Below are positions 1-64,000 of a stretch of DNA of 64,000 nt, piece after piece. Each line of letters opens with the position of its first letter. Within the stretch, counting starts at the first letter, position 1. The stretch comes from Escherichia coli (GTDB lineage Bacteria; Pseudomonadota; Gammaproteobacteria; Enterobacterales; Enterobacteriaceae): assembly GCF_050920415.1 (NCBI RefSeq), contig NZ_CP169309.1; one strand, given 5' to 3'. The notes beneath the pieces are model-generated. The model searched no databases and was not told where the DNA came from. It was given only the letters and a program-made list of their open reading frames with translations. Both the position numbers and the translations under genes were made by a program.

Positions 1-287
1 GCGTCGGCCTGCGCACGCGTAAGTCGATGGCGTTCGTACTCAATAGTCCCTGGCTGGAGATCTGCCTCGCTGGCCTGCCGCAGTTCTTCAACCTCCCGGC
101 GCAGCTTTTCGTTCTCAATTTCAGCATCCCTTTCGGCATACCATTTTATAACGGCGGCAGAGTCATAAAGCACCTCATTACCCTTGCCACCGCCTCGCAG
201 AACGGGCATTCCCTGTTCCTGCCAGTTCTGAATGGTACGGATACTCGCACCGAAAATGTCAGCCAGCTGCTTTTTGTTGACTTCCAT
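1..287 (-). CDS. nu1: Terminase small subunit Nu1, N-terminal part (3' end runs off window)
   Basis: Minus-strand translation from ATG at 285-287 reads [68 protein letters not shown], recognised as the lambda Nu1 N-terminus. Confidence 0.9.
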
Positions 288-379
288 TGTTCATTCCACG
301 GCCAAAAACAGAGAAAGGAAACGACAGAGGCCCAAAAGCTCGTTTTCAGCACCTGTCGTTTCCTTTCTTTTCAGGGGGT

Positions 380-520
380 ATTTTAAATAAAAACATTAAG
401 TTACGACGAAGAAGAACGGAAATGCCTTAAACCGGAAAATTTTCATAAATAGCGAAAACCCGCGAGGTCGCCGCCCCGTAACAGGCCGGATCGCCAGAAA
501 GGACCCTAAAATGATAATAA
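380..520. other. cos site (cosB-cosN-cosQ region), lambda type
   Basis: Complement of about 465-476 is GGGCGGCGACCT, the lambda 12-nt cohesive end, immediately upstream of Nu1; flanking sequence reads like lambda cosB. Confidence 0.8.
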
Positions 521-675
521 TTATCAATTAAATAAAAGTTATCTCAACCGACAAGTTCACCATGAAAGAGGACAAATAATGAGTTCGGTCTCAATGCATT
601 AATTGATCTGCATCAAATTTAAGTAAAAACATCTTTGGACAATACAGAACACTGCCGTGAATATGGAAAAAGACA

Positions 676-888
676 ATGTCATCGAAGAACAAAACCAGCA
701 AAACAACAACCCGTAACATCCGTTTTCCCAATCACATGATTGAGCAGATCAATATCGCCCTTGAGCATAAAGGCTCCGGCAACTTTTCGGCATGGGTTAT
801 TGAAGCCTGTCGCCGGAGGCTGGCAGCAGACATAAAATGTGCCCGTCAGTTAACTGTAACAAAGAATGATACACCGTCTGCTCTGTGA
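676..888 (+). CDS. Small ribbon-helix-helix-like protein (YlcI/DUF3950-like)
   Basis: 70-aa ORF with RNIRFPNHMIEQINIALEHK...NFSAWVIEACRRRL pattern (strand-helix-helix); sits beside Nu1 as ylcI does beside nohD in DLP12. Confidence 0.5.
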   Translation: MSSKNKTSKTTTRNIRFPNHMIEQINIALEHKGSGNFSAWVIEACRRRLAADIKCARQLTVTKNDTPSAL

Positions 889-1035
889 TAACTGTTCATA
901 TAACCATTTCTTTATATTGCTGAATTTACAAAAAGTCGCAGTTATTAGTCGTATTTATTCCGAATTGAAATCATCCGTCATATAAAATAAAAAAGAATAA
1001 CAATAATAATCTTCTACCCTTATCAGTACCTTTAC

Positions 1036-1065
1036 TGCTGTGCTCCAACACAGCAGTTTTTTTGA
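1036..1065 (+). terminator. Rho-independent terminator
   Basis: CTGCTGTG-ctccaa-CACAGCAG stem followed by T7. Confidence 0.6.
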
Positions 1066-1686
1066 TTATGCTCACATATTTTTCATCCCCACCGCACTGC
1101 ACATTATAACTGTTGCTTTTCAATTCAGGCTTTGTGCAGGTATGTCTGAATCTCCTCCGGGAGAGGTCTTCATCGTTATCAGCCCCAAAACACACCAGCG
1201 ACACTGACAAAGAGCCTGCGAGTGCAGTTGCCCCGTTTTCATTTTATGATGTATTCACCCAGTCAAATAATGAGCAAATTCAATCCATGTCAGACGGCAG
1301 AGAATCATAAAATTTAACCATCGTGCTTACATAAACAATCCGATAAAGACTTAACATACTTAAAATCGCATATTGCATAAGAATAAATAATAAGTCATCA
1401 AAAAACATCGGGCAAAACTACCGCAACTCCAGTTAAAAAGACAATATATTAATCCAGCGACCTCATTTATTATTCAGAAATGCTTAATAATAAGATATTT
1501 CCTGTTATTCCTTTATGGAGATGGGTAACTGCTCCATGCCAGTCTTGTTGAATGGCTCAAAAAATAAGAGAATAATTCATAACATATATTGTAATTCAGG
1601 CTCGGTTATTTCGAATTGAATACTTGCATTAAAATCTGATAAAAAATTCGTCATAACAACAACATTCTCTTCTGCATGTGCCATAA

Positions 1687-1716
1687 CCTGCCGTAACAAC
1701 CCGGCAGGTTTTTTTA
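1687..1716 (+). terminator. Rho-independent terminator at end of AT-rich non-coding stretch
   Basis: CCTGCCG-taacaacc-CGGCAGG stem followed by T7; no ORF of 60 aa or more upstream. Confidence 0.5.
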
Positions 1717-1922
1717 TTGAATAAATTTCCGGTTTCTTCCACCATCGCACCGGCCAGGCGACTATGAGGGGACAACGCCGCGCTCCGTTAACGCAGTAAA
1801 CCCCGGTGTGTATCGTTTTTGATTATCCCCGCACACTCGCGCAGAGGAGTCTCCCTGTCGGGCTACGGTCTCTGTTAATACGGGAATACGGCGACAATAC
1901 CGCGCATGGATAATAAGGTCGC

Positions 1923-2147
1923 TCAACACACTGGCTGTAATGCAGCCGATACCATGCGGCATTTAGCGGCATTCATCGTACACTCAACGGTTAGCTCTTC
2001 ATTCGTGGCATTCACCTGAAAGATCCGGGAGTGTAATTGCGTACATTTACCACTGAACGAACCTTCAACAAGAACACGACCACGCTGCAAAATACGGAAC
2101 AGAATTGTTCCCTGAAAAGGCTTTACGGTTACCAGTAATTTCTTCAT
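1923..2147 (-). CDS. Hypothetical small protein (possibly a remnant); not Bor
   Basis: ORF with GGAGA RBS before ATG (MKKLLVTVKPFQG...); an overlapping second-frame ORF 1762-1962 hints at disruption; weak support. Confidence 0.3.
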   Translation of the reverse strand: MKKLLVTVKPFQGTILFRILQRGRVLVEGSFSGKCTQLHSRIFQVNATNEELTVECTMNAAKCRMVSAALQPVC

Positions 2148-2170
2148 GCATTCTCCGGATAACAAAAATA

Positions 2171-2638
2171 CTAGTTAATACACTGAGTGCGGATATATTC
2201 CTGCGCCCCTTCCAGCTGCTTCTGCATCATCATCAACCGCTCTCTGAGAGTGAAATAATCCCGTTCAACTGTGTCTGCCAGTCGGGGGCCGGTTGCATTA
2301 TCCACGCCGGAGGTGCCGGTGGCTTCACGCACGGTACCGGAGCAGGTGGCGTTGATCCGCAGGCGCTTACGACCAGCGGCAACATCAGCACGCAGAGTTT
2401 CATTTTCAGCTCTCGCATCGGCTAATTCCCTCGAGTATCTGGCATCAAGTGCAGCGACATCACGCTGGCGTATCTGCATATCAGTAATTGTCGCGTTCGC
2501 CAGCTCCAGCTCTCTGACTTTTTTATCGCGCTGCGCTTTGTAGGTGATGGCGTTATCGCGGTAATGATTCAGCCCCAGACCAAGCGCACCACAGGCTACC
2601 AGCAGGACAATAATCACCACACACAGAACACGGTTCAT
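2171..2638 (-). CDS. rz: Rz inner-membrane spanin (i-spanin)
   Basis: 155 aa with N-terminal TM segment and coiled-coil body ([58 protein letters not shown]); directly downstream of endolysin. Confidence 0.85.
2233..2418 (-). CDS. rz1: Rz1 outer-membrane lipoprotein spanin (o-spanin), embedded in the +1 frame of Rz
   Basis: 61 aa [61 protein letters not shown]: lipobox then proline-rich region, like lambda Rz1. Confidence 0.85.
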
Positions 2639-2778
2639 ATCCCCCTCACCCCATCATCCCCGACGAAGACAACATCATCCAGCCTAAGAGCAACCAGCAT
2701 TAGTGAAAATGAAATGCCGACGATTACACAGAGGATCTTCGCCAGCGTTATGAGCTTGTCTGACATGCTTAATCCTCT

Positions 2779-3039
2779 TCACGATTTCAACGCAATGACC
2801 AGTTTTGCCAGCCCATACAGCATCGGAGACACAGCAATACCGACCGCCACCCACTTAATAGCAAAAGCCAGCGCTCTGCTGATGTCATCAGTTACAGGCG
2901 CTTTCAGTTCAAGGCCGTTTTTCATAGTCAACCTCAACAGAATTCGTTTATACTTTTCCATGTTCTCCCTTGCCTTATCCAAGGTCAGAAACACAAAACC
3001 CCGCTTGCTGCCAACAAACGGGGTTTTACTTTTATTCAC
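2779..3039 (-). CDS. Small membrane protein of unknown function between endolysin and Rz (start uncertain)
   Basis: ORF with C-terminal hydrophobic segment (AFAIKWVAVGIAVSPMLYGLAKLVIALKS); position inside lysis cassette. Confidence 0.35.
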   Translation of the reverse strand: MNKSKTPFVGSKRGFVFLTLDKARENMEKYKRILLRLTMKNGLELKAPVTDDISRALAFAIKWVAVGIAVSPMLYGLAKLVIALKS

Positions 3040-3116
3040 TTAGGTTTTGCCAGTTCGCAGGATTTCGTGTTATCCGTCCGCGTTGGTCAACGTCATTTTT
3101 CAGCAAAATATTCTGC

Positions 3117-3650
3117 TTATCTGTCGATTCCCCAGCACGCCAGCGCGCTCTCCTGGTCACGACGGGATATCTGACCGTAACAGTTGTTTGAGCGGATACG
3201 GCAGTCTCTGCCACCGTCCTTAATCCACCAGCGAATCGCTTCACACGCTCCCCTGCGATCGCCTGCATTAATTCGTTTATAAAACGTCGACGGGAAACAC
3301 TTACCGGGGCCAATGTTATACGGGCAGAATGACGCGATCCCCGCTTTCTGGGGTTCAGTCAGTGGCACTTTGATGTTTTTCGCCACCCATGCCAGCGCCT
3401 TATCACGTTCAATGGCGTTAACCCGGTCGCATTTTTCCTTTGACAGCTTCATGCCAGGAATAACAGGCTTACCATCCACCCGGGTGGCTCCACGGCAGAT
3501 GGTCCAGATCCCCGCACCATCACGGTATGCCGTGGTGTGGTTACCTTCCTTTTCATCCAGAAACTGGTCGAGGATTTCAGGCGCAGGCGCACCTGCGGCA
3601 ATCAGCGCCAGAACGGCAGCCGACAGACCGTATTTGATTTTGGTGTTCAT
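3117..3650 (-). CDS. SAR endolysin (phage lysozyme R, GH24)
   Basis: 177 aa; N-terminal signal-anchor-release segment (LSAAVLALIAAGA) then lysozyme motif EGNHTTAYRDGAGIWTICRG. Confidence 0.9.
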   Translation of the reverse strand: MNTKIKYGLSAAVLALIAAGAPAPEILDQFLDEKEGNHTTAYRDGAGIWTICRGATRVDGKPVIPGMKLSKEKCDRVNAIERDKALAWVAKNIKVPLTEPQKAGIASFCPYNIGPGKCFPSTFYKRINAGDRRGACEAIRWWIKDGGRDCRIRSNNCYGQISRRDQESALACWGIDR

Positions 3651-3778
3651 GGATATTTATCAGGATTTATCGGTTCCGAATCCCTGGATATGTTAAGTCT
3701 TCAGCCTGCCAGTGGTGGGCACTGGTGTTTTACCTGATGGCTGAAATATATCTGACAATTCCCGTCGAGGATTTAGCA

Positions 3779-4093
3779 ATGTATAACGATGAACATAAAT
3801 ATACCGCCTGCATGCAGGCCATGAATGAACAATTTAAATCAGCATTCCTTAAACTCATTCAGCAAAACCACAAAGCAGTAAAATCCATTCAGGCTGAGCC
3901 GTATGGACACCTCACACCACCAACTCTCGACATTATGTCCAGAATATTAACACCAGCCATGCTTCTACGTCTGAAAGACAATATAAATGACTGGTTAAAC
4001 GAAGAATTAAACTACCTTGAATGTGAGTGGGATCATCATTACGCCAAATCACAAAAAGAACGCATCTTCCGTCGATTATCCGGCAACAGATAA
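3779..4093 (+). CDS. Hypothetical protein, opposite strand to lysis genes (insert in lysis cassette)
   Basis: 104-aa ORF from ATG with GAGGA RBS 7 nt upstream; converges on the 4103-4743 gene with a 9-nt gap. Confidence 0.45.
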   Translation: MYNDEHKYTACMQAMNEQFKSAFLKLIQQNHKAVKSIQAEPYGHLTPPTLDIMSRILTPAMLLRLKDNINDWLNEELNYLECEWDHHYAKSQKERIFRRLSGNR

Positions 4094-4102
4094 CGAGCCA
4101 GC

Positions 4103-4743
4103 TTATATACGTCCTTTAAGATAAGTCAGTCCTGGATGAAACCAGTAAGCAGGCACTTTTTTAAAGGGTGGATTATCAAAATCACGAAGAAGAGCCTCCC
4201 GCACAACTGCATCCTTGTCCGCACCACTGGCCAGCGCTTCAATCTCAGCAGCTACCTGCAGATATCCCATGCAACGACCAATGCGCTTCATTAGTCCCTG
4301 CTTTTTATTGTTCTTCAGGTAATCAATGGCAAATTCAATGAGCGCCTCACTGTGCTGGTGCGATGCTGGTGTTACTTTTCCATCTTCACGGATCGTGATA
4401 TTCCAGTCATCGCTTGTCACAATAAAAGATGGCCGATTCCCCCCCCATGCCTGGTCTTTATCCGGTGCAGACGCAATAAAATAACGTTTATTGCCTTCCT
4501 CTCCGGCACTTTTAACTGTAATGGAGTACTTTTCTGACAATGCGGTCGGTAAAAACTTTTCCTGCAAAATCTTCTCAAAGGTCCTGCGAGCAATTTTGAT
4601 GCAATCATCGTAAAACGCTGCTTCCTGCTCATCGCGGCGTTTTTTTCATCTTCAGAAACCATCAGCACCGACAGTTTTTTATTCAGTTCAGTGATTTCAT
4701 TTTCCAGGCAACTTATGCGCTGATTCATTTCTTCATGGTTCAT
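4103..4743 (-). pseudogene. Hypothetical protein gene between holin and endolysin, interrupted by a frameshift (ORFs 4417-4743 and 4103-4567)
   Basis: N-terminal ORF (MNHEEMNQRISCLENEITELNKKLSVLMVSEDEK) and C-terminal ORF (...QEKFLPTALSEKYSITVKSAGEE...) join into one plausible protein if the A/T run at 4640-4646 had one more base (EDEKKRRDEQEAAFYDDCIKIARRTFEKILQEKF). Confidence 0.5.
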
Positions 4744-4746
4744 CGT

Positions 4747-4962
4747 CTACTCTCCCCGCGCCGCCTTACGCCGGTCCTCTCTGATTTTGAAATACAGGTT
4801 AGTCAGGTACGTCAGCAGGCCAAACAGCAGACTCCCCAGCACACCTATCGCCACCCACTGGGACGGAGAGACTTTGTCCAGCAGCTGCAGTAACCAGTAT
4901 CCCGTCCCCACCGCTGACGTGGTGTATGACACACCTGTTGTGATTTTTTCCATCTGGTACAT
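4747..4962 (-). CDS. Holin (lambdoid EssD-like, dual-start motif)
   Basis: 71 aa [71 protein letters not shown]; matches remembered DLP12 EssD; Met-x-x-Met dual start. Confidence 0.85.
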
Positions 4963-5264
4963 ACCCCGTCTCCCGTTATCCGGAAACTGACAACAATAAA
5001 AAAGCCACCCGTTAATTACTGATGGCTCTGATGCATAAACGTCATCATTCCTGACCGTTATGATTGACAATGGTTATCATTTTTATATAAAAATACTCCC
5101 GATATGTGTTACATATCATTTCTCCACGGGGAATATCCCCACGCCAGCGTCAGACTCGTTTTCCCGTTCTCTTCTGTGCTGGCGTTTTTTTTATTATGAT
5201 GTCGGTACATTTATCTCCAGCACCAGGCTTTCAATCTCAACACCATACGCGGAATTTTTGGGCG

Positions 5265-5295
5265 TAAAAAATCCCCTCCGGTGAGGGGATTTGCT
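5265..5295. terminator. Hairpin terminator downstream of TerB-like operon (possibly bidirectional)
   Basis: CCCCTC-ACCG-GAGGGG stem with T/A runs on both sides. Confidence 0.5.
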
Positions 5296-5523
5296 TATGT
5301 AAACATTTACACTGCTTACCTGCATGGTGCCGGGTGCCTCCCGGTGAATTCAGTATCAGCACCTGAATCCGCAATTATCCCATATACCTACTTGCTGATT
5401 GCCCCTCCGCACAGGGGGATTCACCATGCGAAATTTTTTTAACAAATGCTCAGTCTGACAGGCAACTGTCAACTGGCTGAATTGTGAGACATTTAAAATT
5501 TTCGGGGCGTAACTGATACCCGG

Positions 5524-5688
5524 TTAACTACCTGGCATGTCCTTTTTCACCAAAGGAAAAAGCACCACCACAATACCGACCACCAGCACTCCATCCGCCA
5601 GCACCGACATGATCCTGCTGGTGAAATCCACCATCACCACCAGAAACAGCAGGAGTGCCACAGCGGCCAGACGCAGTTTTACCGTCAC
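5524..5688 (-). CDS. Small hydrophobic membrane protein (54 aa), translationally coupled to TerB-like gene
   Basis: GTG start overlapping the TerB-like TGA stop (GTGA); GGAGAA RBS; product VTVKLRLAAVALLLFLVVMVDFTSRIMSVLADGVLVVGIVVVLFPLVKKDMPGS is almost wholly hydrophobic; below the ORF-track length cut-off. Confidence 0.4.
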   Translation of the reverse strand: MTVKLRLAAVALLLFLVVMVDFTSRIMSVLADGVLVVGIVVVLFPLVKKDMPGS

Positions 5689-6116
5689 AGGTGGTTCTCC
5701 AGTCGCAGGCCAAGAACACCAGCAATCTCTTCCAGAACCTTACGCTCTTCCGGCTCAATTTCACCATCTGCTTCAGCAATGGCCACCGCCACATCCAGCA
5801 CATCTTCCGCTTCACGCGTATCGTGTTTCACATCTTCAATTTCACGCAACGCTGCACGACGACCAATTTTAAAATTGGTGTCAAGCTGACCTGTGATCGT
5901 GGCACTGATGGCATTAATTTCTGACGTAAACGTGGACAACGCTGGCTGGTTACGTAATACCTGTTCGATCTTCGCTTTCTCTGAAGTCTCACATTCACCA
6001 TCTGCATAGGCCACTAGGTAGGCAGCATTAATAACCGCCTGTGCCAGATCGCGTTTCTCAAACTTTTTAATTTCAGTTGCTGCTCTGCGGGTTTTCTTTT
6101 TGAAAATACCAAACAT
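5685..6116 (-). CDS. TerB-like (tellurite-resistance TerB domain) protein
   Basis: 143 aa with paired acidic helices typical of TerB (LAQAVINAAYLVAYADGECETSEKAKIEQVL ... VLDVAVAIAEADGEIEPEERKVLEEIAGVLGL). Confidence 0.7.
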   Translation of the reverse strand: MFGIFKKKTRRAATEIKKFEKRDLAQAVINAAYLVAYADGECETSEKAKIEQVLRNQPALSTFTSEINAISATITGQLDTNFKIGRRAALREIEDVKHDTREAEDVLDVAVAIAEADGEIEPEERKVLEEIAGVLGLRLENHL

Positions 6117-6289
6117 CGTGACTTTTCCTTTTAGTGGGTGAGCCTGCGCCCTGCGGGGACCAGCCCACAGAGAAAGTCACACTGACCATCCCGTAAGCTC
6201 CCCCCTGAAAAGCTCTGTGGTTTTTGATATACGCCGGGCGTGGCGCGGATACAAAAAAGGCCCGCAAAAGCGAGCCAGGAAAATAAGTA

Positions 6290-6366
6290 TGGCGCGTTGT
6301 ACTGGATTCGAACCAGTGACCGATTGCTTAGAAGGCAATTGCTCTGTCCGACTGAGCTAACAACGC
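6290..6366 (-). tRNA. tRNA-Arg (anticodon UCU), phage-encoded
   Basis: Minus strand GCGTTGTTAGCTCAGTCGGACAGAGCAATTGCCTTCTAAGCAATCGGTCACTGGTTCGAATCCAGTACAACGCGCCA folds as a canonical cloverleaf with anticodon loop CTTCTAA. Confidence 0.85.
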
Positions 6367-6379
6367 ATGATGCAGATAA

Positions 6380-6460
6380 TGGACCGCCATCGAGGACTCG
6401 AACCCCGCACCAACAACCCTGTTATCGTGTCGTCTGCTCTTCCTGATGAGCTAATGGCGG
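6380..6460 (-). tRNA. Atypical tRNA-like gene (acceptor, D and T arms present; anticodon arm does not fold canonically; possibly degenerate)
   Basis: Minus strand CCGCCATTAGCTCATCAGGAAGAGCAGACGACACGATAACAGGGTTGTTGGTGCGGGGTTCGAGTCCTCGATGGCGGTCCA: acceptor pairing, GCTC/GAGC D stem, GTTCGAGTC T arm and CCA end, but 27 nt between D and T stems. Confidence 0.45.
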
Positions 6461-6467
6461 TACGTTA

Positions 6468-6542
6468 TGGTGGCCCTGCTGGATTTGAACCAGCGACCTG
6501 GCGATTATGAGTCGCTCACTCTCACCACTGAGCTAAAGGGCC
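6468..6542 (-). tRNA. tRNA with CAU anticodon (resembles E. coli tRNA-Ile2, lysidine type; could be Met type)
   Basis: Minus strand GGCCCTTTAGCTCAGTGGTGAGAGTGAGCGACTCATAATCGCCAGGTCGCTGGTTCAAATCCAGCAGGGCCACCA; anticodon loop CTCATAA; acceptor stem one pair short of canonical. Confidence 0.8.
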
Positions 6543-6582
6543 GGGCGCAGGATAATAACGGTACGTAACTAATTCTGCAATA

Positions 6583-7641
6583 TCATCCGTTCTGACTGAC
6601 TAAATCCTGAACTTCCTTGACCGTCTGCTCAAAACGCTCAGTCTCCAGCTCAACGCCAATTGCACGACGTCCCAGCGCCATCGATGCTTTGACCGTCGAA
6701 CCCGACCCCATGAAAAAATCTGCAACCAGATCTCCCGGACGACTGCTTGCGCTGATTATCTGCTGCAACATTTCTGCCGGTTTTTCGCACGGATGTTTCC
6801 CGGGATAGTACTGCACCGGTTTATGCATCCACACATCGGTGTACGGCACCTGCACAGTCACACCGAAATACCGCCGCAAATTTTTATATTCTCTCAGCAG
6901 TTCCGTATACTGCCGGTTCAGTTCACTGTATGTGCTGACCAGCTGGTGGTGTGGCTGCTCCAGTTCACCGCGCTGATGTTTTTCTGCTGCAACACGCGCA
7001 AACAACGCCTGCAATTTGTTGTAATCAGCTTCGTTCGGTAACTGCCACTGACTGGTACCAAACCAGTGCGAAGCCATGTTTTTCTTTCCGGTGGCTTCCG
7101 CTATCTGTTTTGACGTTATTCCCAGTTCGGCACGAGCATCCCTGAAATACGATATCAGCGGTGCCATTATGTGCTGTTTGAGTTCCCTTTCTTTTGCCGC
7201 ATAGCCGTCACTTTTGCCGCGATATGGCCCCTGGTAATGTTCAGCAAACAGAACGCGCTCTGTGGCAGGAAAATATGCGCGCAGACTTTCTTTATTACAC
7301 CCATTCCAACGTCCGGACGGCTTCGCCCAGATGATATGGTTAAGCACGTTGAAACGTTCACGCATCATGATCTCAATATCAGATGCCAGGCGATGCCCAC
7401 AGAACAGGTAAAGGCTTCCGGCAGGTTTCAACACCCGCCAGAACTGGGCCAGACAGTGGTCCAGCCACTTAAGATAATCTTCGTCCCCTTTCCACTGATT
7501 GTCCCAACCGTTGGGTTTCACCTTGAAGTAAGGCGGATCGGTAACAATCAGGTCAATGGAATCATCAGGCAGGGACTGAATAAAATGCAGGCAATCAGCG
7601 TTGATTAAATCAACACTGTTTATTTTTACAGTATTTTTCAT
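6583..7641 (-). CDS. DNA methyltransferase (N6-adenine or N4-cytosine, DPPY motif), no adjacent restriction enzyme
   Basis: 352 aa with IVTDPPYF catalytic motif and C-terminal AdoMet motif DLVADFFMGSGST. Confidence 0.85.
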   Translation of the reverse strand: MKNTVKINSVDLINADCLHFIQSLPDDSIDLIVTDPPYFKVKPNGWDNQWKGDEDYLKWLDHCLAQFWRVLKPAGSLYLFCGHRLASDIEIMMRERFNVLNHIIWAKPSGRWNGCNKESLRAYFPATERVLFAEHYQGPYRGKSDGYAAKERELKQHIMAPLISYFRDARAELGITSKQIAEATGKKNMASHWFGTSQWQLPNEADYNKLQALFARVAAEKHQRGELEQPHHQLVSTYSELNRQYTELLREYKNLRRYFGVTVQVPYTDVWMHKPVQYYPGKHPCEKPAEMLQQIISASSRPGDLVADFFMGSGSTVKASMALGRRAIGVELETERFEQTVKEVQDLVSQNG

Positions 7642-7791
7642 GGATCAGTAAGCGTAACTCTGGTAGGCTCACTCTGCTTTTGCGCTAAAGCAGTGGGCCG
7701 TGGTTCGCTTGTGACCAGTAAGCATGAGCGAATGGCTGGCAGGTGCTACCAACACCCACCAGCCGCCCATTTTCACAGCAGGAAACCGCCA

Positions 7792-7998
7792 TTACTGGCA
7801 GCGTCTGAATTTATTCCCGTACCCGCCGTTATCCTTCGCCAGACCCGCCAGAACTAACTGAGTCAGTATTAACTGGCACCGGACTTCGCTTACTCCGGTA
7901 GTTCTCGTCATCATGCGTGGCGTTACCCACTTGTCAGCAGGTAAGAAATGAAGGACTGCGGCGGCGGTTTCTGTCATATCTTGCTGTTTTAGCATGTT
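7792..7998 (-). CDS. Hypothetical small protein
   Basis: ORF from ATG (MLKQQDMTETAAAVLHF...) with AAGGGA RBS; function unknown. Confidence 0.4.
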   Translation of the reverse strand, partial: NMLKQQDMTETAAAVLHFLPADKWVTPRMMTRTTGVSEVRCQLILTQLVLAGLAKDNGGYGNKFRRCQ

Positions 7999-8264
7999 TT
8001 TTCCCTTCTGGTTAACATGACATACCAATAACTCTTGTCTAAAAAGCCAGCAAGATAAAAAGTCAGTATTCACGACCACCAGCGTGTTTACTGTACTGCA
8101 CCAAGTTTACAGGTACAAAAAAACCGCTCAGCGGCGGGTTTAAGTTGTGTGGCGAAGTAACCACTCTTAACAGCATATTTGATTTTTTACGATTGTAAAC
8201 GGTTGATTATTCATCTCCAATAAAAATAATTGTGTAGGTATGCCCTTAACAATGGATAAGAAAC

Positions 8265-8711
8265 ATGAATAAAATGACTGTATTATTACTTAGCGCAACT
8301 ATCATTTCAGGTTGTACTTCTTCCGTACCATTGATAAAGAAAACTCAATCAGGAAAACCTGAGGGGGTTTATCAAAATACGACAAAAGATAAAGTCAAAG
8401 ATGCCCTTGTGAATTACTGCAATAGTAGAGGGTTGATAATTTACAACGCGGATAACAGCAGTGTTATATGTGGTAAAGAACTGGAAGGCGGGTCTGCTGT
8501 TTTTGGACAAATGTTAATCGGCAATGCCTATTCAACAACCCCGGTATCAAAAGTCAGATTTACTATCGCTCAAGTTAATAACGATACAAAAGTGTGGGCC
8601 GATATGTGGATGGAAACTCAAATGGCAATGGGGCAAGTACAACAAATGGCTATAACAGACAACGCAAGCAAAAACACTATCCAACAACGTCTTGATGAAT
8701 TAAAACCTTAA
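8265..8711 (+). CDS. Lipoprotein of unknown function (moron antisense to late transcription)
   Basis: 148 aa; signal peptide MNKMTVLLLSATIISGC with lipobox Cys; AT-rich codon usage unlike neighbours. Confidence 0.7.
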   Translation: MNKMTVLLLSATIISGCTSSVPLIKKTQSGKPEGVYQNTTKDKVKDALVNYCNSRGLIIYNADNSSVICGKELEGGSAVFGQMLIGNAYSTTPVSKVRFTIAQVNNDTKVWADMWMETQMAMGQVQQMAITDNASKNTIQQRLDELKP

Positions 8712-8731
8712 GTAAATTAATTAAATAAAAT

Positions 8732-8754
8732 GGGGAGAAATAAATCGACTCCCC
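8732..8754. terminator. Hairpin terminator between Q and lipoprotein gene (candidate tR'-like for minus strand)
   Basis: GGGGAG-11 nt-CTCCCC; on the minus strand it is followed by ATTTTATTT. Confidence 0.5.
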
Positions 8755-8796
8755 ACACATTAAACTGATTCAATTACCCCCTCAATAAGAGATCTT

Positions 8797-9162
8797 CTAA
8801 CGATCCATCTCTAGCTCAATTTCTAACATCATTAACATGCCATCAACTACACCTTCAGCCTTTTGCAATAAACGCCCAACCCAGCAATCAGAACGCCCAT
8901 GTTTACGGGCAAGCGCCATAAACGTCATACCACCTACATAATAATCCACTAATAAATCGTGCAAATCGCTGTTGTTCTTTTTCAGGCGAGCCATGCACCC
9001 ACAAATGATCATCGCGTCATCGTCACAACATTGCGGGCGGGATTTTACTTTTGAAGGGATTAGTCCTTTAAATCCTGCAGCAATAGACGACCAGGTGACA
9101 TCCTCGTGATTATTTGCCACCCATGCCCCCCAACGTTCAAGAACCATTTGAATATCACGCAT
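8797..9162 (-). CDS. Late antitermination protein Q (QuuD-like)
   Basis: [14 protein letters not shown]...[35 protein letters not shown]...ELEMDR; recognised as DLP12 QuuD-type Q with Cys cluster. Confidence 0.85.
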
Positions 9163-9179
9163 CAACTTTCTCCACAAAA

Positions 9180-10169
9180 TCAGGCCAGAACGCCAATTGC
9201 CAGCGCACGATCGATAAAACGAAATATCAGCTCCAGCTGGGAGCCATACTTCTCTTCAAATGCCACGGTATCCGCATGCAGCTCGTCGTGATGCTTTCTG
9301 CACAAAGGCAACACAAAAAGGTCATGCGCTTTTGTTCCCATTCCACCCTGACCGTGACCTATCAGGTGGTGGGGATCATCAGCAGGCTTTCCACAACATG
9401 CACACGGCTGTGTCTTAACCCAGCGCGTGTACTTTTCATTAACCCAGCGGCGACGTTTGGGGCGTAACATAAAAGACTCCGGCGACTCCGGATCCACTTT
9501 CAGCGCCAGCACCTTTTTCGCTTTATCCTGGATGATGCTGGTGGCAGGAACCGAAGGCACAAGGTCACACTCCCGGGTGACAGACGGCACAACAGGCGTC
9601 GGTAATCTCAGTGCCTTACGGGCTGCACTTTCCGGTAAGGCATCCGCCAGGTCATTACGAGCCAGCCACCAGCACAGTTCCGGCATTGTCACAACGTGAC
9701 TATCATCAAAACCGAGATCCCGACGCACGACAGATAACACCCACCGGGCACAGTTATCCGTTGCCATTGATTCCAGCCGTTCCGTGAACTGATCGCGCAG
9801 CTGGTTATCGCAGTGCCAGCACAGACGGATTGCGCCCGGAGCGTGTCGCATTGTGGTCATATTCTCGCTGTGCCAGTCGGAATGAGGCCACTGGCAGCCT
9901 TTTTCACGAAGTAACCAGCTTTCAAGACATTCCACGCCACCAGCACGACGGATTACCGCCTCATTGCGGAACATAGCCCGAACGGCAGGATCATCCGCCA
10001 GCGGTTGTGATGCCGCCGGAACGGCACCACTGGCAAAAGATGAATAACGTTCCGGCTCAGGCTCCAGCAGGACACGCCCCTGCATAAACAGGGGCATCAG
10101 CTCTGAACCGGGTCTGAACAATACGATCCCCATACGTGGGGCAATTTCAGGGGTCAGTAGTGCTCTCAA
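9180..10169 (-). CDS. DUF968 family protein (YdfU-like)
   Basis: 329 aa; C-terminal Cys/His-rich region [43 protein letters not shown] typical of lambdoid nin-region YdfU-like proteins. Confidence 0.75.
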
Positions 10170-10178
10170 CGTAGAACC

Positions 10179-10694
10179 TCACAGCACAATCTGTTTCAGT
10201 TTCTGTACCGCTTTCCCCATATCCGCCATAGCATCAACAAACTCATCAAATTTACGACTTGCCATTCCATACGCCTGGAGGATTTCCAGTTTCAGAGGAT
10301 CCAGTTGCTTTTTAATTTCCGCACGATCATTAAATTTCTTCTCTGCTTCTTCCGCAGCCCTGATCAGCTCCTCAGCATGCCTGCGTAATTCATCCGGAGT
10401 AACGGTCTTTTTAATCACAACGGGTTCCTCTGTTTTTACTGGTATTTCACTATTTACTGCCTGATGTCCAAATTTAGGATGATGTAACGTTGTAGTTCTT
10501 CCATCATTCGCAACGACCAGAAGTCCACTGTCGCGGATAATGCCAATGAGTATCTCCTTATCCCTTTTATTCAGCAGACTGTACGCCTGCACTTTCTGTG
10601 ATATCTGGGTCAGTGTTGCGCCTTCCGGCATTCGTTCAACAAAACGTTTAACCCTGGATAAAACTGGCTGCAGATGGGGTGGTGTAATTCGCAT
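10179..10694 (-). CDS. Hypothetical protein
   Basis: 171-aa ORF, well spaced in operon, no recognisable motif. Confidence 0.6.
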   Translation of the reverse strand: MRITPPHLQPVLSRVKRFVERMPEGATLTQISQKVQAYSLLNKRDKEILIGIIRDSGLLVVANDGRTTTLHHPKFGHQAVNSEIPVKTEEPVVIKKTVTPDELRRHAEELIRAAEEAEKKFNDRAEIKKQLDPLKLEILQAYGMASRKFDEFVDAMADMGKAVQKLKQIVL

Positions 10695-10709
10695 GCTCCA
10701 CGCCTCCCA

Positions 10710-11525
10710 TCAGTGAACGGTATCGAGCAGCTTTAACAGCTCAGGGAATCGGGATTCGAAGAAATGCGGCTGCGTCTCGCGCGGATTTGCAGGACTGGTG
10801 ATGTTCTTGCCGAACATGCAGCCTTTCGCCGTCAGCGACCAGAATTTTTTGATGTTGTTAATCGCGGTACGGCTGTATCGTTCGCGTTGTTCAACGATCC
10901 CCAGCTTCGCCATCTGGTGATATGCCTGATTAGCCGTCAGGCGGATACCATACTGCTTCAGCAGTGCACTCAGCGACAGCGTAGGGCGGCTTGAACCATC
11001 TGGCGCATCAGCAGGTGCATCAATGGCATAGATCGGCATAAGTTCAGGAAGACCTGCTACCTTTGATAATTTCTGGTATGCACCAAGTTTCGAGGAGTTT
11101 GACAGATTTAGAGTCTTTGCTGCTGATTCAAGCAGAATGACCCCGGATTTAATTTTGTCGGATGTGGTTTCTTCTGGTGATGAATTATGAAGCGCATCAA
11201 AAGTACGTATCACTTTTAAGCTGAATGCCGGGCTGATCCACATTGCATATGCATAGACCAGCTCTTTACAGACATACGTCCCACCATTGCGCCCCTGAAT
11301 GGTGATGACAGGAATACTACGGGAATCTCCCGTAGTTTCTTCTTCCAGTAATTCCACAAGAGCCTTCGTTTCAGGACGACGCATAAACTCGTGAACTTCC
11401 AGCGAACGGGAGGAGCGATTCTCACCAGCGGCAAGAAGAGCAGCTTTCTGAAGGTCGTTAAGACAGTAGTTAGATTCAAAGTACTGGCGCACAGAAACGC
11501 CATCAATTACAAGCAACTGATTCAT
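10710..11525 (-). CDS. KilA-N domain protein
   Basis: From MNQLLVIDGVSVRQYFESNYCLNDLQKAA...: KilA-N-like N-terminal pattern; AAGAGG-type RBS context. The longer ORF-track start at 11621 is rejected. Confidence 0.75.
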   Translation of the reverse strand: MNQLLVIDGVSVRQYFESNYCLNDLQKAALLAAGENRSSRSLEVHEFMRRPETKALVELLEEETTGDSRSIPVITIQGRNGGTYVCKELVYAYAMWISPAFSLKVIRTFDALHNSSPEETTSDKIKSGVILLESAAKTLNLSNSSKLGAYQKLSKVAGLPELMPIYAIDAPADAPDGSSRPTLSLSALLKQYGIRLTANQAYHQMAKLGIVEQRERYSRTAINNIKKFWSLTAKGCMFGKNITSPANPRETQPHFFESRFPELLKLLDTVH

Positions 11526-11676
11526 TGGTTTCTCCACAAATTTCGGGACTGCACTCCCTTTTCGTTGATGCAAGATGAACTTACTGCGATTTTTAATAGT
11601 TATCAAGGATACACTGTTCATAAATACAGTACCTTTAACGAGGTAATACCCAAATTTAGGGTGTTGCTCAATTCCG

Positions 11677-12072
11677 TTACCGAGTTGCTAATTTGCAACT
11701 CGCTTTTTCGTACTTACTGATAGTGATCTCGACCTTACCTTCCGGGATAACCGGTCCCCACTCCACCAGCATTCTTTTCACCTGACTGTCGTCTTCCCAC
11801 ACCCCCGCGTGGGTCAGGGCGTCAAACAGCGCCTTGTTATAGTTGTCCAGATCGCGGATCCGGTTATCCGGAGGAAACAACACGATCTCCACTGAAGCAG
11901 GTGCCGACGTTGGTTTCGGCAGACGACGTAACTGCTCAACTATTGCTGCGCACGCCGCGCTCTGGAATTTTCGCCCCGCCGCGCTTATCAGGCTCTTACC
12001 AGCAAACGCCCCTTTGTTGGGGTGTCGCCAGTACGTGTTCACGCTGGGCGGGAAAGGCAGTATTAGCTTCAT
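11677..12072 (-). CDS. rusA: Holliday junction resolvase RusA
   Basis: 131 aa with RusA signature DxDN (RIRDLDNYNKALFDALTHAGVWEDDSQV). Confidence 0.9.
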   Translation of the reverse strand: MKLILPFPPSVNTYWRHPNKGAFAGKSLISAAGRKFQSAACAAIVEQLRRLPKPTSAPASVEIVLFPPDNRIRDLDNYNKALFDALTHAGVWEDDSQVKRMLVEWGPVIPEGKVEITISKYEKASCKLATR

Positions 12073-12395
12073 ACTTTCAGGCCCCTCTCATGTAACCAGT
12101 GGGTTGCACGCAGCCTGGCGTTTTCCTCACCGGCAAGCAGTGAGCGGATAATCCCGACCGCCTCGCTGTCGTCGTCCTTCATCGCAGTATGAAGCGTTAT
12201 CCCCCGGGCCACGCCACGCTTTATCGTGATGACGCCTTTTTTCTCCAGTGCGCGAAGATGCTCCACCGCTGCATTCACTGAACGGTATCCCAGCATGGTT
12301 GCCACCTCCTGATTGGTTGGCGGGAAGCCACGTTCTTTCTGATAAGAAATCAGCATATCCAGCACCTGCTGCTGGCATTGAGTTAACGTCGTCAT
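12069..12395 (-). CDS. LexA N-terminal-like winged-helix DNA-binding protein (no peptidase domain)
   Basis: MTTLTQCQQQVLDMLISYQKERGFPPTNQEVATMLGYRSVNAAVEHLRALEKKGVITIKRGVARGITL parallels the LexA N-terminal domain; ATG overlaps the upstream gene stop (ATGA). Confidence 0.75.
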   Translation of the reverse strand: MTTLTQCQQQVLDMLISYQKERGFPPTNQEVATMLGYRSVNAAVEHLRALEKKGVITIKRGVARGITLHTAMKDDDSEAVGIIRSLLAGEENARLRATHWLHERGLKV

Positions 12396-13044
12396 GCCGC
12401 CATCTCCCTGACCAGTTTTTCCGCCTGCTGGCGAACCTGCGCCAGAAACGCCTCACCACATGCCTCAAGTTCATCGCGCCCGATGTAGCTGATTGCCGGT
12501 CCCTTCCAGGTCTGTCGAAAACAGCAATAGCACCAGCGAAGAAAGCGCCTGTCGGCACCTGCTTCTCATCTTTCGGGATAAACCAGGCAGGCAGTTCAAA
12601 ACCAATACGCCCGCGAATAAAAGCAATATGATCTGCATCTTCCGGCCACCACACTTCGCTGGTGGCAGCTTTGATCAGGAAAACATAGCGCCCGCCTTTA
12701 TCACGCATGGCACTGGCATGTTTCATGATGTAACGCATGCCGGTGATGTATTGCCCCTCATGCTGACTGGCGCGGCTGTATGGGGGATTACCAAAGGCAG
12801 CACCTTTAAGCTCCGCAAGACGTTCTGACCAGTCATGCGCCAGCGCGTTGTCTTCCGCCGTGTAATACGCGGTACATTTGGCGTTATCACCGTCAGTAAA
12901 CAGATCCAGGACAAACGGGCCAAACAGGGTGTTAATTCCCCAGAAAATGTTACCCGGCGTGCGCCACTGATCGCCCACTTCCTTCAGTTCATGGGCTGGT
13001 TTGTTCCGCAGTTCCACCAGCGCCCGGCAATATTTATTACTCAT
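12392..13044 (-). pseudogene. Phage Dam-family N6-adenine DNA methyltransferase with a 1-nt frameshift near 12505-12522
   Basis: N-terminal frame: MSNKYCRALVEL...GAAFGNPPYS...FFAGAIAVFD. C-terminal frame: QTWKGPAISYIGRDELEACGEAFLAQVRQQAEKLVREMAA, ending in TGA overlapping the next ATG. One extra A in the A4 run (about 12518-12521) would join them. The 316-aa ORF-track read-through has an Arg-rich junk tail. Confidence 0.7.
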
Positions 13045-13532
13045 TAAGCCCCCACGTAATTCCCTGACAGATACCACTCTTCACCCGATGCAGCGCGCTT
13101 GCTACTTTTCCGTAAGCACCGCTCACGACGCGCCAGAAAATTGTTTCGTTCTGGCAGGGAGTGGCTTTCACGGAATGCCGCCATCCACACGGTTGCAGCA
13201 CGACGAAATAAGCCCCTGGACTCCAGTTCTTCCGCCTGGCGGGTCAGGCACAAAATCACCCGTGGATCGTTAGTGCCGACATAGAAATTGCGCACAGGTC
13301 TGGTTTCACGAACTGGTTGTGGTTCCGGCTCCTGCGCTCTCTCAGTCAGGCGTGGGAAATGTCTGCGTGTATCTCCTTCACAACGGTGAGCCACACGCCC
13401 ACTCTGACGTAACTTGCTTGCTGACTGCAGAACGCGCTGTCGTGAGTAACCAGCAAAAGCATCCGCAATGTCTCCGGAAGTACACCCCGGATGGGCTTCA
13501 ATGAATTTCTGAACTTCATTCAAAAGACTCAT
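13044..13532 (-). CDS. Hypothetical protein with N-terminal HTH-like region
   Basis: 162-aa ORF; stop overlaps the methyltransferase start (TAATG); no family recognised. Confidence 0.6.
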   Translation of the reverse strand: MSLLNEVQKFIEAHPGCTSGDIADAFAGYSRQRVLQSASKLRQSGRVAHRCEGDTRRHFPRLTERAQEPEPQPVRETRPVRNFYVGTNDPRVILCLTRQAEELESRGLFRRAATVWMAAFRESHSLPERNNFLARRERCLRKSSKRAASGEEWYLSGNYVGA

Positions 13533-14353
13533 AATCCCCCCCTGAATCCTGCCGGGATCTGGCTGTAGTCCACGTTGTCGTAACTGGCTTTGAAGTACGG
13601 GTCCTCGCGTCTGGCTGCAGATACCGCAGGAACTTCCCAGGATTCTTCGAAATGACGATCCGGACCAAAGAACGTGACAGCCTGTTTCACAAATTGTGTG
13701 CCGCTGTTACCCATCGCAGATACCCAGCCCGCGTAGCGTTTCACACCTTCCAGCATGGTTTCGGGGTTTACTCCCTCATTCAAACGGGCTTTCCAGGCTT
13801 TGAAGGCTGCAGATTTTGAATTGCCACCAGCACGTTTGGGATATGCCAGCCATGCCTGCTCAAACTCCGGAGAGTATTCCGGTCGGTTTGAACGAACTCG
13901 CACGGACTCATCAACTGATGCACCAACAGCTATTGGTTCATTGACTGGTTCTTTGACTGGTTCAAAAGAGTGACTGGTTCTGGGTGAATCTCCTGCACTA
14001 CCCCCTGGTGCAACTCCTGCACTACCTGGTGAATTTGCTGCACCAGATAGTGAATTATTTGCACTACCCCCTAGTGAATCTCCTGCACCATCCAGATGAA
14101 GGAGATAGATATTACTTGAGTTACCTTTTTCACCTTTCCGGGTGACTTTTTTTACCAGCCCGGACTCACAAAGGGCCGCAATATGATTCATCACAGAACG
14201 TTTGCTAATCTCGCACTGGTCAGCAATATGCTGGTAGCTGGGCCAGCACTCACCCTGATCGCTGGCATTATCAGCCAGCTTGATCAGAACCAGTTTTCGC
14301 AATGGATTACCCACTCGAATTTTCATCGCTTTAACCATCAGCTCCATACTCAT
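13529..14353 (-). CDS. Replication initiation protein (HTH N-terminal domain, internal repeats, C-terminal helicase-loader-interaction-like tail)
   Basis: 274 aa; N-terminal HTH (WPSYQHIADQCEISKRSVMNHIAALCESGLVKK), central Gly/Ser/Ala/Pro repeats encoded by iterons, C-terminus ...SQIPAGFRGGL resembling the DnaT C-terminus in this window (SQIPPGFRG). Confidence 0.7.
   Translation of the reverse strand: MSMELMVKAMKIRVGNPLRKLVLIKLADNASDQGECWPSYQHIADQCEISKRSVMNHIAALCESGLVKKVTRKGEKGNSSNIYLLHLDGAGDSLGGSANNSLSGAANSPGSAGVAPGGSAGDSPRTSHSFEPVKEPVNEPIAVGASVDESVRVRSNRPEYSPEFEQAWLAYPKRAGGNSKSAAFKAWKARLNEGVNPETMLEGVKRYAGWVSAMGNSGTQFVKQAVTFFGPDRHFEESWEVPAVSAARREDPYFKASYDNVDYSQIPAGFRGGL
13940..14100. repeat. 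Iteron-like direct repeats (candidate origin of replication) inside the replication initiator gene
   Basis: GACTGGTTC three times, then about five imperfect 18-20 bp repeats of the TCCTGCACTACC(C)CCTGGTGAA type. Confidence 0.6.
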
Positions 14354-14574
14354 GCTGCACCTCCGAGATGCTTCATGTTTTTTCCGGAGCGAAAGGCTAT
14401 AAGCGGCATACTGACGCGGTAATTACGGCCCAGCGGTTCACAAATCACCTTCTGACATTCACGGTCAACCAGGCTAACACGTAGAACATGCCCTGCAGGC
14501 GTGGTGTACCACTGACCCGGTCGAGGACAACGGAAAGTCTGATTGGTAAACCGTTTGAAAATATTCCGGATCAT
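14350..14574 (-). CDS. Hypothetical small protein
   Basis: 74-aa ORF overlapping its neighbours' ends in operon; no motif recognised. Confidence 0.4.
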   Translation of the reverse strand: MIRNIFKRFTNQTFRCPRPGQWYTTPAGHVLRVSLVDRECQKVICEPLGRNYRVSMPLIAFRSGKNMKHLGGAA

Positions 14575-15722
14575 TTGCGCCCCCTTACCTCGGAAGAGTT
14601 CAGCGACGAATGAATAAGACGGGCAAGAAATGCCGCATCGTTAATTCGGTCATACAGACTTACAGCCAGCGGTGATTCAGCTTTTTCCAGCATGGGATAA
14701 AGCTGCTGCAACCAGACCTGATGAATTGATGAAATGTAGGAATAGAGTACGCTGGCGTTATGTGCAACGTCGCTCGGTACAGCGGGCTTTGAAAGCTGTT
14801 TCTCCATCTGGTTAAAGGCATTGATGTATGCCTCTTTGAACTGGGCAGCACGTTTACCCGTGAAACCCATAGCAAGAAACGCAAAACCGTCGCGGGTTAT
14901 TTGATAGCAAGGTAGTTTGCGGCCTGTGCAATCGGTGTAATCACTCACCGAAAAATTGCGGGCAGTGAATGATGCGGAGCATTCAAGCGTGCGGATCTTT
15001 TTCAGTACATCGTCATGACGTTTGGAGAAGAAGTTGGCAACAGCCAGGGATGAAGTAACAGCCTGACCATCAACGATGGCAATTTCAGGTTGAGTGAGGG
15101 TTGGGATCGTAGCCATGATGGCAGCCTCTTTGGTGATTTTTAATAACTCACCACCAAGGCTTTCCACGACCTTATTGGTGGTGAGACGTACAGGGGTGGA
15201 AATACCGGTCACCAAAGAACCCGGCCCAACCGAAGTTGGCCCTGCACGCCCCACCATAATTTGGGCGTAATGCTGCTCATGACACAAAAAAACCGCAAGA
15301 GCGCGGTTGTGCGCTTTGGTGAATTCCGGGTTTCCACGCCCGGCACCCGCTTTATAAGGTGCCTGAACAGTGTAACGTCCCGGAATGGCAGAATCAATGT
15401 GCTGGTGGTCCTTCACACTCAACAAAATCACGCCTGAATTTCCACAAAGGGCTAAAGCACTCATGCGGGTAGTCTTTGCGAAGATAGATAACGCGCTGTG
15501 TTTCTGGCTCCCAACGAATAACATGAACATAAAGTCCTCTTCCGTCACGAAACCAGCGGTTAAGTTCCTGCACAACTCGCCCCCCACAGTCAGGTAAAGT
15601 TCTCTGTGGTTACTTACAGCCAGGAGATTTGGTAATCTGCATTCATGCCGTAACAACAGGTGTTCAGCGACGCTGACCACCAGCTGTTGCGACAAATGGT
15701 TATTTGCCGTTAAACTGTTCAT
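14571..15722 (-). CDS. Rha-family phage regulatory protein with about 200-aa N-terminal extension of unknown function
   Basis: C-terminal half from MATIPTLTQPEIAIVDGQAVTSSLAVANFFSKRHDDVLKKIRTLEC... is Rha-like; N-terminal half is in the same frame with no stop; ATG at 15722 overlaps the upstream TGA (ATGA); an internal ATG at 15116 has an AAGAGG RBS. Confidence 0.7.
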   Translation of the reverse strand: MNSLTANNHLSQQLVVSVAEHLLLRHECRLPNLLAVSNHRELYLTVGGELCRNLTAGFVTEEDFMFMLFVGSQKHSALSIFAKTTRMSALALCGNSGVILLSVKDHQHIDSAIPGRYTVQAPYKAGAGRGNPEFTKAHNRALAVFLCHEQHYAQIMVGRAGPTSVGPGSLVTGISTPVRLTTNKVVESLGGELLKITKEAAIMATIPTLTQPEIAIVDGQAVTSSLAVANFFSKRHDDVLKKIRTLECSASFTARNFSVSDYTDCTGRKLPCYQITRDGFAFLAMGFTGKRAAQFKEAYINAFNQMEKQLSKPAVPSDVAHNASVLYSYISSIHQVWLQQLYPMLEKAESPLAVSLYDRINDAAFLARLIHSSLNSSEVRGRK

Positions 15723-16282
15723 GCGTTAGTTTCTCCACAGACACAAAACGCCACGACGCCCGGAGCTGCACACTCGCGGGCGTCACTCTTTTCTGGAGCG
15801 CAAAAGATTTTGTAGACCAGTGCTGCATGCTCCTGGAGCTTCGAAATTGACAGATACAACTCATCATTAATTGCTGTCTGCTCGTGTGGCTCCACTACCC
15901 CATCTTCGATTGCCGAACGAATCTGCTTTGAGTAACTCCCGATCTGTTCGATGACTTCCAGCAGGCGCTGGTTTATATCGGCGTTCTCTACTTCCTCAAT
16001 TTCAGGAAGCGATACAAACACCCCACCAGCAGACTGTGCGACAGCATCCGCAATGTAGTGAGTGCCAGCCGCGCGCTGTAAAATCATTGCCCATCCCAGC
16101 GGGAAAATCTGATCGCCATCTGCACGAAGGCGGTTGAATAAAGCGTTCTCTGTTACATCCAGCCACTCAGCAGCTTCAGCGTAACCCCCCGGCAACGCCG
16201 CGATAGTTTTTCTGACAGCTTTCACGTACCACTCAGGCTGTTTTTCTACTTTCCAGTGATGCTTACCCACGGTTAGCCTCAT
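15719..16282 (-). CDS. YdaT-like / CII-position regulatory protein (putative)
   Basis: 187 aa immediately downstream of the Cro-like gene, as ydaT follows ydaS in Rac; family call is by position and loose similarity. Confidence 0.5.
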   Translation of the reverse strand: MRLTVGKHHWKVEKQPEWYVKAVRKTIAALPGGYAEAAEWLDVTENALFNRLRADGDQIFPLGWAMILQRAAGTHYIADAVAQSAGGVFVSLPEIEEVENADINQRLLEVIEQIGSYSKQIRSAIEDGVVEPHEQTAINDELYLSISKLQEHAALVYKIFCAPEKSDARECAAPGVVAFCVCGETNA

Positions 16283-16313
16283 CGTTCTGTGGTTAAAAAT
16301 TAAAGGTGTTCTG

Positions 16314-16514
16314 TTAATCTTTCGGATAGATATCCGGTCTTAAGTCAGATTTCGTAATTGCACCTGACGTGCATTGCTCAAGTTTTTTAGCCAGCACAAA
16401 ACTGGCTTTTTTATAACCATTGAAAACCAGCCGTAAGTAGCCTGGTGTTGAGCCAACTTTTCCGGCCAACTCGCCCTGCTGTTCTTTGGTTAAAGAGTCC
16501 CAATACGCTTTCAT
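16314..16514 (-). CDS. Cro/YdaS-like HTH repressor
   Basis: 66 aa MKAYWDSLTKEQQGELAGKVGSTPGYLRLVFNGYKKASFVLAKKLEQCTSGAITKSDLRPDIYPKD; divergent from cI across the operator region. Confidence 0.75.
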   Translation of the reverse strand: MKAYWDSLTKEQQGELAGKVGSTPGYLRLVFNGYKKASFVLAKKLEQCTSGAITKSDLRPDIYPKD

Positions 16515-16604
16515 ACAATATGTACCTCTTATATACATATTACATGATTGAAATGAACCTTCAAGATACTTGTACCCTATCGGTACAAAGGTTTTAATTT
16601 CGTT
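16515..16604. promoter_or_regulatory. OR region: divergent pR/pRM promoters with at least two operator palindromes
   Basis: ATGTA-N9-TACAT at about 16520-16538 and TTGTA-N9-TACAA at about 16570-16588, between divergent cro and cI starts. Confidence 0.6.
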
Positions 16605-17279
16605 ATGAAAACAGTCCATGACATCCGGCGGTCTAACGCCAGAAAACTGAGAGATGGTGTTGGCGGGAATTCTTCCTTTGCCACCATGATTGATCGCGAA
16701 CCAACCCAGACCAGCAGGTTTATGGGAGATGGTGCTACTAAAAATATCGGTGACAGCATGGCACGGCACATCGAAAAATGTTTCGACCTGCCTGTCGGAT
16801 GGCTTGATCAAGAACACCAGACAACGAACATCACAAAAAAACCTGATGTTTCAATCACTAATAAACAAATAACGTTAGTCCCTGTCATATCATGGGTACA
16901 GGCCGGAGCATGGAAAGAAGTTGGCTATTCTGAGGTTGATTTGAGCACAACAGAAACATATCCCTGCCCTGTACCCTGTGGCGAAATGACTTATATATTG
17001 AGGGTGATTGGTGATTCAATGATTGATGAGTACCGTCCGGGGGACATGATTTTTGTCGATCCAGAAGTACCAGCCTGCCACGGCGATGACGTTATTGCAT
17101 TGATGCACGATACAGGTGAAACCACCTTCAAAAGGTTGATAGAAGACGGGACACAGCGTTATCTCAAAGCATTAAACCCCAACTGGCCTGAGCCTTACAT
17201 TAAGATAAACGGTAATTGCTCTATCATTGGTACAGTTATTTTCTCAGGAAAACCAAGAAGATACAAAATTAAAGCCTGA
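16605..17279 (+). CDS. cI: CI-type prophage repressor (HTH plus S24 peptidase/LexA-like autocleavage domain)
   Basis: 224 aa; C-terminal S24 domain with GDSM motif (YILRVIGDSMIDEYRPGDMIFVD). Confidence 0.9.
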   Translation: MKTVHDIRRSNARKLRDGVGGNSSFATMIDREPTQTSRFMGDGATKNIGDSMARHIEKCFDLPVGWLDQEHQTTNITKKPDVSITNKQITLVPVISWVQAGAWKEVGYSEVDLSTTETYPCPVPCGEMTYILRVIGDSMIDEYRPGDMIFVDPEVPACHGDDVIALMHDTGETTFKRLIEDGTQRYLKALNPNWPEPYIKINGNCSIIGTVIFSGKPRRYKIKA

Positions 17280-17292
17280 TCAATGTCTATGA

Positions 17293-17315
17293 ACCTGCTT
17301 CGGCAGGTTTTTTTA
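17293..17315 (+). terminator. Rho-independent terminator after cI
   Basis: CCTGC-ttcg-GCAGG followed by T7. Confidence 0.7.
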
Positions 17316-17318
17316 TAC

Positions 17319-17349
17319 TTGACAATGTACCATTAAGATACATAATGTA
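17319..17349 (+). promoter_or_regulatory. pL-like promoter overlapped by OL operators
   Basis: TTGACA (-35) at 17319-17324, CATAAT (-10) at about 17341-17346; same ATGTA-N9-TACAT operator as OR at 17325-17343 plus a half-site. Confidence 0.6.
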
Positions 17350-17474
17350 CCTGCATAAGATATCGAACAGGCAGGACGCCCACGAAGTAGCCGTCCGGGG
17401 CATACGAAGACCGGAATGGTTCGTAAATAAAAAAGCGCCCAAGTGGACGCTTCACTTTTGAACTGGATTTATAA

Positions 17475-17684
17475 TCAATTATTTTCTTCATAAATGTTTT
17501 GTAATGTATTTATGAGATTTGGTATTTCTTTTATGGGAAAAGAATATATTGGACTTTCGATAATTTTATCAGATTCAAATGGTGGTTGTTTGCAGGACAG
17601 TTGAACTATAACTGAATTATGATCTTTAACTGGCACACAGTACCAACCACATACATCAAAAACAGGAGTATTTTGATTATCCAT
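17475..17684 (-). CDS. Hypothetical small protein in AT-rich segment, convergent with pL transcription
   Basis: 69 aa from ATG with GAGGA RBS (MDNQNTPVFDVCGWYCVPVKDH...); markedly AT-rich. Confidence 0.4.
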   Translation of the reverse strand: MDNQNTPVFDVCGWYCVPVKDHNSVIVQLSCKQPPFESDKIIESPIYSFPIKEIPNLINTLQNIYEENN

Positions 17685-18528
17685 TATGTCCTCGACAACT
17701 AAAAACACTGCGTACAAACCTCAAAAGCAGGGAGTTATTTATAAAATTTCATAAAGAATAATTACTGATAGCGACAATTCATTGTTCTTGAATTTTGAAA
17801 AATAGCAAGACAAAACAATGTAAACTTATTTAAGAAAAGTTCTTATTATGTAAACAAAACAACCAATTCGTTATATAGGAAAAACAAATAGTACGCAAGA
17901 AAATATTCAACAGGGGTATTACATTCAACCATAAGAGTAATCGTCTCTTTGGTAACTAATACCGAACATTTTATTGTAACACGTCGTATGGCACATGCGT
18001 CGTTAGCGGTCTGGGGACGTTAAAGGGGACAATCCACTCCTTGCTCGGGCAAACAAACCAGGTAGCCGGAATGTGCAAGTCAATGATGATGCTGATAAGA
18101 CGCCTAACCAGCGTGGCGATCCGGTTTGACGCCTGGGAAGAGACCAGGGTGCAACGATGAGGGCATTTATGGAGCCGCGACAAAGTGTGGTGCCATAACT
18201 GGCTAAGTGCTCTCAGCGTTGTGGTAATCCGCGAAATGGCGCGGCGGTAAGTATGGCGGGGTTACTCTTTCCCCGTTGAGGACACCGGATTGTCAGGTTG
18301 ACCATACGCCTGAGTGACAACCCCACCACAACAGCCACTGCTTTGGCGGTACCAGCTTGTACCCTTGCTTCCGGCTGGTACCGTCCTTTTTACAAAACAG
18401 AGAAGAGCATCACCGGACGACGGGCTCATAACCCAATCCATCCGGGCGGCTGCCACCGCAGGTGTTCTTCTCTGTTTTGTGGAGAAACCAACCGGCCTTG
18501 CAGGGTCGATATGATGAGGAGCAGCAAA

Positions 18529-18891
18529 ATGGCTAGCGAACGCAGTACTGATGTGCAGGCATTTATCGGGGAGCTGGACGGCGGCGTATTTGAAACCAAA
18601 ATCGGCGCAGTTCTCAGTGAAGTCGCTTCCGGTGTGATGAACACGAAAACCAAAGGTAAGGTCTCACTCAACCTGGAAATCGAACCATTTGATGAGAACC
18701 GTGTGAAAATCAAACACAAACTCTCATATGTTCGCCCGACTAACCGCGGGAAAATTTCCGAAGAAGACACCACCGAAACGCCGATGTATGTCAATCGCGG
18801 TGGTCGCCTGACTATTCTGCAGGAAGACCAGGGACAATTACTGACTCTTGCCGGTGAACCTGACGGAAAACTCCGCGCAGCAGGTCATTAA
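18529..18891 (+). CDS. YfdP-like early-left-operon protein
   Basis: 120 aa from ATG with GAGGAG RBS (MASERSTDVQAFIGELDGGVFETKIGAV...); followed by YfdQ/YfdR-like genes as in CPS-53. Confidence 0.6.
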   Translation: MASERSTDVQAFIGELDGGVFETKIGAVLSEVASGVMNTKTKGKVSLNLEIEPFDENRVKIKHKLSYVRPTNRGKISEEDTTETPMYVNRGGRLTILQEDQGQLLTLAGEPDGKLRAAGH

Positions 18892-18956
18892 TATCGTTCT
18901 TAATTAACTGATTATTTATCTCATCACTGAATATCTTTATATAGTGAGGACTTATT

Positions 18957-19781
18957 ATGTCTCAGAACTTAGACGCAACCGCAATTAATCAAATCCATGC
19001 CCTTATTTCTGCTCAGGGTGTTAATGAAATTATCAGTAAGATTGGTGCCGATGCTGTGGCATTGCCTGAGAATTTCCGCATTCATGATCTGGAAAAATTT
19101 AATTTAAATCGCTTCCGTTTCCGTGGTGCGCTTTCCACTGCCAGCATCGATGACTTTACCCGTTATTCTAAAGATCTTGCAGATGAAGGCACCCGCTGCT
19201 TTATCGATGCTGATAATATGCGTGCCGTCAGTGTGCTTAACCTGGGTACTATTGATGAACCAGGTCACGCAGATAACACCGCCACTCTCAAACTGAAAAA
19301 GACAGCACCGTTCTCTGCCCTGTTGTATGTTAACGGCGAGCGTAACTCCCAGAAGTCACTGGCAGAATGGATTGAAGACTGGGCCGACTATCTTGTGGGC
19401 TTTGATGCTAATGGTGACACCATTCAGGCAACAAAAGCGGCTGCGGCGGTCCGTAAAATCACGATTGAAGCAAACCAGACCGCTGATTTTGAAGATAATG
19501 ACTTCAGCGGCAAACGCTCCCTGATGGAGTCTGTCGAAGCGAAGACCAAAGACATTATGCCAGTGGCATTTGAATTTAAATGCGTTCCGTTTGAAGGTCT
19601 GAAAGAACGTCCGTTTAAATTACGCCTCAGCATTATCACTGGCGATCGTCCTGTACTGGTTCTGCGCATTATTCAGCTGGAAGCGGTGCAGGAAGATATG
19701 GCTAACGAATTTCGTGATCTGCTTGTTGAGAAATTCAAGGACAGCAAAGTAGAAACCTTTATTGGTACTTTCACCGCCTGA
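18957..19781 (+). CDS. YfdQ-like protein (DUF2303)
   Basis: 274-aa ORF with strong RBS; recalled as CPS-53 YfdQ-like. Confidence 0.75.
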
Positions 19782-19908
19782 TTTCATTACTGCAAATGCC
19801 CCTGCGGGGGCATTTATGGAAACGTAATTTACTCAATAATCGCCGGATGGTGAGGGATTCTTTTTACCAGAATTCAGCGCGGTGCAGCGCATATACGTGG
19901 AGAACAAA

Positions 19909-20445
19909 ATGTCATTTATCAAAACTTTTTCTGGGAAGCATTTTTATTATGACAGGATAAATAAAGACGACATCGATATTAACGATATCGCGGTTTCCCT
20001 TTCAAATATCTGTCGCTTTGCCGGTCATCTTTCGCACTTCTACAGCGTCGCCCAACATGCGGTTCTTTGCAGCCAGCTGGTGCCGCAGGAATTTGCTTTT
20101 GAAGCGTTAATGCATGATGCAACAGAAGCGTATTGCCAGGACATTCCCGCACCACTGAAACGCCTTCTTCCTGACTATAAACGGATGGAAGAAAAAATAG
20201 ACGCCGTAATCCGTGAGAAATACGGGTTACCCCCGGTTATGAGTACACCCGTGAAATATGCCGATCTCATCATGCTGGCAACCGAACGCCGCGATCTCGG
20301 GCTTGATGATGGCTCTTTCTGGCCTGTACTGGAAGGCATCCCGGCAACAGAGATGTTCAACGTGATTCCACTGGCACCGGGCCATGCCTACGGGATGTTT
20401 ATGGAACGTTTTAACGATTTATCGGAGTTACGCAAATGCGCATGA
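19909..20445 (+). CDS. YfdR-like HD-domain phosphohydrolase
   Basis: 178 aa from MSFIKTFSGKHFYYDR...; HD motif region HFYSVAQHAVLCS...LMHDATEAY. Confidence 0.75.
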   Translation: MSFIKTFSGKHFYYDRINKDDIDINDIAVSLSNICRFAGHLSHFYSVAQHAVLCSQLVPQEFAFEALMHDATEAYCQDIPAPLKRLLPDYKRMEEKIDAVIREKYGLPPVMSTPVKYADLIMLATERRDLGLDDGSFWPVLEGIPATEMFNVIPLAPGHAYGMFMERFNDLSELRKCA

Positions 20446-20798
20446 ATGTTTTCGAAATGGAAGGGTTTCTTCGCGGGAAATGTGTACCGCGAGATCTGAA
20501 AGTGAACGAAACAAATGCTGAGTACCTGGTACGTAAATTCGACGCGCTTGAAGCTAAATGTGCGGCACTGGAAAACAAAATAATACCAGTGTCAACTGAA
20601 CTGCCACCAGCAAATGAAAGTGTTCTGTTATTTGATGCTAATGGAGAAGGCTGGCTGATTGGCTGGCGTTCTCTCTGGTACACCTAGGGACAAAAAGAAA
20701 CCGGAGAATGGCAGTGGACATTTCAGGTCGGGGACCTTGAAAACGTCAATATCACTCACTGGGCAGTAGTGCCAAAAGCACCGGAGGCTGGAGCATAA
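20436..20798 (+). pseudogene. YfdS-like gene interrupted by an in-frame TAG at 20685-20687
   Basis: The frame continues after the TAG as GQKETGEWQWTFQVGDLENVNITHWAVVPKAPEAGA and ends at a TAA overlapping the next ATG (TAATG at 20796-20800); total length 120 codons. Confidence 0.5.
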
Positions 20799-21577
20799 TG
20801 ACCACATTTACCAATAAAGAACTGATTAAAGAAATCAAAGAACGAATCAGCAGCCTAGAGGTTCGAGACGATATTGAGCGCCGTGCTTATGAAATTGCTC
20901 TGGCATCGCTAGAAGAGGAGCCGGTGGCGTGGCTGCATTCAGAAAATGGCTTAGGTATTCCGGCAATAACGAGGAGTAAAAACATTGCTGACAGTTGGTT
21001 ATCAAAGGGCTGGTATGTTCAGCCGCTATATATAGCCAAGCCAGTGCCGGTAGTGCCAGATGCTCGTCCGTCTTTAAATAATGGCATAGTCGGTTTTGAT
21101 GAAGGCTGGAACGCCTGCCGCGCCGCCATGCTTCATGGTGCCGAACCTGTAAACCAAACTTACAAGTCACCACACACGCAGTTTGAACAAGTTGCTGACC
21201 TCTACGAAATGCAATTTGATGACGGTCGCACTTGTGCCTTTCACACTGATGCGCAAAAGGCTGCGCAATGGCTTCAGGTGTGCGACGGAAACAGGGTTCA
21301 GGAATACGTTAAGCTGGAACGGCTGCAGAACGCGCTGTCTGGCAACTCTCCGGTAAGTCCAGGTGGTTGGATAAGCTGTAGTGAGCGAATGCCGAATGAT
21401 AAACAGTATGTTTGGTGTTGGGGGAAGTCTTACGGCTGGACTGAGTGCGATACCTTCGAAGGGTATTACGATTGGTCGAGAAACAAATGGTGGGCAGTTA
21501 CTGACAATGAGGAAGAACAGGCATCGAAAGTAACCCACTGGATGCCACTACCGGAGCCGCCGCAGGAGGTGAAGTAA
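20798..21577 (+). CDS. Hypothetical protein with DUF551-like Trp-rich C-terminal region
   Basis: 259 aa; C-terminal WISCSERMPNDKQYVWCWGKSYGWTECDTFEGYYDWSRNKWWAVTDN...HWMPLPEPP pattern. Confidence 0.6.
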   Translation: MTTFTNKELIKEIKERISSLEVRDDIERRAYEIALASLEEEPVAWLHSENGLGIPAITRSKNIADSWLSKGWYVQPLYIAKPVPVVPDARPSLNNGIVGFDEGWNACRAAMLHGAEPVNQTYKSPHTQFEQVADLYEMQFDDGRTCAFHTDAQKAAQWLQVCDGNRVQEYVKLERLQNALSGNSPVSPGGWISCSERMPNDKQYVWCWGKSYGWTECDTFEGYYDWSRNKWWAVTDNEEEQASKVTHWMPLPEPPQEVK

Positions 21578-21771
21578 TGAACAACTTAATGACAACTAAA
21601 CAAGTCGCCGATTTCTGTGGTGTTTCAGTATCGACAGTTCTTCGCTGGAACAGCGTAAACAGGAGAACTGGTCAGAAATACAGGCCTGACTTTCCAGATC
21701 CTGATATTAAATCCTGCCCAAATAAATGGGCATCACACAAGATTTACAGATTTGCGGGAGTGATTGAGTAA
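21577..21771 (+). CDS. xis: Excisionase / AlpA-family HTH protein
   Basis: 64 aa with TTKQVADFCGVSVSTVLRWN motif; last gene of the pL operon next to int. Confidence 0.7.
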   Translation: MNNLMTTKQVADFCGVSVSTVLRWNSVNRRTGQKYRPDFPDPDIKSCPNKWASHKIYRFAGVIE

Positions 21772-22053
21772 TATGTATTAGCTTAGATGTGAGCTGACAC
21801 ATCTATGCTTAGATGCCAAACCTAATCTGAGCGTCCACTCTTTACCAAGAGCGGACGTTACCAATGACCATATGACATGAATCGATAAGATCAAAACATT
21901 ATCGCCAAGAAATGTCATACCATTGATACAAATAAAATTGATTACCCCCTTACTCTTGTTGAAAAGTTAGTCGTAGAGTACCTATCGCAATGTAATCAGC
22001 TTTAATCATCTGAAAATTACTCCTTAAAAATTAGCTTTTATATACTGAACAAA

Positions 22054-22773
22054 TTAAATCTCTGTTTCTTTTCCTGCTCGGCTCAACCAATACTCCATTG
22101 TTTGAGTATGAATCTTTTCAGCGTATATTTTATCAATTAATTTATCTTGTTTTTCTTTAATGACTTCACGCAGTGAATCATATAACATAAAAAAACGTTC
22201 ATCATCTTCCTCATTATTACCGTAATTTATTTGATTGAGCTCTGAAAAAATATGATAGTACCTTTTTTTCTTGGTCCCCGGCAATATTAAAACCAAGCCA
22301 CATTGATCATATTCGAATTCACCTTTATGGGCAGCAAAGTTATGTCTAACATTCATAATAGAATCATGTAAATCTCTATATTTTTCTGGCACATGCTTTC
22401 TCTGCAATGTGAATCGACGCCCTTTCGCCTCTGTAAAACACTTACCGTAAGTAACAACTTTTGATATAAACAAAGACTTTAATATTAGATTCTTTTCTAA
22501 ATCCGGATAAATAAAGTGTTGTTCTTTATTAATGTTATTACAAATATTTTTTATTATATTCTCCCAACCAATAACATTCCGAAGATCTTTATCAAGCAAC
22601 TGTAAGGCCACATATTGTTCTACAAAGCGGCCTTTTAAAGGTATTCGTGGTAATATTACACCTTTCTGCTTATAAATTCTTTCTATCGTATTATCTGGAT
22701 ATTGGATCTTCCTTATTTCTATTCCGTCTTCTTCTGATACCCTTACTAATGGTTCATTTTTTAACTTTGACAT
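22054..22773 (-). CDS. Hypothetical protein with HEPN-like R-x5-H motif (candidate abortive-infection/defence protein)
   Basis: 239-aa ORF in a strongly AT-rich segment between xis and int; contains NVRHNFAAHKGEF (R-x5-H); no other family recognised. Confidence 0.6.
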   Translation of the reverse strand: MSKLKNEPLVRVSEEDGIEIRKIQYPDNTIERIYKQKGVILPRIPLKGRFVEQYVALQLLDKDLRNVIGWENIIKNICNNINKEQHFIYPDLEKNLILKSLFISKVVTYGKCFTEAKGRRFTLQRKHVPEKYRDLHDSIMNVRHNFAAHKGEFEYDQCGLVLILPGTKKKRYYHIFSELNQINYGNNEEDDERFFMLYDSLREVIKEKQDKLIDKIYAEKIHTQTMEYWLSRAGKETEI

Positions 22774-23012
22774 GTTAACCCTCTTAAATAAAAAACTAAC
22801 TTTATCCAGATAGTGTCCGTTAAGAAGTTTTCGTTACAACTAAGTTTCTAGGTAAATCATGAATCGACCTATAGTATCAAAAACATTTGGTGGTAAACAT
22901 CTGCATTTATCAAATGGCAGGAGCGATTTAGGGGCATAGGGATAGTGATGATATCGATACCCGCCCCCTCTTATGTCAACACAATGGCGTAAACTTAACG
23001 CTCACATCTCGC

Positions 23013-24269
23013 TCAAAGTGTGCTAGGAGATTTGGTTATGTTCAGGTGATACAAACCGTCAGTTTGACAATTAACAATCGATTCAACCCTCTTCCACCAT
23101 GCCAGGTAAGCTTTACGCTGTTCTTCTAGATAATCACTCTTATCATAAACTTGCCATACCCCTGGCAGCTTATGACCAAGCATAATTTCTGCGATATGAG
23201 GCGCAGTAAGATCAGAAAAATTTGTTCGAGCTGTACGTCTCAAGTCATGAAGAGACCAATGAGGGAATTGATATCCTAAACACCGCCATGCGTACTGCAT
23301 TAAATTGTAAGGCAGCGACTGCAATGATGTCCGACCAACGGGTTCCCTGCTTCCTTCCTTAGTAAAAAGCATATCGGAACCATTGTTCATAGAGATAGCG
23401 TACTTTATAAGCTCTTCAACCGGTTCAATAATGGGCCGCTTTAGCGGTTCGCCTGTTATCTCCCCAGTCTTATGTCGTTCTGGTGGTACAGTCCATACTT
23501 TATTAATGAAATCAAAATCGTCCACCCGGGCGGTAATTAGCTCTGAACTACGGCAACCAAAATGCAGCAATAGTTTAATGAAGGCCCGGTATTTAGGAAC
23601 CATTCGAGAACCATCGATCGCAGCATAAAGGATTTTAATTTCATCATGTGTCAGAAACCGTTTCTTCTGACCTTTACGGATATCCATATCTTTACCCGTG
23701 ATATCCGACAGCGGGCGAGTTTCAATGAGCTTTCTCTTATACGCCCAGACATGGGCCTGCTTTGCGTTAATTAGCAATCGGTCTGCTATTGCTGGAGTCT
23801 TAGTGCTAAGAGGCTCCAGGACTTCTAACCAATCATGCAATGTAGCTGCATCGTGAGGGATATTCCCGATTTTAGAGAACAGGTGCAGCTCAAACGAGCG
23901 AAGTATCTGTTCAGAACCTTTTTTATTTTTTACACAATATGCTTCATACCAAGCACGGATCACAGACTCTACCGTCATGGCTTCAGTAGCTTTTCGTTTT
24001 TCAGCCTGCTTGACCAATCGTGGATTACGGTTTGACTCGAGTTCACCACGAAGACGGATAACTTCTTCTCTGGCCTCTTTTAATCCAGTTGCCGGGTAAG
24101 TTCCGATATCAAGACGCTCACCTTTCCCTGCCCATTGATAACGATATTGGAACACTACGCGACCTTTCGGTGATACTCTGACAGACAGACCATCACGATC
24201 GGATTTAACCAAAACCTTATCACGTTCCTTTCCAACGACTGAACGCAACCACGCATCAGACAGCGCCAT
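23013..24269 (-). CDS. int: Tyrosine-type phage integrase
   Basis: 418 aa; C-terminal catalytic region with HDLRRT and LGH...Y pattern. Confidence 0.9.
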   Translation of the reverse strand: MALSDAWLRSVVGKERDKVLVKSDRDGLSVRVSPKGRVVFQYRYQWAGKGERLDIGTYPATGLKEAREEVIRLRGELESNRNPRLVKQAEKRKATEAMTVESVIRAWYEAYCVKNKKGSEQILRSFELHLFSKIGNIPHDAATLHDWLEVLEPLSTKTPAIADRLLINAKQAHVWAYKRKLIETRPLSDITGKDMDIRKGQKKRFLTHDEIKILYAAIDGSRMVPKYRAFIKLLLHFGCRSSELITARVDDFDFINKVWTVPPERHKTGEITGEPLKRPIIEPVEELIKYAISMNNGSDMLFTKEGSREPVGRTSLQSLPYNLMQYAWRCLGYQFPHWSLHDLRRTARTNFSDLTAPHIAEIMLGHKLPGVWQVYDKSDYLEEQRKAYLAWWKRVESIVNCQTDGLYHLNITKSPSTL

Positions 24270-24284
24270 TACTCACCTTGTACA

Positions 24285-24480
24285 AATCGCAAAACACCTC
24301 TGCTGTTTTGTACATTATGTACAAGCATATGTACAGATTTTTGATGAAAGCAAGCTGATCGATTTAAAGTTACATGAAAGAGTTTTCAATTAAAGAAGCT
24401 ACATAACCAAATGTATTTAAATGAGTTACATAACTCAACCTAAATTAACTGAAAGGATTTTGAAAGAGTAAAAGAGCTTT
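24285..24480. other. Probable attachment-site region (attR side) with integrase arm-type repeats
   Basis: Clustered TGTACA/TTGTACA motifs and two TACATAAC repeats between int start and host yjjG; core site not resolvable without the other prophage end. Confidence 0.4.
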
Positions 24481-24654
24481 AATTTGGGCTTAATTATTGG
24501 GGTGAGAAATAATGGCAAAAGTGCGGCGCTTCGCCACCTCTTGCAAATAAGGAGACAACGTCATAATTCTTTCTTCTTGAGTAAGCGGCATCGCGCCGCG
24601 CTTGTTGAAAACGAAAAATTGCGGCTATTTTACCCATCAACGGGGGGGAGGCAA

Positions 24655-25332
24655 TCAGTGTTTACACAGGAGCTGCTCCAGTTCGTGCAACGAAGAAACG
24701 GTCCAGGTAGGCGCGATGCCTTCTGGTTGCTCGCGATTGTGAGCATTCAGCCAGCAGGTCGCAAGCCCGGCGTTGATGCCACCGAGAATATCGGACTCGG
24801 CAGTGTCGCCAACCATCAGCACGCGTGAACGGTCAGGATTGCCCGCCTGTTCCAGCGCATAATCGAAAATTTTCTTATTCGGTTTGGCTACGCCAACTTC
24901 TTCGGAAATCACCAACAAATCGAAATAATCACGCAGGCCCGTGCGTTCCAGACGCACTTGCTGCAAGGCGCTAAAGCCGTTGGTGATGATGCCGATTTTG
25001 GCGTTGCCGCGAATGGCATTAAGCAGGGAAACCGCGCCCGGCAGCGGTGTGCAAATTTCCGCCATCGCATTAATGAAGGCCTCGTTGAGTTTACCTGGCT
25101 CGACGTTCAGCCGTTCGGCCCAGCTCTCAAAACGCCCGTGCTGAAGCTGTAATGAAGTGATCGCACCGTTTTGATAATCTACCCACAGGGGCTTGTTAAC
25201 GGCCTGATAGTCCTGAAAATCTTCAGCGGTAAAAGTGACGCTGTAATCAAGAAACATCCGCTGCAGGCCGGTGAACGAGTCAAAAGTAAACAGCGTTTCA
25301 TCGGCATCAAAGAAAATCCAGTCCCACTTCAT
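24655..25332 (-). CDS. yjjG: Pyrimidine 5'-nucleotidase YjjG (HAD family)
   Basis: 225 aa [17 protein letters not shown]... HAD motif; gene order matches K-12. Confidence 0.9.
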
Positions 25333-25346
25333 TATTCCACCTTGTC

Positions 25347-25793
25347 TTACATACTGATTGGCAACGCCATGATGATGGCGTCTTCGCGACCGTCCTTGGT
25401 GGGGTAGTAATTGCGGCGAATCGTCGCCTCGTTAAAGCCTAAACTTTCGTACAGGGCAATGGCGGCAGCGTTTGAGGCACGGACTTCCAGCCATAGTGTC
25501 GCCACGCCGCGTTTTTCCAGTTCGTCGATCAGATGTTCCAGCAGCGCCCTTCCCAGCCCCTGACGCTGATAGTCGGGATCGACCGCAATATTGAACAATG
25601 TAGCTTCATCCAGCACCACTTGCGTAATCGCAAACGCCGCCATTTTGCCGTTTTGCGTTAACTGAAAGTTGAGATAACGCTCGCCCTGGTTGCTGGCAAA
25701 GGTTTTTTCACTCCACGGAAAGGCGTGGGCGCGTTGTTCAATGTGGTAAGCCGCTGGTAAATCAGTCGTTTCGAGGGAAGAAATCGTGTTCAT
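25347..25793 (-). CDS. rimI: Ribosomal protein S18 alanine N-acetyltransferase
   Basis: 148 aa from [25 protein letters not shown]...; GNAT motif [10 protein letters not shown]. Confidence 0.9.
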
Positions 25794-26175
25794 ATGTGCA
25801 AATTTGTTGCCATAACGCGGCGCGTGCCGTTGGGTTTGCCCGTAATTCGGTGAGCGCTGGTGATGCCACCTGAGCGCCTTCCAGTGATAGCGGTTCATCA
25901 GTACCCAACCGCCAGCTGTTGCAGCGACTACCTTGCGGCAGCATCGCGATCTTTTCTGGCGTCAGTTGCAGCACCTGGTCGGGGCTGACGGTTAATGCAC
26001 GCAGAACATCGCTCACTAAAGGATCGGTCAGGGCGGGAAGATCATTTGCCACCATCACCAGACGGACGTGTGCCGGGATCGCAATGGCAATCTCCCCCTG
26101 CAACGCGCCAGGGCGACGCAGCGACCACTGGGTAATGCCCAGCTGCTGTAACTGCCAGTCTCGTCGGGATGTCAT
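25762..26175 (-). CDS. holD: DNA polymerase III psi subunit
   Basis: 137 aa MTSRRDWQLQQLGITQWSLRRP...; overlaps rimI start as in K-12. Confidence 0.9.
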   Translation of the reverse strand: MTSRRDWQLQQLGITQWSLRRPGALQGEIAIAIPAHVRLVMVANDLPALTDPLVSDVLRALTVSPDQVLQLTPEKIAMLPQGSRCNSWRLGTDEPLSLEGAQVASPALTELRANPTARAALWQQICTYEHDFFPRND

Positions 26176-26277
26176 AGCGAATCGCTCCTGTTGTCAGGGG
26201 CGCAAATATAGCAAATTCGTCGATACCGCGCCAACATATGGCTATAATCGCCGCCAGTATCAATTGAGGAGCATTCC

Positions 26278-27309
26278 ATGTCTGCATTTACCCCGGCAAG
26301 TGAAGTCTTGCTGCGTCACAGTGATGATTTCGAACAAAGCCGTATTCTGTTTGCCGGAGACTTACAGGATGACCTGCCCGCGCGTTTAGATACCGCGGCC
26401 AGCCGTGCTCATACCCAGCAATTCCACCATTGGCAGGTGTTAAGCCGCCAAATGGGTGATAACGCCCGTTTTAGCCTGGTGGCAACGGCGGATGACGTCG
26501 CAGATTGCGATACTTTGATTTACTACTGGCCGAAGAACAAACCGGAAGCCCAGTTTCAGTTAATGAATTTACTTTCTCTGCTGCCGGTGGGGACGGATAT
26601 TTTTGTTGTTGGCGAGAACCGCAGCGGCGTGCGCAGCGCCGAGCAGATGCTTGCAGATTATGCGCCGTTGAATAAAGTCGACAGCGCCCGTCGCTGTGGC
26701 CTCTATTTTGGTCGTCTGGAAAAACAGCCGGTATTTGATGCCGATAAATTCTGGGGCGAATACAGCGTCGATGGCCTGACGGTGAAAACGCTGCCTGGCG
26801 TGTTTAGCCGCGACGGTCTGGATGTCGGTAGCCAGTTGCTGCTCTCGACGTTAACTCCGCACACGAAAGGTAAAGTGCTGGATGTCGGCTGCGGTGCAGG
26901 CGTTCTTTCAGTTGCCTTTGCACGCCACTCACCGAAGATTCGTCTCACGTTGTGCGATGTTTCTGCGCCAGCAGTTGAAGCCAGCCGTGCAACACTTGCG
27001 GCCAACGGTGTTGAAGGTGAAGTCTTTGCCAGCAACGTCTTTTCTGAGGTGAAAGGTCGTTTTGATATGATCATCTCCAATCCGCCGTTCCACGATGGGA
27101 TGCAAACCAGTCTGGATGCAGCACAAACGCTGATTCGCGGCGCGGTGCGTCATCTTAACAGCGGCGGCGAGCTGAGAATTGTGGCGAACGCCTTCCTGCC
27201 TTACCCGGACGTGCTGGATGAGACATTTGGCTTCCACGAAGTGATCGCGCAAACCGGGCGCTTCAAGGTGTATCGCGCCATTATGACCCGCCAGGCGAAG
27301 AAAGGTTAA
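26278..27309 (+). CDS. rsmC: 16S rRNA (guanine1207-N2)-methyltransferase
   Basis: 343 aa; AdoMet motif [11 protein letters not shown] and NPPFH. Confidence 0.9.
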
Positions 27310-27500
<191 letters not shown>

Positions 27501-27617
27501 CCCGATGGACATTTTTCCAGCAATTACACCTCCGTCGATAATTAACTATTGACGAAAAGCTGAAAACCACTAGAATGCGCCTCCGTGGTAGCAATTCTTT
27601 TTAAGAATTGATGGTAT

Positions 27618-27704
27618 GCGAAGGTGGCGGAATTGGTAGACGCGCTAGCTTCAGGTGTTAGTGTCCTTACGGACGTGGGGGTTCAAGTCCCCCCCCTCGC
27701 ACCA
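27618..27704 (+). tRNA. leuQ: tRNA-Leu (CAG)
   Basis: GCGAAGGTGGCGGAATTGGTAGACGCGCTAGCTTCAGGTGTTAGTGTCCTTACGGACGTGGGGGTTCAAGTCCCCCCCCTCGCACCA; class II tRNA, anticodon CAG. Confidence 0.9.
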
Positions 27705-27732
27705 AAAACCACGTTGATATTGCTCGCACTGG

Positions 27733-27819
27733 GCGAAGGTGGCGGAATTGGTAGACGCGCTAGCTTCAGGTGTTAGTGTTCTTACGGACGTGGGGGTTCA
27801 AGTCCCCCCCCTCGCACCA
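27733..27819 (+). tRNA. leuP: tRNA-Leu (CAG)
   Basis: Second near-identical copy (one T/C difference in variable arm). Confidence 0.9.
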
Positions 27820-27853
27820 AACGAGGCGATATCAAAAAAAGTAAGATGACTGT

Positions 27854-27940
27854 GCGAAGGTGGCGGAATTGGTAGACGCGCTAGCTTCAGGTGTTAGTGT
27901 CCTTACGGACGTGGGGGTTCAAGTCCCCCCCCTCGCACCA
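27854..27940 (+). tRNA. leuV: tRNA-Leu (CAG)
   Basis: Third copy, identical to the first. Confidence 0.9.
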
Positions 27941-27967
27941 ATTATCTTTACTTCCTTCCTTGTTTTT

Positions 27968-28204
27968 TCATCCCTGATTCAAATTCATTATCATCAGCAT
28001 GACGCCAGCAATAAGCACCAGGCACGATGGTAGCAAAATGTAATGCCGTAACTGTTTGTGATACAACATCACCGGCGTCAACACCAATCCCATCAGAATG
28101 ACAATCCGCCACTGATCCGGCGATAAATCCGCATACGTCAGCCCTGCAATCAGCAATCCTGGCAGAAACACTCCCCAGCCACTGCCCAGCATACGTTGCA
28201 ACAT
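27968..28204 (-). CDS. yjjZ: Small inner-membrane protein YjjZ (DUF1435)
   Basis: Hydrophobic small ORF from MLQRMLGSGWGVFLPGLLIAGL...; position between leuV and fhuF as in K-12. Confidence 0.6.
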   Translation of the reverse strand: MLQRMLGSGWGVFLPGLLIAGLTYADLSPDQWRIVILMGLVLTPVMLYHKQLRHYILLPSCLVLIAGVMLMIMNLNQG

Positions 28205-28344
28205 GGTTTCATCTCTTTCATTGATAATGATAACCAATATCATATGATAATTTTTATCATTTGCAAGTCAGAGAAATCCCTTGCTATCGAATAAACCTAT
28301 CGCTAGGATTAGCAATCATTATCATTTAGATTACTATCCCGATT

Positions 28345-29133
28345 ATGGCCTATCGTTCCGCACCGCTCTATGAAGATGTTATCTGGCGAACGCATCTCCA
28401 GCCGCAGGATGCTGGGCTTGCACAAGCAGTACGTGCGACGATCGCCGAACATCGTGAACATTTGCTCGAGTTTATCCGTCTGGATGAACCCGCCCCGCTT
28501 AACGCCATGACGCTGGCGCAATGGTCATCACCGAATGCGTTAAGTTCTCTGTTAGCTGTTTATTCCGATCATATCTACCGCAATCAACCAACGATGATCC
28601 GCGAGAATAAGCCGCTGATCTCCCTGTGGGCGCAATGGTACATCGGCCTGATGGTGCCGCCATTAATGCTGGCCCTGTTAACGCAGGAAAAAGCATTAGA
28701 TGTGACGCCGGAACATTTCCTCGTTGAGTTTCACGAAACCGGACGCGCCGCCTGTTTCTGGGTCGATGTGTATGAAGATAAAAACGCAACACCACATTCA
28801 CCGCAGCAGCGAATGGAAACGTTAATCAGCCAGGCGCTTGTTCCGGTTGTGCAGGCACTAGAAGCAACGGGAGAGATTAACGGTAAACTTATCTGGAGCA
28901 ATACCGGTTATTTGATCAACTGGTACCTCACTGAGATGAAGCAGCTGCTCGGCGAGGCGACGGTTGAATCGCTGCGCCATGCCCTCTTTTTTGAGAAAAC
29001 GCTCACTACCGGTGAAGATAATCCACTCTGGCGTACCGTGGTGCTGCGCGACGGCCTGCTGGTGCGCCGCACTTGCTGCCAGCGTTATCGCTTGCCGGAT
29101 GTGCAGCAATGTGGTGACTGTACGCTGAAATAG
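28345..29133 (+). CDS. fhuF: Ferric-siderophore reductase FhuF
   Basis: 262 aa; C-terminal 2Fe-2S Cys motif CCQRYRLPDVQQCGDC. Confidence 0.85.
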   Translation: MAYRSAPLYEDVIWRTHLQPQDAGLAQAVRATIAEHREHLLEFIRLDEPAPLNAMTLAQWSSPNALSSLLAVYSDHIYRNQPTMIRENKPLISLWAQWYIGLMVPPLMLALLTQEKALDVTPEHFLVEFHETGRAACFWVDVYEDKNATPHSPQQRMETLISQALVPVVQALEATGEINGKLIWSNTGYLINWYLTEMKQLLGEATVESLRHALFFEKTLTTGEDNPLWRTVVLRDGLLVRRTCCQRYRLPDVQQCGDCTLK

Positions 29134-29171
29134 AAAAATTTGCCGGGGAAGTAAACCCGGCATTAAGCGTA

Positions 29172-29849
29172 TTAATAGGGGTGCAACACGTTACTTGCTT
29201 CGCAATGACGCATACATAACAGAATGTCTGCGGCCTCCAACAACCCTGCATCAGAACTGACGCCCAGTTTCGACATTACATTAAATTTATGCGCGCGGAT
29301 CGTTTTGATATTGCGTTTAAGCTGCTCGGCAATTTGTGTCATTGAGTAGCCACGCGACATAAAACGCAATATTTCTCTCTCCGTCGGGCTTAGCGTCCGG
29401 CTTTGGTTAATGTACCACTGATTGTTCAATCGGTCGGTCGCCTGACGCACACCATTTAATGACAAAAAGAGTTCCTGATGAAAAATCTCCAGCGTCGACG
29501 CTTTACTTAATACACCGTCCAGCGGTGATGGCGACAATGAACCAATCAGCCGAGCTTCAATATCATCATCCGCAATAACTAAACGTCGGGTACGCGGAAA
29601 CTTAATCGCCAGTTCAGTCAGGCAAGATAATCCCTCTCTGCGTTTACTTCTCATGGCAGAAAAAGAAAAAATGACCGCCGCAAATGAGATCCGCGACATG
29701 GCATCCTGAAATGACTCCTGACTGGTATAGATATGGAGCTTATAAGGGTTACCTGCAAACTTTCTGAATAAACTCTCAATACCGATACTGCTCATGACGC
29801 ATTTTTCTATGAGTGCGACATTTCTCTTCTTAATTCGGCTGTGTTCCAT
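29172..29849 (-). CDS. bglJ: LuxR-family transcriptional regulator BglJ
   Basis: 225 aa with C-terminal LuxR HTH ([25 protein letters not shown]). Confidence 0.8.
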
Positions 29850-30532
29850 TCTGCGGCATCTCCATAAACAGAAGGCAAGTTAAGTTCTCTTGCACCCTGC
29901 GCGCTATTTATCCATGCATACATTTCAGCGTTGCTGTGAATTGCCAGTCGACGCATCGCACTGTTTTTTTGGGCGCTGATAGTTTTATTACTTTTCTTAA
30001 GCAATGAAGCTATCTGGTTGATGCCCCATCCTTTACCTAATAGCCGCAGTACTTTGCGCTCTGAAAGAGTGAGAATAACGGAGCGATAGCTAAAATCATG
30101 CGTTTCAGTCATTGCCGGAGAGGTCAGCATGGCACTGATACGCTCTGCGTGCGTATTGCCAGAACGCACGGTCTTGACCAGATTCTCAATGGGTTCAACA
30201 TCAGACAATAATGTCGCCGTAGGGCACATGAGCAGTTCTACCGCCTGGGAATACCAGGAGCGTGACACCATGAAAACCCAGTGAATTTCCCGATATTGTG
30301 AGATTAAAGAATAATAATGCTCACAAACAGAACGAGGATCTTCACTTTCACCGGCTAAATCTGCAATAACTAATCCGGAACGACGTAATTGTAATAAGGT
30401 AAGGTCCTCCGCAGAGGCGCTGGATATTATTTCATATTCAGGGAAGTGAGTCCTCATGACCTCTTTTAACCCTGCTTGCATAACAGGTATTTTACTGATA
30501 ACAATTCCATTTTTGCAGCATCCTGGCAACAT
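29807..30532 (-). CDS. yjjQ: LuxR-family transcriptional regulator YjjQ
   Basis: 241 aa with C-terminal LuxR HTH ([23 protein letters not shown]); overlaps bglJ start. Confidence 0.8.
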
Positions 30533-31152
30533 ATTTCCTCCACATCCACTGTCTAAAAATCATGATGGTCTATTCAGGATATTCATTCCTTAAATGTTTC
30601 CAGCAAATTAATAGATTAAGCGAATAAATTATCCTTTGCATTCACTTTCATATCAGCATACTCCTGCTGCACAATAACTCCACTGCATGTGTCAGAAGGT
30701 TAGCATCAAATGATAACCTGGTGAAATAGCCTGGAGACATTTAAAATATCTACATTAAGTTGTTAGAAATACTTAATGAAAAACAGAATTCTCATTCATT
30801 TAATTTATAATTAAAAAATATTTCTTCTCGCAAAATAAAAAATCACACAATCAATATTTATTCAATAAAATCTGATAGTTTTATCTTTTTTAAAGCCTAA
30901 AAAAGCACTCAGTTATTGATAATCCCGATTCGTAAAAACCAGACCATACATTCATTATGCCGATAATATTCACGTTATAATTTGTTTACAGCTTGAGATT
31001 ATTCGTTTTTTACCCTCCGAGCCTCTCCCGATAACCAGGATTAATCAGCGCAATTTTGATCTTAACCTGCCGCAAAACAACCGCGCTTCATGATACAAAT
31101 GGATTCTCATAATTTGAACAATACGCAGCGCGTCTATGACAAAGGGCGAGTT

Positions 31153-32387
<1,235 letters not shown>

Positions 32388-32494
32388 AATTGCCTCACTT
32401 AAAGCACGCGGATGAGAGACAGCCTCCTCTCCTCCGTGTGTTACTATAAAAGTTATCTCCCTTCTCGTTCATCGTTCCATATTTGAGAAACAGT

Positions 32495-33034
32495 ATGTCT
32501 TCCAGAGTTTTGACCCCGGACGTCGTTGGTATTGACGCCCTGGTACACGATCACCAAACCGTTCTGGCAAAAGCTGAAGGCGGTGTGGTTGCCGTATTTG
32601 CTAACAATGCCCCGGCGTTTTATGCCGTCACGCCTGCGCGCCTGGCTGAACTGCTGGCGCTGGAAGAAAAGCTGGCGCGTCCAGGAAGCGATGTCGCTCT
32701 GGACGATCAACTCTATCAGGAACCGCAAGTCGCTCCCGTTGCTGTACCCATGGGGAAATTCGCCATGTATCCGGACTGGCAACCCGATGCCGACTTTATC
32801 CGCCTGGCGGCGCTATGGGGCGTGGCGCTAAGAGAGCCGGTGACCACCGAAGAACTGGCCTCATTCATTGCCTACTGGCAGGCGGAAGGTAAAGTCTTTC
32901 ACCATGTACAGTGGCAACAAAAACTGGCGCGCAGCCTGCAAATCGGTCGTGCCAGCAACGGCGGACTGCCGAAACGAGATGTGAACACGGTCAGCGAACC
33001 TGACAGCCAAATTCCACCAGGATTCAGAGGGTAA
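32495..33034 (+). CDS. dnaT: Primosomal protein DnaT
   Basis: 179 aa [30 protein letters not shown]...SQIPPGFRG. Confidence 0.9.
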
Positions 33035-33036
33035 CG

Positions 33037-33774
33037 ATGAAAAACGTTGGCGACCTGATGCAACGCCTGCAAAAAATGATGCCTGCCCATATCAAACCTG
33101 CGTTTAAAACGGGTGAAGAACTGCTGGCCTGGCAGAAAGAACAAGGGGCAATCCGCTCCGCCGCTCTCGAACGTGAAAACCGGGCGATGAAAATGCAGCG
33201 CACCTTTAACCGCTCCGGTATTCGTCCACTGCATCAGAACTGCTCCTTTGAGAACTATCGCGTTGAGTGTGAAGGGCAGATGAATGCGTTAAGCAAAGCA
33301 CGCCAGTATGTCGAAGAGTTTGACGGCAACATCGCCAGCTTCATCTTTTCTGGCAAGCCAGGAACCGGCAAAAACCATCTGGCGGCGGCAATCTGCAACG
33401 AGCTACTGCTACGCGGTAAATCCGTATTGATCATCACCGTGGCCGATATTATGTCGGCGATGAAAGATACCTTCAGGAATAGCGGTACCAGCGAAGAACA
33501 ACTGCTTAACGATCTGAGCAACGTTGATCTGCTGGTGATCGATGAGATCGGTGTGCAGACCGAATCGAAATACGAAAAAGTGATCATCAACCAGATCGTC
33601 GATCGCCGCTCTTCTTCCAAACGCCCAACCGGGATGCTGACCAACAGTAATATGGAAGAGATGACCAAGTTGCTGGGCGAACGCGTGATGGATCGTATGC
33701 GCCTGGGTAACAGTTTGTGGGTGATCTTCAACTGGGATAGCTACCGTAGCCGGGTAACGGGTAAAGAGTATTAA
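33037..33774 (+). CDS. dnaC: Replicative helicase loader DnaC
   Basis: 245 aa; Walker A GKPGTGKNHL, Walker B LLVIDEIG. Confidence 0.95.
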   Translation: MKNVGDLMQRLQKMMPAHIKPAFKTGEELLAWQKEQGAIRSAALERENRAMKMQRTFNRSGIRPLHQNCSFENYRVECEGQMNALSKARQYVEEFDGNIASFIFSGKPGTGKNHLAAAICNELLLRGKSVLIITVADIMSAMKDTFRNSGTSEEQLLNDLSNVDLLVIDEIGVQTESKYEKVIINQIVDRRSSSKRPTGMLTNSNMEEMTKLLGERVMDRMRLGNSLWVIFNWDSYRSRVTGKEY

Positions 33775-33819
33775 TCCCAATTTCTGGCGGTATACTGCGA
33801 CACAATTCCACCTTGAGTA

Positions 33820-34317
33820 ATGATGATGAAAACTATTAAACATCTTCTGTGCTGTGCCCTTGCTGCCAGCGCATTAATTTCCACCGGGGTGCATGCTGCA
33901 TCCTGGAAAGATGCGCTCTCCAGCGCCGCCAGCGAACTTGGCAACCAAAACAGCACGACACAAGAAGGCGGTTGGTCGCTCGCTTCATTAACTAGCTTGC
34001 TTAGCAGCGGGAACCAGGCCTTAAGCGCAGATAACATGAACAATGCCGCAGGCATACTGCAATACTGCGCCAAGCAAAAGCTAGCTTCGGTAACCGATGC
34101 CGAAAACATCAAGAACCAGGTGCTGGAAAAGCTGGGCCTGAACAGTGAAGAGCAAAAAGAAGACACCAACTATCTGGATGGCATTCAGGGTTTGCTGAAA
34201 ACCAAAGATGGTCAGCAACTCAATCTGGATAACATCGGAACGACTCCGCTGGCAGAAAAGGTGAAAACCAAAGCCTGCGATCTGGTGTTAAAGCAGGGGC
34301 TAAACTTCATTTCCTGA
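33820..34317 (+). CDS. yjjA: Periplasmic protein YjjA (DUF2501)
   Basis: Signal peptide MMKTIKHLLCCALAASALISTGVHA; position after dnaC. Confidence 0.7.
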   Translation: MMMKTIKHLLCCALAASALISTGVHAASWKDALSSAASELGNQNSTTQEGGWSLASLTSLLSSGNQALSADNMNNAAGILQYCAKQKLASVTDAENIKNQVLEKLGLNSEEQKEDTNYLDGIQGLLKTKDGQQLNLDNIGTTPLAEKVKTKACDLVLKQGLNFIS

Positions 34318-34570
34318 TCCGCGAAACGCCGCGTTTTAGCTGTTACCCGGCTGACGCGGCTCTCTCCTGCCCTTTTCCCTGCTCCTGTACGGTTTTCCCC
34401 CTGTTACACGGGAAGCGACCGTAATCAAAAAAGTCTGTTTATAAACTAATTCCTAACAACATCGCATTTTTTTGACACTAGAATTGCAGCAATATGGCGA
34501 CGCCATTACATTGTGCTTCTCAAAAAGCTTAAACGTTGGCTAAACGGCCCGGTTTAGTGAGGATCGCCCG

Positions 34571-36862
34571 TTGTCAGAACTACTCTCTTTCGCCCTTTTT
34601 CTCGCCTCTGTGCTCATTTACGCATGGAAAGCGGGACGTAATACCTGGTGGTTTGCAGCCACATTAACGGTGCTGGGGCTATTTGTCGTTTTAAATATCA
34701 CCCTGTTTGCCAGCGACTATTTTACTGGTGATGGTATTAACGACGCGGTTCTCTATACCTTAACCAACAGCCTGACCGGTGCTGGCGTCAGCAAATACAT
34801 TCTTCCGGGTATCGGCATTGTGCTGGGGCTGACGGCGGTGTTCGGTGCTCTGGGCTGGATCCTGCGCCGTCGTCGTCATCATCCGCACCATTTTGGTTAC
34901 AGCCTGCTGGCACTCTTACTGGCGCTGGGTTCAGTGGATGCCAGCCCGGCATTTCGTCAGATAACGGAACTGGTGAAATCCCAGTCACGCGACGGCGACC
35001 CGGACTTTGCGGCTTATTATAAAGAGCCGTCGAAAACTATCCCTGACCCGAAACTCAACCTGGTTTATATCTACGGCGAAAGTCTCGAGCGAACCTATTT
35101 TGATAACGAAGCTTTCCCGGATCTCACGCCTGAACTGGGCGCGTTGAAAAATGAAGGCCTGGATTTCAGCCACACGCAGCAGCTGCCAGGAACGGATTAC
35201 ACGATTGCGGGCATGGTGGCTTCTCAGTGCGGCATACCGCTGTTTGCCCCCTTTGAAGGCAACGCCTCCGCTTCTGTTTCCAGCTTCTTCCCACAGAACA
35301 TCTGCCTGGGCGATATCCTGAAGAACTCGGGTTATCAGAACTATTTCGTGCAGGGCGCGAATCTGCGTTTTGCCGGTAAAGATGTGTTCCTGAAGTCGCA
35401 CGGCTTCGACCATTTATATGGCTCAGAAGAGCTGAAAAGCGTGGTGGCAGACCCACACTATCGCAACGACTGGGGATTCTACGACGATACCGTGCTGGAT
35501 GAAGCGTGGAAAAAGTTTGAAGAGCTTTCCCGCTCTGGCCAGCGATTCTCACTGTTTACCCTGACGGTCGATACCCATCACCCGGATGGTTTTATCTCGC
35601 GCACCTGTAACCGCAAAAAATATGATTTTGACGGTAAGCCAAATCAGTCATTCAGTGCGGTAAGTTGCAGCCAGGAGAACATCGCAACGTTTATCAACAA
35701 AATCAAAGCATCACCGTGGTTTAAGGATACCGTTATCGTCGTCTCGTCTGACCATTTAGCGATGAACAACACGGCGTGGAAATACCTCAATAAGCAAGAT
35801 CGCAATAATCTGTTTTTCGTCATTCGTGGCGACAAGCCGCAGCAAGAAACGCTGGCGGTGAAGCGTAATACGATGGATAACGGCGCGACGGTGTTGGACA
35901 TTCTCGGTGGCGATAACTATCTCGGACTTGGTCGTAGCAGTTTATCCGGGCAGTCAATGTCGGAAATCTTCCTCAATATCAAAGAGAAAACGTTGGCGTG
36001 GAAGCCGGATATCATCCGCCTGTGGAAATTCCCTAAAGAGATGAAAGAGTTCACCATCGACCAGCAGAAAAACATGATTGCCTTCTCAGGTAGCCATTTC
36101 CGTTTGCCGCTGCTGTTGCGGGTTTCAGACAAACGCGTGGAACCGCTGCCGGAAAGTGAATACTCAGCACCGCTGCGTTTCCAGTTGGCCGATTTTGCTC
36201 CACGCGACAATTTCGTCTGGGTTGACCGTTGCTATAAGATGGCACAACTCTGGGCTCCGGAACTGGCACTTTCCACCGACTGGTGTGTCTCGCAAGGGCA
36301 GCTTGGCGGTCAGCAAATTGTCCAGCATGTTGATAAAACAACATGGAAGGGCAAAACGGCATTTAAAGATACGGTCATCGACATGGCGCGTTACAAAGGC
36401 AATGTCGATACGCTGAAGATTGTTGATAACGATATTCGCTACAAAGCCGACAGCTTCATTTTTAACGTCGCCGGTGCGCCGGAAGAGGTGAAACAATTTA
36501 GTGGGATTTCCCGTCCGGAGTCGTGGGGCCGCTGGTCCAACGCGCAGTTGGGCGATGAAGTCAAAATTGAGTACAAGCATCCGCTGCCGAAGAAATTTGA
36601 CCTGGTGATTACCGCCAAAGCATACGGCAATAACGCCAGCCGTCCTATTCCGGTACGCGTAGGCAATGATGAACAAACCCTTGTGCTGGGCAATGAAGTA
36701 ACCACCACCACGCTGCATTTCGATAACCCAACCGATGCTGACACGCTGGTGATTGTGCCACCTGAACCCGTCTCAACCAACGAAGGGAATATCCTCGGAC
36801 ACTCGCCGCGTAAGCTTGGTATCGGCATGGTGGAAATTAAAGTGGTGGAACGTGAAGGGTAA
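34571..36862 (+). CDS. opgB: Phosphoglycerol transferase I (OPG biosynthesis)
   Basis: 763 aa, N-terminal multi-TM plus sulfatase-like domain; matches K-12 MdoB/OpgB. Confidence 0.9.
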
Positions 36863-36996
36863 TTCCTGACTGATTTGTAGGTCGCATAAGGTGCGACCTA
36901 CACACCTTCTCCGGCACACAACACATTATTAAGAAACAAAAAAAACAGCGCCCAACACTTCCCCGGACGCTGCATGGCAACTTTAATAATCTCGCC

Positions 36997-38022
36997 TTAT
37001 AAGAAAGTAATTACACCCTTAATCAACTCACGATTGTTAATCACATCGCGCTCATAGGTTTCTGCCAGCGTGGCGAACGGATAGCGATGGGTTAACATCA
37101 TGTCGGCAGTGATTTTTCCTTCCGCCATCAGTCGACCGACTTTAGCGAAATCTTCCGGCGTGGCGTTGCGGCTGCCCATCATCGTCGTTTCTTTTTTATG
37201 GAATTCCGGATCGGAGAACTGCAACTCACCTTTAAACAGACCGACAAATACCACCGTGCCGCCGTGACGAATCAGATTTACGGTGTTATTCATCGCATGT
37301 TGATTACCTGTCGCGTCGATCACTTTCTGCGCCAGCGAACCACCAAACTGCGCCCGCAGCTGCGCGTCAAAATCTTCGGCTGACGGGTCCAGCACGGGCA
37401 ACTCCAGACGCGTTGCCACATGTTCTCGGCGTGCCGGACTGGTATCCGCCACCACCACCTGTGCGCCATCAGCTTTAGCGATTGCCGCCGCGCCCAGACC
37501 AATTGGCCCCGCCCCGACCACCAGCACCTGCTCGCCGGGAGCAATAGCCGCACGACGCACCGCATGAGCGCTAATAGCGAAAGGTTCAATCAATGCTGCC
37601 GCCTGCGGGTCAATACCGTCTGCGGGCAAAATGTTCGCCACCGGCACGCTCAAATACTCACTAAAACCACCATCCTGATGCACACCAATAACTGAAATTT
37701 TTTCACAGCAATTGGTGCGACCGCTTTTACATGCCGGGCATTGCTGACAGGCAACATAAGGGATCACCGCAACTTGCTGACCATTTTTAAGATCAGCAAT
37801 ATTTTTACCCAGCCCAACAATCTCCCCACATATTTCATGGCCTAAAACGCGTGGATAACTAAAAAATGGTTGATTTCCACCCCAGGCATGAATATCGGTA
37901 CCGCAAATCCCGACAGACTTAATTTTTATTAATACTTCATTGTCACCCGGAATAGGTATCTCGCGTTGTTTCCAGACTAATTCTTTCGGCTGCTGGCAAA
38001 TTAAAACATTCATCGTAGACAT
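36997..38022 (-). CDS. lgoD: Zn-dependent L-galactonate-5-dehydrogenase
   Basis: MDR-family alcohol dehydrogenase motifs (GHE, GxGxxG: VVGAGPIGLGAA). Confidence 0.8.
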   Translation of the reverse strand: MSTMNVLICQQPKELVWKQREIPIPGDNEVLIKIKSVGICGTDIHAWGGNQPFFSYPRVLGHEICGEIVGLGKNIADLKNGQQVAVIPYVACQQCPACKSGRTNCCEKISVIGVHQDGGFSEYLSVPVANILPADGIDPQAAALIEPFAISAHAVRRAAIAPGEQVLVVGAGPIGLGAAAIAKADGAQVVVADTSPARREHVATRLELPVLDPSAEDFDAQLRAQFGGSLAQKVIDATGNQHAMNNTVNLIRHGGTVVFVGLFKGELQFSDPEFHKKETTMMGSRNATPEDFAKVGRLMAEGKITADMMLTHRYPFATLAETYERDVINNRELIKGVITFL

Positions 38023-38160
38023 GATTCGGCTCTCCATTTTTTGTTGCCTTAGATATCAATGAAAATGAAAAATGGCAGCGGAACGGAAAATCTGTTTTGT
38101 GAAAACACACGCATAAAAATGTTTTAAATCGGGTTTTAATGGACTCACAAGGAGGAAAAT

Positions 38161-39075
38161 ATGAGTCGCTCACAAAATTTACGCCACAATGTGATTAACC
38201 AGGTCATTGATGATATGGCGCGGGGTCACATCCCTTCCCCACTTCCATCGCAAAGTGCGCTGGCGGAAATGTACAACATCAGCCGCACCACAGTGCGTCA
38301 TATTCTCAGCCACTTACGCGAATGCGGCGTCTTGACGCAGGTTGGAAACGACTATGTTATTGCGCGTAAACCTGACCATGATGACGGTTTCGCCTGTACT
38401 ACCGCTTCAATGAGTGAACAAAACAAAGTGTTTGAGCAGGCTTTTTTCACGATGATAAACCAGCGTCAGTTACGCCCTGGGGAAACTTTTTCTGAACTGC
38501 AACTGGCGCGGGCCGCGGGTGTCAGCCCGGTTGTAGTAAGAGAATATCTTTTAAAATTCGGCCGTTATAATCTTATTCAAAGCGAAAAGCGCGGCCAGTG
38601 GAGCATGAAGCAATTCGATCAATCCTACGCCGAGCAGCTGTTTGAGCTACGCGAAATGCTCGAAACTCATTCACTTCAGCACTTTCTCAACCTGCCTGAT
38701 CATGATCCCCGCTGGCTGCAGGCGAAAACCATGCTCGAACGTCATCGGCTACTGCGTGACAACATCGGCAATAGCTTTCGCATGTTCTCGCAACTTGACA
38801 GAGATTTTCACTCCTTACTGCTTTCAGCTGCCGACAATATCTTTTTTGATCAATCGCTTGAGATCATCTCAGTCATCTTTCATTTTCACTATCAATGGGA
38901 CGAAAGCGATCTTAAACAGCGCAATATCATTGCCGTCGATGAGCATATGACCATTCTCAGCGCTCTGATTTGCCGCAGTGACCTGGATGCCACCCTTGCG
39001 CTCCGTAACCATTTGAATTCAGCTAAACAATCAATGATTCGATCCATTAATGAGAACACGCGTTATGCTCATTAA
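38161..39075 (+). CDS. lgoR: GntR/FadR-type regulator LgoR
   Basis: 304 aa with N-terminal GntR-type HTH. Confidence 0.8.
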   Translation: MSRSQNLRHNVINQVIDDMARGHIPSPLPSQSALAEMYNISRTTVRHILSHLRECGVLTQVGNDYVIARKPDHDDGFACTTASMSEQNKVFEQAFFTMINQRQLRPGETFSELQLARAAGVSPVVVREYLLKFGRYNLIQSEKRGQWSMKQFDQSYAEQLFELREMLETHSLQHFLNLPDHDPRWLQAKTMLERHRLLRDNIGNSFRMFSQLDRDFHSLLLSAADNIFFDQSLEIISVIFHFHYQWDESDLKQRNIIAVDEHMTILSALICRSDLDATLALRNHLNSAKQSMIRSINENTRYAH

Positions 39076-39289
39076 GTACGGATTAAAAACAGCAAACTAT
39101 TAGCGGGTGCACGGTTTTATCAAAAGATAAATACCGGAAAATTCCCGCTTACCTATGCTCACAATCAGTCGACTAAAAATGTTTTTGTGAGCGGTAGTAA
39201 AGTCCTAAAACTTTTACCTGCCGTTAATGTCAACCTTGCGTAATGCACAATTACGTAAACAATTAAAATTATAAATACAGGAGTCCGGC

Positions 39290-40651
39290 GTGGAAAAAGA
39301 AAATATCACCCTCGATCCGCGTTCTTCATTTACTCCATCTTCGTCGGCAGATATTCCCGTGCCACCAGATGGATTAGTTCAACGCAGTACCCGAATTAAA
39401 CGCATTCAAACCACCGCCATGTTGTTATTATTTTTTGCGGCGGTAATCAATTATCTCGACCGCAGTTCACTGTCGGTAGCAAATTTAACGATTCGTGAAG
39501 AATTGGGATTAAGTGCCACCGAAATCGGCGCTTTGCTCTCCGTGTTTTCACTCGCTTACGGGATTGCGCAACTTCCTTGCGGCCCACTATTGGATCGTAA
39601 AGGCCCGCGCCTGATGCTGGGACTGGGGATGTTCTTCTGGTCACTGTTCCAGGCAATGTCTGGCATGGTGCACAGCTTTACGCAGTTCGTGTTGGTGCGT
39701 ATAGGTATGGGGATTGGTGAAGCGCCGATGAACCCATGCGGTGTAAAAGTCATTAACGACTGGTTCAACATCAAAGAGCGCGGACGCCCGATGGGCTTCT
39801 TCAACGCAGCTTCTACCATTGGCGTTGCCGTAAGCCCACCGATTCTGGCGGCGATGATGCTGGTGATGGGCTGGCGCGGGATGTTTATTACCATTGGTGT
39901 ACTGGGGATTTTTCTCGCCATCGGTTGGTATATGCTCTATCGCAACCGCGAGCACGTTGAACTGACTGCCGTTGAACAAGCCTATCTCAATGCCGGTAGC
40001 GTCAATGCCCGCCGTGATCCACTCAGTTTTGCTGAATGGCGCAGCCTGTTCCGTAACCGCACAATGTGGGGAATGATGCTCGGATTCAGTGGCATCAATT
40101 ACACTGCGTGGCTGTATCTGGCCTGGCTGCCAGGTTACCTGCAAACAGCCTATAACCTGGATTTAAAAAGCACCGGGTTGATGGCGGCTATCCCTTTCCT
40201 GTTTGGGGCTGCCGGGATGCTGGTCAATGGTTACGTTACCGACTGGCTGGTCAAAGGAGGAATGGCTCCGATTAAAAGCCGTAAGATCTGCATTATTGCC
40301 GGGATGTTCTGTTCTGCCGCCTTTACGCTGGTCGTACCGCAAGCGACAACATCCATGACAGCGGTTCTGCTGATTGGCATGGCACTGTTCTGTATTCACT
40401 TTGCCGGAACATCCTGCTGGGGCTTGATCCACGTCGCAGTTGCTTCTCGCATGACTGCGTCGGTGGGCAGTATCCAAAACTTTGCCAGCTTCATCTGCGC
40501 CTCTTTTGCGCCGATCATTACTGGTTTTATTGTTGATACCACCCACTCATTCCGTCTGGCGCTAATCATCTGCGGTTGCGTCACCGCGGCGGGTGCACTG
40601 GCATACATCTTCCTGGTCCGTCAGCCGATCAACGACCCACGTAAAGATTAA
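39290..40651 (+). CDS. lgoT: MFS L-galactonate transporter LgoT
   Basis: 453 aa, 12-TM MFS pattern. Confidence 0.8.
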   Translation: MEKENITLDPRSSFTPSSSADIPVPPDGLVQRSTRIKRIQTTAMLLLFFAAVINYLDRSSLSVANLTIREELGLSATEIGALLSVFSLAYGIAQLPCGPLLDRKGPRLMLGLGMFFWSLFQAMSGMVHSFTQFVLVRIGMGIGEAPMNPCGVKVINDWFNIKERGRPMGFFNAASTIGVAVSPPILAAMMLVMGWRGMFITIGVLGIFLAIGWYMLYRNREHVELTAVEQAYLNAGSVNARRDPLSFAEWRSLFRNRTMWGMMLGFSGINYTAWLYLAWLPGYLQTAYNLDLKSTGLMAAIPFLFGAAGMLVNGYVTDWLVKGGMAPIKSRKICIIAGMFCSAAFTLVVPQATTSMTAVLLIGMALFCIHFAGTSCWGLIHVAVASRMTASVGSIQNFASFICASFAPIITGFIVDTTHSFRLALIICGCVTAAGALAYIFLVRQPINDPRKD

Positions 40652-40699
40652 TTTCCCTATGCCCGATAACATTTTGCTTATCGGGCATTTTTATGGCGA

Positions 40700-42364
40700 T
40701 TAAAACGTTTCCCAGTTCTCTCCGCTATCTGCCACTGCCACTTTGCGCGGCGCAGATGGCGTCACAGTTTTTACTACTGCCGATGCTTCGCGCTGGCGTT
40801 GCTGCTCTTGCTGAATCCGGAACACTGCCACAGCTTCGGTCAGGCGACTGGCCTGCTCCTCCAGCGCGGCGGCGGCGGCGGCAGATTCTTCCACCAGCGC
40901 GGCGTTTTGTTGGGTTACTCGGTCCATCTCAGCTACTGCTAAGCCAACCTGATCGATACCACGGCTCTGCTCATCAGAAGCCGAAGCAATTTCGCCCATA
41001 ATGTCCGTCACGCGGGTCACAGCGCTGACAATCTCTGCCATGGTTTCCCCGGCGCTTTCGACCAGCGTAGAGCCAACATCCACTTTGCCCACCGAGTCTT
41101 CAATCAGGCTTTTAATTTCGCGAGCCGCCTGAGCGCTACGCTGGGCCAGATTACGCACTTCTCCCGCAACCACCGCAAAACCGCGCCCTTGCTCACCTGC
41201 ACGCGCTGCTTCAACCGCCGCGTTCAAAGCCAGAATATTGGTCTGGAAGGCAATGCCGTCAATTACGCTGATAATATCGGCGATTTTCTGCGAGCTGGTG
41301 GAGATATCGCGCATGGTCTGCACCACGTTATCCACCACTTTGCCGCCACGTTGCGCCGTTTCGGAAGCACTTAACGCCAGATGGCTAGCCTGACGCGCAT
41401 TCTCGGCGTTCTGTTTCACCGTTGCGGTCAGTTGTTCCATGCTGGCTGCCGTCTCTTCCAGCGAAGCGGCCTGTTGCTCGGTGCGCGAAGAGAGATCGTT
41501 ATTGCCGGTGGCGATTTCGCTGGCACCGCTATAGATAGCATTGGCCCCGTTGCGCACATCACCGACGGTACGCATCAGCTCCCCCTGCATATGGCGCAAA
41601 CTCTCTGCCAGTTGCCCCATCTCATTAGAACCATCCACCTCAATCGGTTTCACCAGATCGCCACCTGCAATATGACGAATGCTGTCAATCAGGCGATTCA
41701 TTGGCGCTACCAACGAGGCTTTAATACCGAACCAGACGGCGAAGATGACCGCCAGTACGACGATCATCACGCCCACCAGAATCCACATCGCCTGGCTGTA
41801 GGAGGCATTATTATCGCTGACGGCGATATCATAGAGCCGATCGTTTTGCTCCATGTAAGCCACATACTGCTTCTCGAAACCGTCCTGATATCCCTGAGTC
41901 GGCTGATCAAAGAATTCGTTGATTTTGCCTGCACCTAACAGTTGGATCAGTTCCGCCAGCGCATTGTGATAAATATCGTAATTACGTTTGATCTCTGCCG
42001 CTGCGGCGGTGCTCTGACGCGGGTCACGCGGCAATGCTTCGTAATCCGCCCAGTTTTTTTCCGCCTGTTTCAGCGAAATACTGGCACTCTGCATCAGCTC
42101 GGCAACGGTTGAACCGCTACCAATATTGTTCTGATCCATCATGTAGCGGATCCCCGCGCGGTTGAGGGTGTTACGCGTCTGCAACAACGCGACCCAGCTG
42201 CCATTCAGCGTGGATTGCTGCTGGCGAATGGTTTGTAAAACAGTGAAATTTTCTTTGTCATTCTTTAAGGCATTAAAGAACAGACCGCCTGATGTCAGTT
42301 GTAAAAGGCCAAAAACGGCCAAAACCAGCAGTAAGCTGGTCACGATCTTGATACGTTTTAACAT
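40700..42364 (-). CDS. tsr: Methyl-accepting chemotaxis protein I (serine sensor)
   Basis: From [27 protein letters not shown]...; HAMP and conserved MCP signalling domain; C-terminal ...NWETF. Confidence 0.9.
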
Positions 42365-42545
42365 GGTTTCTCTTTCCACTAGACAGATACACTGGTTGTC
42401 GGCCTGGTGGTGGAAAACTTTATGCTGTGGAAAAGCGTCGGCACTGCTTTTGTTGCAGCAAACTTGCGTTTTTTGTGAGGGTCACACTCTATAGCGGCAG
42501 TTTATGGTACAAAGTATCAATCTTCTTCGAACCAGTGATACTCCT

Positions 42546-43409
42546 ATGGCTTATAGCATCGATATCATCTCCTGCATTACCGAACGATTTATGGCGTTAA
42601 CAGCCACTGAAAAGCGTATCGCACAATTTATTCTTGATGACGTCTCTGCCGCAGTAGAGTTGCCAATTGCTGAGCTGGCACGGTTAACGCAAACCAGTCA
42701 GGCGTCGGTGACGCGTTTTGCCCGTGCACTGGGGTGCAAAGATGTCCGCGAGTTGAAAGTCAAACTGGCGCAGTCACTGGCTGTCGGGCAGCGGTTTATT
42801 CTCGATGTACCGGATCTTGACGGTGTTCAGGGGATCTACGAAGCGATTATTAGCGTGCTGGAAACGCATCGTCGTTCGCTGGATATGAATGCCATCAGCC
42901 AGGCTGTAAGCTGGTTAAGTCAGGCGCGGCAAATTCTTGCGTTAGGAACTGGCGGCGGTTCCACTATCTGTTCACAGGAGATTCAGTACCGTTTATTCCG
43001 TCTGGGGCTACCAGTGGTCAGTCAGAATGATGCCCTGATGATGAGAATGATGTGCTCGGCAGTGATGCCGCAGGATGTGGTGATTGTGCTGTCGCTGGGC
43101 GGTTATACACCGGAAATCATCGAAAGTGCGGCAATCGCCCGTCAGTATGGCGCGCGTGTTATTGCCATTACGCCAGCACAAACACCGCTGGCAGAACAGG
43201 TAGATCTGGTATTGCCGCTGCTGGTTCAGGAGAGTGATTACATCTTTAAACCCACGCCTTCCCGCTACGCGATGTTAGCCATGGTCGATGTACTGGCAAC
43301 GGAACTGGCAATGGCAAATAAAGCGCAGGCGAAAGATCGCCTGCGGCGGATAAAACTGGTGTTAGACAGCCACCGTGGGGGCGCTAACCGCCAGCCACTT
43401 GGCGATTAG
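42546..43409 (+). CDS. RpiR/MurR-family transcriptional regulator (HTH plus SIS domain)
   Basis: N-terminal HTH_6 (ELPIAELARLTQTSQASVTRFARALG) and SIS domain; first gene of island. Confidence 0.8.
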   Translation: MAYSIDIISCITERFMALTATEKRIAQFILDDVSAAVELPIAELARLTQTSQASVTRFARALGCKDVRELKVKLAQSLAVGQRFILDVPDLDGVQGIYEAIISVLETHRRSLDMNAISQAVSWLSQARQILALGTGGGSTICSQEIQYRLFRLGLPVVSQNDALMMRMMCSAVMPQDVVIVLSLGGYTPEIIESAAIARQYGARVIAITPAQTPLAEQVDLVLPLLVQESDYIFKPTPSRYAMLAMVDVLATELAMANKAQAKDRLRRIKLVLDSHRGGANRQPLGD

Positions 43410-43418
43410 CATTGTCGG

Positions 43419-44888
43419 TTATGCTTCTTCAGGTTTGGTGATCACGACACTCTGGTTTTCACGCTCATTGGTGATAATAGCCAAAGCTTCTTCCCGGCTG
43501 ACCTGACTTGCTGGCGTTACCAACGTCACCAGTACGCCAGCGACCAGGCTGCCCAGCACTGACGGAATACACGGGTTACCCCAGTAAGCCAGCCAGTCGG
43601 CATTCATCAGCACCACAATTGACATCACCATACCGCTCACTAACGCCGCCAGCGCGCCCTGCCAGTTAAAGCGTAGCCAGAAGCGACCGAGAATCGAGCA
43701 GATAAACAGCCCGGACATCAGCATCGAAATCATTTTGGTAATGTAGCTGATGATGTCATTAGAGGTCAGAGCAAAGACCAGCGCCAGGCCAATAACAAAG
43801 GTCAACATCCAGCGTGAGTAAGTAATGGCCTTGTCCTCCGGCGGCATTCTGCCGGTAATCATGGTGTAGACGTCGCGCATCATAATCGCCACTGCCGCAA
43901 TGGCATCAGAACTGGCAGAAGACATGGTGGCAGAAAGCCCGGCAATCAGCACCACCAGCCCAAGAATGGCAGGTAAGAAGCTGGTCGCGAACAAGAAGGC
44001 ATAGTTACTGTTTTCCAGATTCGGGTTCATGGTGAACGCCGCCATGCCGATAATGGCAGGCAGAATCGAGAAGAACAGATACAACACGCCAGTAATAACA
44101 AATGAACGCCGTACAGAGGGAACGTCTTTTCCCGAGTAAATACGCTGGCGATAAGATGGTGTGGCCAGTACGCCGACACCAATAACCAGCGCCAGCGAAA
44201 GCGCAGGCAGCACGCCCATTTTATCAATCGCAAACAGGCTCATCGCTTTTGGGTCCATCGCCTGCTCAATCGCACTCCAGCCACCAACGTGAACAACGGC
44301 AAGAATAGCCATTAATATAAAGCCAAAGAACAGAATTAGGGCCTGAATGGTATCGGTCCACACTACCGCCGAATAACCGCCGATAATAACGTAAATCGCA
44401 AAAGCTAAGGCAATAATTAATTTTGCCACCGTAAGATCAATACCTGTTGCCCAGGCAAGATACATACTTCCACCTAATATATGCGCCCCCAGCCAGCCAA
44501 TAGAGGCAATAAATATCATCATGCCGACAATGTTTTTAATTAAATGACTGCCGCCAGTATAATAAGATATTTCTTCACTCATGGTCATAAAACGTAATTT
44601 ACGTACCGGTGCAAACAGCCACGCCACCAGTAATATACCTACGGCCCCACCGACGCCATAAAGCATTCCGGCCCAGCCATTGCTGTAGCCAAAGCCCACT
44701 GCGCCCATACTGGAACCCGTGCCAACCATCGTGGCAACGGTTGACCCCAGCGTCAGAAACAGCGGCAGCGAACGCCCGCCCAGCAGAAAATCTTCTCCGC
44801 TTTTCTGATTACGAGAAACAAACCAACCAAGCCAAATCATGGCGATGGCATAAATAATAAAGCCGACTAAAAAGATATGACTGTTCAT
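43419..44888 (-). CDS. Sodium:solute symporter (SSS) family transporter
   Basis: 489 aa, about 13 TM, SSS-like N-terminal pattern (GGRSLPLFLTLGSTVATMVGTGSSMG). Confidence 0.8.
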   Translation of the reverse strand: MNSHIFLVGFIIYAIAMIWLGWFVSRNQKSGEDFLLGGRSLPLFLTLGSTVATMVGTGSSMGAVGFGYSNGWAGMLYGVGGAVGILLVAWLFAPVRKLRFMTMSEEISYYTGGSHLIKNIVGMMIFIASIGWLGAHILGGSMYLAWATGIDLTVAKLIIALAFAIYVIIGGYSAVVWTDTIQALILFFGFILMAILAVVHVGGWSAIEQAMDPKAMSLFAIDKMGVLPALSLALVIGVGVLATPSYRQRIYSGKDVPSVRRSFVITGVLYLFFSILPAIIGMAAFTMNPNLENSNYAFLFATSFLPAILGLVVLIAGLSATMSSASSDAIAAVAIMMRDVYTMITGRMPPEDKAITYSRWMLTFVIGLALVFALTSNDIISYITKMISMLMSGLFICSILGRFWLRFNWQGALAALVSGMVMSIVVLMNADWLAYWGNPCIPSVLGSLVAGVLVTLVTPASQVSREEALAIITNERENQSVVITKPEEA

Positions 44889-44990
44889 AATTCACATCCT
44901 GCCAGTAGAGAGAGAATAATGTAAGAGTTCCCGGAGTGCTGAATGTATTCAGCACTCAATTGCGGTCTGTTTTTTTAATTCTTAAATTTA

Positions 44991-45386
44991 TTAGCGGGTC
45001 GCGTTATAACAGGTCACATCGACTTCGACTTTACAATCGACAACCAGATCAGCCACACAACAAATACGTGCAGGCGGATTCTCGCCAAAAAATTCTCTGA
45101 ATACTTTATTAAATGACTGGAAATAGCGGGCGTCGGTCAGGATCACTTTCACGTGAACCACATCCGCCAGGCTATAACCGGCTTCAGTCATGATGTCGAC
45201 ACAGTTTTGGATCGCCAGTCGTGACTGTTCAACGATTCCGCCTTCTACCACTTCACCGTTTTTCATGGGTGTTTGCCCGGAGACGTACAGCCAGCCGCCC
45301 GCCTCAACCGCCCTGGCAAAAGGCAAATGCTGCCCGCCAGTGCCTGTTCCACCTTCCGTACCGTAACGTTTAATGCTCATATTCAC
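44991..45386 (-). CDS. RidA/YjgF-family protein (start uncertain)
   Basis: About 130 aa with Rid-family C-terminal pattern (ARICCVADLVVDCKVEVDV). Confidence 0.7.
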   Translation of the reverse strand: MNMSIKRYGTEGGTGTGGQHLPFARAVEAGGWLYVSGQTPMKNGEVVEGGIVEQSRLAIQNCVDIMTEAGYSLADVVHVKVILTDARYFQSFNKVFREFFGENPPARICCVADLVVDCKVEVDVTCYNATR

Positions 45387-45389
45387 TCC

Positions 45390-46841
45390 TTAATGTGAGG
45401 TCTGCCGGCGCAGGAAGCGTCCCGCACGGCCTGTAATATGTTTATCGCGACCATAGCTCATAACGCCGTTCACCATCACCGCCTCAATGCCATCTGCCGG
45501 GCGTTTGGGATCAGAAAAGCTGGCAACATCACGAATGGTTTGTGGATCGAACAACACCAGGTCCGCAAAATAGCCAACTTTCACCAGTCCACGCTGGGGC
45601 AGGCGAAAACGGCTGGCAGAAAGCCCGGTCATTTTGTGGATAGCCGTGGTCAGAGGGAATAAACCTTCATCACGGCAATAGTGACCCAGCACGCGAGGGA
45701 AGGCGCCCCATAAACGTGGATGCGGCATGGGATCATTGGGCAGGCCGTCAGAGCCAATCATACTGACTGGATAACTCAATACTCTGCGGACGTCGCGCTC
45801 GTCCATGTTGTAATAGATAGCCCCGGCAGGCATTAGCAGCTTCGCGGCCTCCAGCATACTCATCTGCCAGTCGATGGCGATTTGCGCCAGTGTTTTCCCG
45901 GCCTGCTGCGGATGTGTTTGTGACCAGGTGATCACAATATCGAATTCGTCGGTGACTTGTTTGAGATCCAGCGTTGAAGAGCTGGCTGAGTAAGGGTAGA
46001 CATCGCAGCCAATTTCCTGGTGTTGACGCATTTGGTCAAAAAAAGCCAACGTTTCTTTTGTCCGCCCCCAGTTTTTCGCCCCGGCGCATTTATGGTGGGA
46101 AACCACGACAGGCACTTTGCCATGACGCCCAATACGAAACGCCTCATCCAGGGCATCGAGAATCGGTTCAAATTCAGAACGCAGATGGGTGGTATAAACG
46201 CCCTTCTCACCGGCTAATTCTTCCGCCAGCGCCATGACTTCTTCGGTAGTCGCCTGAAATGCTGTGGCATAGGCCAGCCCGGAACTTAACCCCAGCGCCC
46301 CCTGACTCAACGCCAGACGTAAGTCGGCGCGCATGGCGGCAATTTCATCCGCCGTCGCCGGGCGAAACAGGTCGTCCATATGGTTATTACGCAGCGCCGT
46401 ATGACCAATCAGCGTGCCAACGTTCAGTGACGGCCTGGCTGCTTCCACTGCCTGGGCATAGCTTTCAACGGTAGGATAAATAAAGTGCTCCGCTTCCCCC
46501 AACAGATTCATCGGGTCAGGAACTTCGCCTTTCATTTTCGCCGACGCCGCACTGATCCCGCAGTTACCGACAATCACCGTGGTGATCCCCTGGCTGATTT
46601 TTGGCAGATATTCCGGGATGCGAATAACGTTGATATCGTCATGGGTATGAACGTCGATAAACCCTGGTGCCAGCACCCGCCCTTCCCCGTCAATGACCTG
46701 CTGCGCCGTAACGTTAAGCGCAGGGGCAATATCGACAATCCGATCACCTGTTATTGCCACGTCACCGCGAAATTCAGGGCCGCCGCTACCGTCGATAACG
46801 GTCACATTTTTGATTAACCAGTCAACCTGCATGTTCGTCAC
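45390..46841 (-). CDS. D-aminoacylase (N-acyl-D-amino-acid deacylase), amidohydrolase superfamily
   Basis: 483 aa; metal-binding HxH start (GFIDVHTHDD) and D-aminoacylase-like architecture. Confidence 0.75.
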   Translation of the reverse strand: MTNMQVDWLIKNVTVIDGSGGPEFRGDVAITGDRIVDIAPALNVTAQQVIDGEGRVLAPGFIDVHTHDDINVIRIPEYLPKISQGITTVIVGNCGISAASAKMKGEVPDPMNLLGEAEHFIYPTVESYAQAVEAARPSLNVGTLIGHTALRNNHMDDLFRPATADEIAAMRADLRLALSQGALGLSSGLAYATAFQATTEEVMALAEELAGEKGVYTTHLRSEFEPILDALDEAFRIGRHGKVPVVVSHHKCAGAKNWGRTKETLAFFDQMRQHQEIGCDVYPYSASSSTLDLKQVTDEFDIVITWSQTHPQQAGKTLAQIAIDWQMSMLEAAKLLMPAGAIYYNMDERDVRRVLSYPVSMIGSDGLPNDPMPHPRLWGAFPRVLGHYCRDEGLFPLTTAIHKMTGLSASRFRLPQRGLVKVGYFADLVLFDPQTIRDVASFSDPKRPADGIEAVMVNGVMSYGRDKHITGRAGRFLRRQTSH

Positions 46842-47032
46842 TCCATTTCTGCAATGGTGACAAGTTAACCATTTACAAGGATGAAAAACAGTGGAAAACT
46901 ACGCAAAACCCAGATGATTTTATGATACTTTTATTCATAAACTATAAGATAAATAAACTAAATATTTATATTTCATTTAGTTACAAATGATACTCACATC
47001 CGATACGGTGAAAAACTTAAAAGGTAAATGTT

Positions 47033-48253
47033 ATGAAATACCACTCAGAACCTCTGGTTCCCCATAAATCGGCCCTGATGCAAATGCCCGCAAATCTCCT
47101 TGCCGAAGATGTCTGTTTACCTGCCGCGATCATTAAAAAGCAGGCCCTGGAGAACAACATTACGTGGATGCAGCGTTATGCTGACGCGCGCGGCGTTTCG
47201 CTGGCACCGCACGGTAAAACCACCATGACGCCGTGGATTTTTCAGGCGCAGCAGGCGGCTGGTGCCTGGGCAATAGGTGTCGGTAGCGCATGGCAGGCTG
47301 GTGCGGCAATGGCGAGCGGTATTCAGCGAGTGCTGATGGTTAACCAGCTGGTCGGCAAGGCGAATATGCAGTTGATTGCCCGGTTGCAACAACATTACCC
47401 GACGGTCGATTTTATCTGCTGTATCGACAGCATTGAGAACGCCCGCGCTTTGTCTGCCTTTTTTGCCAGTCAGCAACAGACACTGAACGTGATGATTGAG
47501 CTGGGTGTTCCCGGCGGACGCTGTGGTTGCCGCTCAACGGATGCCGCACTGGCACTGGCTAAACAGGCGGCCCAATTACCAGGGCTACGTCTGCGCGGGC
47601 TTGAGTTATATGAAGGTGTTTTACACGGTGACGATCCACAACCGCAGGTAGAAGCTCTGCTGCGGGATGCCGCACAACTGGCCTGTGATATGGCAAGTCT
47701 GGTTGATGGCGAGTTTATTCTCACCGGAGCAGGCACGGTCTGGTATGACGTGGTGTGCAATATCTGGCTGGCGGCAGAAAAGCCTGATAACTGCCGCATT
47801 GTTATTCGCCCTGGCTGCTACATCACTCACGACACCGGGATCTACGACGCGGCACAACAACAGTTGCTTGCCCGCGATCCTGTGGCCTGCGATCTTGCAG
47901 GCGATCTCACATCTGCGCTGGAACTGGTCGCCATGGTGCAATCGGTGCCGGAAGCTGATCGTGCGGTGGTAAATTTTGGTAAGCGTGATTGCGCCTTCGA
48001 CGCCGGACTGCCGCAACCAGTCGCCCACTACCGCAACGGCAAATCACTGGCATTTGATCCACAGGCGATTCGCAGTACAGGTATTATGGATCAGCACTGC
48101 ATGTTGCAACTGTCAGCTAATAGCGACGTGCAAGTGGGGGATATTCTGGTGTTTGGCACATCGCATCCGTGCCTGACCTTCGACAAATGGAAAACGTTGT
48201 TATTGGCTGATGACGACTACAACGTACTGGCAGAGCTGGATACGCTGTTTTGA
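47033..48253 (+). CDS. PLP-dependent enzyme with alanine-racemase-like N-terminal domain (D-serine dehydratase-like / D-threonine aldolase-like)
   Basis: 406 aa; PLP-lysine context (APHGKTT) and fold-type III pattern. Confidence 0.65.
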   Translation: MKYHSEPLVPHKSALMQMPANLLAEDVCLPAAIIKKQALENNITWMQRYADARGVSLAPHGKTTMTPWIFQAQQAAGAWAIGVGSAWQAGAAMASGIQRVLMVNQLVGKANMQLIARLQQHYPTVDFICCIDSIENARALSAFFASQQQTLNVMIELGVPGGRCGCRSTDAALALAKQAAQLPGLRLRGLELYEGVLHGDDPQPQVEALLRDAAQLACDMASLVDGEFILTGAGTVWYDVVCNIWLAAEKPDNCRIVIRPGCYITHDTGIYDAAQQQLLARDPVACDLAGDLTSALELVAMVQSVPEADRAVVNFGKRDCAFDAGLPQPVAHYRNGKSLAFDPQAIRSTGIMDQHCMLQLSANSDVQVGDILVFGTSHPCLTFDKWKTLLLADDDYNVLAELDTLF

Positions 48254-48311
48254 TAGCGCAGATGGCGGGTTCCTTCCCGCCATTAATTGTATGTATATCC
48301 TTAAGTATCTA

Positions 48312-49322
48312 TCAGCTACTTATGGATCGAATATCATCATAGATTGACTGGCTGATCTCTACCCCCTGTTGCTCACTGCGCAATCGTGCCTGGTAGCGAC
48401 GTTCTCCCGGCAGGCGCGCGCCCTGAGCCTGCATCTGACTAAACAGCGTTTCCGCCCTTGCCAGATGCCTCCCTGCATCCTCACCAAGAAAACGCTGCGG
48501 ATCGAGTGCCAGGATCAACTCTCCACCATACGGCAAACCACCTGCACCGTTATCCCACGCAAGAGACTCAGCACTGGTCATATCGCCAATCAGTGGTCCC
48601 GCAATCAGCTCCACCATCGCTGCCAGTGCCGAACCTTTATGACCGCCGAAGGTTAACATTGCTCCGTCCAACACAGCTTGTGGATCGGTGGTGGCATTGC
48701 CATGGCTGTCGATCCCCCAACCTTCAGGAAGTGATTTCCCGGCTCGCTGATGTAACTGAATCTCCCCGCGTGCCGCCGCACTGGTCGCCATATCAAAAAT
48801 AAATGGCGGCAGCTTGTCGCGCGGCCAACCAAACGCGATTGGGTTAGTACCAAAAAGAGGTTTGCCCCCCCCTTTCGGCGCAACCCAGGCATGGCTTGGC
48901 GTGGTCGCCAGCGCCACCAGTCCGGCTTCAGTCAGCGGTTCAACATCCGCAAATAAGGCGGAGTAGTGAACACAATGATTAATTGCCAGTGCTGCAATCC
49001 CGCACTGACGCGTTTTCTCGATCAGTAACGGTAGTGCCTGCTGATAAGCCAACAGCGAATAGCCACCTTTGGCATCGGCCTTAACGATTGCCGGAGCCTG
49101 AGATTCCACTGTCGGCAGAGCATCGGCAGAGACTTTCCCTTTTCGCAGCGTGTCAACAATCCCCAGCAGTCGCCATAAACCGTGCGAGGCACAACCGTCG
49201 CGCTCCCCGGCGGTAACGTTTTTCGCGATCACCACTGCATGTTGCTCACTAAATCCGTTACTAATGAGCGCATGATAGGCTAGTGCGTAAGCCTCTGATA
49301 ACGAGAGGATTACTCTATCCAT
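48312..49322 (-). CDS. Ldh2-family (malate/L-lactate dehydrogenase 2-type) oxidoreductase; candidate pyrroline/piperideine-2-carboxylate reductase
   Basis: 336 aa with Ldh2-family pattern; function inferred from family and neighbours. Confidence 0.6.
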   Translation of the reverse strand: MDRVILSLSEAYALAYHALISNGFSEQHAVVIAKNVTAGERDGCASHGLWRLLGIVDTLRKGKVSADALPTVESQAPAIVKADAKGGYSLLAYQQALPLLIEKTRQCGIAALAINHCVHYSALFADVEPLTEAGLVALATTPSHAWVAPKGGGKPLFGTNPIAFGWPRDKLPPFIFDMATSAAARGEIQLHQRAGKSLPEGWGIDSHGNATTDPQAVLDGAMLTFGGHKGSALAAMVELIAGPLIGDMTSAESLAWDNGAGGLPYGGELILALDPQRFLGEDAGRHLARAETLFSQMQAQGARLPGERRYQARLRSEQQGVEISQSIYDDIRSISS

Positions 49323-49333
49323 TTTCTACTCCT

Positions 49334-50935
49334 TTATTCTTCTTCATCCCCGTTAAAGTTCGCCCGAGGAAGACAGGTGTATGCGCCCCAGTAATAAATT
49401 CCCAACGACATCAGCGCGACGACGATAGTATCCCACGGGTGCCCTATAATGCCGCTACCGCCAAAGCTACCCAGCCAGGAAAACAGCATAATCAGGGCAT
49501 AGAAGGCAATAAGCCACAATGAAGATTTAATCTGCTGCGCCAGGCTGACATGCTGAACAGGCACTTTCGACTTGCAACTCACGTAAACCACAAACATTAC
49601 GATTTGTAGCCCCAGCAGCCAGGAAAGCGTCCCCCAACCAGACCAAAAAACAATCAGTGCGGAAATCATAAAAGAGAGTGGGCCAAGCACCGCAAAACCA
49701 CGAACGCGGAACGGGCGCGGCATATCAGGTGCATTACGGCGCAGTCCTGCAGCTGTAACCGGCGCGATGGCGTAGCTCAGTACCAGAGCCGCAGAAACCA
49801 CGCTAATCAATTGCTCCCACGACGGGAACGGTAGCGTCCAGAAGATAGATAAACCAAACGTCAGCCACAGTGCCGGACGTGGAATACCTGACTCCTTATC
49901 GATATGAGTAAAGGTTTTAAAGAATGTCCCCGCCTTCGCCCAGCCATAGATCACACGCGGTGTCGCATTCATGTAAATATTGCCAGTGCCGCTGGGAGAC
50001 ACAATAGCATCACATACCACCATAAATGCCAGCCAGCCCATCCCGAGAGTAATGGCGATATCGCGATATGGCAGCGAATAGTTCTTACTGATCTCCGCCC
50101 AACCACCACTTAGCGATTCAGTTGGAATACTGCCCAAAAAGGCGACCTGCAACAGAACGTAGATGATGGTCGAGAGAATTACCGAGAGGATCAGCGCAAA
50201 TGGGATGGTACGTTGCGGATTTTGCGCCTCGCTGGCTACGGAGATAATCGGTGTCAGTCCAAGGTAAGCGAAGATAATCCCACCCGCGCTAATTGCCGCT
50301 TCCACTCCTGACATACCAAATGGAGCCATACCCTGTATATGCAGATTCTCCGGTTTGAAGAAGGCAAATAACGTTATTACCACCAGCAACGGCACCAGAA
50401 ACTTCAGCACGCTAATAAAATTGTTCGAGCGAGCGAAAGTTTTAACACTGTAGTAGTTCAGGGCAAAAAAGAAGCACAACAGTAAGAACTGCACCACCCA
50501 GCCTAACAGCGTCGGGTCACTACTCCCCGTCTGCGTCAGCGCAGGAAACCAGGCGGCGGCATATTGCCGTGCGGCTACAATCTCAATGGAGATCAGGCTG
50601 GAGAAGGCAATCAGGGTAATAAAACCCAGCAGATAGCCCATCAATTCGCCGTGCGAAAATACCGGGTAACGAATAATACCGCCCGCGCGGGGAAGCGCCG
50701 CCCCCAGTTCGCAGTAAATAATCCCCAGTAGCAGCACCGCAAAACCGCCAATAACCCAGGAAGCAATCCCTGCTGGGCCAGCGATCGATGCGACATGGCT
50801 GGCAGCAAACAGCCAGCCAGAACCGAAAATCGCCCCCAGACCAATAAAGGTCAAGTCGGTGAGCGTTAACTGCTTTTTAAACTTCCCCGACTCAACAACG
50901 ACGGTTTGCGTGCTTTGGGTAGAAGGAATTGTCAT
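49334..50935 (-). CDS. APC-family amino-acid permease
   Basis: From MTIPSTQSTQTVVVESG... with GAAGGG RBS; about 12 TM. Confidence 0.75.
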   Translation of the reverse strand: MTIPSTQSTQTVVVESGKFKKQLTLTDLTFIGLGAIFGSGWLFAASHVASIAGPAGIASWVIGGFAVLLLGIIYCELGAALPRAGGIIRYPVFSHGELMGYLLGFITLIAFSSLISIEIVAARQYAAAWFPALTQTGSSDPTLLGWVVQFLLLCFFFALNYYSVKTFARSNNFISVLKFLVPLLVVITLFAFFKPENLHIQGMAPFGMSGVEAAISAGGIIFAYLGLTPIISVASEAQNPQRTIPFALILSVILSTIIYVLLQVAFLGSIPTESLSGGWAEISKNYSLPYRDIAITLGMGWLAFMVVCDAIVSPSGTGNIYMNATPRVIYGWAKAGTFFKTFTHIDKESGIPRPALWLTFGLSIFWTLPFPSWEQLISVVSAALVLSYAIAPVTAAGLRRNAPDMPRPFRVRGFAVLGPLSFMISALIVFWSGWGTLSWLLGLQIVMFVVYVSCKSKVPVQHVSLAQQIKSSLWLIAFYALIMLFSWLGSFGGSGIIGHPWDTIVVALMSLGIYYWGAYTCLPRANFNGDEEE

Positions 50936-50946
50936 AGTGATGCCCT

Positions 50947-52557
50947 TCAATGAGTCAACAAGGAGGAAATGGCTTCCCGGGTCCACTGGCCGTTAACCAA
51001 GCGCAGCAGGTTTAATGGATTACTGTCCTGCAGCGCAGGCGGTAATAGTGCAGCGGGTGCATTTTGCAGGCATACCGGGCGCAGAAAACGAGTAATGGCC
51101 AGCGTGCCTACGGACGTGCCGCGCGCGTCGGTGGTTGCCGGGAACGGACCACCGTGTACCATGGCATCGCAAACCTCGACGCCGGTGGGATAGCCATTGA
51201 ACAATACGCGTCCGGCTTTATCAGCCAACAATGGCAATAAACGACCAGCCAGTTGCCGGTCATCCTCATCCGCCTGAAGTGTGGCAGTAAGTTGCCCTTG
51301 CAGAGCGTTAATTACCTGCAACAACTCCGCTTCATCAGCGGCTTCAACCACAATCGCGAGCGGCCCGAACACTTCCTCCTGCAACAGAGGATCTTTTTCA
51401 AGTATGTTTGCCGCCTGAGCCTGATAGAGACGAGTTTCTGCTCGTCCGGCTTGATGATTATCGTCCCCCGCCAAACACCGAATAGTCGGATGTTCTGCCA
51501 GTTTCTCCACGCTGTGGCGATAGTGCTCAAGCGTGGAGGCGTTTAGCATGAGTTGCGGTGTGGCGGCATTCACTTTCTCAACCAGTTGCTGTAAAAAGTC
51601 CGCGTTTTTCTCCCCTTTCAGCAACACAATCAGGCCTGGTTTAGTGCAGAACTGTCCACATCCCAACGTGAACGACGCGACTAAATCGCGGGCCAGCGTA
51701 TCGGCACGTACTGATAGCGCCTGCGGCAGAATGAAAAAGGGATTGAGAGCCGACATTTCGGCAAAAACCGGTATCGGCTGTGGACGCTGTTGGGCCAAAC
51801 GAAAGAGCGCCATGCCACCACGTAATGAGCCGGTAAAACCCACCGCCTGAATTGCGGGATGTTTCACCAGTTCAGCACCGATATCAGTACCGAAAATCAT
51901 ATTGAATACGCCTGCGGGCATGGCGCATTTAGTCACGGCACGAGCGATCGCTGATGCGATAATTTCTGCCGTTGCCATATGCCCAGGATGCGCTTTCACA
52001 ACTACCGGGCATCCTGCAGCCAGTGCCGCTGCTGTATCACCACCGGCGATAGAAAAAGCGAGTGGAAAGTTGCTGGCACCAAATACCGCCACCGGCCCGA
52101 GAGCCGTTTTATACTGGCGCAAATCCGGTCGAGGCAGAGGCTGACGCTCCGGCAACGCAGTATCAATTCTTACCTCAAACAGATCGCCCCGACGTAATAA
52201 CCCGGCAAACATGCGCATCTGCCCGCTGGTTCTTGCCCGCTCTCCCTGTAAACGCGCCAGGGGTAACGCTGTCTCCTGATGTGCCGTAGCGAACAGTTCG
52301 TCGCCTGCTGCATCAAGTTCATCGGCGATGGTTTCTAAAAAATCGGCACGTTGCCCGGCATTGGTCAGTGAATAGCACACAAAAGCCTGCTGCGCCGCAA
52401 TAGCCGCCTGCTCGGCCTCCTCCACGGAGGCCGGGTAAAAACGTTGCCCGGTAGGTTCGCCATCCTGCGCTCGCAGGCTGACCAGCGACGGTTCACCGCT
52501 GGCAACACGTTGCCCGGCGATGAACTGTTGCCCGGTGAAAGGGAAAGTTTCAGTCAT
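50947..52557 (-). CDS. NAD(P)-dependent aldehyde dehydrogenase (candidate alpha-ketoglutarate-semialdehyde dehydrogenase)
   Basis: 536 aa ALDH superfamily with catalytic Cys context (FTLGCGQFCTKPG). Confidence 0.75.
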   Translation of the reverse strand: MTETFPFTGQQFIAGQRVASGEPSLVSLRAQDGEPTGQRFYPASVEEAEQAAIAAQQAFVCYSLTNAGQRADFLETIADELDAAGDELFATAHQETALPLARLQGERARTSGQMRMFAGLLRRGDLFEVRIDTALPERQPLPRPDLRQYKTALGPVAVFGASNFPLAFSIAGGDTAAALAAGCPVVVKAHPGHMATAEIIASAIARAVTKCAMPAGVFNMIFGTDIGAELVKHPAIQAVGFTGSLRGGMALFRLAQQRPQPIPVFAEMSALNPFFILPQALSVRADTLARDLVASFTLGCGQFCTKPGLIVLLKGEKNADFLQQLVEKVNAATPQLMLNASTLEHYRHSVEKLAEHPTIRCLAGDDNHQAGRAETRLYQAQAANILEKDPLLQEEVFGPLAIVVEAADEAELLQVINALQGQLTATLQADEDDRQLAGRLLPLLADKAGRVLFNGYPTGVEVCDAMVHGGPFPATTDARGTSVGTLAITRFLRPVCLQNAPAALLPPALQDSNPLNLLRLVNGQWTREAISSLLTH

Positions 52558-52572
52558 AATCTCTCCCCCACC

Positions 52573-53493
52573 TCAAAGGCCCACGTCCGGCAGCGCAGGG
52601 CGAGTCGCCAGCGATTTCTCAACGATCGCCACAACCTGGGCACGCGTTTCGCCTTCCAGCGCCAGACGCGGCGGGCGAGTAACCTCACTGCCACGCCCCA
52701 ACAGGGCTTCACACAGCTTGATACACTGCACCAGGTCAGGGCGCGCATCGAGATGTAGCAGTGGCATAAACCAGCGATAGAGCGCCATAGCCTCGGCAAA
52801 ACGCTGTTGTTTTGCCAAACGGAACAACGTCTCACCTTCGCGTGGGAAGGCGTTTGACATCCCGGAAATCCAGCCTTCAGCGCCCACCGCAATGCTCTCA
52901 ACCACGACATCGTCCAGCCCGGCAAACAGCACAAAGCGATCGCCTACCGCATTGCGAAGATCGATAAAGCGCCGGGTATCACCAGAGGAATCTTTAAAGC
53001 AGACGATATTTTCGCAATCAGCTAGTGTTTCCAGGATATCAGGGGTGACATCGTTTTTATAAATCGGAGGGTTGTTATAGACCATGATCGGCAGGTCGGT
53101 CGCCATTGCCACACTGCGGAAGTGCGCTGCAGTTTCATGAGGCTTAGATGAGTAAACCAAAGCAGGCATCACCATAACGCCATCAACACCGACCTTCTCG
53201 GCCTCTTTTGCCATCGTCCGGGCAAAGGCAGTGGTGAACTCAGCAACCCCGGCAATCACCGGAATTTTTCCGCCAGCAGCATCTTTCGCTACTTCGATGA
53301 TTTGCAGTTTTTCCTGAGTGGTAAGTGACGTGTTTTCTCCAACGCTGCCGCACACTACCAGGCCAGAAACCCCATCTTTAACCAAGTTTTTCATCACCGC
53401 ATGTGTGGCATCCAAATCAAGTGAGTAATCACTACGGAACTGAGTGCTAACCGCCGGAAAAACGCCACTCCAGTTAATCGCTTTATTGCTCAT
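52573..53493 (-). CDS. DapA/NAL-family lyase (candidate pyrroline-4-hydroxy-2-carboxylate deaminase)
   Basis: From MSNKAINWSGVFPAVSTQF... with AGGAA RBS; class I aldolase (DHDPS-like) pattern. Confidence 0.7.
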   Translation of the reverse strand: MSNKAINWSGVFPAVSTQFRSDYSLDLDATHAVMKNLVKDGVSGLVVCGSVGENTSLTTQEKLQIIEVAKDAAGGKIPVIAGVAEFTTAFARTMAKEAEKVGVDGVMVMPALVYSSKPHETAAHFRSVAMATDLPIMVYNNPPIYKNDVTPDILETLADCENIVCFKDSSGDTRRFIDLRNAVGDRFVLFAGLDDVVVESIAVGAEGWISGMSNAFPREGETLFRLAKQQRFAEAMALYRWFMPLLHLDARPDLVQCIKLCEALLGRGSEVTRPPRLALEGETRAQVVAIVEKSLATRPALPDVGL

Positions 53494-53644
53494 CTTTGGT
53501 TTCCTTATTGTCAATCTGTTGCGTCAATGTGAATTAAAAGTGAATCTTCATTAACAGATTGACCTCTCCTTGCGCTGGCGGCTTGTCGATTTTCTTTCCC
53601 CAGGATGACGAAATTAGCACAATGCCCAGTTGTGATTTGTCGTG

Positions 53645-54472
53645 TTACCCCATCAACGTCATCCGAAAATCACGCGGAGTTGAGCCTGTCATCGCCTTAA
53701 ATTGACGGCTGAACGCACTATGGTCGGTATAACCGCACTGCAAAGCGATATCGGTAATCGGCGTAGTTCCGGCAAGTAACTCGGTGGCCTTTTCCAGTCG
53801 AACTTTGTGGATCATCTGGCGAGGCGTCAGGTGAAAAATCCGCTTACAGTAGCGTTCAATTTGCGCCACAGACATTCCGCTCATTTCAGTCAACTCTTCC
53901 ATAGAGATCGCACGGTAGTAGTGATTGCGAATGTGCTCATCGATGATCGCCAGGCGTTGCCAGGCTGGATGACGCGCATGTGCTTCCTGGAGATCATGTG
54001 AGATCCCCGCCATTCCGATCACACGCCCCTGCATATCGCGCAGTGCCAGTTTCTGCGTCAGACACCAGCCGCGTTCGCGACCGTTATAGAGATGCATCTC
54101 TAGTTGATCACGTAACGCAACCCCTTCGCGTAGCACACGCAGATCCTGTTCGGTATATCCTCGTCCCAATGCAGAAGGGAAAACATCTGCCGATGTCTTC
54201 CCCAGTAGCGATGTCACATTTTTAAACCCGCAGCGTCGCGCCAACGTCATATTGACTAACAGATAACGGGCCTGCATATCCTTAATAAAAAACACCACAT
54301 TAGGAATGGCGTTGAGAAGTGGCGCAATCAGCGCCAGTGCATTTAACAACGCCTGAATATTTTGTGGACGCTGCCGCGCCAGCCCCTCGCAAATCTGACT
54401 AAGTTCATCAACGGCCAGCGCAGTTTCTTCACAAGGGGAAAACTCAAAAGTCTGATGACATATGCTGGACAT
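53645..54472 (-). CDS. AraC-family transcriptional regulator
   Basis: C-terminal AraC HTH (TDIALQCGYTDHSAFSRQFK); divergent from the epimerase operon. Confidence 0.8.
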   Translation of the reverse strand: MSSICHQTFEFSPCEETALAVDELSQICEGLARQRPQNIQALLNALALIAPLLNAIPNVVFFIKDMQARYLLVNMTLARRCGFKNVTSLLGKTSADVFPSALGRGYTEQDLRVLREGVALRDQLEMHLYNGRERGWCLTQKLALRDMQGRVIGMAGISHDLQEAHARHPAWQRLAIIDEHIRNHYYRAISMEELTEMSGMSVAQIERYCKRIFHLTPRQMIHKVRLEKATELLAGTTPITDIALQCGYTDHSAFSRQFKAMTGSTPRDFRMTLMG

Positions 54473-54783
54473 AGTTGTTCCTCATAGCGATTGAGGATGA
54501 ATGTTTATTAACCTTTGATTAACATGACAAGTACTGAAAGTGCATTTTGCGATCCTTCCGTGTATTTCCACTTTCCGTTGCTCTCACTACTGACGAACGC
54601 TTGTTCCTGGTCTAACACATCACTAACAAAATGATTAATATTAAAAAAACATGACCACTCCTGGTGTCGCGAAATAATTCACTGTGCTGATTTCGTCATT
54701 TCCCTTGCAGAAACCCTTCAAGCGATAAAGTTGCAATTACGCCAGCATTTAGAAACATTTTGTTAACCACATGGAGCCAGAGC

Positions 54784-55731
54784 ATGCATGTTCCTCACCA
54801 AATCACTGAACTCAGGGCTATCGACTCCCATACCGGAGGCGAGCCGACCCGGTTGATTATTGATGGCTTTCCCGATCTCGGTAGCGGCAGCATGGCCGAA
54901 CGGCGCGAACGTTTTACCCGGGAATTTGACTGTTGGCGCAAAGCCATAATTCTTGAGCCACGCGGCAACGACGTGCTGGTCGGCGCGCTACTGTGTGAGC
55001 CGCTTTCCCCTCATGCCACGGCGGGTGTCATCTTTTTCAATAATGCCGGATACCTGAATATGTGTGGGCACGGCACTATCGGGCTTGTTGCCTCACTGGC
55101 CTGGTTGGGTCGTATTAAACCGGGCGTTCATCGCATTGAAACCCCTGTCGGAGATGTAAACGCCACATTGCATGATGATGGCAGTGTGTCAGTTGAAAAT
55201 GTTCCGGCCTGGCGCTGGCAAAAACAGGTAAGTGTGGAAACAGCGGTGGGTACAGTTACAGGAGATATCGCCTGGGGTGGTAACTGGTTTTTTCTTATTA
55301 ATGATCATCCATTTGATATTGTGCCGGAACAAATCCCGCAGTTAACTGAATACGCCTGGGCGGTACGGGAAGGGCTCGATAATGCGGGGATCGTCGGTGA
55401 AAACGGTGGCATTATCGATCATATCGAACTTTTTGCCGATGACGATCAGGCGGATAGCCGTAGCTTCGTCCTTTGCCCAGGTAAAGCGTGGGATCGTTCT
55501 CCCTGTGGCACAGGCACCAGCGCCAAGCTGGCCTGTCTGGCAGAAGACGGAAAACTCGCCCCCGGCGATAGCTGGCGCCAGGCCAGTATTATTGGTAGCC
55601 AGTTTACGGCTCACTATACCCGCCATGGCGAGAAGATTATCCCCACCATTCGTGGAGAAGCCTGGGTATGCGGCGACAATCGCCTGCTCCTTAATCCGGA
55701 CGATCCCTTCTGCTGGGGGATTAGCCTGTGA
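54784..55731 (+). CDS. Proline-racemase-family enzyme, Cys/Cys type (candidate 4-hydroxyproline 2-epimerase)
   Basis: Catalytic motifs MCGHGTIG and [12 protein letters not shown] (both Cys). Confidence 0.75.
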
Positions 55732-56837
55732 ACAGCACGGAGGTCATTGTCATCGGCGCAGGCATCATCGGGGCCTCCTGCGCATGGCAACTGGCAAAAC
55801 GTGGTGTGAGAGTCACGCTAATTGACAACGGCCGAGCCGGAGCGACAGCTGCAGGAATGGGGCATCTGGTCTGTATGGATGATGATCCCGCAGAACTGAC
55901 GCTCTCTGCCTGGTCGCTGGAACTGTGGCGCACGTTGACGCCTCAGTTACCGGAAAGCTGTGCCTGGTGCGGCTGTGGCACATTGTGGCTGGCGGAAACA
56001 CCAGAAGAACTGGAAATTGCCCGAGAGAAGCAGCGACGTCTGGCATCGCATGAGGTCAACAGCGAAATGCAAAGCGCTGCACAATTGGCTGAGCGGGAAG
56101 TTATGCTACGCCCGGGGTTATCCGGCGGGTTATGGGTGCCGGGCGATGGCATCGTCTACGCCCCAAACGTTGCCCGTTGGTTTATTGCCAATGCAGGCGA
56201 TAAGCTGACACATCTGGTTGATCCGGCCATTCGTCTGGAAGAACCTACAGTGACATTACAGAGCGGTCGCCAATTACGCGCCGATGCGATCGTCGTCGCC
56301 TGTGGTCTGGGGGCCAATACGTTACTGGGGGAGCCATGGCTGCGCGCGAAGAAAGGCCAACTTGCGATTACCGATCGCTATGGTCCACTAGTCAATCACC
56401 AACTGGTTGAACTTGGCTACGGCGCCAGTGCTCACGGCAGCGGCACGTCAGTGGCCTTTAATGTGCAGCCTCGTCCCACCGGACAACTGCTGATTGGCTC
56501 TTCACGTCAGTTCGATAACGAGGATCGCGAACTGGACCTTCCACTCCTGGCCGCGATGCTGTCCAGAGCGCAACACTTTCTGCCGTCTCTGGCAACGCTC
56601 AATATTATTCGTTGCTGGAGCGGTTTTCGCGCCGCCTCGCAGGATGGTAATCCCCTTCTCGGCCCGCATCCTTCCCGTGCTGGCGTCTGGCTGGCTCTTG
56701 GTCATGAAGGGCTTGGAGTGACTACTGCCCCCGCCAGCGCGTCGCTGTTAGTCGCACAGTTGCTGGGTGAACGCAGCCTCGTATCTCCTGCCCCCTGGCT
56801 ACCCGCAAGACTTATCTCCCTGGAGGCCAGCGCATGA
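55728..56837 (+). CDS. FAD-dependent oxidoreductase (DAO family; candidate D-hydroxyproline dehydrogenase subunit)
   Basis: N-terminal FAD motif [21 protein letters not shown]. Confidence 0.75.
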
Positions 56838-57097
56838 GTGGCACCATTAGAATTTTTATTGCCGGACAGCCCTGGTTTGTCCCGACGGGTATTAGCGTAG
56901 CGGCGGCACTGGCCTTAACTGATAACCCCATTACGCGCCTTTCGGTGAGCGGGCAACCACGTACGCCCTTCTGCGGCATGGGCGTTTGCCAGGAGTGTCG
57001 GGTGAGCGTTAATGGTCGTCGGGTACCCGGTTGTCAGACCCTTTGCCAGCCAGACATGCAGATTGAAAGGAGCGGATATGCAGACCTTACAGTGTGA
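56834..57097 (+). CDS. Small [2Fe-2S]-binding protein (dehydrogenase subunit)
   Basis: 87 aa with Cys motifs CGMGVCQECRV...C; overlaps both neighbours. Confidence 0.65.
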   Translation: MSGTIRIFIAGQPWFVPTGISVAAALALTDNPITRLSVSGQPRTPFCGMGVCQECRVSVNGRRVPGCQTLCQPDMQIERSGYADLTV

Positions 57098-58343
57098 CAT
57101 TTTAATTCTCGGTGCAGGCCCGGCGGGGCTATCAGCGGCTCTGGCCGCAGCAAAGTGCGATAAGCAGGTCATCATCCTTGATGATAATCCGCTTCCTGGC
57201 GGTCAAATCTGGCGCGATGGTCCACAAAGTCAGCTTCCTCCACTGGCCCGCCATTACCGTGATGCCGTTGCCAACGAATCGCGGATTCGTGTGCTCAACG
57301 GAGCGAGGTTAATCGCCCGCCGCAGCGAAAATTGTGTACTGTTCGAAACTGCAGAAGACTACGGCACAGTAAGCTGGAATAAGCTGATTCTCTGCTGCGG
57401 CGCACGTGAACTTGCATTACCGTTTCCAGGCTGGACGCTGCCCGGTGTCAGTGGCGCGGGTGGGCTACAGGCACAAATGAAACAGGGGCTGCACATGGCA
57501 AATCAAAAAGTGGTTATTGCCGGAAGTGGGCCACTATTACTGGCCGTTGCTGACACCGTTCGCCGTGCCGGAGGCGAAGTGGTGGCGATTGTGGAACAAG
57601 CCCCACGCGCAGCGCTATTGCGCTTTGGCTTCGGACTATGGCGTTGGCCGGGTAAGCTGCGCCAACTGGCGACACTATTTCCTCGTCGTTATCTCAGTGC
57701 AAGCCAGGTTATCGCTGCACACGGCGACGCCACATTGCGTGCTGTCACCCTCCGACACAATGGTAGGGAAATCACACTGCCATGCGACAAATTAGCTATT
57801 GGCTATGGTCTAGTGCCTAATCTTGAACCTGGGTTGTTCTTCAGTTGTGCCATCAGCAATGATGCCGTGCAGGTGGATGAACTGCAGCGAACCTCGGTTA
57901 AAAACATCTATGCAGCCGGTGAATGTACTGGATTTGGTGGCAGTGAACTGGCGCTGATAGAAGGTGAAATAGCCGGACTTTGTGCGGCCGATCGCGCCCA
58001 TGAAACAAAGTTTCTGCAACAAAAACGCACCAGGTGGCAGCGCTTCGCCCTCGCGCTTCATAAAACCTTTGCCCTGCCCGAAAGTCTCAAGCGCGTTGCG
58101 ACACCAGAAACGCTGCTTTGCCGCTGCGAAGACATTCGCTGTGGCGATGTAGAGCAAGCACAAAGCTGGCTGCAGGCCAAATTAACGACCCGCTGCGGCA
58201 TGGGAGCCTGTCAGGGGAGAACCTGCGCCGCTACCGCACGATGGTTGTACGGCTGGCCATTACTGGAACCGCGAGCCCCCCTTTCCCCCTCTCGCAGCGA
58301 AACGTTAATTGCCCTGGCGCAACAACCACCTTCGCCACATTAA
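57078..58343 (+). CDS. FAD/NAD(P)-binding oxidoreductase (HcnB/opine-oxidase-A-like subunit)
   Basis: From MQTLQCDILILGAGPAGLSAALAAA...; dinucleotide-binding motifs and C-terminal Cys cluster. Confidence 0.7.
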   Translation: MQTLQCDILILGAGPAGLSAALAAAKCDKQVIILDDNPLPGGQIWRDGPQSQLPPLARHYRDAVANESRIRVLNGARLIARRSENCVLFETAEDYGTVSWNKLILCCGARELALPFPGWTLPGVSGAGGLQAQMKQGLHMANQKVVIAGSGPLLLAVADTVRRAGGEVVAIVEQAPRAALLRFGFGLWRWPGKLRQLATLFPRRYLSASQVIAAHGDATLRAVTLRHNGREITLPCDKLAIGYGLVPNLEPGLFFSCAISNDAVQVDELQRTSVKNIYAAGECTGFGGSELALIEGEIAGLCAADRAHETKFLQQKRTRWQRFALALHKTFALPESLKRVATPETLLCRCEDIRCGDVEQAQSWLQAKLTTRCGMGACQGRTCAATARWLYGWPLLEPRAPLSPSRSETLIALAQQPPSPH

Positions 58344-58719
58344 ATCCCTGATAATAATTTGGCGTTAAGGGCTTATCTGGTCTGGTAAATCTTACAAATT
58401 CAATATATTGCAGAATCTATCCAGGCCAGATAAGCGTAGCGCAGCTGGCAATTATTGAGCCGTAAACGAGGAATCTACCCAGAAAAAATTTCGTGATCTC
58501 AATCACATATTAGCTCGATGAATAATTCTTGCCCAACCGCTCACCGCCATTCCTGACCGCTTACGTCCCAAATATAACCACTCAGTTATTTACCTTACTT
58601 TACGCGCGCGTAACTCTGGCAACATCACTGCAGGATAGCGGTCAATTTACCTCCTCAAACGCAACGCAAACCTAGAACGGCTTCGGCCAACTATTAATCA
58701 ATACATGCCAGGTTTTACT

Positions 58720-60870
58720 ATGGATACTAAAAAGATATTCAAGCACATACCCTGGGTGATTCTTGGAATCATCGGTGCATTCTGCCTCGCGGTAGTTGCA
58801 TTACGTCGGGGGGAGCACGTCAGCGCCCTGTGGATCGTGGTCGCCTCTGTGTCAGTGTATCTGGTGGCTTATCGCTACTACAGTCTGTACATCGCCCAGA
58901 AAGTGATGAAACTCGACCCCACGCGCGCGACGCCTGCGGTTATTAACAACGACGGTCTGAACTATGTTCCGACCAACCGTTACGTGTTGTTTGGTCACCA
59001 CTTCGCTGCTATCGCCGGTGCGGGTCCGCTGGTTGGTCCGGTTCTCGCCGCGCAGATGGGTTACCTGCCTGGCACACTGTGGCTGCTGGCGGGGGTAGTG
59101 CTGGCCGGTGCGGTACAGGACTTTATGGTGCTGTTTATCTCTTCTCGCCGTAACGGCGCATCTCTCGGTGAGATGATCAAAGAAGAGATGGGGCCAGTAC
59201 CGGGGACTATCGCGCTGTTTGGCTGTTTCTTAATCATGATCATCATCCTCGCCGTTCTGGCGCTGATTGTGGTTAAAGCCCTGGCCGAAAGTCCGTGGGG
59301 TGTCTTCACCGTTTGCTCAACCGTACCAATTGCGCTGTTTATGGGTATCTACATGCGCTTTATCCGTCCTGGGCGTGTAGGTGAAGTCTCTGTTATTGGT
59401 ATCGTGCTGCTGGTTGCCTCTATCTACTTCGGTGGCGTAATTGCTCACGATCCGTACTGGGGTCCGGCACTGACCTTTAAAGACACCACCATTACCTTCG
59501 CACTGATTGGCTATGCGTTTGTTTCCGCACTGCTGCCGGTGTGGCTGATCCTCGCACCGCGCGACTATCTGGCAACCTTCCTGAAAATCGGCGTTATCGT
59601 CGGCCTGGCGCTGGGTATCGTGGTGCTGAACCCGGAACTGAAAATGCCTGCGATGACCCAGTACATTGACGGTACTGGCCCGCTGTGGAAAGGCGCTCTG
59701 TTCCCGTTCCTGTTCATCACCATCGCCTGTGGTGCGGTATCTGGCTTCCACGCGCTGATCTCTTCCGGTACGACGCCGAAACTGCTGGCTAACGAAACCG
59801 ACGCGCGTTTCATTGGCTACGGCGCAATGCTGATGGAGTCCTTCGTGGCGATTATGGCGCTGGTTGCTGCGTCCATCATCGAACCGGGTCTTTACTTCGC
59901 GATGAATACCCCGCCTGCGGGCCTTGGCATCACCATGCCTAACCTGCATGAAATGGGTGGCGAGAACGCGCCGATCATCATGGCACAACTGAAAGACGTT
60001 ACCGCACACGCGGCAGCGACTGTCAGCTCCTGGGGCTTCGTGATTTCGCCAGAGCAGATCCTGCAAACCGCGAAAGACATTGGTGAGCCTTCTGTCCTGA
60101 ACCGTGCAGGTGGTGCGCCGACGCTGGCGGTAGGTATCGCTCACGTGTTCCACAAAGTGCTGCCGATGGCTGACATGGGCTTCTGGTATCACTTCGGCAT
60201 TCTGTTCGAAGCCCTGTTCATCCTGACCGCGCTGGATGCGGGTACCCGTTCTGGCCGCTTTATGCTGCAAGACCTGCTGGGTAACTTCATCCCGTTCCTG
60301 AAAAAAACCGACTCTCTGGTTGCCGGTATCATCGGTACTGCGGGCTGTGTGGGTCTGTGGGGCTACCTGCTGTATCAGGGCGTGGTCGATCCGCTGGGCG
60401 GCGTTAAGAGCCTGTGGCCGCTGTTCGGTATCTCCAACCAGATGCTGGCAGCCGTAGCGCTGGTACTGGGCACCGTTGTGCTGATTAAGATGAAGCGCAC
60501 CCAATACATCTGGGTGACTGTTGTTCCGGCTGTATGGCTGCTTATCTGCACCACCTGGGCGCTGGGCCTGAAACTGTTCAGCACCAACCCGCAGATGGAA
60601 GGCTTCTTCTACATGGCAAGCCAGTACAAAGAGAAGATTGCTAACGGTACTGACCTGACGGCACAGCAGATTGCCAACATGAACCACATCGTTGTGAACA
60701 ACTACACCAACGCAGGCCTGAGTATTCTGTTCCTGATTGTGGTGTACAGCATCATCTTCTACGGTTTCAAAACCTGGCTGAAGGTGCGTAACAGCGACAA
60801 ACGTACTGACAAAGAAACACCGTACGTTCCAATCCCGGAAGGCGGCGTGAAGATTTCTTCGCACCACTAA
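58720..60870 (+). CDS. btsT: Pyruvate/H+ symporter BtsT (CstA family)
   Basis: 716 aa from [24 protein letters not shown]...; CstA-family multi-TM; K-12 yjiY. Confidence 0.9.
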
Positions 60871-60879
60871 CCGGTTGCC

Positions 60880-60975
<96 letters not shown>

Positions 60976-61000
60976 GCTTTACGCATATCTGGAAGGCAAA

Positions 61001-61204
61001 ATGTTTGGTAACTTAGGACAGGCAAAAAAATATCTCGGCCAGGCGGCAAAGATGTTGATTGGCATTCCAGACTACGACAACTACGTCGAGCATATGAAGA
61101 CCAACCATCCCGACCAGCCGTACATGAGCTATGAAGAATTCTTCCGCGAACGCCAGAACGCGCGCTACGGCGGCGATGGTAAAGGCGGTATGCGCTGTTG
61201 TTAA
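61001..61204 (+). CDS. yjiX: DUF466 protein YjiX
   Basis: 67 aa [67 protein letters not shown]. Confidence 0.85.
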
Positions 61205-61214
61205 TGGAGAGAGC

Positions 61215-62171
61215 ATGAACCCGATTGCAGTTACCCTACTCACCGGTTTTTTAGGCGCAGGCAAAACCACCCTGCTGCGCCATATTCTTAATGAACAGCA
61301 CGGCTACAAAATTGCCGTGATTGAAAACGAATTCGGCGAAGTCTCCGTTGATGATCAACTGATTGGCGACCGCGCCACGCAGATCAAAACGCTGACCAAC
61401 GGCTGCATCTGTTGTTCGCGCTCCAACGAGCTGGAGGACGCGCTACTCGACCTGCTGGACAATCTCGACAAGGGCAATATTCAGTTCGATCGTCTGGTTA
61501 TTGAATGCACCGGCATGGCCGATCCCGGCCCGATTATTCAGACCTTTTTCTCCCATGAGATTTTATGCCAGCGCTACCTGCTGGACGGCGTGATTGCGCT
61601 GGTGGATGCGGTACATGCCGATGAGCAGATGAACCAGTTCACCATCGCCCAGTCACAGGTTGGCTACGCCGACCGTATTCTGCTGACCAAAACCGACGTC
61701 GCAGGCGAAGCAGAAAAACTGCGTGAACGCCTGGCGCGCATCAACGCCCGCGCACCGGTCTACACCGTCACCCACGGCAACATCGATCTGGGCCTGCTGT
61801 TCAACACCAACGGTTTTATGCTGGAAGAAAACGTTGTCAGCACCAAACCGCGTTTCCACTTTATCGCGGATAAACAAAACGATATTTCGTCGATTGTGGT
61901 AGAACTGGATTATCCGGTAGATATCAGCGAAGTTTCCCGCGTGATGGAAAACCTGCTGCTGGAATCGGCAGATAAACTGCTGCGTTACAAAGGGATGCTG
62001 TGGATTGACGGCGAACCTAATCGCCTGCTGTTCCAGGGCGTCCAGCGCCTCTACAGCGCCGACTGGGACCGCCCGTGGGGCGATGAAAAACCGCATAGCA
62101 CAATGGTGTTTATCGGGATTCAGCTGCCGGAGGATGAGATTCGGGCAGCGTTTGCGGGGTTGAGGAAGTAA
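61215..62171 (+). CDS. yjiA: CobW/P47K-family GTPase YjiA
   Basis: 318 aa from MNPIAVTLLTGFLGAGKTTLLRHIL...; GTPase P-loop and CxCC motif (GCICCS). Confidence 0.9.
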   Translation: MNPIAVTLLTGFLGAGKTTLLRHILNEQHGYKIAVIENEFGEVSVDDQLIGDRATQIKTLTNGCICCSRSNELEDALLDLLDNLDKGNIQFDRLVIECTGMADPGPIIQTFFSHEILCQRYLLDGVIALVDAVHADEQMNQFTIAQSQVGYADRILLTKTDVAGEAEKLRERLARINARAPVYTVTHGNIDLGLLFNTNGFMLEENVVSTKPRFHFIADKQNDISSIVVELDYPVDISEVSRVMENLLLESADKLLRYKGMLWIDGEPNRLLFQGVQRLYSADWDRPWGDEKPHSTMVFIGIQLPEDEIRAAFAGLRK

Positions 62172-62204
62172 TTTTAGATGATGGCCGCCATGTGGCGGCC
62201 TGAA

Positions 62205-62507
62205 TTATTTTTTATTCTGATCGCGCAGCATCGCTTCACGTAAAATTGCGTTCAGGCGAGTTTGATAGCCTTTACCTGGTCGCTTCAACCATTCCATCAC
62301 ATCAGCATCAATACGCACCGAAGCCTGAGTTTTCAATGGCCGATAAAACTTACCGCGTTCTGCGTTAGACCATTGCTCATCGCTGGAAGGTGGGATATCA
62401 CTGTAATCAATATCTTCGTCGGATTTATTCGCCAGCGCCTTCAGTTCGGCCTCATGCTGCACATCGAGTGAAGAGGAGGTCCCTCGTTTATGTTTAACCA
62501 TGCTCAT
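62205..62507 (-). CDS. BrnA-like antitoxin (type II TA)
   Basis: 100 aa; C-terminal ...VMEWLKRPGKGYQTRLNAILREAML pattern of BrnA. Confidence 0.6.
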   Translation of the reverse strand: MSMVKHKRGTSSSLDVQHEAELKALANKSDEDIDYSDIPPSSDEQWSNAERGKFYRPLKTQASVRIDADVMEWLKRPGKGYQTRLNAILREAMLRDQNKK

Positions 62508-62632
62508 AGCGGCTCCGTTCGTTGTGGCTCATCAAACACTAACACCGCATCTTCAAAGCGGATGCCATGTTTCACCCGATTACTTTTGGCCTTGTTTGCA
62601 TCCCATTCAAACTCCATTGGCATAGTTGCCAT
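62504..62632 (-). pseudogene. Truncated BrnT-like toxin gene (N-terminal 42 codons only)
   Basis: MATMPMEFEWDANKAKSNRVKHGIRFEDAVLVFDEPQRTEPL then stop overlapping the brnA ATG (ATGA); full-length BrnT is about twice this length. Confidence 0.45.
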
Positions 62633-62819
62633 CCCCAATTGTATATACAAAAATGTATCTACAATCATTCTGCAATTATAGCGTTGATGTTGGAAATAGC
62701 ATCACGTTTTGGATAATCAACCATGAAATTGACAATGAGTGAGTTGGACTTGATTCATCCAATAGAATTTCTCGCCTGACATGGCACACTAAACACCTCG
62801 CTGTCGTTAAGGGATTACC

Positions 62820-63986
62820 GTGAAAAACTACAAAGTTATTACTCCGCTTTTTCCTACCTATGCGCAAGTTAAGGCTATGATGAAAGCCGTCTCAGGCTAT
62901 TCCCTGAAAGCGGTACGCAATATGATTACCGCCATTCACGAGCAAACCGGTACGCCGCAAAAACCCGTTGACTGGTCGGAACCTGACCTGTGGATCAGCG
63001 AACGCTTAACGGGTGAAGATGCCGACATCGCCCGTCGTATTTGGGATACCGATAATCACATATTGAACCCGCGCCACAGCTACGGCTGCTACTTATTTCT
63101 CAACTATCCTCAGTTTGAGCTGATGGAAAGCACGCCAGATGATACCTGGCAGCCCACCTCGCGCGGGCAAAAATTCCTGCAAGATGACGAAAAAACGCTG
63201 CGTTCACTGGACGACCAGGAAGGCATTCTGCAACTGCTTGAGCTGCTGGCTGGCCGGGAAATGTCGCGCCGCGCCGATTTATTGCCGGAATGGCAGGCCT
63301 TTTTGCATCAGCATTCGAAATTCGCGTCAGCAAGTTCAGTGAAAAGCACGCTCTACTCCCGTCTCTATAACCTTATCGACCGTGACATGGTTAACCGTGA
63401 AGGCATGAGCTATCGCATCACCGATACCGGGCGCGCCTGGCTTGGAAAAGCGTTGCCTGCACGAAAAAGCGATCCGCGTAAAGAGCTGTTGGAAGCGGTA
63501 AAACGCTATAACGAACAGCAAAAAGAGCTGCTGCGCGAACAAATCAGCACGATGAACCCGTACAAATTTGAGCAACTGGTTGGTCAATTACTGGAAGCAA
63601 TGGGCTACGAACAGGTTGAAGTGACCAAAGCCTCAGGCGACAAAGGTGTGGACGTGATTGGTCAGGTGCAGGTCGGCATCACCACTATTACCGAAGTGGT
63701 GCAGGTCAAAAGAATGCTGAACACTATCACTCGCCCGTATATCGACCAGTTGCGTGGGGCGTTGCCTTACCACAAAGCCATTCGCGGTACGCTCATCACC
63801 ACCGGGAAATTTGCGGCGAAATGTGCAGAAGCGGCGCTCTTTCCGGGTGCCGCGCCCATTACGCTTATCGACGGCGATCGTTTACTGGAACTGTTAATCG
63901 AAAATAACGTCGGCATTCGCCGCAGCAATGCAGTGGAATTGCTGGATGTAGATTTGCAGTTGTTTGATGAGCTGGAGATGGATTAA
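62820..63986 (+). CDS. Mrr-type (type IV) restriction endonuclease-like protein with extended N-terminal domain
   Basis: 388 aa; C-terminal Mrr catalytic-like region (FEQLVGQLLEAMGYEQVEVTKASGDKGVDVIGQVQVGITTITEVVQVKR); coordinates from the ORF track. Confidence 0.6.
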   Translation: MKNYKVITPLFPTYAQVKAMMKAVSGYSLKAVRNMITAIHEQTGTPQKPVDWSEPDLWISERLTGEDADIARRIWDTDNHILNPRHSYGCYLFLNYPQFELMESTPDDTWQPTSRGQKFLQDDEKTLRSLDDQEGILQLLELLAGREMSRRADLLPEWQAFLHQHSKFASASSVKSTLYSRLYNLIDRDMVNREGMSYRITDTGRAWLGKALPARKSDPRKELLEAVKRYNEQQKELLREQISTMNPYKFEQLVGQLLEAMGYEQVEVTKASGDKGVDVIGQVQVGITTITEVVQVKRMLNTITRPYIDQLRGALPYHKAIRGTLITTGKFAAKCAEAALFPGAAPITLIDGDRLLELLIENNVGIRRSNAVELLDVDLQLFDELEMD

Positions 63987-64000
63987 AGGGCGAAATCCGC

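Follow-up and report, generated by a model that had tools for sequence, protein, structure and literature searches.

A replication initiator gene in the early operon of a lambdoid prophage

Part of a lambdoid prophage, its early right operon, falls within the window (the whole 64-kb stretch of E. coli chromosome that was analysed); most of its genes are encoded by the minus strand. In gene order, a cI-like repressor (16605–17279, plus strand), a cro-like gene, a CII/CP76-family gene (15719–16282), a gene for a Rha/Ash protein (14571–15722) and a small ORF precede an initiator gene encoding 274 amino acids (13529–14353, minus strand), which was recognized from the ORF list and by Pfam and PHROG. 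It is followed by a PerC-like regulator gene (13044–13532) and then, in listed order, by the Dam methylase and RusA genes. A matching gene order has been published as the ‘Eru6’ replication type of Stx phages, where the protein is described as an HTH_36 protein and nothing more (PMC8951638). Identical or near-identical genes, annotated as ‘replication protein’ or ‘replication protein O’, are found in Stx2c and Stx2a phages, Stx2a_1447, Ayreon, SfV, mEp460, cdtI and ST64B.

The N terminus of the initiator matched Pfam HTH_36 (PF13730) with E = 1.8e-11 and 44.1 bits against a cut-off of 25, and amino acids 3–271 matched PHROG 270, ‘replication initiation protein’, with E = 1.7e-88. Other Pfam listings for the protein were DnaD_N (below cut-off), B-block_TFIIIC and HTH_20; Phage_rep_O (PF04492) was absent from the Pfam scan, and BLASTP against P22 gp18 gave no significant match (E = 5). 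In the predicted structure, amino acids 1–88 (14090–14353, minus strand) form an N-terminal winged-helix DNA-binding domain, modelled with confidence, whose recognition helix covers roughly amino acids 51–64 (14162–14203, minus strand). This is the only winged helix in the protein. A disordered linker joins it to a C-terminal helical bundle, the core of which (amino acids ~162–228; 13670–13870, minus strand) carries the motif YPKRAGGNSK...FVKQAxTFFGP. No Pfam family was found for the C-terminal domain, which is presumed to be the partner-recruiting module. The layout of the protein is thus a winged helix, a linker encoded by iterons, a junction peptide (RTSHSFEPV), the helical C-terminal domain and a tail resembling the end of DnaT.

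Five dyad-symmetric repeats within the initiator gene

Between the regions coding for the winged helix and the C-terminal domain, five 15-bp imperfect palindromes of the form GTGMA-N5-TKCAC lie at 13984–14088; on the gene strand they read GTGCA-N5-T(T/G)CAC. In gene order these are iteron 1 (14074–14088, GTGCAGGAGATTCAC on the gene strand), iteron 2 (14050–14064, GTGCAAATAATTCAC), iteron 3 (14029–14043, GTGCAGCAAATTCAC), iteron 4 (14008–14022, GTGCAGGAGTTGCAC) and iteron 5 (13984–13998, GTGCAGGAGATTCAC again), with spacings of 24, 21, 21 and 24 bp. In every copy at least four of the five outer base pairs show dyad symmetry, and iteron 4 is a perfect dyad (5/5). Counted from a conserved box that iteron 5 directly abuts, the five copies start at registers −105, −81, −60, −39 and −15. 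The peptide encoded by all of the repeats is GAGDSLGGSANNSLSGAANSPGSAGVAPGGSAGDSP followed by RTSHSFEPVKEPVNEP.

The initial annotation had placed an iteron array at 13940–14100, inside the initiator coding sequence, and both the span and the location within the 274-amino acid ORF were borne out; the repeat-finder check that it proposed returned a period of 24 with 4.6 copies (TRF). Its count of about five repeats also held, although the unit is better described as a 15-bp dyad core on a 21–24-bp period than as a repeat of 18–20 bp. Together with the sequences flanking the iterons, the whole repeat element spans approximately 13931–14131, and the 181-bp repeat region is present in 1025 of 5426 complete E. 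coli genomes (about one in five).

The least stable duplex segment of the initiator gene (14100–14131, 35% GC) flanks the array on its N-terminal side and encodes the wing of the winged helix (GNSSNIYLL). The nearest-neighbour ΔG for 30-mers is −32.5 here, against a gene mean of −41.0 (S.D. 2.6), and the segment is one candidate unwinding site. It lies on the opposite side of the array from the box.

Conservation of the repeats as DNA

For comparison, more than 200 related phage loci were assembled. A scan of IMG/VR viral contigs, queried with the stretch that separates the repeats from the C-terminal domain, contributed at least 120 loci, and a phage collection contributed 139 records; the hosts include Escherichia, Shigella, Salmonella, Klebsiella, Vibrio, Aeromonas, Stenotrophomonas, Pectobacterium and Aggregatibacter. 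The same architecture was seen at every locus, namely a conserved winged helix, three to seven lineage-specific repeats, a near-invariant 29-bp box and a variable C-terminal part.

To compare registers, 29 lineages were defined whose arrays are <80% identical to one another. In all of them the repeats share the same register to the box, at −15, −39, −60/−61, −81 to −84 and −105. The 87 register-fixed 15-mers contain a mean of 3.84 dyad pairs out of 5, whereas control 15-mers taken from these genes contain 1.29, and at least four pairs are present in 71% of the former and 2.2% of the latter. In 9 of the 29 lineages one copy is shifted by 1 nucleotide, so that it falls in another reading frame with its half-sites kept. 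The encoded peptides are wholly different between lineages (PMPPDGT, GVGPEST, GGAGAAP and PSENSAP), and the spacers are G5 in some lineages and the reverse complement, C5, in others. Because a fixed register, dyads, off-frame half-sites and differing peptides are all unexpected for a repetitive linker peptide, the repeats are read as DNA signals.

Across the sequences compared, a change in the first residues of the recognition helix goes with a change in the half-site. Helices reading SKRSVMNH, SERSVQNH or SRRSVINH accompany the half-sites GTG(C/A)A...T(G/T)CAC, SKSAVRxH accompanies TGCC(A/G)...GGCA, GRSTVKxH accompanies GGGCA...TGCCC, DRSTVR(K/R)H accompanies TAGGC, and DKRTAMRH accompanies GTGA(T/C)...GTCAC. 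When all pairs of 173 unique loci were considered, none combined an N-terminal identity of ≥0.9 with an iteron identity of <0.7; within this set the N-terminal domain is never parted from its iterons.

Variability within a lineage was assessed from 83 unique sequences of the window's own lineage and expressed as a mean per site. The half-sites gave 0.0036 over all positions and 0.0018 at third codon positions, and the central five bases of the iterons gave 0.008. The DNA between the iterons was about seven times as variable as the half-sites (0.027), and N-terminal coding DNA gave 0.012 over all positions and 0.031 at third codon positions. The initial annotation had named coding-only low complexity, lacking conservation at the DNA level, as a finding that would overturn its reading; what is seen is purifying selection at the DNA level. 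The repeats behave as binding sites of the initiator's own N-terminal winged helix would, and the dyad symmetry of the sites suggests that they are bound by a dimer.

A near-invariant box beside the last repeat

The initial annotation had also reported three short direct repeats within the gene. All three copies of GACTGGTTC were found on the plus strand, at 13943–13951, 13955–13963 and 13972–13980, within 38 bp, and a fourth exact copy in the 64 kb lies at 39758. The expectation by chance is 0.38 for the window, and no shuffled sequence gave four. A further, degenerate copy, TATTGGTTC, occupies 13931–13939. The three clustered copies are spaced by 12 and 17 bp, and the 17-bp spacing puts the third into another frame (AGA ACC AGT C, read as RTS, versus GAA CCA GTC, read as EPV). 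These repeats are best regarded as an element separate from the iterons and as part of the conserved box.

The box itself is 29 bp long (13955–13983), reads CCAGAACCAGTCACTCTTTTGAACCAGTC on the gene strand and encodes (P)RTSHSFEPV; its near-invariant form across the related loci is CCAGAACCAGTCACTCTTTWGAACCAGTC. It holds two direct GAACCAGTC 9-mers, 17 bp apart and in different frames. An extension at 13931–13954 is made of GAACC units phased at 12 bp, GAACCAGTCAAT and then GAACCAATA, which encode EPVN and EPI; the copy number of this 12-mer differs among close relatives, some having EPVKEPVKEPVNEP and others EPVNEP only. Exact matches to the box were present in at least 120 IMG/VR contigs, and matches were present in 139 phage records. 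In all lineages compared the box adjoins the last iteron without a spacer, and it is common to lineages whose iterons are unrelated.

At 124 of 124 loci checked, the box is read in one frame, as (P/T)RTSHS(F/L)EPVxEP, so conservation of the DNA had to be told apart from conservation of the peptide. A search for loci by N-terminal alignment gave only 80, identical to the window protein, and was replaced by a degenerate-codon DNA scan in which third codon positions were left free (ACNAGYCAYTCNTTYGARCCNGT). The canonical box DNA was found in 248 of the 251 loci retrieved. In 21 lineages whose N-terminal coding DNA is <85% identical, third-position identity was 0.973 in the seven box codons and 0.475 at conserved residues of the N-terminal domain.

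Altered forms of the box occur in more distant phages. Psychrobacter phage Y8A, a distant homologue, has three copies of GAACCTATCAAT, and Pseudomonas phage MD8, another, has GAACC every 11–13 bp with the PRT..EP..EP pattern persisting. In mEp554 (N-terminal identity 56%), the phage's own iterons are followed by a P22-like AATCAGTCA and by AACCAGT, both in other frames (PNQSYITS), and then by an AT-rich stretch. The P22 origin contains GAATCAGTCA and, directly after its last iteron, GAATCAGTCAAAC, which is identical at 11 of 13 positions to GAACCAGTCAAAG of the box region in the window. Lambda and P22, which have different iterons, share the post-iteron segment ACACAAAAGACAnTATnACAAAAGA, so a conserved arm beside variable iterons has a precedent.

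The box is also the junction where one C-terminal module is swapped for another, unrelated one. In BLAST, similarity to many phages sets in precisely at the box (query position 419), at least eight kinds of partner gene are found downstream among the relatives, and mosaic pairs are alike on one side only. All of this would be expected of a pure linker without a role in replication, homogenised by repeated swapping of N-terminal and iteron modules against C-terminal and loader modules, and such homogenisation would also yield near-perfect synonymous identity. We consider this reading rather unlikely. It does not predict the altered versions in Y8A, MD8, mEp554 and the P22 origin, and the internal structure of the box (9-mers in two frames and a phased GAACC series) and its invariable contact with the last iteron also speak against it; moreover, it can hold alongside a function, in that an element with a function would stay conserved and could for that reason serve recombination. 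The data fit an origin element with a function as well as a recombination linker, and the two may be one thing. That the box is conserved mainly as a peptide, a docking motif for a host protein with the DNA identity following secondarily from codon or translation effects, is improbable. The single frame and the pattern retained in MD8 are in its favour, but the near-identity of the seven free third positions extends over lineages that include phages of Vibrio and Stenotrophomonas, very different hosts, and mEp554 keeps the DNA motifs in other frames; the peptide may matter in addition to the DNA. The chance that the box has a role in replication, judged from these comparisons, falls a little below even.

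Several further features of the region were considered and set aside. An inverted box 10-mer, CAGAACCAGT, lies at 14285–14294 in N-terminal coding DNA and could be imagined as a flanking site or long-range RNA partner; no lineage but that of the window has it, a complement of ≥6 nucleotides is missing from 41 of the 54 different versions of the stretch, and it is attributed to chance. TTGACT motifs in the box suggested a promoter in or antisense to the array, and no σ70-like site was found. The only terminator-like hairpin (14130–14145, plus strand) is at chance level, and Rfam returned only a spurious mir-875, far below threshold. An antisense ORF does not account for the conservation of the box, since the opposite-strand frames stop within or just after it.

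The C-terminal tail and neighbouring loader genes

The initial annotation likened the C terminus of the initiator to that of DnaT. For the last nine residues this is so: the tail SQIPAGFRG (amino acids 264–272; 13538–13564, minus strand; BLASTP) is identical at eight of nine positions to the end of E. coli DnaT, SQIPPGFRG. Homology of the entire C-terminal domain to DnaT was unsupported, and the three-helix DNA-binding domain of DnaT (PF17948) was not found in the initiator.

The IPxGFRG tail is also present on other homologues, and the type of tail tracks the type of gene that comes next. Tails ending in ...EGW(E/K/R)DF(L/I) or ...DDL are followed by a gene for a lambda-P-like loader (PF06992), and those ending in ...REG(S/A)L by a DnaB-like helicase gene. 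Where a core of the window type ends in ...NFNW, ...CNW or ...LTF, an IstB/DnaC-like ATPase gene follows (checked against Pfam at the ...NFNW locus only), and where it ends in IPxGFRG, at about 48 loci, there is no loader gene and a PerC-like gene comes next. In L214, another member of the family, the C-terminal half of the initiator is homologous to amino acids 87–179 of DnaT (E = 1e-7) with an identical IPPGFRG end, and the product of the gene after it is 52% identical to DnaC (E = 5e-93); the gene order dnaT–dnaC is thereby reproduced.

The host dnaT (32495–33034) and dnaC (33037–33774) genes lie on the plus strand of the window, identified by tblastn at 99.4% identity to K-12 DnaT and 100% to DnaC. 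Apart from this dnaC, no lambda-P-, DnaC- or DnaB-like gene was found in the 64-kb window, past which the prophage extends. Since no prophage loader gene is present in the window and tail type tracks loader type, use of host DnaB–DnaC by the prophage through the tail, which the initial annotation had hinted at, is a plausible and reasonable inference. According to reviews, direct contact of DnaT with DnaB or DnaC is undocumented (PMC5778457).

Comparison with known replication systems

The closest architectural parallel is lambda O and ori-lambda. In both systems the repeats lie inside the initiator gene, between the regions for the DNA-binding and partner-recruiting domains; lambda has four tandem dyad repeats of ~18–19 bp, annotated inside O at 39034–39118, a distinct conserved segment directly after the last repeat, and the gene in the early right operon after cII. 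In contrast to lambda, the window has five repeats on a 21–24-bp period, its initiator is an HTH_36 rather than a Phage_rep_O protein and is not followed by a P gene, and its tail is DnaT-like whereas O ends in ...NTDWIYGVDL. P22 gene 18 and phage L gene 18 likewise have intragenic iteron origins with phage-specific repeats; a rep_origin is annotated inside P22 gene 18 at 32840–32984 (NC_002371), and an intragenic origin has been proposed for phage L (PMC8022706). P22 differs in that gp18 belongs to the lambda O sequence family and is followed by the phage's own DnaB-type helicase gene 12. Because no sequence relation to lambda O or P22 gp18 is detectable, the likeness is architectural only.

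The box occupies the position of the lambda unwinding region, yet the 45 nucleotides after the last iteron are only 56% A+T, compared with 76% in lambda, 71% in P22 and 73% in mEp554. A strongly AT-rich element is thus absent after the last iteron, and the lambda-like AT-rich ACACAAAAGACA... stretch of P22 is not found in the window.

Eru6-type Stx phages (for example, Stx2a_WGPS2, AP012537), SfV, mEp460, cdtI, ST64B and Ayreon carry the same gene and array at 88–100% identity, with the Rha/Ash gene and then the HTH_36 gene beside cI, as published (PMC8951638). The literature examined names the protein only as HTH_36 or replication protein, and our search of it returned no experimental or descriptive report of an origin, iterons or box for this initiator family. 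Neither the box DNA nor the box peptide was found described in any paper, although the box is conserved across phages of several gammaproteobacterial genera; searching for GACTGGTTC alone gave unrelated primer matches. The E. coli dnaT–dnaC operon is matched in the last nine residues of the initiator, and L214 with its DnaC-like gene mimics the order of the operon.

Iteron plasmids (RepA of pPS10, π of R6K, RepE of F and TrfA of RK2) resemble the array in having winged-helix initiators, helically phased repeats near an unwinding region, and initiator and repeat specificities that evolve together. Plasmid Rep proteins have two winged-helix domains and bind iterons as monomers. This WH1–WH2 arrangement is not found in the window initiator, which has a single winged helix and dyad-symmetric sites that suggest dimers. 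The plasmid iterons moreover lie outside the gene, usually with DnaA boxes and a clear AT-rich element.

A probable replication origin in the linker-coding region

Taken on sequence comparison, the segment at approximately 13931–14131 is very likely the replication origin of a lambdoid prophage of the ‘Eru6’ Stx-phage type, located in the part of the initiator gene that codes for the linker. Register, dyads, co-variation, off-frame copies and purifying selection give strong support to the proposal of the initial annotation that the initiator gene contains an iteron-type origin in the manner of lambda O. By its architecture the array would belong with the lambda/P22-type intragenic iteron origins, and it has no AT-rich element directly after the last repeat.

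The alternatives for the array concern peptide and regulation. As a duplicated Gly/Ser/Ala/Pro linker peptide, a low-complexity sequence of purely coding significance, the repeats would make sense of iteron spacings in the window that are all multiples of 3, of a repetitive and flexible GxSAxxSP/L peptide and of a disordered region between two folded domains. Dyad symmetry means nothing for a peptide, though, and other lineages encode very different peptides in the same DNA register; off-frame copies that keep their half-sites, a GACTGGTTC copy in another frame, spacers that are reverse complements between lineages, and half-sites far less variable than adjacent coding DNA even at third positions leave this explanation with hardly any probability. 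Plasmid iterons also mediate autorepression and handcuffing, and the array could accordingly consist of true initiator sites used for autoregulation or copy control, through a transcription block or DNA pairing, with the origin elsewhere; the missing classical AT-rich element would fit. We regard this as improbable, because the same placement is a proven origin in lambda and an annotated one in P22, the array and box are the sole conserved signal of non-coding type in the replication module, and autoregulation by itself does not readily explain why the box is conserved whatever the iteron specificity. Autoregulation is in any case compatible with an origin role.

For the preferred reading, that of an origin, a mechanism can be proposed by analogy with lambda O and ori-lambda. 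Dimers of the N-terminal winged helix would bind the five 15-bp dyad iterons, which at 21–24 bp, about two helical turns, would present themselves on the same face of the duplex. The bound dimers would build an O-some-like nucleoprotein complex, and stress within the complex would open an adjacent segment, either the box with its GAACCAGTC repeats or the low-stability segment coding for the wing. The C-terminal domain and the DnaT-like IPxGFRG tail might then bring in host DnaB–DnaC, a step proposed on the ground that neither a loader nor a helicase is encoded in the prophage region.

A wider reading joins two parts, that the box is a new kind of origin element and that the tails are a docking code for loaders; the two together are possible, but we hold them tentatively and lean towards doubt. 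The box would be an origin element that is not AT-rich and is read in frame, whatever the iteron specificity or the route of helicase loading; it would be where the strands open or the helicase enters, or would be bound by a conserved factor or, as single-stranded DNA, by the initiator. The phages concerned number in the hundreds, from Escherichia, Salmonella, Klebsiella, Vibrio, Aeromonas, Stenotrophomonas, Pectobacterium and Aggregatibacter. In the tail code, EGWxDF(L/I) would specify lambda-P-like loaders, REG(S/A)L DnaB-like helicases and IPxGFRG DnaC. Were the tail code true, the DnaT tail would be the long-sought contact that hands DnaB–DnaC to the restart primosome, and dnaT–dnaC would descend from such a phage module.

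Implications

As a kind of origin, of the lambda/P22 type, the array is ordinary; what merits experimental work is the box and the tail code. For a DNA signal that constrains synonymous sites in phages of different genera, the box is an unusually clear example, and the correlation between tail and loader turns the question of contacts among DnaT, DnaB and DnaC into a simple binding experiment. Dozens of pairs of recognition helix and half-site on one scaffold constitute a natural specificity series, useful for orthogonal origins. The array also offers a defined target for defence systems that sense origins; Lamassu, for example, senses lambda iterons (PMC12663957). Finally, the array serves Stx2c and some Stx2a phages as their replication module, and in such phages toxin output has been connected with replication type (PMC8044961, PMC8951638). 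With the origin and its specificity determinants known, replication incompatibility and cross-activation of co-resident prophages could be predicted.

Variation of the probable origin array

The array within the prophage initiator gene was compared with those of close relatives, using window positions 13931–14088 and loci L022, L115, L009, L038 and L200. They carry different numbers of 12-bp GAACCAGTCAAN units, which encode EPVKEPVKEPVNEP in some relatives and EPVNEP alone in others. One relative (L200) carries a sixth iteron, the source of which is a 21-bp duplication. The array grows and shrinks unit by unit.

In Escherichia phage mEp554, an N-terminal relative (56% identical), the segment at L205 1560–1735 contains four GTGTCAGAGAGACAC iterons; after them, in place of the canonical 29-bp box, come a P22-like AATCAGTCA and an AT-rich segment. 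This phage connects the origin arm of the family with that of P22.

Genes surrounding the initiator

The gene next after the initiator (13044–13532, minus strand) encodes a 162-aa protein assigned to PHROG 1324, "transcriptional activator," in which the C-terminal region is of the PerC/ANR type and the N-terminal part is MarR-like. This PerC-like gene occupies the helicase-loader position of other family members. Also on the minus strand, a Dam methylase ORF of 316 aa (12069–13077, a span that includes an overlapped ORF) has its Dam domain confined to amino acids 29–196; the frame continues for ∼120 codons more, overlapping a 108-aa LexA-like ORF (12069–12395, minus strand) in a different frame. 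This length could reflect loss of a stop codon or a frameshift, or simply a frame that is open by chance.

In its late-regulatory region the prophage carries phage-type tRNA genes for Arg(tct) and Met(cat) (6290–6543, minus strand), and three host tRNA-Leu(cag) genes stand in tandem between the prophage and dnaT (27618–27940, plus strand). Host dnaT (32495–33034) and dnaC (33037–33774), both on the plus strand, share the window with the prophage initiator, which has a DnaT-like C-terminal tail and lies ∼18 kb away.

Initiator tails and their partners

Across the related loci (L004–L262), the final 6–8 initiator residues are correlated with the kind of gene that comes next, which can be a lambda-P-like loader, a DnaB-like helicase, an IstB/DnaC-like ATPase, a primase-helicase, DUF968 or something other than a loader; the correlation suggests short docking tails, each specific to its partner. 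A distant homologue from Shigella phage SfII (L208, 1229–2170), 39% identical in the N-terminal domain, has at least seven GTCAGAATCTGAC-type repeats and no box. It ends in the EDPYFKASYDNVDYSQIPAGFRG tail found in the window, with 96% DNA identity, so the tail module moves independently.

In L214 (5399–6876 of IMGVR_UViG_2910774492_000003, reverse strand), the initiator joins the family winged helix, iterons and box to a C-terminal half that is DnaT-like and has IPPGFRG at its end, and directly 3′ lies a DnaC homologue (52% identity with the E. coli protein). The pair is a phage counterpart of the dnaT–dnaC operon.

Follow-up and report, generated by a model that had tools for sequence, protein, structure and literature searches.

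An Escherichia coli lambdoid prophage probably carries, within its early operon, an RNA immunity cassette of the P4 type that gives rise to nested products. The cassette lies in the window (the whole 64,000-nucleotide stretch of DNA analysed here), in the early rightward operon of an e14/cdtI-like prophage, between a CII-like gene and the replication-type genes that come next after a 74-aa gene (Table 1). A long open reading frame that ends as a Rha-family gene extends over it, and the upstream 606 nt of this frame are a leader, probably translated, containing a small gene, a putative promoter, two regulatory RNAs and their targets, not a protein domain. The first-pass annotation had proposed either a fused two-domain protein or two products from nested starts. 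Nested starts are the best reading, given the homology to P4 eta/kil and the selection against stops described below; a folded two-domain protein is not.

The long frame and its short product

The long ORF starts upstream of an internal promoter-like site, runs through both RNA genes and enters the Rha gene in frame. Its openness and its coupling to the upstream gene, both proposed earlier, are borne out: there is no internal stop, and the ATG (15722–15720) shares an ATGA with the TGA of ymfL (this gene name is from the PGAP annotation of an identical locus, L001, and the protein has a Phage_CP76/CII-like match). On identical sequence, PGAP annotates a single 383-aa ‘Rha family’ CDS (WP_001087304.1). 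The other two frames of the upstream 606 nt contain 13 and 9 stops, and the given frame is stop-free in only 2 of 5,000 dinucleotide shuffles of this stretch, which, together with stop-slot tests across alleles, rules out a chance ORF. The same frame is open in all seven relatives fetched (82–99% DNA identity). Candidate upstream starts are M1 at 15722, M65 after an AAGAGGA, and M87, the choice of PGAP in two other loci (L002 and L005); reading from M1 would cross the DUF4222 start in another frame. Variable sites in the first 149 nt are distributed 11/18/17 by codon position, with no clear coding signature, and are too few for a stop-avoidance test.

The internal start proposed at 15116 is present as described, with its ATG (15116–15114) at residue 203 of the long ORF, AAGAGG at 15130–15125 and an 8-nt spacer, and the Rha-like region does lie downstream of it: PF09669 spans aa 223–308 (106–108 bits, cut-off 29.9) and TIGR02681 spans aa 214–312 (103 bits, cut-off 45.95). 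The C-terminal 181 aa constitute a full-length member of the Rha family (PF09669/TIGR02681), the definition of which does not include the 202 residues found upstream here. PHROG matches of the Rha protein are phrog_821, phrog_518 and anti-repressor PHROGs, and in phage cdtI the protein is annotated ‘putative antirepressor’; judged by family names only, it is a putative antirepressor. The start context, GAGGCTGCCATCATGGCTAC, is conserved in relatives with other effectors.

Table 1 Features of the cassette and its neighbours, in window coordinates
Feature	Position	Strand	Basis or remark
CII-like gene ymfL, 187 aa	15719..16282	-	PF06892, E=8.5e-15; phrog_101, CII-like activator
Long ORF, P4 eta equivalent	14571..15722	-	383 aa, without internal stop
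DUF4222 gene, 59 aa, GTG start	15394..15573	-	PF13973, E=9.5e-14; other frame, wholly within long ORF
Promoter-like TTGATT-17-TACACT	15369..15397	-	Read from sequence; 6 nt upstream of isrK 5′ end
isrK/seqA-type sRNA	15286..15362	-	Rfam RF01394, 67 bits (gathering score 50)
Decoy/target boxes in isrK	a1 15331-15337, b1 15314-15322	-	a′–a1 and b′–b1 covariation
Intrinsic terminator of isrK-type RNA	15285-15308	-	Terminator scan
C4/CI-type antisense RNA	15174..15261	-	Rfam RF01695, 83.6 bits (gathering score 45)
Conserved AUG at C4 5′ end, AAUUAUGGUGGG	15255..15257	-	Equals Gifsy-1 orf45 start
C4 recognition loops	b′ 15209-15217, a′ 15196-15202	-	
seqC-like target region	15128..15167	-	Box a2 15161-15167, box b2 15128-15136
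Shine–Dalgarno AAGAGG (15125-15130) and ATG (15114-15116) of short product	15114..15130	-	8-nt spacer
Rha-family regulator, putative antirepressor, 181 aa	14571..15116	-	PF09669, E=4.9e-31; TIGR02681
Downstream gene, 74 aa	14350..14574	-	phrog_1153; ATG overlaps Rha TGA (ATGA)

Contents of the leader

What had been described as an unusual 200-aa N-terminal extension proves not to be a domain: it corresponds to the DUF4222 gene in another frame and to RNA genes. Residues ~50–110 of the long ORF overlie the DUF4222 gene, which matches phrog_1343 over its full length (E=1e-36), and residues ~121–201 are the translation of the isrK-type and C4-type RNA genes. Purifying selection acts on the DUF4222 frame and not on the long frame: third codon positions of the DUF4222 frame hold 22 of the 32 variable sites, and the changes are 21 synonymous to 12 non-synonymous in that frame, whereas the long frame has a ratio of 2 to 31 over the same stretch. 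A domain search of the N-terminal 200 aa, suggested earlier as a check, finds no domain. The Pfam search matched no family to residues 1–120, and Pfam, NCBIfam and PHROGs return for the extension only ‘Ash’ and long PHROG profiles. The Phage_ASH match (PF10554; aa 117–213, 57 bits) coincides exactly with the stretch formed by isrK, C4 and the ribosome-binding site. ‘Ash’ was rejected as a real domain, as its residues vary with RNA specificity and as the type member of the family is the old P4 ‘cI’ ORF, which lies over the CI RNA gene. Across alleles, the amino-acid sequence of the leader varies freely with RNA specificity, and mosaic breakpoints are found inside the long ORF, the parts of which recombine independently. 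RefSeq, Pfam (‘Ash’) and PHROGs thus treat as protein domains what are RNA genes in a leader that is probably translated, and PF10554 serves as a marker for a protein in publications about Stx phages and P4-like satellites.

In both frame and position, the N-terminal third of the long ORF corresponds to K-12 ymfM, which carries the annotation of a cell division inhibitor. K-12 YmfM and the window sequence are 32% identical, with gaps, compared with 64%, ungapped, for DUF4222 and its K-12 e14 copy. A side result is that it comes into question which of the ymfM reading frames in K-12 specifies the division inhibitor SfiC.

A consensus promoter scan of 14300–16700 found none, the TTGATT-17-TACACT site matching only 8 of 12 consensus positions. 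The site occupies the position of P4 PLE and Gifsy-1 PisrK and aligns with both promoter regions; this position and alignment suggest a weak promoter internal to the long ORF at ~15369–15397. The predicted C4 fold (−44.6 kcal/mol, z=−4.1) has a minimum free energy structure equal to the Rfam structure, and its stems are 100% paired, with compensatory changes. The terminator helix as drawn for the window has only 55% of cells paired across alleles, since the stem is in another register elsewhere in the allele set, and its pairing was left out of the evidence. The AUG at 15257 lies within the C4 outer stem, without a Shine–Dalgarno sequence, and is in frame with the Rha gene; its product would be 228 aa. 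From the C4 3′ end to the Rha ATG there are only 57 nt, with no separate ORF, and box b2 here overlaps the Shine–Dalgarno sequence. C4 and isrK are both present in all relatives tested, and in Gifsy-1 and P4.

Three-way covariation of the pairing between loops and boxes is seen over at least 15 specificity alleles. In the window, the duplex energies are −15.0 kcal/mol for b′–b2 and −9.1 kcal/mol for a′–a2. Over 15 alleles, mean energies of cognate and non-cognate duplexes are −15.0 versus −4.6 kcal/mol for b′–b2, −12.6 versus −3.3 kcal/mol for b′–b1, −9.1 versus −2.1 kcal/mol for a′–a2 and −9.4 versus −2.4 kcal/mol for a′–a1. Compensatory changes were counted in 14 alleles and affect six of seven pairs of a′–a1, eight of nine of b′–b2 and seven of nine of b′–b1, with 94–97% of cells paired; the observed covariation score or paired share was reached in none of 500 shuffles. 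The a′–a2 interaction was judged by duplex energy, as a 3-nt gap placed by MAFFT inside the box prevented pair counting. Covariation thereby shows that the C4 loops a′ and b′ pair with a2 and b2 and also with the decoys a1 and b1. There are at least 15 specificity combinations, built from 12 versions of the b′ loop and 8 of the a′ loop.

Selection on the frame and rival readings

The frame is kept open by selection while the amino-acid sequence of the leader is not conserved. In 23 distinct leaders, stops occupy 0 of 25 stop-capable codon slots in frame 0, 15 of 26 in frame 1 and 14 of 24 in frame 2 (in frame 0/25 versus out of frame 29/50; Fisher p=1.3e-7). These alleles are related by descent and recombination, so this and the other p-values of the stop test are approximate. 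Leader lengths are 246 or 249 nt, with indels in multiples of three, and in one allele (L124) paired −1 and −2 deletions restore the frame, which differs locally between them. Loci were collected through one exact 5′ C4 motif, and counts are among the matches listed: on that basis, all 50 distinct cassettes directly before a Rha-like gene are in frame with it (effectors 38–86% identical); in each, the open frame extends upstream by at least 162 nt from the C4 AUG and at least 57 nt from the isrK 5′ end, and has an in-frame ATG beyond that end, often overlapping the stop of the previous gene. A stop between the supposed domains in homologs, which would have spoken for an error or recent fusion, is absent from 50/50 of these Rha-type relatives; stops are present in Gifsy-1-type cassettes with other effectors. 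The long-ORF layout occurs in 57 of the 84 distinct C4 instances among the matches listed.

These data bear directly on whether the long frame is an annotation artefact, with only the 181-aa Rha protein made from ATG 15116 and the open frame a by-product of conserved RNA and shared descent. The internal start has a good Shine–Dalgarno sequence and is RNA-gated, the ORF contains both an intrinsic terminator and a promoter-like site, the extension is not conserved as amino-acid sequence, and 27 of the 84 C4 cassettes among the matches listed, all elsewhere, do without the long frame. We nevertheless consider an artefact quite unlikely, in view of the avoidance of stops in frame only, the indels in threes and the compensating deletions, the in-frame state of all 50 cassettes despite such divergent effectors, and the experimental precedent in P4 and Gifsy-1, where homologous leaders are translated. 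It is also rather unlikely that translation is confined to a short leader ORF from AUG 15257, producing a 228-aa Rha protein beside the 181-aa form and leaving the frame further upstream functionless. This AUG and its frame are those of the experimentally translated orf45, an orf45–anrP fusion occurs in S. dysenteriae (PMC4825925), and stop avoidance is strongest downstream of the AUG (p=9.5e-5); but stops are avoided upstream of it too (isrK and spacer, 0/12 slots versus 12/23, p=0.0016), the Rha-type cassettes all remain open, with an ATG, beyond the isrK 5′ end, the AUG itself is placed in the C4 outer stem without a Shine–Dalgarno sequence, and P4 eta starts upstream of the promoter.

A true two-domain protein, in which a folded YmfM/‘Ash’ domain that has an activity of its own, such as inhibiting division or binding a repressor, is joined to Rha, would account for the Phage_ASH match, for PHROG profiles of 307–324 aa that span both parts, for the shared frame and position with K-12 ymfM and for selection on the frame. 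We regard it as very unlikely. The Phage_ASH family goes back to an ORF over an RNA gene; the residues of the leader are replaced en bloc when RNA specificity changes, and L124 tolerates local changes of frame; the ymfM-like part has the substitution pattern of a frame that is not under purifying selection, opposite to that of DUF4222, and is also the less similar of the two to K-12; and the parts recombine independently.

Proposed mechanism and known systems

By analogy with Gifsy-1 and P4, the weak internal promoter would make a short isrK/seqA-type RNA that ends at its own terminator, and read-through transcripts would yield the C4/CI-type RNA. Pairing of C4 at a2 and b2 would block initiation at ATG 15116 and probably also cause premature termination, so that the 181-aa Rha-type regulator and the downstream genes would be kept off on transcripts from the internal promoter. 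Transcripts from the early promoter (through cro and cII) would bring a start codon ahead of the cassette, either ATG 15722, through its coupling to the ymfL stop, or a more internal ATG in the same frame. Ribosomes from that start could cross the cassette because the frame is stop-free all the way into the Rha gene, and might, by the same analogy, traverse the terminator, C4 and the blocked ribosome-binding site, overriding RNA control. Translation of the leader into the Rha gene would give an N-terminally extended Rha protein, the extension being selected for being translated and not for its sequence.

The P4-type cassette with nested products, which we favour, would extend the eta/kil logic of P4 to regulators of the Rha type in E. 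coli and Salmonella lambdoid prophages, and it offers RNA-gated control of prophage induction as a testable model; the alignment of specificity alleles is a ready set of orthogonal RNA–target pairs. Relatives also occur in records of Stx-converting and cdt phages. A wider proposal is more doubtful than not: that the same ~250 nt hold two trans-acting RNAs, their cis targets and a frame selected only for translation, with ribosome-driven bypass, a long Rha isoform specific to induction, and a reassortment of a and b elements (at least 15 combinations) that serves as a specificity code for co-resident prophages. If it were true, early transcripts would reach the replication genes across the RNA block, translated from the CII-like gene onward, and the RNA code would let co-resident prophages sense or ignore each other.

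In P1 and P7, a single transcript carries the targets and also yields, by processing, the C4 antisense RNA, with a1 and b1 boxes upstream and a2 and b2 at the ribosome-binding site that serves the first gene; the gene under control encodes an antirepressor, and specificity alleles define heteroimmunity. P1 has nested Ant1/Ant2 starts downstream of the RNA module, and no long ORF across c4 is known to be translated there. This is the immI operon (c4–icd–ant1/ant2; Citron and Schuster, 1990), with C4 and c4-a1b1 as the Rfam families. The immI region resembles the cassette here in its C4 antisense RNA with upstream a1/b1 boxes and a2/b2 boxes at the ribosome-binding site, and P1 c4 matches part of the query. 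It differs in having icd between c4 and ant, a place in which the window has no ORF.

The Gifsy-1 module, isrK–orf45 (STnc1160)–anrP (Hershko-Shalev et al. 2016, PMC4825925), has isrK and a C4-like element (STnc1160) ordered as here, with the same leader AUG and the same initial frame, and its box b2 abuts the effector Shine–Dalgarno sequence, as here. In that system, IsrK acts in trans, orf45 is translated and anrP expression needs that translation (PMC4825925). In Gifsy-1, a TGA stands in frame one codon ahead of the leader AUG, and orf45 and anrP overlap in an AUGA; unlike the cassette here, it therefore has no long ORF and no fusion; in the window, there is no separate leader ORF ending in AUGA, the frame entering the effector without a stop. 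The Gifsy-1 cassette is located downstream of a Q-like gene, whereas the one here is in the early operon. The Rha protein was rejected as an AnrP homolog (BLASTP of the 181-aa protein against STM2616, E=2.2).

The P4 immunity region (seqA–cI–seqC) shares with the window the order of its elements, isrK-like RNA with terminator, C4-type RNA and ribosome-binding-site target. The P4 long ORF (214 aa) starts at the orf88/alpA stop (ATGA), likewise coupled, spans the promoter and the isrK-like and C4 elements, and ends in frame as the 65-aa Kil, the start of which has the identical Shine–Dalgarno–ATG context (GAGGCTGCCATCATGGCTAC) and the same first residues, MAT. According to Forti et al. (1999, J Bacteriol 181:5225), in the account given in PMC10111431, a P4 promoter lies within eta, and read-through leads to translation of Kil; full-length Eta, coupled to alpA, comes exclusively from a promoter located upstream, and its translation prevents termination. 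P4 is a satellite and not a lambdoid prophage, with alpA as the upstream partner in place of the CII-like gene and Kil in place of the 181-aa Rha-family regulator; the long frame here is ~300 nt longer, overlapping the DUF4222 gene, and P4 has ~80 extra nt between seqA and CI relative to the window. The C4 fold, isrK with its boxes and terminator, the target overlapping the ribosome-binding site and the coupled in-frame long ORF are P4-type features that are all found here, and the layout, as read from the sequence, is one already known from the nested eta and kil of P4.

The long frame and the RNA genes within it

The cassette before the Rha-family gene contains an isrK element, a C4 element and, close to the Rha Shine–Dalgarno sequence, a pair of target boxes, all inside a single open frame. 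As the first-pass annotation had it, this frame runs from an ATG that overlaps the upstream TGA, which couples the two genes, and the Rha-like region at residue 203 has an ATG and an AAGAGG of its own; these readings hold (see table), the upstream gene being the CII-like ymfL and the junction an ATGA. The Rha domain lies beyond that residue (PF09669, aa 223–308; TIGR02681, aa 214–312). In the upstream 606 nt the two alternative frames contain 13 and 9 stops, the long frame none, and a given frame stayed stop-free in only 2 of 5,000 dinucleotide shuffles; the long open frame is therefore real, beyond chance. The identical sequence is annotated in RefSeq as a single 383-aa 'Rha family' protein.

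Features of the cassette in the window and their phage P4 counterparts
Feature	Coordinates	Strand	Remarks
Long ORF	14571..15722	-	One 383-codon frame without a stop
Upstream CII-like gene	15719..16282	-	187 aa; PF06892, phrog_101; PGAP name ymfL
Internal start	ATG 15116-15114; AAGAGG 15130-15125	-	8-nt distance; Met is residue 203
C4 antisense RNA	15174-15261	- (coding strand)	Rfam 83.6 bits, gathering score 45
isrK RNA	15286-15362	- (coding strand)	Rfam 67 bits, gathering score 50
Intrinsic terminator at isrK end	15285-15308	-	Terminator scan
Promoter-like TTGATT-17-TACACT	15369-15397	-	Between DUF4222 ORF and isrK 5' end
59-aa ORF	15394-15573	-	Full-length DUF4222/phrog_1343 member; different frame from long ORF
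P4 isrK-like seqA	8615-8692		L136 (phage P4)
P4 C4 (CI RNA)	8420-8507		L136 (phage P4)

The fold of the C4 element is that of its family (-44.6 kcal/mol, z = -4.1). Aligned with P4 and Gifsy-1, the promoter-like sequence falls in their promoter regions; it is too weak for a consensus scan to report. When the whole leader is folded to minimum energy, the b2 target box and the Shine–Dalgarno sequence (15120-15140, minus strand) pair with an invariant GGUGGUG (15150-15175). This motif lies just 3' of C4, and the outer stem of C4 has a 3' strand complementary to it as well; the two possible partners suggest alternative structures like those described for Gifsy-1.

Elsewhere in the window, a phage N6-adenine methyltransferase gene (12392-13044, minus strand) is apparently frameshifted: the second half of a 316-aa ORF there (12127..13077) becomes Arg-rich nonsense, and PGAP labels the identical locus 'frameshifted'. 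Further Rfam matches on the minus strand are an STnc100 sRNA (5260-5458), two tRNAs (6293-6366 and 6471-6542) and a naRNA4 element (27396-27478). On the plus strand, three equally scoring tRNA matches in a row (27618-27937) may mark a prophage boundary or attachment site.

Pairing specificity of the C4 loops

Relatives were gathered from E. coli genomes, phage records and viral contigs. The loci listed include at least 15 specificity combinations, built from 12 b' and 8 a' recognition loops of C4. In every combination, both loops are complementary to the a1 and b1 boxes in isrK and to the a2 and b2 boxes, which lie just 5' of the Rha-gene Shine–Dalgarno sequence, with b2 overlapping it. Mean duplex energies for cognate versus non-cognate partners are -15.0 versus -4.6 kcal/mol for b'–b2, -12.6 versus -3.3 for b'–b1, -9.1 versus -2.1 for a'–a2 and -9.4 versus -2.4 for a'–a1. 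In a 14-allele alignment, changes on both sides occur in 6 of 7 pairs of a'–a1, 8 of 9 of b'–b2 and 7 of 9 of b'–b1; 94% to 97% of the cells in these three duplexes are paired, as are 100% in the C4 stems. None of 500 shuffles reached the observed covariation score or share of paired cells, and pairing falls to about 40% in slid registers. This comparative evidence shows a functional RNA module.

The a boxes and the b boxes have reassorted independently among alleles (alignment A2; loci L093, L121, L004, L007 and L041); L093, for example, combines the a boxes of L004 with the b boxes of L007. Such reassortment, as read from the alignment, implies that the C4 gene, roughly 90 nt long, recombines internally and that its specificity is combinatorial.

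A leader kept open, and its reading as a protein domain

Cassettes were grouped by their effector-start motif, not by openness, giving 24 distinct leaders of 246 or 249 nt each. Out of frame, stop triplets occur at 31 different columns of their alignment; the long frame has none. We then counted, in 23 leaders (allele L124 left out), the codon slots at which a stop could arise from the variation seen in the alignment columns. In frame, 0 of 25 such slots carry a stop; the other two frames carry one in 15 of 26 and 14 of 24 slots (Fisher p = 1.3e-7), with avoidance in the long frame on both sides of the conserved AUG at the C4 5' end (upstream p = 0.0016, downstream p = 9.5e-5), p-values being approximate for alleles related by descent and recombination. 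The frame is thus under selection to stay open. Among the matches listed, all 50 distinct cassettes directly followed by a Rha-like gene (38–86% identical to the one in the window) are in frame with it, and in each the frame stays open for 162 nt or more upstream of the C4 AUG; the stop between 'domains' for which a comparison with Rha homologs had been proposed occurs in none. In other contexts the long frame begins about 159 nt upstream of this AUG, at an ATG that often overlaps the stop of the previous gene. The 84 distinct C4 instances among the matches listed comprise 57 with the long-ORF layout, 14 with a short leader ORF and 13 that are closed. Two or three cassettes stand in tandem in some prophages (ash-ash-Rha; L014 1191-3348, L011 534-2044, and L124 with two C4 copies); there every long ORF begins in an ATGA overlap with the one before it, and the isrK and C4 specificity is particular to each cassette.

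A fused two-domain product is one of the two readings left by the first-pass annotation, the other being nested starts. The translated leader sequence differs wholesale between alleles, and in L124 the local frame is shifted between -1 and -2 deletions. Of the 32 variable sites in the DUF4222 region, 22 are third codon positions when read in the DUF4222 frame. Read this way, 21 changes are synonymous and 12 non-synonymous (expected synonymous share, 20%); read in the long frame, the counts are 2 and 31. In the first 149 nt of the long ORF a coding signature was not found (variable sites by codon position, 11/18/17). Mosaic breakpoints (near nt 361-384 and nt 631) lie within the ORF, and other strains join the same leader and first 8–9 codons to a 76-aa effector. 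Because leader residues change wholesale, the DUF4222 frame is conserved and breakpoints fall inside the ORF, we reject the extension as a protein domain. Nested starts are the better reading, and the supposedly unusual extension is instead a translated regulatory leader of known type. Across the alleles, the selected property appears to be translation itself, not leader sequence.

The Pfam 'Phage_ASH' match (long ORF aa 117-213) coincides exactly with the segment running from isrK, by way of C4, to the ribosome-binding site. The same family, PF10554, matches the historical P4 'cI 137 aa' ORF over CI RNA (L136 8168-8584); P4 epsilon (L136 7888-8175) matches PF25738, not PF10554, which is treated as the P4 Ash/epsilon protein domain in PMC8628076 and PMC8951638. 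From these matches, PF10554 appears to represent the isrK/C4 leader in conceptual translation. The main value of the analysis is this corrected interpretation of a widely mis-annotated 'domain', together with a clean comparative data set.

In K-12 (NC_000913.3, L135), e14 ymfM (4823-5161) corresponds in frame and position to the N-terminal third of the long ORF and is poorly conserved with it (32% identity, with gaps). An intact 59-aa DUF4222 ORF (5002-5181), counterpart of that in the window, overlaps ymfM in another frame, extends 20 nt beyond its stop and is well conserved (64% identity, no gaps). In the available part of the preprint (bioRxiv 10.1101/2020.11.19.390815), the name 'cell division inhibitor YmfM' (SfiC) comes from overexpression of the cloned ymfM ORF. 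Because the filamentation experiments, as presented there, did not distinguish the frames, the active product may have been assigned to the wrong one.

Proposed control and known counterparts

By homology, an internal promoter would yield an isrK-type RNA and, on read-through, a C4-type RNA. C4 pairing at a2 and b2 would block initiation at 15116 and promote premature termination, and isrK RNA would compete for the C4 loops. On early-promoter transcripts, translation would begin ahead of the cassette and continue across the terminator and C4 into the Rha gene, escaping RNA control and allowing expression of the downstream replication genes. The products would be a short, RNA-gated 181-aa form and one or more long forms, with 15722, the residue-65 ATG after AAGAGGA and residue 87 as candidate upstream starts.

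In its RNA elements, long ORF and short-gene start, P4 matches the window cassette in full. A 214-aa ORF begins at the orf88/alpA stop (ATGA) and runs across both RNA elements, its last part being the 65-aa Kil, whose start context, GAGGCTGCCATCATGGCTAC, is identical to that of the short product. In the summary of Forti et al. 1999 given by PMC10111431, a constitutive promoter lies inside eta, the long gene; its transcript is terminated through CI/seqA interactions, and read-through allows translation of Kil. An upstream promoter is needed for full-length Eta, which is coupled to alpA and whose translation prevents termination. PMC10111431 also notes that elements of this kind within 'Bro network' genes are picked up by the Rfam C4 and isrK models.

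Gifsy-1 has the same order, isrK then C4 (there called STnc1160), and its leader ORF, orf45, starts at the same conserved AUG. Hershko-Shalev et al. (PMC4825925) report that the terminator is partly read through, that orf45 is translated, that anrP expression needs this translation, that IsrK acts in trans and that an orf45–anrP fusion exists in S. dysenteriae. Unlike the window, Gifsy-1 has a stop just before the leader AUG and an AUGA junction to an effector unrelated to the window's Rha protein. Judged by sequence and layout, the window cassette is of the P4 eta/kil and IsrK–C4 kind; its effector is of the Rha type, and it sits in the early operon of a lambdoid prophage.

Follow-up and report, generated by a model that had tools for sequence, protein, structure and literature searches.

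We analysed a 64,000-nucleotide stretch of Escherichia coli DNA (the window) in which two regulatory genes are transcribed divergently across a 90-bp gap containing three 19-bp sites. The cro-like gene (16314–16514, minus strand), whose ORF and start codon were read from the sequence, encodes a 66-aa protein of the ymfT/croE type with a YdaS-family HTH (Pfam YdaS_toxin, 1.5e-5; HTH_3, 0.0065; PHROG 35, transcriptional repressor, 3e-15), and PGAP calls this gene ymfT in near-identical E. coli genomes. The cI gene (16605–17279, plus strand) encodes a 224-aa repressor with an N-terminal HTH domain and a C-terminal S24 self-cleaving domain, as in lambdoid repressors. It is followed by an intrinsic terminator (17291–17316, plus strand; an 8-bp stem and then a T run), which is an annotated terminator in phages SfV and Ayreon, and by a pL-like promoter. 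Because the cI stop codon and the −35 element of this promoter are just 39 nt apart, no gene lies between them, in agreement with the initial annotation, which had noted the lack of a rexAB-like gene at this position. This absence is unremarkable, as pL directly follows cI in HK022 as well.

The initial annotation had also described a palindrome, ATGTA-N9-TACAT, shared by the cro–cI gap and the promoter beyond cI. Exact copies were found at 16520–16538 (ATGTACCTCTTATATACAT) and 17325–17343 (ATGTACCATTAAGATACAT) and nowhere else in the window, whereas shuffled windows contained 0.04 matches on average and none of 100 shuffles contained two. The extended consensus of the predicted repressor sites was ATGTACC-N5-GGTACAT (19 bp, arranged 7-5-7), and PWM ranks 1 to 4 across the 64 kb were all occupied by sites in two short promoter regions. 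A loose search (ATGTAC-N7-GTACAT with up to three mismatches) returned 18 positions against 20.8 expected, which is the chance level; we therefore assessed weak sites by position, PWM score, and conservation instead of by count. In total, three sites were assigned to OR (16520–16538, 16553–16571, and 16570–16588) and two to OL (17325–17343 and 17345–17363). The two palindromes noted earlier between cro and cI correspond to the first and last of the OR sites, and their number has to be revised since a third, degenerate site lies at 16553–16571.

The first predicted OR operator, O1 (16520–16538), scored 22.0 bits, the second-highest PWM score of the window. Within it lie the predicted pR start, the Shine-Dalgarno sequence of cro, and 2 nt of the pR −10. 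As read from the sequence, pR (16537–16564, minus strand) consists of a −35 TTGAAG (16559–16564), a 16-nt spacer, and a −10 TAATAT (16537–16542), with a start near 16530. Because its match to the sigma-70 consensus (8/12) falls under the threshold of the promoter scan, we infer this promoter from its elements; the TTG of the −35 is retained in related phages (TTGCAG in EPP-1 and TTGACG in CF67a), and the −10 variants among related loci retain positions 1, 2, and 6. O2 (ATGAACCTTCAAGATACTT; 16553–16571), a degenerate predicted operator, has its centre on the pR −35, with the cI start codon about 43 nt downstream. Scored with a PWM built from the other sites only, it reached 9.7 bits and rank 4 in the window, and about 1.2 such sites per 64 kb occurred in shuffled sequence. 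O3 (TTGTACCCTATCGGTACAA; 16570–16588), with two mismatches to ATGTAC-N7-GTACAT and a score of 21.6 bits, covers the −35 and the spacer of a predicted pRM-like promoter (16570–16598, plus strand; −35 TTGTAC at 16570–16575, 17-nt spacer, −10 TTTAAT at 16593–16598). This promoter, likewise read from the sequence and proposed by analogy with lambda pRM, is a weak match (8/12) that the promoter scan did not call; a cI mRNA started from it would be almost leaderless. O2 shares 2 nt with O3, and their centres are 17 bp apart, so that their simultaneous occupancy is uncertain.

A second early promoter beyond cI carries the same type of operator in two predicted sites (17325–17363). The pL-like promoter (17319–17346, plus strand) has a TTGACA (17319–17324), a 16-nt spacer, and a CATAAT (17341–17346); with 11 of 12 consensus positions, it was the best promoter within 15600–19000. 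Its position is that of an annotated promoter in phage Ayreon, and the TTGACA–OL1–OL2 layout is repeated in Edwardsiella phage EPP-1 and in e14 of K-12. OL1 (17325–17343) is the top-scoring PWM site of the window (23.4 bits). The palindrome had been reported to overlap both promoter elements; the overlap with the −10 stands (3 nt), but the −35 is merely abutted, with OL1 filling the 16-nt spacer. OL2 (ATGTACCTGCATAAGATAT; 17345–17363) lies over the predicted pL start, near 17353, and its left half is perfect while its right half is poor in the window. In relatives, the right half is better in the same register (ATGTATCTATAGGATACAT and ATGTACCCAAGAGAAACAA; ATGTACTTATAAGATACAC in EPP-1).

We next consider the protein presumed to read these sites. 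The cI product matched Peptidase_S24 (1.3e-26), and its C-terminal domain matched that of lambda CI (1.9e-9), with TFKRLI aligned to lambda TFKKLI; the G of VQAG and the S of GDSM were invariant in an alignment of five repressors. A Pfam search with the N-terminal domain alone returned nothing up to E = 10, and its homology was therefore drawn from searches by PDB profile and by fold. The profile search identified SPC32H Rep (5d50; E 1.6e-9), and the AF2 model of the domain (pLDDT 91.5) superimposed on 5d50 with TM scores of 0.81–0.83 (35–36% identity), followed by 434/XRE folds. The DNA-binding domain is thus homologous to those of SPC32H Rep (PDB 5D50) and Gifsy-type repressors. SPC32H Rep is not known to have a domain for self-cleavage, its inactivation being the work of an antirepressor; cI was not assigned to this antirepressor-controlled group, as the window protein contains a complete S24 domain.

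Comparison with related phages provided further views of the sites. Among 80 IMG/VR loci with a nearly identical repressor (29 OR and 28 OL haplotypes), all common polymorphisms were confined to the site centres and to positions immediately flanking the sites, leaving the 6–7-nt arms invariant; this pattern of invariant arms and variable centres held for O1 and O3 in the OR haplotypes and for OL1 in the OL haplotypes. O2 was nearly invariant, with 3 hypervariable nucleotides immediately before it. In phages 689R6 and F1055, the flanking DNA is shared but the repressors differ, and so do the palindromes (of the ACTAAG..CTTAGT and TTGCGCAA types), which occupy both the cro–cI gap and the pL spacer. 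Conversely, phages whose repressors share the N-terminal domain (identity to cI 58% in Pseudomonas phage CF67a, 54% in Pseudomonas phage D14E, and 66% in EPP-1) have an OR of the same three-site layout with TGTAC-N7-GTACA sites, and the more distant relatives CharmingMan and H-19B have different repeats. Together, these comparisons demonstrate at the sequence level that the sites are non-random, are under purifying selection exactly at the half-site positions, change with the repressor, and travel with its N-terminal domain. The earlier suggestion that a common OR/OL operator sets the immunity type is thus supported by all of the comparative tests, namely the footprint, the module swap, and the co-inheritance with the DNA-binding domain.

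We weighed three other readings of the sites. It is unlikely that only O1, O3, and OL1 are operators and that O2 and OL2 are promoter elements resembling half-sites by chance. The coincidence of the O2 centre with the pR −35 would explain part of its conservation, and the poor right half of OL2 is matched in score by 13 positions of the window. However, the outer arm of O2, ATGAAC, falls outside the −35 and is nevertheless invariant, with the 3 nt before it hypervariable, and EPP-1 keeps O2 almost letter for letter in the same place (ATGAACCTGCAAGATACTT) while the neighbouring spacer has diverged. The left arm of OL2, for its part, is perfect over 7 nt and keeps the same register, with 1 bp between it and OL1, whether in E. 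coli, in K-12, or in Edwardsiella. CharmingMan, a related member of the repressor family, also has three sites at OR and two at OL, in this case of the form TTACC-N4-GGTAA.

Quite unlikely, in our estimation, is a reading in which the palindromes are bound mainly by the Cro-like protein (YmfT/CroE type), or some of them by Cro alone, with CI using a subset. The Cro-like product is an HTH protein and is also homologous in the motif-keeping Pseudomonas phage CF67a (33% identity), thereby co-varying with the sites as well as CI does; because Cro travels with CI, comparison does not tell which sites belong to CI and which to Cro. On the other hand, motif-keeping phages all have exactly the predicted recognition helix of CI, PTQxSR, which is altered in phages that have lost or lack the motif, and the OL sites follow cI, where repression of pL by CI is the classical need. 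To our knowledge, CI and Cro use the same sites in every lambdoid switch studied (lambda, 434, and P22), which also counts against this reading; it would in any case refine rather than replace the model of repressor operators. Finally, the view that the palindromes arose by chance or are GTAC sites of the restriction type, and regulate nothing, has only the shortness of the TGTAC core in its favour. It is effectively refuted by the excess of exact copies, the confinement of the top four PWM positions of 64 kb to two promoter regions, the footprint of selection, and the way in which the sites covary with the repressor. The palindromes are therefore almost certainly, as judged from these sequence data, the binding sites of the repressor of an e14/SfV-type prophage switch, an ordinary type that is common in E. 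coli.

The assignment to the e14/SfV group follows from the repressor and its sites. The window cI is identical at 222 of 224 residues to YmfK, the e14 prophage repressor of E. coli K-12, and 99.6% identical to SfV CI; identical operator half-sites in the same layout were found in e14, SfV, Ayreon, and the 80 IMG/VR loci. The "putative operator region" in the SfV GenBank record corresponds exactly to 16520–16588 of the window, beginning with the first base of O1 and ending with the last base of O3. Given the near-identity to YmfK and this annotated region, the switch was already known, though as a prediction only. For e14, Mehta, Casjens and Krishnaswamy reportedly predicted repressor and Cro binding sites from the similarity to SfV (BMC Microbiol, 2004). 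Our literature search, which covered papers other than the SfV genome and e14 analysis papers, found no binding, footprinting, or reporter study of YmfK or SfV CI. O1, O2, O3, pL, OL1, OL2, and the leader RNA described below are common to e14, SfV, and the window, which differs from them by a few substitutions in the site centres and by the weaker right half of OL2. Of 5,426 complete E. coli genomes, about 2,000 carry this immunity region, which is also present in Stx2c- and CDT-converting phages.

Together, these results indicate that the region is very probably a lambdoid prophage immunity (lysis/lysogeny) switch of the e14/SfV type. In this model, a repressor dimer with an XRE/434-like HTH N-terminal domain and a LexA/lambda-CI-like self-cleaving C-terminal domain would recognise the 19-bp ATGTACC-N5-GGTACAT. 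At OR, O1 would lie on the pR start, O2 on the pR −35, and O3 on the cI promoter, at its −35 and spacer; at OL, OL1 would fill the spacer of the leftward early promoter and OL2 would cover its start. Repressor bound to these sites in a lysogen would keep pR and pL off and maintain cI expression, with O2 at the position from which lambda CI activates pRM. DNA damage would lead to RecA-stimulated self-cleavage of the repressor and to derepression of both operons. The sites and the N-terminal domain would define the immunity type because a superinfecting phage with the same sites would also be shut off. Which protein binds, the positions of pR and pRM, activation from O2, and cooperativity are points that we infer. 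A K-12 iModulon groups ymfJ, ymfH, xisE, and intE, to the left of ymfK, and ymfT, ymfL, ymfM, and ymfN, to its right, with sulA and recN (PMC12133099), a membership that fits joint SOS-dependent derepression of both sides.

The proposed switch resembles that of lambda in its divergent cI and cro genes, tripartite OR, repetition of the operator type at pL, and S24 self-cleaving repressor domain. The site about 43 nt upstream of the cI start and the predicted nearly leaderless cI mRNA are lambda-like as well, the former being comparable to lambda OR2 at −42. In contrast, the window sites are 19 bp (7-5-7) rather than 17 bp, OL contains two sites rather than three, O2 and O3 overlap, and OL1 sits in the promoter spacer. 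The window also has neither rexAB nor N, and the N-terminal domain of its repressor has no detectable sequence similarity to that of lambda CI. Since the spacings (33 bp for O1–O2, 17 bp for O2–O3, and 20 bp for OL1–OL2) are unlike the 23–24 bp of lambda and unequal to one another, pairwise cooperativity in the style of lambda is no simple assumption. HK022 OL shares its hexamer arms with the window (ATGTAC...GTACTT and ATGAAC...GTACAT), but its sites are 17 bp, with N5 between the hexamers instead of N7. HK022 CI was ruled out as a relative that would explain the common arms, as its N-terminal domain showed no sequence similarity and gave no alignment.

Directly downstream of OL2, we identified a conserved structured leader RNA of the predicted pL transcript (65 nt; 17362–17426, plus strand), comprising a closing stem (P1), a small hairpin, a second hairpin (P2), and invariant unpaired stretches. 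The window scored 84.8 bits with its covariance model, R1. In an alignment of 40 sequences, 96.7% of the cells were paired, compared with 27–47% in slid controls, nine pairs had changed on both sides, and RNAalifold recovered the same helices. The structure emerged from the alignment only; folding the pL leader as a single sequence gave no signal (z = 0.09). Neither a 5-kb scan nor a permissive 151-nt scan against Rfam gave a match, and a literature search for the core sequence found no paper. Among complete E. coli genomes, 34% have the leader RNA, K-12 being one of them (NC_000913.3 1202111–1202176, upstream of ymfJ); it has never been annotated and is preceded by about 50 different operator/promoter types. 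On this evidence, the 65-nt leader is an undescribed, strongly covarying predicted structure.

Its position recalls that of HK022 putL, a structured cis-acting RNA directly after pL (PMC9378689). P1 begins about 10 nt past the predicted pL start, and as with put, a structured RNA of about 70 nt follows pL; in some loci with HK022-type operators, the 65-nt RNA takes the position of putL. The two differ in architecture, put being two adjacent stem-loops with no closing stem and the leader RNA a closing stem with two hairpins, and membership of putL in the same RNA family was ruled out because R1 found nothing in the HK022 pL–cro region. A second put site follows pR in HK022, but the leader RNA occurs only once in the window: no putR analogue was found in the 64 kb, where the next R1 match (15.5 bits, at 44198) lay outside the early region. 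In HK022, put RNA acts in cis to let transcription read through terminators and needs no protein factor to do so. Phages of the e14/SfV type have been reported to have no N gene (PMC3851460), and a terminator-like hairpin follows the leader RNA in many loci, the window among them. We tentatively suggest, as a possible though rather doubtful function, that the leader RNA (the first 75 nt of the pL transcript, with three helices) acts in cis, with the transcribing polymerase or a host or phage factor as its target, so that early-left transcription passes terminators and reaches xis/int; it would then be a functional putL analogue of a structurally new class. Such read-through would explain why the RNA is intact behind some 50 operator/promoter modules, why it replaces putL behind HK022-type operators, and why terminator-like hairpins follow it.

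For the operators, little is new beyond the assignment of this prophage to the e14/SfV immunity group, but the predicted site model (7-5-7 consensus, three OR and two OL sites, and the PTQxSR recognition helix) is sharper than the database records. In view of the wide spread of the region in E. coli genomes and in Stx2c and CDT phages, a correct operator model would be useful for predicting superinfection immunity, and also the SOS-dependent induction of YmfM, the division inhibitor of e14, and of these toxin phages. The leader RNA matters more than the operators: a third of E. coli genomes have this covarying, unannotated element at the 5′ end of the early-left transcript, it is open to direct tests in K-12, and it may be relevant to how lambdoid phages without N transcribe past early terminators. 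In the window, an insert of about 530 bp with an orphan ORF in reverse orientation separates the leader RNA from the early-left genes that come next; e14, SfV, and Ayreon lack it.

Searching the window for exact matches to ATGTA-N9-TACAT returned only 16520-16538 and 17325-17343 (0.04 expected), confirming the proposal in the initial annotation that one palindrome is shared by OR, the operator region between cro and cI, and the leftward early promoter, pL. The cro-like gene (16314-16514, minus strand; 66 aa) is of the YdaS/HTH type (Pfam; PHROG 35). The cI repressor gene (16605-17279, plus strand) encodes a 224-aa protein that carries a Peptidase_S24 domain (Pfam, 1.3e-26) and aligns with the C-terminal domain of lambda CI. 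The repressor-gene terminator (17291-17310, a hairpin then a T run) is followed immediately by the strongest sigma-70 match within 15600-19000, a pL-like promoter at 17319-17346 (TTGACA, 16 nt, CATAAT; 11/12 match). As had been noted, the palindrome overlaps this promoter, and no rexAB-like gene separates cI from pL; such an absence is ordinary, since pL of HK022 also directly follows cI.

By reading the region and using a mismatch-tolerant pattern search, we identified five predicted operator sites: O1 (16520-38, ATGTACCTCTTATATACAT), O2 (16553-71, ATGAACCTTCAAGATACTT) and O3 (16570-88, TTGTACCCTATCGGTACAA) at OR, and OL1 (17325-43, ATGTACCATTAAGATACAT) and OL2 (17345-63, ATGTACCTGCATAAGATAT) at pL. 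The two OR palindromes and one pL site reported initially are thus present, but the actual count is three plus two, and ATGTACC-N5-GGTACAT is a better form of the motif. A position weight matrix (PWM) based only on the O1, O3 and OL1 arms placed these sites at ranks 1-3 across the window and O2 at rank 4, with 9.7 bits, a score reached in shuffles at ~1.2 positions per 64 kb; by the same matrix, the left arm of OL2 was perfect and its right arm poor. There is a 2-bp overlap between O2 and O3, and the sites are spaced by 33, 17 and 20 bp, so the lambda cooperativity rules are not transferable.

With only 8/12 matches each, we infer a rightward early promoter, pR (minus strand; -35 TTGAAG at 16559-64, 16-nt spacer, -10 TAATAT at 16537-42), and a cI promoter, pRM (-35 TTGTAC at 16570-75, 17-nt spacer, -10 TTTAAT at 16593-98). 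O1 would lie over the cro Shine-Dalgarno sequence and the predicted pR start, with O2 over the pR -35. At pRM, O3 would cover the -35 and spacer and O2 would be centred near -43; the cI mRNA from pRM would be nearly leaderless. In 80 IMG/VR loci with 99-100% identical repressors (29 OR and 28 OL haplotypes), the site arms (6-7 nt) were unchanged except for singletons. All common OR polymorphisms occurred at the O1 centre or O1 position 14 (A/G, where G gives a perfect palindrome), in the 3 nt immediately 5' of O2, at the O3 centre and at the base right after O3, with another 3 nt before the cI start; those in OL were confined to the OL1 and OL2 centres. Unlike the O1 and O3 centres, the O2 centre was conserved, consistent with its position over the pR -35.

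Comparison with related phages showed that the sites are kept or changed along with the repressor. In vB_EcoM-689R6 and F1055, the flanking DNA on both sides is that of the window but the repressors are different; their palindromes between cro and cI, of the ACTAAG..CTTAGT and TTGCGCAA types, recur beyond the repressor terminator, in the promoter spacer. In Edwardsiella phage EPP-1, whose N-terminal domain is 66% identical, GTGTACCTCCTAGATACAT, ATGAACCTGCAAGATACTT and TTGTACCAATTTGGTACAG stand at the window's spacings, and TTGACA+ATGTACCCATGCGGTACAT+A+ATGTACTTATAAGATACAC lies 3' of the terminator. In Pseudomonas phages CF67a and D14E, whose N-terminal domains are 58% and 54% identical and whose C-terminal parts differ, OR contains ATGTAC-N7-GTACAA, (A/G)TGTAC-CGTCAAG-GTTCTG and CTGTAC-N7-GTACAG with centres 35 and 16 bp apart, versus 33 and 17 bp in the window. 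In CharmingMan (36% identical), TTACC-N4-GGTAA is present in three copies at OR and in two beyond the terminator, and H-19B (42% identical) has TTATC/GATAA-type sites. The predicted recognition helix was PTQ(T/V/I)SR in every compared phage keeping TGTAC-N7-GTACA, and PSYVSR, PSQLTQ or VSQANQ in those without it. HK022 OL (minus strand, 820-880) has the hexamer arms ATGTAC/GTACAT and ATGAAC in common with the window sites; however, its sites are 17 bp with N5 between hexamers, unlike the window's, and the N-terminal domain of its CI has no sequence similarity to the window repressor. With site number and motif corrected, the way the predicted sites vary with the repressor supports the initial view that the operators define immunity specificity. 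After the CF67a repressor gene (2626-2690), we observed two CTGTATATACA(G/A) palindromes and no TGTAC-N7-GTACA sites; a different, perhaps LexA-box-like, element seems to control the leftward promoter of this phage, though its OR retains the motif.

Repressor residues 1-83 had no Pfam match. A profile of seven N-terminal domains matched that of SPC32H Rep (5D50) at 1.6e-9, and the AlphaFold model of the N-terminal domain (pLDDT 91.5, four helices) fitted 5D50 with a TM of 0.81-0.83, followed by the 434 repressor, C-proteins and XRE regulators (TM about 0.6-0.7). In this predicted structure, helix 33-40 occupies the recognition-helix position.

Together, the predicted sites make up a standard set of lambdoid operators belonging to the e14/SfV immunity type. 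Identity to the window is 94-96% in the cI-cro regions of SfV, SfIV, cdtI, Stx2c phages, Ayreon and 2H10, and RefSeq E. coli genomes name the two genes ymfK and ymfT. YmfK, the repressor of the K-12 cryptic prophage e14, is identical at 222/224 residues, and e14 contains all five sites. The "putative operator region" of the SfV GenBank record (locus positions 2821-2889) maps to 16520-16588, exactly O1 through O3, and the Ayreon record annotates the promoter following the terminator. Our literature search found no binding experiment on e14/SfV-type operators. A K-12 iModulon groups ymfJ, ymfH, xisE and intE, left of ymfK, and ymfT, ymfL, ymfM and ymfN, right of it, with sulA and recN (PMC12133099), which fits joint SOS-dependent derepression. 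Because public records already mark this operator set, which is very common in E. coli, it holds little interest in itself; what merits follow-up is the leader RNA next to it.

This 65-nt element after OL2 (17362-17426, plus strand), at the 5' end of the pL transcript, was matched at 85-100% identity by 45 phage records whose repressors differ, including ST64B, SfII, SEN34, mEp237, SPN3UB, Yersinia, Pantoea, Klebsiella and Citrobacter phages and, in part, Pectobacterium ZF40; none of the 45 annotates it. An IMG/VR pattern scan (at least 120 stretches) and other loci gave at least 146 copies with at least 93 distinct cores. About 50 different operator/promoter types, lambda-like and HK022-like ones included, preceded it among the matches listed, nearly all having a -35 of the TTGAC type and a palindromic spacer sequence. 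A covariance model located a single window copy at 84.8 bits, matched SfV, 689R6 and F1055, and scored 75.6 bits in e14 between ymfK and ymfJ, upstream of ymfJ (NC_000913.3 1202111-1202176). BLAST located the element in 1,864/5,426 complete E. coli genomes, K-12 included, with no annotation beneath; Rfam gave no match, and no paper containing the core was found.

In a 40-sequence alignment, helices P1 (columns 2-6 with 60-64) and P2 (columns 33-37 with 50-55) were 94% and 98.5% paired, respectively, and 9/10 pairs changed on both sides (e.g., GCGAA/UUCGC, CCACC/GGUGG, UCAUC/GAUGA). Overall, 96.7% of cells were paired versus 27-47% with partners slid, 0/500 shuffles reached the covariation score, and RNAalifold returned identical helices. 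The 19-nt core is invariant by construction because it was the search seed, of which the helices were not part. G-U pairs occurred only in the pL sense, indicating that the transcript is the structured strand.

N is reported to be missing from SfV-type phages (PMC3851460), the cis-acting antiterminator putL of HK022 lies at a matching position (PMC9378689), and a terminator-like hairpin follows the element in many loci (17432-17453 in the window), making a put-like antiterminator role one reasonable hypothesis. The covariance model had no match in HK022, and the element did not pass the tests for put family membership. In some IMG/VR phages, the 65-nt RNA occupies the putL position behind HK022-type operators. 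A weak model match at 44198-44250 (plus strand; 15.5 bits, E about 0.01) has CAGGCAGCACGCCCA in common, lies outside the early region and is probably due to chance.

Compared with e14, SfV and Ayreon, the window has a variable insert downstream (17427-17960); the scan scored the hairpin in it (17432-17453) as a terminator on the minus strand only. The insert encodes an AT-rich 80-aa ORF (17475-17717, minus strand) matching neither Pfam nor PHROG, which pL transcription would traverse antisense. A conserved non-coding segment at about 17965-18300 (GTAACACG.CGTATGGCACATGCGTCGTTAGCGGTCTGGGGACG...), with no Rfam match, adjoins OL2 directly in Ayreon-type phages of the same immunity, stands before the 65-nt RNA in SfII-type loci and has a possible 10-bp hairpin (ACGGCGUAUG-GCA-CAUGCGUCGU) in relatives; it may be a second leader module.

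Downstream of cro, a ymfL-like gene (15719-16282, minus strand) matched Phage_CP76 (CII; 8.5e-15) and, at 5e-73, PHROG 101, "CII-like transcriptional activator"; SfV/SfIV-type phages are described in the SfIV paper as lacking cII. Rfam matches to C4 antisense RNA (83.6 bits) and isrK (67 bits), with a weak c4 target match, lie at 15174-15375 (minus strand) inside a 383-aa ORF (14571-15722, minus strand), upstream of its Ash/Rha-domain part. Beside the CI/Cro switch, this stretch looks like an antirepressor control module of the P1 immI/Gifsy-1 isrK type, and the 5' end of the ORF is probably over-extended.

Follow-up and report, generated by a model that had tools for sequence, protein, structure and literature searches.

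Predicted RNA modules, one related to the small RNA DicF, in the long early-left leader of an Escherichia coli prophage without an N gene

We analysed the region between the cI-like repressor gene ymfK and the first early-left gene, yfdP, of a prophage lying within a 64,000-nt stretch of E. coli DNA (contig NZ_CP169309.1), here called the window. A strong pL-type promoter adjoins the ymfK terminator just 3' of it and is bordered by ATGTACC operator repeats. The identical promoter block also occurs in SfV and in many IMG/VR prophages. Transcription probably starts near 17353. The ATG of yfdP is at 18529 rather than at 18530, which gives a pL leader of about 1.17 kb. Every leader feature listed in the initial annotation is present at or near the position reported there (Table 1). 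The region is routinely mis-annotated as hypothetical proteins.

The reported absence of an N gene holds: plus-strand leader ORFs of at least 30 aa are short or start 5' of the transcription start, and none of them has an arginine-rich N-terminus. The segment 18000-18600 has a GC content of 54-57%. No Rfam family matched within 17350-18528 at either gathering or permissive thresholds, and ARAGORN found neither tRNA nor tmRNA in the leader. As judged from sequence comparison, this seemingly empty leader of 1.2 kb strings together conserved, folded RNA modules, with a small foreign gene breaking the series. One of the modules is related to the cell-division sRNA DicF, and two are apparently undescribed.

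Table 1. Features of the pL leader and its borders (window coordinates)
Feature	Position	Strand	Details or basis
Intrinsic terminator of ymfK	17291..17310	+	8-bp stem, then T-run
pL-type sigma-70 promoter	17319..17346	+	TTGACA-16 nt-CATAAT, 11/12 match
L0, two-helix leader RNA element, ~65 nt	17363..17427	+	covariation
L0 outer helix	17363-17367 with 17420-17424		
L0 inner hairpin	17394-17398 with 17411-17415		
Hairpin AAGCGCCCAAGTGGACGCTT, then apparently decayed boxA position CACTTTTGAAC	17430..17467	.	comparison with relatives
Convergent 69-aa ORFan gene	17475..17684	-	RefSeq hypothetical protein WP_021559686.1
Module A, pseudoknotted RNA of ~250 nt ending in helix P7	17973..18225	+	covariation
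Module A, P1	17982-17987 with 17997-18002		
Module A, PK1	17991-17994 with 18073-18076		
Module A, P2	18010-18014 with 18058-18062		
Module A, P5	18100-18103 with 18111-18114		
Module A, PK2	18106-18109 with 18123-18126		
Module A, P6	18132-18136 with 18144-18148		loop GAAGAGA
Module A, P7 (long helix)	18150-18168 with 18205-18223		
boxA-like motif	18208-18216		TGCTCTCAG
Module B, pseudoknotted domain closed by P8	18218..18332	+	Qin homology and covariation
Module B, P8	18218-18225 with 18325-18332		GUUGUGGU with ACCACAAC
Hairpin CCGCG-AAATGG-CGCGG	18229-18244		CCGCG 18229-18233 with CGCGG 18240-18244
T, DicF-like terminator hairpin	18345..18391	+	12-13 bp stem, 15-17 nt loop UUGUACCCUUGCUUCCG, then UUUUU
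D, stem of ~25 bp including the U-tract of T, in front of yfdP	18387..18485	+	
D, perfect 15-bp core	18392-18406 with 18466-18480		
RBS and yfdP	18516..18891	+	GAGGAG 18516-18521; ATG 18529, stop 18891; phrog_204, unknown function

L0 is situated immediately 3' of pL-type promoters across many operator and immunity types. In an alignment of 30 sequences, 94.7% of the cells pair, compensatory changes occur in nine of the ten pairs, and none of 500 shuffles matches the observed score. The compensatory changes strongly support L0 as a real structured plus-strand RNA. The invariance of GCCCACGAAGTAGCCG within L0 is partly an artefact, as this sequence served as the search pattern. No Rfam match was obtained. 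A second copy was sought, the pR side included, and L0 was found in a single copy.

L0 was also found 5' of canonical boxA sites. Relatives retain the hairpin at 17432-17453 and, after it, the canonical boxA GCTCTTTAACAA, where the window reads CACTTTTGAAC. This position looks decayed, which is one of the points against a lambda-type nut site in the leader. The same hairpin doubles as the minus-strand terminator of the 69-aa gene (terminator called at 17453-17432).

The convergent AT-rich gene described earlier is indeed present, and its surroundings have a GC content of 26-32%. L0 and module A are separated by a slot of variable content, which this gene occupies together with its AT-rich upstream region (to about 17964). 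This segment is missing in relatives, where pL or L0 is joined straight to module A, and the whole leader arrangement occurs in only 29 of 5426 complete E. coli genomes. The gene and its AT-rich region form a moron-like foreign cassette, with deviant GC content, its own minus-strand terminator, and absence from otherwise collinear relatives. The 69-aa ORF has no PHROG match, and a search of 5.8 billion proteins returned E. coli ORFans only, in four homologous protein clusters. The AT-rich insert, together with the bidirectional hairpin, may reduce or abolish pL read-through in this prophage.

The GC-rich part consists of several conserved RNA modules joined as a mosaic; readings of it as a nut site or as a gene in decay do not hold. 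At least 80% of it is present in 1145 of the 5426 genomes and its helices show compensatory changes, so that it is conserved beyond chance. The same module order recurs in SfV, in mEp460-type phages, in Uetakevirus phages, and in the ban operon of phage P1, whose GenBank record already labels a 'dicF-like region'. The suggestion that the GC-rich stretch is a functional element at the RNA level is thus borne out: it is conserved, and on its plus strand compensatory changes and G-U pairs attest to structure. Of the checks proposed for it, the covariance-model search gave no Rfam family, and the alignment of relatives gave compensatory changes in the helices.

For module A, among 16 diverse sequences, 94.6% of the cells pair and 21 of 46 pairs are compensatory; none of 500 shuffles reaches the score, and slid controls give 29-43%. 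These changes strongly support a real structured plus-strand RNA. Its last helix, P7, has 17-22 bp and by itself folds with z = -4.3. Module A occurs in 1833 (34%) of the 5426 genomes and in the phages P1, P7, D6, phiV10, SPN1S, mEp460, cdtI and Stx2c, and is spread over unrelated phage types with few common proteins. Its range, Enterobacterales in an exact-pattern scan of genome contigs, is a lower bound. The invariance of an 18-mer is partly an artefact, since this 18-mer served as the search pattern. In phiV10 the gene 3' of module A encodes a protein with no relation to YfdP, and hence module A is not tied to one gene. The window contains one copy; a second copy on the pR side was sought and not found. 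The module has no Rfam match, and a literature search with the core sequences of module A and L0 retrieved no relevant paper.

Module B begins within the 3' strand of P7 and contains the CCGCG-AAATGG-CGCGG hairpin. In nine sequences 93.9% of the cells pair and the pseudoknot helix covaries, which lends moderate support to a plus-strand RNA. Positions 18218-18324 match the ydfC-dicB spacer of the cryptic prophage Qin, the match ending 25 nt 5' of DicF, and module B is also homologous to the 'dicF-like region' of the phage P1 ban leader. In Qin, the 190-nt DicF species carries a 5' extension to which module B is homologous.

Module B is followed by the inverted repeat that had been noted as a perfect 9-bp repeat and proposed as part of an antitermination element. 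The repeat is real, although its stem has 12-13 bp (GGCGGTACCAGC at 18345-18356 with GCTGGTACCGTC at 18374-18385). It is followed by CTTTTT and proves to be an intrinsic terminator, T, homologous to the terminator of Qin DicF, rather than an antiterminator. T folds at -23 kcal/mol (z = -4.0); it is one of a family of hairpins whose stems covary and whose CU-rich loops differ. Like the 3' hairpin of DicF, which opens with GGCGGUAUCAG and has a U-tract at its end, it reads GGCGGUACCAGC...GCUGGUACCGUC and then CUUUUU; the 5' half of the stem, the U-tract and the flanks align with DicF. T also shares the position of DicF: the early operon is under repressor control, the part concerned is untranslated, and a domain resembling the 190-nt precursor lies upstream. 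Just 3' of T, stem D encloses two small hairpins and folds at -64.5 kcal/mol (z = -4.6). An analogous stem, UUUUGUGAUG/CAUCACAAAA, lies 3' of DicF in Qin.

In Qin, the 3' end of the 72-nt DicF is made by RNase III in the region 3' of DicF (PMC5069750), and for the 190-nt species RNase III generates the 5' end and the DicF terminator the 3' end (PMC10448788). By length, the 5' end of the 190-nt species falls in the 3' strand of the Qin helix GUGCGCUUCCGGUUGUGG, and this strand aligns with the 3' strand of P7. The Qin helix and P7 fold with z = -3.4 and -4.3, respectively. If an RNase III site is taken to require some 20 bp or more of helix where cleavage has been mapped in a homologue, P7 has this form; D has about 25 bp and lies where, in Qin, RNase III forms the 3' end of the 72-nt DicF.

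The two loci thus share a repressor-controlled operon of the pL type, the module B domain, a long upstream helix at the place where RNase III generates the 190-nt species' 5' end, the terminator stem 5' half GGCGGUA(Y)CAG with the U-tract, and a long stem just 3' of it. However, T differs from DicF in its loop and 3' stem sequence, and the upstream partner is module A here and ydfABC in Qin. The DicF 5' seed UUCUGGUGAC of 13 nt, with its RNase E site, is absent from the T alignment. The Rfam DicF model RF00039 (gathering threshold 48 bits; 76.7 bits for the K-12 Qin control) did not match T at E<=10 when 1401 nt and 111 nt were searched. Nor is there evident complementarity to ftsZ: the predicted duplex of T with the ftsZ translation start has z = +0.97, as compared with -1.5 for DicF, this crude prediction being a weak test. 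As the duplex is no better than those of shuffled sequences, a DicF-like function of T in trans counts as unproven.

The sRNAs STnc100 (RF02076) and PasD of lambdoid prophages are similar in having a closing helix of the GGUG...CACC type, a hairpin after GGUGAAU, and a terminal terminator hairpin. An STnc100-like domain is found in Qin between dicF and dicB, and SfV-type leaders have one in their cargo slot. The RF02076 model had no match in 17250-18650, module B included, and a weak one in the Qin spacer. The window has a full STnc100 copy of its own in the late region (5260-5458, minus strand). A preprint on Pas sRNAs deals with those of the late region rather than with such a leader.

The reading that we prefer, with a probability of roughly 0.6, is that the leader is a modular RNA processed by RNase III, from which a DicF-type sRNA would be released and by which the early-left genes would be gated. 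It would then be a long untranslated modular leader of the type known from the dicBF operon of Qin. On derepression, pL would transcribe L0, the foreign AT-rich segment, A, B, T and D, in that order, and yfdP and the remaining early-left operon would be reached only after D. Homology, folds, covariation and terminator anatomy are observed; RNase III cleavage, termination at T, and release of an sRNA acting in trans are extrapolated from the homologous Qin locus. The putative RNase III sites are two long helices: P7, with which module A ends, and D, which comes right after T. Cleavage at P7 and termination at T would yield an RNA of about 185 nt consisting of module B and T (about 18213-18391), the presumed counterpart of the 190-nt DicF species. 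In read-through transcripts, cleavage at D could substitute for termination. Cleavage at P7 may also free the GUUGUGG at the base of P7, which would then close module B via P8. The variable CU-rich loop of T would pair with host or phage mRNAs, probably with targets unlike those of DicF, and T itself would act as a partial stop, limiting transcription into the genes from yfdP through int. This processing model would leave the highly conserved core of module A and L0 without a role, and it is silent on how a phage without N passes a strong terminator placed before its operon.

HK022 is a phage without N in which the put RNA binds the beta' zinc-binding domain and drives read-through of terminators in cis, and it has two sites, putL and putR. 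One possibility, though an unlikely one, is that module A, L0 or both similarly fold on the nascent pL transcript and act in cis, modifying RNA polymerase or excluding Rho, so that transcription passes T and later terminators. If so, the antitermination candidates would be L0 and module A, and not the hairpins noted earlier. In these phages, which lack N, both are found close to the 5' end of transcripts under repressor control, and the strong terminator T comes after them. They are nearly mutually exclusive upstream of T: among 100 distinct contexts, at loci sampled solely via the T-D junction, 46 have A only, 46 L0 only, 3 both, and 5 neither. Moreover, two promoter types occur with either A or L0, as would be expected of interchangeable modules with one job. 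An unknown put-like mechanism has already been invoked by specialists for lambdoid phages without N (PMC12315714).

The resemblance to put is closest for L0. Like put, it is a structured RNA from the first part of a pL transcript in a lambdoid phage without N; it begins no more than about 10 nt from the predicted start of transcription, and at about 65 nt it is similar to putL in size and position. Measured against the pattern of put (about 70 nt, two stem-loops just 3' of PL), size and position fit, but one L0 helix lies inside the other instead of next to it. Module A, with 250 nt, seven helices and pseudoknots, is three to four times larger than put and is cut off by a helix of the RNase III type. 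Neither A nor L0 has any similarity to HK022 put in nhmmer and blastn comparisons with the HK022 early region, and each is present in a single copy per phage, with none on the pR side. In phage P1, the ban operon has its first terminator 2.3 kb before module A. In three contexts pL directly precedes the cargo B' and T, with neither A nor L0, and L0 also stands upstream of canonical boxA sites. Only tentatively do we suggest L0 and A to be undescribed interchangeable leader RNAs that carry early transcription through a built-in terminator. On the same reading, and with the same reserve, lambdoid phages without N and other temperate enterobacterial phages may use them as put analogues with unrelated folds.

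Module A might additionally be released as a stable RNA acting in trans. As an explanation of the leader by itself, such a structured RNA, freed by RNase III and directed at, for example, a host enzyme, the ribosome or a defence system, seems rather improbable. The leader would then be a polycistronic operon of non-coding RNAs, with module A, a cargo RNA or tRNA, and a DicF-like sRNA in this order. The core with two pseudoknots and invariant unpaired stretches agrees with this, as does the occurrence of module A in unrelated phage types that have few proteins in common. In Uetakevirus phages it stands alone with its own promoter and with a real tRNA-Arg in the cargo slot, and in phage P1 it is located after tRNA-Ile. 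A preprint on the P1 transcriptome contained nothing on the trnI-ban spacer. However, no target could be identified, and the location near the 5' end of the transcript suits a role in cis equally well. Other phage RNAs offer partial parallels. The C4 RNA of phages P1 and P7, the CI RNA of P4 and the stable RNAs of the T4 tRNA cluster are likewise small, structured, and cut by host RNases from longer leader or tRNA transcripts, but their sequences and folds are unrelated to the leader modules. GOLLD and ROOL are complex conserved prophage folds, often beside or containing tRNAs; in contrast, module A is far smaller, occurs among the sequences sampled only in phages of Enterobacterales, and matches neither family in Rfam.

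The initial annotation had also viewed the GC-rich segment as containing a boxA-like sequence followed by a hairpin, or as the remnant of a deleted module. A lambda-type nut site, made up of TGCTCTCAG and the boxB-like hairpin and used by Nus factors or an unrecognised N-like protein, is highly improbable. A gap of 12 nt separates the motif from the hairpin, and eight of nine B homologues share an unchanged hairpin sequence; however, the 'boxA' is the 3' strand of P7. It pairs with GAUGAGGGCA there, and unrelated replacements, such as GGTAAGAGCA/TGCTCTTTCC and GATGATGGCT/AGTCATCTTC, change the sequence and preserve the pairing. Furthermore, the two parts sit in different modules of the mosaic, phiV10 has a tRNA directly 3' of the 'boxA', and the real boxA sequences of relatives are elsewhere, 30 nt 3' of L0. 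With the motif a covarying helix strand and no arginine-rich, N-like ORF in the leader, the nut site was rejected.

That the GC-rich stretch is what remains of a coding gene, or neutral sequence left behind after a deletion, can be dismissed with similar firmness: in some phage records hypothetical proteins are annotated over it, and the minus strand has a frame that stays open over 84 codons, but an equally long frame occurs in 37% of dinucleotide-preserving shuffles, so that base composition accounts for it, substitutions fall 18/18/13 across the three codon positions with no codon periodicity, indel run lengths are mostly not multiples of three (1, 2 and 0 modulo 3 in 55, 31 and 13 cases), conservation tracks plus-strand helices with G-U pairs, and the stretch is found in more than 1100 genomes.

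DicF was reported in 2016 as having no phage homologues (PMC5069750), and it has so far been viewed as a curiosity of a cryptic prophage. The comparisons made here indicate that the architecture of its precursor is a general plan of early leaders in functional phages, namely mEp460, cdtI, Stx2c, SfV, the ban operon of phage P1, and Uetakevirus. The variable loops of the terminal hairpins could bear different seeds. Two strongly covarying RNA structures, A and L0, fall outside Rfam, and their core sequences appear in no paper that we found; the former is carried by a third of the complete E. coli genomes and by phage P1, and the latter follows pL in many immunity types. Their either/or occurrence before a strong terminator provides a testable handle on how lambdoid phages without N pass early terminators.

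The leader between pL and yfdP, the first early-left gene, is best explained as a processed multi-module non-coding RNA of the dicF type. It belongs to an E. coli lambdoid prophage contained in the window, with an immunity region of the e14/SfV type, where ymfK is followed by ymfT, ymfL and a Rha-family gene, and with early-left genes of the CPS-53 type (yfdP, yfdQ, yfdR). Given the positions of the promoter and the yfdP start, the leader is ~1.17 kb long. The initial annotation described it correctly as lacking an N gene (no Arg-rich N-like ORF was found in the leader), as containing a convergent 69-aa gene, annotated as a hypothetical protein, and as passing from an AT-rich block (26-32% GC) to a GC-rich one (54-57% GC). 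Its suggestion of an RNA element found no counterpart among known families: covariance models gave zero Rfam matches in the leader at gathering or permissive thresholds, and ARAGORN found no tRNA there. A TTG-started ORF (18298-18891, +) extends yfdP upstream in frame across the terminator hairpin T and stem D, and in some phage records automated annotation places hypothetical proteins over the leader RNA region.

Features of the pL leader and the adjacent genes
Feature	Position	Strand	Remarks
ymfK, cI-like LexA-family repressor	16605-17279	+	
ymfK terminator	17291-17310		
pL, sigma-70 promoter TTGACA-16 nt-CATAAT	17319-17346		11/12 match; 3' of ymfK terminator
L0, two-helix element	17363-17427		65 nt, next after promoter; same in some relatives
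Hairpin after L0	17432-17453		
AT-rich segment	17468 to ~17964		
69-aa ORF	17475-17684	-	
Module A	17973-18225	+	strand assigned by G-U pairs
boxA-like motif TGCTCTCAG	18208-18216		
Module B	18218-18332		closed by helix P8, GUUGUGGU with ACCACAAC
Hairpin CCGCG-AAATGG-CGCGG	18229-18244		
Stem of hairpin T	18345-18356 with 18374-18385		12-13 bp, then CUUUUU
Stem D	18387-18485		~25 bp, takes in T U-tract; -64.5 kcal/mol, z = -4.6
yfdP, first early-left gene	start 18529		

RNA genes also lie outside the leader. C4 antisense RNA (83.6 bits) and isrK (67 bits) match at 15174-15362 (-) within ORF 14571-15722 (-), in the N-terminal third of the CDS annotated by RefSeq as a 383-aa Rha family protein, for which the annotated start probably lies too far upstream, so that the CDS takes in two RNA genes belonging to an antirepressor control region like P1 immI. 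An naRNA4 match and three tandem tRNA-Leu(CAG) genes (27396-27940, +/-) look like a host leuQPV-type cluster, in host DNA past the prophage end.

The GC-rich stretch is put together, as a mosaic, from non-coding modules that are widely conserved. Parts of it were found by BLAST in 4766 of 5426 complete E. coli genomes, in up to ten places per genome, and at least 80% of it in 1145. Its sub-segments match different phages: 17968-18224 matches P1, P7, D6 and the region immediately 5' of the phiV10 tRNA-Arg; 18218-18340 matches K-12; and 18344-18528 matches SfV, SfII, mEp460-type phages and ST64B. Helix P7, which ends module A, is followed by a cargo slot closed by P8 and then by T. Depending on the locus, the slot holds module B, its sister B', a domain like STnc100 or a genuine tRNA. 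STnc100 itself is matched over its full length (148.7 bits) in the late region, 3' of tRNA-Met and tRNA-Arg(UCU) (5260-5458 (-) and 6290-6543 (-)). Like the cargo-plus-terminator units of pL leaders, it is closed by the helix GCAUGGUG...CACCAUGC, with a hairpin directly after GGUGAAU. The STnc100-like domain fills the slot in SfV-type leaders and is also present between dicF and dicB in Qin.

Module A was sampled from 108 IMG/VR loci, forming 21 clusters at 96% identity, and from species-representative genomes. It folds into seven helices, with 94.6% of cells pairing in an alignment of 16 diverse members. Compensatory changes among relatives, which the initial annotation had named as a check on its hairpins, were found at 21 of the 46 pairs; none of 500 shuffles matched the observed score, and slid controls gave 29-43%. 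The divergent members SPN1S, Tyrion, the Klebsiella phage and mEp390 add a further one in P2 (UCUGG/CCAGG to UCCGG/CCGGG). The model includes two pseudoknots: PK2 has one covarying pair, and PK1, being invariant, is offered as a proposal only. No signs of coding were observed in module A. The boxA-like motif is present as a sequence, but its reading as boxA fails, as the segment is the 3' strand of P7 (z = -4.3), where sequence is swapped freely and pairing is kept. T-arm-like sequences (GGTTCGATTCC between complementary arms) occur in the variable P7 tip or after P7 in L024, L028, L070, L130 and L138 (SPN1S). Short hairpins whose loops read GAAAGA or GAAGAGA (for example GCCGGAAAGACGGC and CCUGGAAAGACAGG) were seen in L024, L131, L141 and the P1 ban leader, and some leaders have several of them; the likeness is to helix P6 of module A and, in a loose sense, to lambda nutL boxB (GCCCUGAAGAAGGGC).

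Module A is present once in the window and in 1833 of the 5426 E. coli genomes. Cultured phages carrying it include mEp460, cdtI, Ayreon, Stx2c phages, part of the Stx2a phages, phiV10/SPN1S/Tyrion, P1/P7/D6/SJ46/RCS47, a Klebsiella phage and mEp390; none of these has an RNA annotated there. It occurs in three kinds of context: 25-55 nt 3' of pL in lambdoid phages; free-standing, with its own promoter, immediately before tRNA-Arg in Uetakevirus phages; and between trnI and tub/ban in phage P1. In the C1-controlled ban operon of P1 (NC_005856, L136; 68,700-71,290) the order of elements is: a homologue of module B that has a terminator of its own (the 'dicF-like region'), a long helix of the P7 type, tRNA-Asn, tRNA-Thr, tciABC, tRNA-Ile, the unannotated module A, and a short upstream ORF coupled to ban.

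In module B, 93.9% of cells pair among nine distinct sequences, with compensatory changes in P8, GUAUGG/CCAUAC and UUGUC/GACAA. The last helix crosses another and thus forms a pseudoknot. P8 corresponds to GUUGUGGC/GCUGCAAC in Qin and has 10 bp in B'. The P1 homologue lies 3' of Pban, where GenBank already has the feature 'dicF-like region'. The hairpin CCGCG-AAATGG-CGCGG exists as described, and instead of a boxB it is the first hairpin of this domain; since it is invariant in eight of the nine sequences, it carries little covariation information. The GUUGUGG strand has two mutually exclusive partners, CAAC upstream (the P7 base) or ACCACAAC downstream (P8), the elements being located at 18150-18155, 18218-18225 and 18325-18332. 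In L070 all three are changed together (GUAGUG / CACUAC / GUAGUG, then UUUU). This exchange points to a switch, or to refolding once RNase III has cut. In the Uetakevirus cargo slot, the acceptor stem of the real tRNA-Arg (GUGGCAU/AUGCCAC) begins within the same motif.

The K-12 match is the dicF locus of Qin, in the ydfC-dicB interval, ending 25 nt upstream of DicF. Qin DicF has forms of 53 nt and 190 nt, with 5' ends generated by RNase E for the first and RNase III for the second, and 3' ends at the DicF terminator (PMC10448788); where transcription reads through, RNase III also yields a form of 72 nt (PMC5069750). If 190 nt are counted upstream from the terminator, the RNase III cut falls within GUGCGCUUCCGGUUGUGG, which forms the 3' strand of a long helix in Qin (z = -3.4) and aligns with GUGCUCUCAGCGUUGUGG of the window. 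At the DicF position the window retains UUUGGCGGUA(C)CAG and the U-tract, whereas the loop and the 3' stem differ and the 13-nt DicF 5' seed is missing. Because of this alignment and the retained parts, 18213-18391 corresponds to the 190-nt species and ends in a new hairpin, T. The inverted repeat of the initial annotation is real, but its stem is longer than the 9 bp claimed. Across the fetched loci, T-type hairpins form one family with covarying stems (GGCGGUACCAGC/GCUGGUACCGYC, GGCGGUGAUGG/CUAUCACCGCC, GGCGGUGGCAG/CUGACCACCGCC) and variable CU-rich loops. T has no match to the Rfam DicF model, and in a crude test its complementarity to the ftsZ start region was no better than random. Stem D is analogous to the Qin stem directly 3' of DicF, in the region where RNase III makes the 3' end of the 72-nt form; between D and yfdP come a small hairpin and then the RBS GAGGAG.

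Towards the 5' end of the leader, just ~30 nt separate the pL block from module A in many relatives, and others have L0 after the promoter. A scan with the L0 core gave more than 100 distinct contexts, with many promoter and operator types upstream. Among cultured phages L0 is carried by SfV, SfII, SfIV, ST64B, mEp237, SEN34 and SPN3UB and by phages of Yersinia, Pantoea, Citrobacter, Klebsiella and Pectobacterium. Across 30 sequences, 94.7% of cells pair in the two L0 helices, and nine of ten pairs show compensatory changes. In 16 of 106 contexts L0 is followed at +30 by a hairpin and canonical boxA (GCTCTTTAACAA); in the window the hairpin is retained, serving on the minus strand as the terminator of the 69-aa gene, and the boxA position has decayed to CACTTTTGAAC. 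The AT-rich segment occupies a variable slot between L0 and A; SfV and prophages related to it have different small ORFs in this slot, and none is Arg-rich. The 69-aa protein is an E. coli ORFan, and the whole arrangement of the window occurs in only 29 genomes. In the IMG/VR prophages L160 and L261, a truncated 5' end of module A (TGGTTGCAACACGGTGCATGTGTCGTAAGCAGTC) abuts L0 upstream, which looks like a recombination scar between two alternative leader types.

As a less sampling-biased test, loci were gathered by the T-D junction alone. Among 100 distinct contexts, 46 have only A, 46 only L0, three both (the window type) and five neither; of the last, A is internally deleted in one, pL immediately precedes cargo B' in three, and the fifth is rearranged. 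Two or more promoter types were found with either element, so the split does not simply reflect immunity groups. The alternation is suggestive rather than proof, related sequences not being independent events. The most interesting rival explanation is a possible role in cis for L0 or the A core in read-through of T: both are located close to the 5' end of RNAs that have to get past T, and one replaces the other. Casjens and co-workers noted that N-less lambdoid phages may use an unidentified put-like mechanism (PMC12315714). Neither L0 nor A resembles the HK022 put region, each occurs once per phage, and their core sequences were not found in any paper in the literature searched. The data fit equally well with module A acting in trans.

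The reading as a processed RNA of the dicF type remains the best supported. Its homology, folds and covariation have been demonstrated. By analogy with Qin, RNase III would cleave at P7 and D, T would act as a partial terminator, and a ~185-nt DicF-family RNA with a new loop would be released and may act in trans.
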